From sequence record ON470600: a stretch of DNA of 11,121 nucleotides; one strand, 5' to 3'. Position numbers and translations under genes: made by a program. Shown here one piece after another: positions 1-11,121 of this stretch. The stretch's first letter is position 1. Each line of letters begins with the position of its first letter. The DNA is from Escherichia phage vB_EcoS-569R6. Below the pieces are notes generated by a model that was not told where the DNA came from, searched no databases, and worked only from the letters and a program-made list of their open reading frames with translations.

Positions 1-249
1 CAGCGACAGCACGGCATGCCAGGTTCCTGCGGCCATCTCCAGCACCGTACAGGTTTCCCCTATCTGATCCGTCACTTCTGCCAGTGCACGCCGCATTTCA
101 CGGGATGCAGCAGCGGACTGCCGGCCTCCGTTCTGCATGGTACGGTAGTAATCCTGCCCCATACGCGAAGCCCGGGAGATCTCTGACTGGAATGACCGGG
201 AATTTGCCGAGATTTTAATAATCAGTTCACGTAATGTCGCCACACTCAT
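1..249 (-). CDS. Tail tape measure protein, N-terminal fragment (continues beyond window start)
   Basis: Minus-strand frame is open from ATG at 249..247 to base 1 with no stop; GGAG lies 1 nt upstream of the ATG (cgtccGGAGaATG). Position directly after the G/T chaperone pair matches the conserved siphovirus order. N-terminal residues MSVATLRELIIKISANSRSF... are hydrophilic and helical-looking, as expected for a tape measure start. Not in the ORF track because it is truncated. Confidence 0.55.
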   Translation of the reverse strand, partial: MSVATLRELIIKISANSRSFQSEISRASRMGQDYYRTMQNGGRQSAAASREMRRALAEVTDQIGETCTVLEMAAGTWHAVLSL

Positions 250-259
250 TCTCCGGACG

Positions 260-281
260 AAAAAAAACCGCCGAAGCGGTT
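260..281 (-). terminator. Intrinsic terminator-like hairpin plus U-tract between the T-frame stop and the tape measure start
   Basis: On the minus strand: AACCGC-TTCG-GCGGTT (6-bp stem, UUCG tetraloop; plus 266..281) followed by 8 T (plus 260..267), then the GGAG RBS and ATG at 249. Confidence 0.5.
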
Positions 282-289
282 ATGTTGAC

Positions 290-580
290 TCACTGAGACA
301 CTATTAAAAGCGCGTTTTCCAGTCCGGCAAATGGATCTGATACGCCTTCTGTCTGCTCCTTCTCCCACTGAAGAAGCGCATCATTCAGTGGCACTTTGAC
401 CCCCTGCGCACCGTAAACAGCTGAAACAATCTGGGCAGCCCGGATATCAGCCCGTTCGTCCCCCAGCGGGCTGAACCTGTCAAATTCTGCCCACATCATG
501 ATTTCTGATGCGGACATTTCCCGGCGTAACTCTGACAATGTGCGCCCCATCCTGAGCGCCAGCATCATCAGAAAACGCAT
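290..580 (-). CDS. Tail assembly protein, T-frame segment; probably made only as a G-T fusion by -1 frameshifting (fusion would span 290..978)
   Basis: The ORF lies in the -1 frame relative to the upstream chaperone ORF. In this frame the nearest upstream stop (TAA at 604..602) sits exactly at the slippery heptamer, so the frame opens at the shift site and reads KKVALPG-MRFLMM... without interruption. No convincing SD precedes its own ATG at 580. Confidence 0.65.
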   Translation of the reverse strand: MRFLMMLALRMGRTLSELRREMSASEIMMWAEFDRFSPLGDERADIRAAQIVSAVYGAQGVKVPLNDALLQWEKEQTEGVSDPFAGLENALLIVSQ

Positions 581-591
581 CCCCGGAAGCG

Positions 592-978
592 CTACTTTTT
601 TTTAACCTCGCCGGCATCACTGATCAGTTCCAGAGACTGCCGAAGAAGCCGCGCATGCACCGGGCCATACACGGCAATCACCTGTTCACGATCATCCTCT
701 GAAAATACGGGTTGCAGTCCGGTATCACACAGAACATCAATGAACAGTTCAACATCTGCCTCCAGATTTCGGCGGGCGCGCTCCGCAACGGATAACGGTG
801 TCTCATCATCTTTTGCTTTAACGATCTCCTGCCAGCGCAACCAGGCTTCTGCAGAAGGTTCCCGTAACACAACCGTTGCTCCCTCCCATTCAGGCACATC
901 AACGGTTTTATGGCGAAACCCCGACATCGTTGCCAGTGCCAGATTACGGATATTTTTAGTCATCACATCCATCCTCAT
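592..978 (-). CDS. Tail assembly chaperone (lambda gpG-like)
   Basis: 128-aa acidic ORF directly after the major tail gene; its ATG (978..976) overlaps the major tail stop (TAATG). It ends ...GEVKKK-TAG with the slippery run A_AAA_AAG at its 3' end. An alternative internal start at ATG 963 (preceded by AGGATGG) cannot be excluded. Confidence 0.7.
   Translation of the reverse strand: MRMDVMTKNIRNLALATMSGFRHKTVDVPEWEGATVVLREPSAEAWLRWQEIVKAKDDETPLSVAERARRNLEADVELFIDVLCDTGLQPVFSEDDREQVIAVYGPVHARLLRQSLELISDAGEVKKK
595..601 (-). promoter_or_regulatory. -1 programmed ribosomal frameshift slippery heptamer A_AAA_AAG
   Basis: Minus strand reads G GTT AAA AAA AAG TAG in the chaperone frame. A_AAA_AAG is the classic bacterial -1 slippery motif (as in dnaX and lambda G/T), placed just before the G stop, and the -1 frame continues into ORF 290..580. 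Confidence 0.7.
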
Positions 979-1682
979 TAACTGACGGTTACAGTGCAGG
1001 AAGTGGAGGTCACTTTGTTAACCGGGCTTGCTGAATCAGAAATCTCGCAGGTATATGCACCCGCATCACCGGATACTGCCGATGCCTTACTGAACGTTGC
1101 CGCCGTCTGTCCGGAAACAGGAGAACCACCTTTCTTCCAGACATAAGAATAAGGCGGCACACCACCCGCAGCCTCAACCGCCATTTCAAGTTTCGCTCCG
1201 GAAGCAACCCGCAGCGTGCTTTTTAAATCGGCCTTCACTTTCAGCGGCTCTGTCGTCAGCACAGGTTTACCTTTCAGGCGCAAGGAAAACGTTGCAGCCA
1301 CAACACCATTGGTTCCTGCAGACCAGGTATGCTGACGCACCTCTGCCATAAAGGTAAATCCGTTGCCTGACGGAAAAATAACTTTAAAGCCATACGTGGT
1401 GTCATTGTCATAGGCACTGCGCAACGCGTTCTGGGCAGCATTCAGATAAAAGTTGCCTGACATGGAAATCTCTGACGCGGCACCAAGACCGTTAATATTT
1501 TCCTGCTCAACAGAACACAGCGTGGTGACATCAATATCCTGCTTTTGTCCTGCGGTAAACTGCACCTCTTTGATTGTACAGCTCAGGCCAAGATAGCTGG
1601 CAGAATCCAGGGTTTCTGCTGTTACCGGTGCAGACGAAATCATAATTTTCGTCAGTTGCGAACGCTCAAAATTAGAGGACAT
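978..1682 (-). CDS. Major tail (tail tube) protein with C-terminal Ig-like domain
   Basis: 234-aa ORF with GGAG 6 nt upstream of ATG 1682. The C-terminal ~90 aa (VPPYSYVWKKGG...AGAYTCEISD...TVTVS) looks like an Ig-like (I-set/Big_2) domain, as on lambda gpV-type tube proteins. Position upstream of the G/T chaperone pair fits. Confidence 0.8.
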   Translation of the reverse strand: MSSNFERSQLTKIMISSAPVTAETLDSASYLGLSCTIKEVQFTAGQKQDIDVTTLCSVEQENINGLGAASEISMSGNFYLNAAQNALRSAYDNDTTYGFKVIFPSGNGFTFMAEVRQHTWSAGTNGVVAATFSLRLKGKPVLTTEPLKVKADLKSTLRVASGAKLEMAVEAAGGVPPYSYVWKKGGSPVSGQTAATFSKASAVSGDAGAYTCEISDSASPVNKVTSTSCTVTVS

Positions 1683-1694
1683 ACTCGTCTCCTG

Positions 1695-1721
1695 AAAATA
1701 AAAAAACCCGCCAGCGGCGGG
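1695..1721 (-). terminator. Intrinsic terminator-like hairpin plus U-tract immediately upstream of the major tail gene
   Basis: On the minus strand: CCCGCC-GCU-GGCGGG stem-loop (plus 1707..1721) followed by TTTTTTTATTTT (plus 1695..1706), running straight into the GGAG RBS and ATG 1682. Confidence 0.55.
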
Positions 1722-1742
1722 TGGGTAAAATCATTAATGACC

Positions 1743-2101
1743 TCAGGCNNNNNNNNNNNNNNNNNNNCCTGAAATTCAAGCGTGGCTCTGCTCAGACGGG
1801 AGTCAGGATCATAACCCTGCGTTTTAGAAATAACGGAGGGTGCCAGTTTTCTTACCGCATCAAGCGCCTGCTCACGAATATTATCTGCGTCATCAGGTAC
1901 TGTCGCCCAGACATCGATCTGCACGGTAATTCTGGATTCAGCCTGCCCATCAAGCACATCAGATGCCGTGTCAGACACCACAGAAAACACCAGCCACGGC
2001 GGAGATACCGCAGGCTTTCCCTCCGTCAGTGGGACCACATAAGGATAAACCTGTCCTCCGGCCAGCTGAGACAACAGGGAATACAGTGTGGCCTCTCTCA
2101 T
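1743..2101 (-). CDS. DUF3168-type head-tail joining / tail terminator protein; 3' end uncertain because of the N-run
   Basis: ATG at 2101 overlaps the stop of the upstream gene (ATGA). The N-terminal 111 aa (…VYPYVVPLTEGKPAVSPPWLVFSVVSD…RITVQIDVWA…) fit the DUF3168 pattern as I recall it. The 19-nt N-run (1749..1767) is not a multiple of 3, so the reading frame and true stop are unknown; the ORF-track tail after the Xs is probably artefactual. TGA at 1745..1743 is one possible stop. Confidence 0.55.
1749..1767. other. Run of 19 N (assembly gap or masked bases)
   Basis: Literal n characters in the sequence; they interrupt the 3' end of the DUF3168-like gene. Confidence 0.95.
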
Positions 2102-2544
2102 TTACTTAAGACCTCATCAATAGCCTGATTCATTCGCTGTATGGCAATCCGTGCTGCCAGTTCCTCTGTCGTATCGAAAGCCGGGCGAATGAATGGATGC
2201 GCGGGCATGTTTATCGTTCCCAGCTCCACAAAGCGCCAGTAAAATGCATTTCGGGGATCGCTGGCTTTCATGCTGTTATCACTGTTTCCGGTTCGCAGGT
2301 TCCGTCCGCGAATGTGGACACCCGAGATAATTTCCCCCCGACGCTTTGAACGCTGAGTGAGAACAACCACATTTTTCTTCAGTTTCCCGGTTCGCTCCGG
2401 CGCACGTTCAACAACTGCATCCCGCATAACTTCAGCACCGGCACGGGTGGCATCGCGCAGAACCTTATTGTTTTCTGCCCTGCTGAGCGTCTCCAAATCC
2501 CGTGCAATATCCGCCAGGCCGGAAAAATCAAGACTGAAATCCAT
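2098..2544 (-). CDS. HK97 gp10-family head-tail joining protein
   Basis: The ORF-track start at 2547 is GTG; the next codon (2544..2542) is ATG and overlaps the upstream stop (TGATG), so I call the ATG. The motif ...WRFVELGT...AHPFIRPA... matches my recollection of the HK97_gp10 family signature (EFGT...PF.RPA). Confidence 0.7.
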   Translation of the reverse strand: MDFSLDFSGLADIARDLETLSRAENNKVLRDATRAGAEVMRDAVVERAPERTGKLKKNVVVLTQRSKRRGEIISGVHIRGRNLRTGNSDNSMKASDPRNAFYWRFVELGTINMPAHPFIRPAFDTTEELAARIAIQRMNQAIDEVLSK

Positions 2545-2882
2545 CACACATTCCCCTTCAGGCTGCAGAGTATTTCAAGCCGGGTAGCGCGTGCATCCGG
2601 TATTGGTGGACCTTCTATACCCAGAATGGCCCCTTTAAATGCACCGGTCAGCACTTTCAGACGTGAAGTCGCTGTCACATCGCGCCGGAATCTCATCCAG
2701 ACTCTGACCGTAGCCTGAGCGGTTTCTGCTCCGCCTGAGATTATCTCCCTCCCGCTGATACCCTTAACTTCTGCCCATACGGTAGCTCCCTCCGTCACCG
2801 TCTCCACCGGATGCCCTGACGGAGAGCGGGCGGTGGTGACATTCAGAATAATTACGCGATCACGTAATCTGCCCGCCTGCAT
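2544..2882 (-). CDS. Head-tail adaptor / head closure protein (Phage_H_T_join-like)
   Basis: 112-aa ORF with GGAGGAG just upstream of ATG 2882. The sequence MQAGRLRDRVIIL...TVWAEV...SGRE... resembles the conserved N-terminal pattern of head-tail joining proteins. Fits gene order. Confidence 0.7.
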   Translation of the reverse strand: MQAGRLRDRVIILNVTTARSPSGHPVETVTEGATVWAEVKGISGREIISGGAETAQATVRVWMRFRRDVTATSRLKVLTGAFKGAILGIEGPPIPDARATRLEILCSLKGNV

Positions 2883-2890
2883 GTCTCCTC

Positions 2891-3208
2891 CTACAAAGGA
2901 ATAAAACGATAAGGCTCCAGCAGAGAAGAAAAACCAAACGGGACTGGTGCCTTGCTGACATCTGAGGAATTTTCCCGGTTTTCGTACCAGTGCCCGACCA
3001 GCAACATGAGCGCCAGCAAAACATCATCAGCTATAAGCACCCCTTCAGGATCACCTTCCGGCACCGTCTCCTCATAAAGCTTACGGTTGATAAAATTTTC
3101 TGCCTTGCGGCAGGCAGCCCGGAAATACAGCATCAGTAACTCATCATCAGTTGCATCATCTGTATCAATACGGCACTGCGCCCTGAGTTTTTCCACTATT
3201 GCTGCCAT
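2891..3208 (-). CDS. Head-tail connector protein (gp6-like)
   Basis: The ORF-track ORF (2891..3388) overlaps the capsid gene 3' end in another frame. The plausible start is the internal ATG at 3208 (MAAIVEKLRAQ...), preceded by GGAG (ggcaGGAGtttctgATG) and lying downstream of the capsid terminator. Acidic helical protein of about 105 aa, typical of gp6-like connectors. Confidence 0.65.
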   Translation of the reverse strand: MAAIVEKLRAQCRIDTDDATDDELLMLYFRAACRKAENFINRKLYEETVPEGDPEGVLIADDVLLALMLLVGHWYENRENSSDVSKAPVPFGFSSLLEPYRFIPL

Positions 3209-3241
3209 CAGAAACTCCTGCCCGCAACACTGTGCGGGCAT

Positions 3242-3263
3242 AAAAAAACCGCGTCGGCGCGGT
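3242..3263 (-). terminator. Intrinsic terminator downstream of the major capsid gene
   Basis: On the minus strand: ACCGCG-CCGA-CGCGGU (6-bp GC-rich stem, plus 3248..3263) followed by TTTTTTT (plus 3242..3248), about 20 nt after the capsid stop. A second hairpin, CCCGCA-CAGUGU-UGCGGG (plus 3221..3238), lies between it and the RBS of the next gene. Confidence 0.6.
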
Positions 3264-3284
3264 CTGTAACTGAACAACGAGTGG

Positions 3285-4502
3285 TTATTTGCCAGTGAGC
3301 GCCTTGATGGCTGCCACATCTTCCAGCACACAGTCAAAACGATGGAAAGCCAGAAATGCCACCTGATCAAACTCAGCATAACGCTCAACCAGACGTTTCA
3401 GTTCCATATAAGTAACGCGGCGAATGATAAAGCGGTTGAAATCCCCCAGGAAAATGAATTTTTTTCCGGTACCAATCCCGTCAATAGCCTGATCAATAAC
3501 ATAAGGGATCCCCAGCACAGTAGCCGGCGTACCGCCTGCAATATCCGGCAGCCATAACGGGCGTTTCTGTCCATCCTCCATCTCTTCAATAGTCTGCAAT
3601 GTGGCATCATTGAATGCCCAGCGGTATTTCGGCCCACCACGATATGCCGGATCAATGGCATGTTTCAGGGCATTCATTTCTTTCCAGGTGAAAGCGGCAG
3701 AGGCTACAGTCTGGATGGTTCCCGTCACCGACGCTGCCAGCCCTTTTGGCTGTAACGGTGATCCCGTTCCGGTCCCCTGAACCAGATATTTTGCCTCTCC
3801 ACGACCAATACGCTGGGCAATACGGTTTGCCAGATAAGATTCAATATCCACCCCACTGTCCTGGAGCAGCTCATTGGACACACGAATTATTTTTGATGAC
3901 AGCTTTTTAGCCCCCAGAATAGCGGTCCCGAACGTCACATCCTGTTCCGTTGCGGCTGTATTTTCCGCCAGCAGTTCGCCCTCTTCAGTCGTGCCATCAG
4001 ACGTTGACCAGGTGATATCCTGCCCGGTTGATGTGGTCAGAAGTTGCGCCACACTGGCAATCCCGCCATAAGCCTTCATGGTGTCAATGATTTTGTTACG
4101 CATCTGCGTGGGCACCGTATATCCGCCCTGAGAATCCGTTGTTACACTCTGAGCCCGCAGTTCACGCATCAGATTACGCTCTTCAGCATTCAGTTCTGCA
4201 AATCCGGCACGCAGAAAACGGTTAAATGCCGCAGCGCGCTTCTCTTCCACCGCCTTTTTCCCGTTCTCCGCCTCATTATTCTGGCGCTCTTCCGGCCCGG
4301 ACTCATCCACATATGCCTGATCCTGACGGCGCAACTCTTCTTCACGGGCGATTTGCTCATCCAGCGCATCCAGCTCAGCTTTCGCCCTGTTCCACTCTGC
4401 CCGTTGCTCATCAGTCCATGCGTTATCACCAATTTTTTCATGCAGTGCACGCATATCCTTTGCAATGGTGTTTCGTTTTTGCTTCATCTCATGAAGTTTC
4501 AT
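3285..4502 (-). CDS. Major capsid protein, HK97 fold, with N-terminal coiled-coil delta (scaffold-like) domain
   Basis: 405-aa ORF directly after the prohead protease. The N-terminal ~110 aa are charged and coiled-coil-like (…AKAELDALDEQIAREEELRRQDQ…), and there is no separate scaffold gene between protease and capsid, which is the HK97 arrangement. AAGGAT precedes ATG 4502. Confidence 0.9.
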   Translation of the reverse strand: MKLHEMKQKRNTIAKDMRALHEKIGDNAWTDEQRAEWNRAKAELDALDEQIAREEELRRQDQAYVDESGPEERQNNEAENGKKAVEEKRAAAFNRFLRAGFAELNAEERNLMRELRAQSVTTDSQGGYTVPTQMRNKIIDTMKAYGGIASVAQLLTTSTGQDITWSTSDGTTEEGELLAENTAATEQDVTFGTAILGAKKLSSKIIRVSNELLQDSGVDIESYLANRIAQRIGRGEAKYLVQGTGTGSPLQPKGLAASVTGTIQTVASAAFTWKEMNALKHAIDPAYRGGPKYRWAFNDATLQTIEEMEDGQKRPLWLPDIAGGTPATVLGIPYVIDQAIDGIGTGKKFIFLGDFNRFIIRRVTYMELKRLVERYAEFDQVAFLAFHRFDCVLEDVAAIKALTGK

Positions 4503-4516
4503 CGTCAGTAGTATCC

Positions 4517-5116
4517 TTATGCATTAAGAAGGGTCAAAAGACGCTCACGCGCCATTCGTTCGTTAACAGCTTTCTTCAGCGCACCACTCGCCCGCGCTTC
4601 CTGCCAGGCTTTCATTGAGCGGACACCAGAGTCTGCGTCCTGATAGGCCGGATATGTCACCGGGCTGACGTCATACAGACGAGAAATGCGCGTGATTTCC
4701 CGGATAACAATCCCCTCGTCGTCTTCATACCAGCTCTCTCCGTCACGGGCGACACGAAACGCGAACGAGGACTGATTAATGTCACCACGCAACATTGGAG
4801 ATAGCACCAGGTCACAAATAGTCGGAGTATCCGGTGCAACAATGTCATAACGTAAACCGCGTTCATCCACCGACAATGACAACGTGCCGGCAGAACTTCG
4901 TCCGAGAATGAAATTAGGATCATGATTAAACAAGCCACGTACATCATCATTCAGTACATCATCAAAAGCCCCCGGCTTGATGATTTCACGAAATCCCCAC
5001 AGAGGTTCTGAACGACTGTTAAATACCGAGCCATAGCCCAGAATGTGGGTCGGGGCATTATCATATTGTTCCGCCCGCACCTCCCCGCTGTAACAGCGCG
5101 TTTCACGGTCATTCAT
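4517..5116 (-). CDS. Prohead maturation protease (HK97 family)
   Basis: 199-aa ORF between portal and capsid; the start overlaps the portal 3' end by 8 nt; GAGGA about 9 nt upstream of the ATG. Sequence features (…HDPNFILGRSSAGTLSL…) and position match HK97-type prohead proteases. Confidence 0.85.
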   Translation of the reverse strand: MNDRETRCYSGEVRAEQYDNAPTHILGYGSVFNSRSEPLWGFREIIKPGAFDDVLNDDVRGLFNHDPNFILGRSSAGTLSLSVDERGLRYDIVAPDTPTICDLVLSPMLRGDINQSSFAFRVARDGESWYEDDEGIVIREITRISRLYDVSPVTYPAYQDADSGVRSMKAWQEARASGALKKAVNERMARERLLTLLNA

Positions 5117-6335
5117 CGTTCTTTTCCTCTTTGCCTTTCGTATCTTTAAAGTTATTCAACGGATTTGCTGCATTTACGCTGACCAGCATTTCATCCAGAC
5201 CGTCAACCGGGTTCATATCCTCAAATGCCCTGGCTTCATTCCGACTCATCCAGCCATCTGTAATGGCAAAGTGATAGAACTGCGCACGCTCCTGTGGGGT
5301 CCCACGGAGCAACCCCGTGAGGTTGAAACGAACGTAATACCCGGCAGCCCGTTCTGTACGGGTAAACAGGCGACGGTTAAGCTCCTGCTCCCAGTTCGCA
5401 ACCCAGGGCATCATCGTGTAGCGAACAAACTGAATCGCCTGCTGCGTAATATTCGAAAATGTGGCTTTTTCCAGGTCATTAATCATGTGCGCCGGGACAT
5501 TAAAAATCCCGGCAATCATCGACCGGTTCAGCTTGGTCATATCAATGATCTGAGCATCCACCGGAGAAACTGTCAGAGCGCGGTAATCCAGTTGCGCAGG
5601 CAGCAACATGGTTTTATTTTCCTGGCTGCGAAGCGCTGTCACCGCCCGCTGCCACATATTCTTGAGCCTGCTCCAACTCTGTTCGTTCAGTTCATTTTTC
5701 ACAGAAATAATCCCGGCAGGACGGGCATTACCGTTAAAAAAAGCACTGGTATACTGCTGACCACTCATTCCCATACCAATGGTTTCAGCATGCTGCATGA
5801 TCGGACTCAGTCCCATTTTCTGATTGTTTCCCAGCGCCCTGATATGGATCATGTCGTCCGGACTTACCGCAAATGCACCCTCTTCGTTATACACACCGTA
5901 GGTATGACGCCCTCCGGTGTTAAGTAACGTGGTTTCCCATGGCATACAGCATTCAAGACTGGTAACCTCGCCACGACGATTACGTTTCACCCACGTATAA
6001 CCATTGCCCCACCCCAGCACATGACGCTGCTTCAGTTCCCGCCACTTATAGCTGGTCTGCCAGGCATTCGGTTCATCATGAACGAGCCAGAACAACGGGT
6101 GATCGCGTGCCGGCTGAACATGCTCATTCGTTTTTCGCATCACATGCAGGGGCATCTGAGCCACACTGGATGAAATAACATAAATACAGGCATAGACAGC
6201 AGCCAGCCTCATGGACGTTTCCGGACTGACATACACATCCCGGGCAAAAATATTATCCGTCTCTGCGGCCTCTCCGGTTACCGGAACCGAGGGATTTTCC
6301 AGAGGCTCACTGCGAAACAGAGCATCAAGAAGCAT
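5109..6335 (-). CDS. Portal protein (HK97 family)
   Basis: 408-aa ORF downstream of the large terminase with AGGAGA 5 nt upstream of ATG 6335. Size and position are typical of portal proteins. Confidence 0.9.
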   Translation of the reverse strand: MLLDALFRSEPLENPSVPVTGEAAETDNIFARDVYVSPETSMRLAAVYACIYVISSSVAQMPLHVMRKTNEHVQPARDHPLFWLVHDEPNAWQTSYKWRELKQRHVLGWGNGYTWVKRNRRGEVTSLECCMPWETTLLNTGGRHTYGVYNEEGAFAVSPDDMIHIRALGNNQKMGLSPIMQHAETIGMGMSGQQYTSAFFNGNARPAGIISVKNELNEQSWSRLKNMWQRAVTALRSQENKTMLLPAQLDYRALTVSPVDAQIIDMTKLNRSMIAGIFNVPAHMINDLEKATFSNITQQAIQFVRYTMMPWVANWEQELNRRLFTRTERAAGYYVRFNLTGLLRGTPQERAQFYHFAITDGWMSRNEARAFEDMNPVDGLDEMLVSVNAANPLNNFKDTKGKEEKNDE

Positions 6336-6465
6336 GTTTTCTCCTCATGGACACCACCAGTGCATAAAGCAGCAACAAACAGCCAGACAGCATCAGAGAC
6401 GCTGGCAGACCTGCATACAGATAAACGCCAGCAGTGAGCAGACCGAAACCGATCAGCCCGGTCAT
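6325..6465 (-). CDS. Hypothetical small hydrophobic protein (46 aa) between large terminase and portal
   Basis: Read by hand: ATG 6465..6463 to TGA 6327..6325 gives MTGLIGFGLLTAGVYLYAGLPASLMLSGCLLLLYALVVSMRRKHAS, a single predicted TM helix with a basic C-terminus. It overlaps the portal start by 11 nt and contains the portal SD. No obvious SD of its own. Absent from the ORF track, apparently for length. Confidence 0.3.
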   Translation of the reverse strand: MTGLIGFGLLTAGVYLYAGLPASLMLSGCLLLLYALVVSMRRKHAS

Positions 6466-6482
6466 ATCAGTAATAAGCTGTT

Positions 6483-8240
6483 TCACAGAATTAACAGGTC
6501 CTCATCAGGATCAAGCGTGGACAGAAAGTCATTCACGCCCCCGCCATTTACCAGAAAGCGGCTCATGGCTGTAAAAAGCGCAACAGGGCCGTCGATTTTG
6601 GCTTCCGGCGTGGATTTATTCGGGAAGATGTTGTCGTTTTTGTCCGGTTTTACAGTAACGTTAGACATCATCCAGTTCATGACCGGATGATTGCTGTGAT
6701 GGAAACGCCCGGCATAAACCAGTGATTCCGTTTCCTTCATGGCCTCTGACAGATTGCGGACCGTCTGCGGAACCTCCACCAGCGGTATCCCTTCTTCAGC
6801 CAGTGCCAGACTGAACTGCATTGCGCTCCACGGGTCAAATCCCAGTTCCCTGAGGTTTTCACCGCCAATCCATTCCAGTAAGTCACTTTTTATCTGAGCA
6901 TGATCGATAACATCACCATCCGTCAGGATGAGCTTATCCATCTCCGCCCACTTCCGGTAAAGTTCTGCCTGCTGCCGCGAGCATCGTTCCAGCCGTCCTT
7001 CCGGAAGCCAGAATTTAAAATCAGCATGAACATGTCCGTTATCGGTTCGCCAGAGTTTTGCCGCCGCACAGATATCAATCTTATGAGCAAGGTCGACGCC
7101 GACCCACATGGGATATGTTTTCAGCTCATGTTGTGGAGCAATGTATTCGCACTTCTCCCACTTAATCATATCCATCCAGGCAGATTCGGCAGTGACCCAC
7201 ACATTCATGTGTTTGGTAAAAAAATTCACCCGCGCAGAGACCTGCTCCTTCGCTTTTTTCGCCAGACGACGCAGATCATCCCAGCGTTTACAGATGCCCA
7301 GGCCAGGATTCGCTTTCTGCCAGACCGTTTCATCAAACGGATCATCTCCCTCATCAAGCGTGTAAATGATCGCAAAGTAAGAGTCGTCTTTTACAGCGCC
7401 CTCCACGTCGCTGTTATAGCCTCGCAATACCTTGATGGCGTAATCACGCTGCTCGTAACAAATCCCTTCCTTGTTAAAGCCAGCCGTGGTGATACCAAAT
7501 AACAGGGACTGCAGACGGGCACCGGTTGCCGTTTCCAGAACGTCCCACACGTCGCGGGTTTTATGTGCATGCAGCTCATCAATAATGGCGCAGTGGATGT
7601 TCAGACCGTCCAGGTTGTTTGCATCCGAGGAAAGCGGTTCAAATTTTGATGCGCTCTGCTCCTGGTAAATCGCCAGCTTGTTGAAATCAAACAACCGCCC
7701 GAGTGTCGACCGGGCTTTTCTGACCATATTTTTGGCGTCTTCAAACACGATTCTGGCCTGGTCACGCGTGGTTGCGGCTGAATACACCTCAGCTCCGCCT
7801 TCACTATCTGCCCCCGTCATATACAGGCCGATACCCGATGACAGGGTTGATTTTGCGTTTTTACGGGCGACTTCGTTGTACGCCGTCCGGAACCGGCGCA
7901 CCATCACCGGACGTCCGCTGCCATCGCTGCGCATGACAACTTCCCCGGTTTCTTCATTGACCAGCGGAATGACAAAACCAAAAATATTAATGAGGATAAA
8001 TACATGCCAGTCCATCAACTCAATGGGCTGGCCTGCCAGTGCCCCTTTTACATGAGGCACAAATTTGTAGAAATTCAGGATGTGCTGCGCACGGGGTTCA
8101 CTGAAATAAATCCCCCGCTTTTCGCCGTACTTCAGATCATCAAGAAAACGCTGGCAGGCCAGGCGGACAAATTCGCCAGCAACAATTTCTCCTGCAACAA
8201 CACGTTCGGCGTAGCGGATCCCGTCAGCCACTTTTGCCAT
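6483..8240 (-). CDS. Terminase large subunit
   Basis: 585-aa ORF whose ATG overlaps the small-subunit stop (ATGA). It has a P-loop-like ARKNAKST (plus 7845..7868) and a Walker B-like LNIHCAIIDELH about 90 aa later, with a nuclease-domain-sized C-terminal half. Confidence 0.95.
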   Translation of the reverse strand: MAKVADGIRYAERVVAGEIVAGEFVRLACQRFLDDLKYGEKRGIYFSEPRAQHILNFYKFVPHVKGALAGQPIELMDWHVFILINIFGFVIPLVNEETGEVVMRSDGSGRPVMVRRFRTAYNEVARKNAKSTLSSGIGLYMTGADSEGGAEVYSAATTRDQARIVFEDAKNMVRKARSTLGRLFDFNKLAIYQEQSASKFEPLSSDANNLDGLNIHCAIIDELHAHKTRDVWDVLETATGARLQSLLFGITTAGFNKEGICYEQRDYAIKVLRGYNSDVEGAVKDDSYFAIIYTLDEGDDPFDETVWQKANPGLGICKRWDDLRRLAKKAKEQVSARVNFFTKHMNVWVTAESAWMDMIKWEKCEYIAPQHELKTYPMWVGVDLAHKIDICAAAKLWRTDNGHVHADFKFWLPEGRLERCSRQQAELYRKWAEMDKLILTDGDVIDHAQIKSDLLEWIGGENLRELGFDPWSAMQFSLALAEEGIPLVEVPQTVRNLSEAMKETESLVYAGRFHHSNHPVMNWMMSNVTVKPDKNDNIFPNKSTPEAKIDGPVALFTAMSRFLVNGGGVNDFLSTLDPDEDLLIL

Positions 8241-8722
8241 CAGTCTCTCGCTTTTAAAAGCTCTGCCAGCGGATCAACATTATCCGGTCCGGCGGTATTT
8301 ACTTTTGCCCGGCTTGCCGGTGACATACCAAATTCTGCAAGCATCGCCCGGATCCGCTTCCAGGCATCCGCTTTCATCGCAGCAGCCGGGTGTGCCTTAA
8401 TCAGCACATCACCGTTCTGCGTTTTCGAGCGGTAGGTGTACCCCTCAACATCGAGTGTTTCGCAGTGATGCCGGTATTCGGTATAGGCTTCCACCAGTAG
8501 CTCAAGCGCACGCGCATCAAGCTGAGAAATGATCCCTTCCGCATTCAGCTCTTCCGCCATTCGCCTGAACCAGTACTTCCCCTGCGCCCCTAAATGTTGC
8601 GGAATTTTAGGGAGACCTTTTTCATCCTTTTTAGCGGTTTTTTTGAGGTCTTTAACTGGCCGCTTTGAGGGGTTGCCTCGTATCAAATGCAGGCGTGGCG
8701 GGGTTTTCGGGGGTCCAGACAT
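8240..8722 (-). CDS. Terminase small subunit (P27-family-like)
   Basis: 160-aa ORF immediately upstream of and coupled to the large terminase. The N-terminus MSGPPKTPPRLHLIRGNPSKRP... resembles the conserved start of P27-family small terminases as I recall it. Confidence 0.85.
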   Translation of the reverse strand: MSGPPKTPPRLHLIRGNPSKRPVKDLKKTAKKDEKGLPKIPQHLGAQGKYWFRRMAEELNAEGIISQLDARALELLVEAYTEYRHHCETLDVEGYTYRSKTQNGDVLIKAHPAAAMKADAWKRIRAMLAEFGMSPASRAKVNTAGPDNVDPLAELLKARD

Positions 8723-8869
8723 AATCGGTTTTACCTATCAATCATTTAATCACATTCCAAAAAAAAGTTTTCGAACCTGCGGCGATGCGAGGAAAGGTCA
8801 GGCGGCGGTACTGAGCAGCCAGGGTTGCAGAGATTTGGCCTGCCCCTCCCCTACAGATGGGAACTGTTA

Positions 8870-9220
8870 TCAATTGATGCGTTCGCGCGCTGTTTTTGCT
8901 TTATGACAGGGCCAGCACAGACTCTGCAGGTTACTGTCTGCATCCGTGCCACCATGAGCTTTCGGAATGATGTGGTCCACAGTTCTGGCTTCAACGGCTC
9001 TCCCATTGCGCAGGCAGTTCTGACACAGATGATTATCACGCTTCAGTATGCGCGCACGTATGGCATCCCATTTCGAGCCATAGCCACGCTGGTGGCGGCT
9101 CAGTCCGCGTTGATGCTGTACCCATCCTTCGCCACGATGTTTATCGCAGTAACCAGAACTGTCTGTGGTTGTACCTGCACATCCACGCTTACGGCAGGCG
9201 CGTGGGATTCGTGGGGGCAT
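8870..9220 (-). CDS. HNH endonuclease (terminase-associated)
   Basis: Cys-rich zinc-binding pattern with an HNH core (...CQNCL...VDHIIPKAHGGTD...NLQSLCWPCH...). The ORF-track start at 9319 is a TTG; I prefer ATG 9220 (MPPRIPRACRK...), which has GGAG 5 nt upstream. Position just upstream of the small terminase is the usual HK97-like arrangement. Confidence 0.8.
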   Translation of the reverse strand: MPPRIPRACRKRGCAGTTTDSSGYCDKHRGEGWVQHQRGLSRHQRGYGSKWDAIRARILKRDNHLCQNCLRNGRAVEARTVDHIIPKAHGGTDADSNLQSLCWPCHKAKTARERIN

Positions 9221-9340
9221 ATGTACTCCAATGAAGAAGCCACCGACATAGCCTCCTCCATTCATAGTGAAACTATTTTCATCTACCCAGTAATGAATTC
9301 TTTGTAGAGTTGTGATCAATACAACTCACTAATGGAGAGG

Positions 9341-9362
9341 CTTGTCCAACACGTTGGACAAG
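9341..9362. repeat. Perfect 10-bp inverted repeat CTTGTCCAAC-AC-GTTGGACAAG
   Basis: Read directly: the arms at 9341..9350 and 9353..9362 are exact reverse complements, separated by 2 nt. It lies in the HNH-bor intergenic region, about 80 nt upstream of the small plus-strand ORF. Confidence 0.8.
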
Positions 9363-9442
9363 TTTCCTGTTTGATTTACTGGACACTATAGAAGGACAGA
9401 ATGCCTTCATCACTCGAATAACATCAATTAAGGAGGTTCAAC

Positions 9443-9565
9443 ATGTTTCATTCCACAAATCATCAGGCTGTAATTATGGCTGCATCAGCTTGTGCCACAG
9501 ACCTTTTCCGCTTCACTTTGAGCCTGATTCATTTCTACCTGACCGGCTCGCCTCTATCTTTTTAA
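9443..9565 (+). CDS. Hypothetical small protein (40 aa) with a near-perfect Shine-Dalgarno
   Basis: TAAGGAGGT (9429..9437) sits 5 nt upstream of ATG 9443; the ORF runs to TAA 9563..9565 and encodes MFHSTNHQAVIMAASACATDLFRFTLSLIHFYLTGSPLSF. Same strand as bor, opposite to the late operon. No homology recognised. Confidence 0.3.
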   Translation: MFHSTNHQAVIMAASACATDLFRFTLSLIHFYLTGSPLSF

Positions 9566-9745
9566 TCCCCGCTTTATCCAAATTGCATTGCCAGAATGCC
9601 GACAACAGACTGACATTCAAATCCTGACTACCTCCGATAGGCTGAGCATCCACCTATATAGTTTTAATTTTCATCAATCCATTTAACTATCGTTTAATTG
9701 TTGTCACATAGGATTCTGCCGTTTTTAACAATGCAGGATAATAAG

Positions 9746-10039
9746 ATGAAAAAAATGTTGTTTTCTGCCGCTCTGGCAATGCTTATTACAGGATGTGCTC
9801 AACAGACGTTTACTGTTGGAAACAAACCGACAGCAGTAACACCAAAGGAAACCATCACCCATCATTTCTTCGTTTCGGGAATTGGACAGGAGAAAACTGT
9901 TGATGCAGCCAAAATTTGTGGCGGCGCAGAAAATGTTGTTAAAACAGAAACCCAGCAAACATTCGTAAATGGATTTCTCGGTTTTATTACTTTAGGCATT
10001 TATACTCCACTGGAAGCGCGTGTGTATTGCTCACAATAA
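9746..10039 (+). CDS. bor: Bor lipoprotein (lambda Bor family, serum-resistance lysogenic-conversion protein)
   Basis: Protein MKKMLFSAALAMLITGCAQQTFTV...ETITHHFFVSGIGQ...YTPLEARVYCSQ is nearly identical to lambda Bor as I recall it. Lipobox LITGC follows a signal peptide. AGGA 7 nt upstream of ATG 9746 (the ORF-track start at 9698 is a TTG extension). The region is visibly AT-rich compared with the structural genes. Confidence 0.9.
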   Translation: MKKMLFSAALAMLITGCAQQTFTVGNKPTAVTPKETITHHFFVSGIGQEKTVDAAKICGGAENVVKTETQQTFVNGFLGFITLGIYTPLEARVYCSQ

Positions 10040-10050
10040 TTGCATGAGTT

Positions 10051-10066
10051 GCCCATCGATATGGGC
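10051..10066. terminator. Hairpin GCCCAT-CGAT-ATGGGC between convergent bor and Rz (candidate bidirectional terminator; flank hidden by N-run)
   Basis: 6-bp inverted repeat with 4-nt loop, 12 nt after the bor stop. Any U-tract on the far side would lie in the N-run. Confidence 0.35.
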
Positions 10067-10069
10067 AGC

Positions 10070-10079
10070 NNNNNNNNNN
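10070..10079. other. Run of 10 N (gap that must stand for more than 10 nt of real sequence)
   Basis: Literal n characters. Rz and Rz1 on the minus strand are cut off at this point after about 83 and 10 codons, so the C-terminal halves of both are missing. Confidence 0.9.
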
Positions 10080-10110
10080 GCGCGCAGAGTTTCATTTTCA
10101 GCTTTCGCAT
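10080..10110 (-). CDS. Rz1: Rz1 o-spanin, first ~10 codons (embedded in the +1 frame of Rz, truncated by the N-run)
   Basis: In the +1 frame of Rz, ATG 10110..10108 begins [10 protein letters not shown]..., resembling the lambda Rz1 start (MLKLKM...) at the equivalent position inside Rz. The rest is lost in the gap. Confidence 0.45.
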
Positions 10111-10330
10111 TGGCTAATTCTCTCGAGTACTTTGCATCGAGTGCAGCAACATCACGCTGACGCTGCTGCATGTCAGCGATGGTGGCGATCGACTGCTTCA
10201 GCTCACTGACTTTTTTATCACGCTGTTCTTTGTAGGCGATGGCGTTATCACGGTAATGATTGACCGCCCACGACAGGCAGACGATGATGCAGATAACCAA
10301 AGCATAAATAATCGCGGCGACTCTGCTCAC
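10080..10330 (-). CDS. Rz: Rz i-spanin, N-terminal part (truncated by the N-run)
   Basis: From GTG 10330..10328 (overlapping the endolysin stop as GTGA) the frame reads [39 protein letters not shown]...[24 protein letters not shown], closely matching the N-terminal half of lambda Rz including the TM segment. The ORF-track start at 10345 is a TTG; the residues after the Xs are an artefact of reading across the gap. Confidence 0.8.
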
Positions 10331-10860
10331 TGCTCTATCCCCCAACAGGCTAATGCGCTTTCCTGGTCACGACGAATAACCTGTCCATAGCAGTTATTTG
10401 AACGTATGCGGCAATCGCGCCCACCATCTTTTATCCACCAGCGAATCGCCTCGCATGCGCCCTTACGATCACCGGCATTCAGCCGCTTATAAAACGTCGA
10501 CGGGAAACACTTACCGGGGCCAATGTTATAGGGACAGAATGACGCTATACCCGCTTTTTGTGGTTCGGTCAGTGGTACTTTAATATTGCGCTCCACCCAT
10601 GCCAGCGCCTTATCACGCTCAATGGCGTTGACCTGGTCGCATTTTTCCTTCGACAGTTTCATACCGGGAAAAACGGGTTTTCCATCCACCATCGTGGCCC
10701 CCCGACAGATGGTCCAGATGCCGGACCCATCGCGGTATGCCGTTGTGTGGTTACCTTCTTTTTCATCCAGAAACTGGTCGAGAATATCAGGCGCGGGCGC
10801 ACCGACGGCAATCAGTGCCAGAACGGCAGCCGACAGGCCGTATCTGATTTTTGCGTTCAT
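10327..10860 (-). CDS. Endolysin, GH24 (T4-lysozyme-like) lysozyme with N-terminal hydrophobic SAR/signal-like segment
   Basis: 177-aa ORF immediately upstream of Rz. Gly/Ala-rich hydrophobic N-terminus ([16 protein letters not shown]) is followed by E...D...T catalytic spacing ([19 protein letters not shown]), as in SAR endolysins of phage 21/P1 type. Confidence 0.85.
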
Positions 10861-10923
10861 GGATATTTATCAGGATTTATCGGTTTCTGCCCACGGACAG
10901 GTTTATCTGTTCCGGTCAGTGAC

Positions 10924-11121
10924 TTAAGGTTGTGATTCCGGAGGAGTCTTCAGAGAACCAGTAATTCTTCCCGGTAGCTTTCCTTTGTAGGTTATCCATA
11001 CATTCTGCGCCTCTAAAATTACGGGGCGCTTTTCCGGCGACTGCTCATCCCCTTCACATAACGCGGCAGCAACATCCAGGAAGACCTGTCTGATGCTCCT
11101 TCTGGCTGCTGCCTCATAAAA
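10924..11121 (-). CDS. Partial ORF (C-terminal 65 codons) of unknown function upstream of the endolysin; not holin-like
   Basis: The minus-strand frame is open from the window edge to TAA at 10926..10924 (…PVILEAQNVWITYKGKLPGRITGSLKTPPESQP). It is hydrophilic with no TM segment and contains several codons rare in E. coli (AGA, AGG, ATA, CTA). It may not be coding. Confidence 0.25.
   Translation of the reverse strand, partial: FYEAAARRSIRQVFLDVAAALCEGDEQSPEKRPVILEAQNVWITYKGKLPGRITGSLKTPPESQP

Follow-up and report, generated by a model that had tools for sequence, protein, structure and literature searches.

A conserved 40-codon gene behind putative Autographiviridae-type promoters in an Escherichia coli prophage: a candidate trap for invading phages

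A lone open reading frame (ORF) of 40 codons, placed behind a strong Shine-Dalgarno (SD) sequence in an Escherichia coli prophage, raises the question of whether it is a gene at all and, if so, which RNA polymerase reads it and what its product might do. The evidence presented here, which was obtained from the window (the whole stretch of DNA analysed, 11,121 nucleotides in length) and from its relatives, indicates that the ORF is a gene in its own right; an invading phage probably turns it on, which would make it a suicide or anti-phage trap carried within the prophage.

The window corresponds to a lambdoid/HK97-like E. coli prophage and, over the stretch tested, is identical to the prophage of the ST131 strain EC958. 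The ORF and the DNA that precedes it (hereafter, the cassette) lie between the lysis and the packaging genes and are oriented against the late operon (Table 1); the lysis genes lie beyond a run of N at positions 10070–10079. As had been proposed in the original prediction, the ORF is co-oriented with the gene downstream of it, on the plus strand, and opposed to the late operon on the minus strand. That neighbour had been called bor; it is indeed a Bor homologue, and its RefSeq name is iss (increased-serum-survival lipoprotein). The gap between the HNH gene and this neighbour, previously put at about 420 bp, amounts to 525 bp from the HNH start at 9220 to the next gene start at 9746.

With regard to the modular limits of the cassette, homology to lambda-type phages begins only at approximately 9631, and Shigella phage SfIV, which has no bor, carries the whole 9223–9632 stretch at 85% identity, including the 40-codon ORF; the ORF therefore lies outside the bor/iss moron. 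Similarly, among 138 loci retrieved by using HNH as an anchor, the upstream DNA was unrelated in most of the close HNH relatives, so that the cassette is independent of HNH. The downstream context also varies widely from one cassette to another (iss, a 125-aa gene, spanins or other genes), with promoters and ORF remaining together. No RNA polymerase of the prophages' own was found in the prophage regions examined.

Table 1. Coordinates of the cassette elements and of neighbouring genes in the window
Feature	Position	Strand	Remarks
Terminase large subunit	6483–8240	−	late operon
Terminase small subunit, P27-type	8240–8722	−	late operon
HNH endonuclease	8870–9220	−	late operon
Putative distal promoter, T7/Berlinvirus type	9317–9339	+	CAATACAACTCACTAATGGAGAG, positions −17 to +6; predicted +1 = G9334
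Distal 5'-terminal stem-loop	9334–9368	+	palindrome core CTTGTCCAAC-AC-GTTGGACAAG at 9341–9362
Putative proximal promoter, K1E/K1-5 (Vectrevirus, SP6-like) type	9374–9396	+	ATTTACTGGACACTATAGAAGGA; predicted +1 = G9391
Proximal 5' stem-loop	9391–9408	+	GAAGG-ACAGAAUG-CCUUC, followed by an unstructured leader up to the SD
Shine-Dalgarno	9429–9437	+	TAAGGAGGT; unique in the window; identical in 40/41 distinct variants; same as the Vectrevirus major-capsid SD TAAGGAGGTT
40-codon gene, predicted helical peptide	9443–9565	+	N-terminal half (codons 2–20) variable; C-terminal half conserved, ending LSLIHFYLTGSPLSF
o-Spanin LysC/Rz1-like, overlapped type, 3' remnant (43 codons)	9513–9641	−	converges on and overlaps the mini-ORF in intact relatives
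iss (bor homologue)	9746–10039	+	RefSeq annotation

Reading of the sequence agreed with the predicted near-perfect SD situated 5 nt before an ATG-initiated 40-codon frame: TAAGGAGGT is followed by the spacer TCAAC and by the ATG at 9443, and the frame ends with a stop codon at 9563–9565, which yields a product of 40 aa (MFHSTNHQAVIMAASACATDLFRFTLSLIHFYLTGSPLSF). Within the 11-kb window, with both strands counted, TAAGGAGGT occurs a single time, against a chance expectation of 0.03 matches, and it was present in 6 of 200 shuffles. The only distinct variant that deviated from it had AAGGAAGT instead. The ORF region is devoid of RefSeq annotation in every E. coli genome listed. A few GenBank phage records describe the ORF as 'hypothetical', and the label 'DUF4347' attached to it in two GenBank records is unsupported.

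Homologous stretches were collected by BLAST of complete E. coli genomes, by a search with the LysC protein, by DNA-pattern scans of IMG/VR and by look-ups of peptide homologues. In all 41 distinct nucleotide variants of 9380–9640, the ATG and exactly 40 codons were kept. Over codons 26–40 plus the stop, 14 of the 18 distinct substitutions recorded across E. coli, Shigella and Klebsiella were silent in the frame of the ORF, including a TAA to TGA change at the stop itself; with transitions and transversions in the proportion observed, at least 14 silent changes out of 18 would arise with a probability of about 4e-4. When the same substitutions were read in the antisense LysC frame, only one out of 17 was silent, and the remaining four frames gave 3–10 silent changes, with stop codons being present in the frame that gave 10. 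The pattern was strikingly different at the other end of the ORF, where codons 2–20 are hypervariable (3 of 30 substitutions silent, i.e., 27 amino-acid changes) and where the variable sites of the N-terminal half, with a codon-position tally of 8/10/4, carry no coding signature. In line with this division, the homologue found in Klebsiella prophages (38 aa) has an N-terminal half unrelated to that of the E. coli peptide and shares the last 15 residues, ending LSLIHFYLTGSPLSF, with all DNA differences over that shared part being silent. It, too, lies between the lysis and the packaging genes and is encoded on the opposite strand.

As judged from these comparisons, strong purifying selection acts on the C-terminal 15 codons in the ORF's own frame, and the ORF is not a chance frame but a real, conserved orphan gene. 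The original prediction had considered that it might be fortuitous, which is refuted by the 40 codons maintained in 41/41 variants together with the frame-specific excess of silent changes. Frame conservation with synonymous bias, the property that it had proposed to look for, was found in codons 26–40 and the stop, and not in codons 2–20. The ORF is accordingly presented here as a new, unannotated 40-aa gene found in approximately 12% of complete E. coli genomes, the cassette having been detected by BLAST in 633 of 5426. A few frameshifted alleles of the ORF exist in public assemblies. A further candidate, a 44-codon ORF on the minus strand at 9279–9413, was discarded: it is also open in SfIV, its start is not conserved, and its tally of 18/15/11 bears no coding signature.

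One feature that had gone unmentioned in the original prediction is that the last 53 nt of the ORF are antisense to a remnant of the spanin gene LysC. Homology identifies the minus-strand stretch 9513–9641 as what is left of an Rz1-like o-spanin gene: it matches PHROG 3001 with E = 8e-8, and its match to the Pfam family LysC (PF23793) has E = 0.033, below the family cut-off. Its variable sites over 9516–9632 gave a codon-position tally of 4/6/16. Since the remnant is without the N-terminal lipobox, LysC is considered a pseudogene in the window, and in MS 85-1 and MLI107 the corresponding stretch carries the PGAP annotation of an Rz1 pseudogene. At the matching site in RM9088, L1PEag1 and SfIV, LysC is intact. 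The overlap with LysC as a cause of ORF conservation was ruled out by the frame-specific test of silent sites, because changes that are mostly silent for the mini-ORF are almost never silent for LysC, which assigns the constraint to the protein encoded by the mini-ORF. Moreover, the constraint on the C-terminal codons of the ORF persists where LysC is a mere pseudogene remnant.

With the ORF established as a gene, its transcription has to be accounted for. The original prediction had suggested expression from the prophage in lysogens, as for bor. This was not supported, as no sigma-70-like promoter was seen at 9150–10100 by a strict consensus scan, which also missed the known iss/bor promoter. 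In contrast to the flanking DNA, the approximately 70 nt before the SD are far better conserved, and they hold two putative promoters for single-subunit RNA polymerases of virulent Autographiviridae; because these two promoters precede the ORF, the data point to expression during superinfection and not during lysogeny. With respect to RNA-based control, an Rfam scan of 8700–10100 on both strands returned matches at chance level only, and a possible anti-SD pairing of CCTCCTCC at 9252–9259 with the SD was dropped, since the SfIV type does not retain the partner sequence.

The promoter closer to the ORF is of K1E/K1-5/SP6 type and, on the basis of identity and score, appears to be as good as the phages' own. 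The segment 9372–9396 (TGATTTACTGGACACTATAGAAGGA), which comprises the promoter and two flanking bases, is identical at 25/25 positions to promoter copies of phage K1E, e.g., that at K1E 13934, and one identical copy precedes the K1E capsid gene. With a position weight matrix (PWM) derived from 11 K1E promoters, the proximal site reached 36.9 bits, real K1E promoters ranging from 26.9 to 37.7 bits and the next site in the window scoring 5.8. A blastn search with 9366–9402 matched 120 phage records, with 6–9 hits in each genome of K1-5, K1E and other Vectrevirus phages; shuffled versions of the window gave no match to the promoter, even when three mismatches were allowed. The exact K1E-type 20-mer was also followed in IMG/VR, where the 125 loci collected consisted of 92 with the cassette ORF, one with a truncated cassette and 32 that were lytic Vectrevirus-like. 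No cargo other than the cassette ORF was found behind the 20-mer among those 125 loci.

The resemblance to late genes of Vectrevirus extends beyond the promoter. The SD begins 38 nt downstream of the predicted start at G9391, and a centroid fold of 9391–9460 kept the proximal hairpin alone, with the SD unpaired. Capsid leaders of Vectrevirus share this layout, as they consist of the promoter, a GGGAGA...TCTCCC hairpin and then TAAGGAGGTT.

The distal promoter resembles those of T7 and Berlinvirus. A PWM built on 17 annotated T7 promoters gave it 22.4 bits, the next site in the window scoring 1.1; this value lies below that of real T7 promoters (26–39 bits), including the weakest, and the SfIV variant of the site reached 26.2 bits on the same matrix. 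Positions −16 to −3 are identical to T7 phiOL. The 18-mer AATACAACTCACTAATGG was found in several copies per genome in T7-like contigs of 39–40 kb and in Berlinvirus-type phages, namely 285P, S523 and the BASEL phages ErnstBeyeler and CarlSpitteler, and the promoter family to which it belongs matches a site of FE44 annotated as 'promoter'. Because of this recurrence and of a score below the T7 range, we assign the distal promoter to the Berlinvirus type rather than to the T7 type.

A transcript initiated at the distal promoter would open with a stem-loop, the pairing of which begins at the first transcribed G. The folding energy of this element was −18.3 kcal/mol (z = −3.7) on the plus strand versus −13.5 kcal/mol on the minus strand, a difference that is due to G·U pairs, and the stem co-varies among cassettes (TGTCCAAC/GTTGGACA, TGTCTCAC/GTGAGACA, TGCCTCAC/GTGAGGCA). 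A consensus scan had flagged 9337–9366 as terminator-like; from the RNA fold, this segment was re-read as part of the 5' stem-loop of the distal transcript. The core palindrome TGTCCAACRYGTTGGACA is present in 3–5 intergenic copies per genome in contigs of SP6-like phages, one of which is situated directly upstream of an SP6-type promoter, in the same order as in the cassette. Based on this arrangement, we would expect transcription to start at G9334 or G9391 and the ORF to be translated from the resulting RNA.

A comparison of 58 distinct cassettes revealed that the cargo is constant and that the promoters differ. In E. coli and Shigella, the proximal position is occupied by the K1E type, by the exact SP6 consensus ATTTAGGTGACACTATAGAAGGA (in one E. 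coli-type locus, L478), by an SP6-like version (SfIV) or by variants with ACTTG and AATGG at −12 to −9, and the distal position by the Berlinvirus type or by TGAATTACGACTCACTATTGGGA. In Klebsiella, the distal promoter is T7-like or K11-like (AATTAGGGCCCACTATAGAGACC; AATTAGGTAGCACTATAGGGAGG), and the proximal one, AATAAGTTACACAATAGAAAT, is KL01-like; the Klebsiella Autographiviridae phage KL01 harbors nine copies of AATAAGTTACACAATAGAAAT, all of them on the coding strand and one just before the capsid gene. The whole promoter array is duplicated in some cassettes. A search for a cognate phage found none in the case of the AATGGACACTATAGAGGGA variant or of two additional Klebsiella repeats.

These results bear on two explanations that dispense with an invader. 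According to one, the ORF would be an ordinary lysogenic-conversion moron, transcribed by the host like bor/iss, with a small membrane peptide of advantage to the host as its product, so that the phage-type promoters would be irrelevant. Such a reading fits with the classical moron zone in which the ORF is found, next to iss and on its strand, with the strong SD, and with the strictness of a promoter scan that did not flag the iss promoter either. We nevertheless deem it improbable, as the ORF is outside the bor/iss module, a sigma-70-like promoter was not found, and the conserved 70 nt upstream coincide with exactly two phage-polymerase promoters that are swapped with the cargo being kept, a pattern that this reading does not predict. 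The other explanation views the cassette as a recombination scar, i.e., as captured T7/SP6-like regulatory DNA persisting as junk, followed by a fortuitous ORF that stays open through its overlap with LysC. It can draw on the fact that promoters, hairpin palindrome and SD all have counterparts in lytic phages and that the overlap with the tail of LysC falls in the conserved half of the ORF. Against it stand the silent-site results within that very overlap (14/18 for the mini-ORF, 1/17 for LysC), which hold even where LysC is a remnant, the peptide without counterpart in lytic phages, at least two promoter types from different phage genera that are combined in one array and exchanged among cassettes, and the occurrence of the cassette in 12% of complete E. 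coli genomes; it would be very surprising if this explanation were correct.

A third explanation accepts transcription by the invader and places the effect in the RNA. No terminator for a phage polymerase was seen after the ORF, so that a processive invader polymerase could read on, in the window into iss and in the SfIV type antisense into LysC, Rz, lysin and holin, or further, and the long transcript could act by interference, by reprogramming or as a polymerase sink. Set against this are the almost invariant SD and ATG and the protein-level selection on the C-terminal codons, as well as a downstream context that varies widely while promoters and ORF stay together, and there is little likelihood, in our estimation, that the transcript and not the peptide is what matters.

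As for the peptide itself, it was not recognised in the original prediction, and it matches no Pfam, PHROG, NCBIfam or PADLOC family. By tblastn, it was not detected in lytic phages and matched only temperate phages of E. coli, Shigella and Klebsiella, a result that rules out capture of the ORF from a lytic phage. AlphaFold predicts a single helix over residues 2–34 (pLDDT 83). The E. coli peptide is moderately hydrophobic (best 19-residue Kyte-Doolittle window 1.4), with D20 and R23 in the middle of the helix, so that its insertion into the membrane is uncertain; the Klebsiella homologues have a clear hydrophobic core (best 19-residue window 1.83). The earlier suggestion of a small membrane-active or toxin-like product is therefore plausible, on the strength of the predicted helix and of a hydrophobic core that is strongest in Klebsiella.

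These features are also relevant to the possibility that the peptide, once induced by the invader, helps the prophage without killing the cell, be it by inhibiting the polymerase or another protein of the invader (non-abortive exclusion) or by triggering prophage escape. The promoter evidence is the same as for the abortive reading, the hypervariable N-terminal half with its 27 amino-acid changes among 30 substitutions is what would be expected of an arms-race interface, and the E. coli peptide is not clearly transmembrane. The absence of similarity to known inhibitor families in Pfam, PHROG, NCBIfam and PADLOC, together with the hydrophobic core in Klebsiella, which fits better with membrane action, leads us to consider non-lethal action rather unlikely.

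We favor, with somewhat more confidence than doubt, a reading in which the cassette is transcribed only by the RNA polymerase of an infecting member of Autographiviridae and in which the helical, hydrophobic peptide aborts the infection. In an undisturbed lysogen, the gene would probably be silent, since no host-type promoter is evident. An infecting T7-like or SP6-like phage makes its own polymerase, which would fire the promoters of the chromosomal cassette, and the peptide would then be produced at the level of a late gene such as that of the capsid. The infection would thereby be aborted, most likely via membrane damage or premature lysis, and the presumed toxicity of the peptide to the infected cell may protect the population of lysogens. 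Formulated more specifically, an exchangeable promoter array, a ribosome-binding site (RBS) of capsid-gene strength and a small toxic peptide would constitute a natural 'pET-like' tripwire, by which the invader's polymerase executes the cell, a formulation to which we give an even chance. If it holds, the swapping of promoters of K1E, SP6, Berlinvirus, K11 and KL01 types would be the record of an arms race over polymerase specificity.

Should the abortive reading be correct, the cassette would be an immune device free of any sensor, as the prophage would detect Autographiviridae, a whole family of virulent phages, by placing their own promoter ahead of the gene for a lethal or inhibitory peptide; anti-phage sensing without a sensor protein would then be at work in some 12% of the complete E. 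coli genomes. In phage therapy against ExPEC and Klebsiella, Autographiviridae are widely employed. The cassette could explain puzzling cases in which ST131-type or other lysogens resist therapeutic phages of the K1E, K1-5, SP6 or T7 kind, and escape of such phages through altered specificity of polymerase and promoters would be predicted. It would likewise offer a ready-made and very small orthogonal expression and kill-switch part.

Comparison with known systems places the cassette apart from each of them. With bor/iss and other lambdoid morons, it shares the genomic zone and the strand of iss; unlike bor/iss, it forms a separate module, which is present in SfIV without bor and absent from lambda. 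The strict scan, which also missed the promoter of iss, revealed no host-type promoter for the cassette. The type I toxins Hok, TisB, Ldr and Ibs are similar to the cassette peptide in their size of about 40 aa, single hydrophobic helix and prophage location. In contrast to type I toxin-antitoxin systems, however, neither an antisense RNA antitoxin (Rfam) nor a known family (Pfam, NCBIfam, PADLOC) was detected, and control would be exerted by promoter specificity and not by an RNA antitoxin.

In its 23-bp promoter sequence, initiating G, 5' stem-loop and strong SD, the cassette cannot be told apart from the late-gene leaders of Autographiviridae (K1E/K1-5/SP6, T7/Berlinvirus); unlike them, it is found in a temperate siphovirus prophage, with no such polymerase in the regions examined, and would drive a gene absent from lytic phages. 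In its presumed logic, the cassette also recalls two engineered designs: a phage-triggered suicide system in which a phage-specific promoter was reportedly joined to a lethal gene (Djordjevic et al., in 1997) and pET-type expression, which is said to go back to Studier and Moffatt in 1986. In both, the gene stays off as long as no phage-specific polymerase or activator is present, and a phage promoter is combined with a strong RBS; these systems are man-made, whereas the cassette is natural, chromosomal, single-copy and multi-promoter.

A full-text search of the literature yielded no description of phage-polymerase promoters in prophages, the only analogy being nonA of the Bacillus subtilis prophage SPbeta, which is, to our knowledge, the single known case of invader-transcribed abortive infection. 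As summarised in PMC8270828, with reference to Yamamoto et al. 2014, nonA encodes a small transmembrane protein, and its transcription is governed by the sigma factors of an invading SP10 phage, whose infection it aborts. By analogy of logic, both are prophage-borne genes for a small helical or transmembrane protein, the transcription of which is tied to the machinery of the invader, as predicted in the case of the cassette. The two differ in that nonA relies on the host core polymerase with sigma factors encoded by SP10, whereas the cassette has promoters for single-subunit phage polymerases. Also unlike nonA, it has several specificities arranged in tandem and swapped between hosts, and it occurs in Gram-negative hosts, at the lysis-packaging junction and overlapping a spanin gene, with no known sequence relationship to nonA. 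By its logic, then, nonA appears to be the closest known system, and the cassette, which seems to belong to no described family, would, if the proposed mechanism is true, be its natural Gram-negative counterpart.

Comparison of two haplotypes revealed a hypervariable patch at window 9446-9499, in which divergence was approximately 29%, versus approximately 7% in the flanks. This patch corresponds to codons 2-20 of the mini-ORF, the 40-codon gene downstream of the promoter array, and 27 of the 30 substitutions altered the amino acid, a pattern attributable either to diversifying selection or else to an absence of constraint. Rare peptide alleles with frameshifted C-termini (P0002, P0005, P0006, P0008, P0016 and P0020), each present in 1-2 contigs of public assemblies, may represent sequencing errors or occasional pseudogenisation. 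With regard to its annotation, the 40-aa ORF is named 'protein of unknown function DUF4347' in GenBank ON470607.1 and ON470621.1 (database hits H31, H33, H253 and H254). This label looks like an annotation artefact, since a Pfam scan of the peptide matched no family.

The coordinates of the associated features are compiled in the table below. In the loci carrying a tandem duplication, the duplicated unit is the equivalent of window 9223-9443, resulting in four phage-type promoters per locus, with the SD and the ATG being degraded in the upstream copy. For the extra repeats of the Klebsiella cassette, no cognate phage was found in the collection searched.

Features identified in the window and in the collected loci (L numbers)
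Feature	Location	Strand	Remarks
Two extra promoter-like repeats, ACACTCAATAGTGGCGAGTATAGAACG and TTTAATGTTACACGAGTAGGAACAG	L338 (Klebsiella cassette) 2368-2425		Between distal and proximal promoters
Tandem duplication of HNH 5' fragment and entire promoter array	L147 1389-1896; L150 1107-1831; also L167, L336		
Palindrome TGTCCAACRYGTTGGACA	L361 6743, 7541, 8948, 9888; also L363, L370, L373, L388		
44-codon ORF	Window 9279-9413	minus	Open in SfIV too
Pseudogene remnant of overlapped-type o-spanin (LysC)	Window 9513-9641	minus	

The TGTCCAACRYGTTGGACA palindrome is a multi-copy element of SP6-like 44-kb phage contigs, where it is located 3' of stop codons or 5' of promoters/RBSs, one copy lying within the primase/helicase gene (..SNVLDK..). 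It may serve these phages as an RNA processing or stability site.

The 44-codon ORF is probably not a gene: it displayed no coding signature, its variable sites being distributed 18/15/11 by codon position, and neither a conserved ATG nor a conserved SD was present. The frame of the HNH endonuclease gene, the start of which is placed at 9220 by PGAP, is also open further upstream (window 9218-9265, minus strand), up to an in-frame ATG at 9265 (MNGGGYVGGFFIGVH-MPPR...); the stretch upstream of 9220 is weakly conserved.

Immediately past iss, the bor homologue, the Rz/Rz1 region is broken by ten consecutive N (an assembly gap) at 10070-10079, and the window therefore derives from a scaffolded assembly.

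At the LysC remnant, a junction with a lambda-like iss and Rz module was located at about window 9632-9645. This module was therefore inserted into an SfIV-like backbone, which received the iss moron together with a second lysis module, while the 3' end of the old spanin stayed behind.
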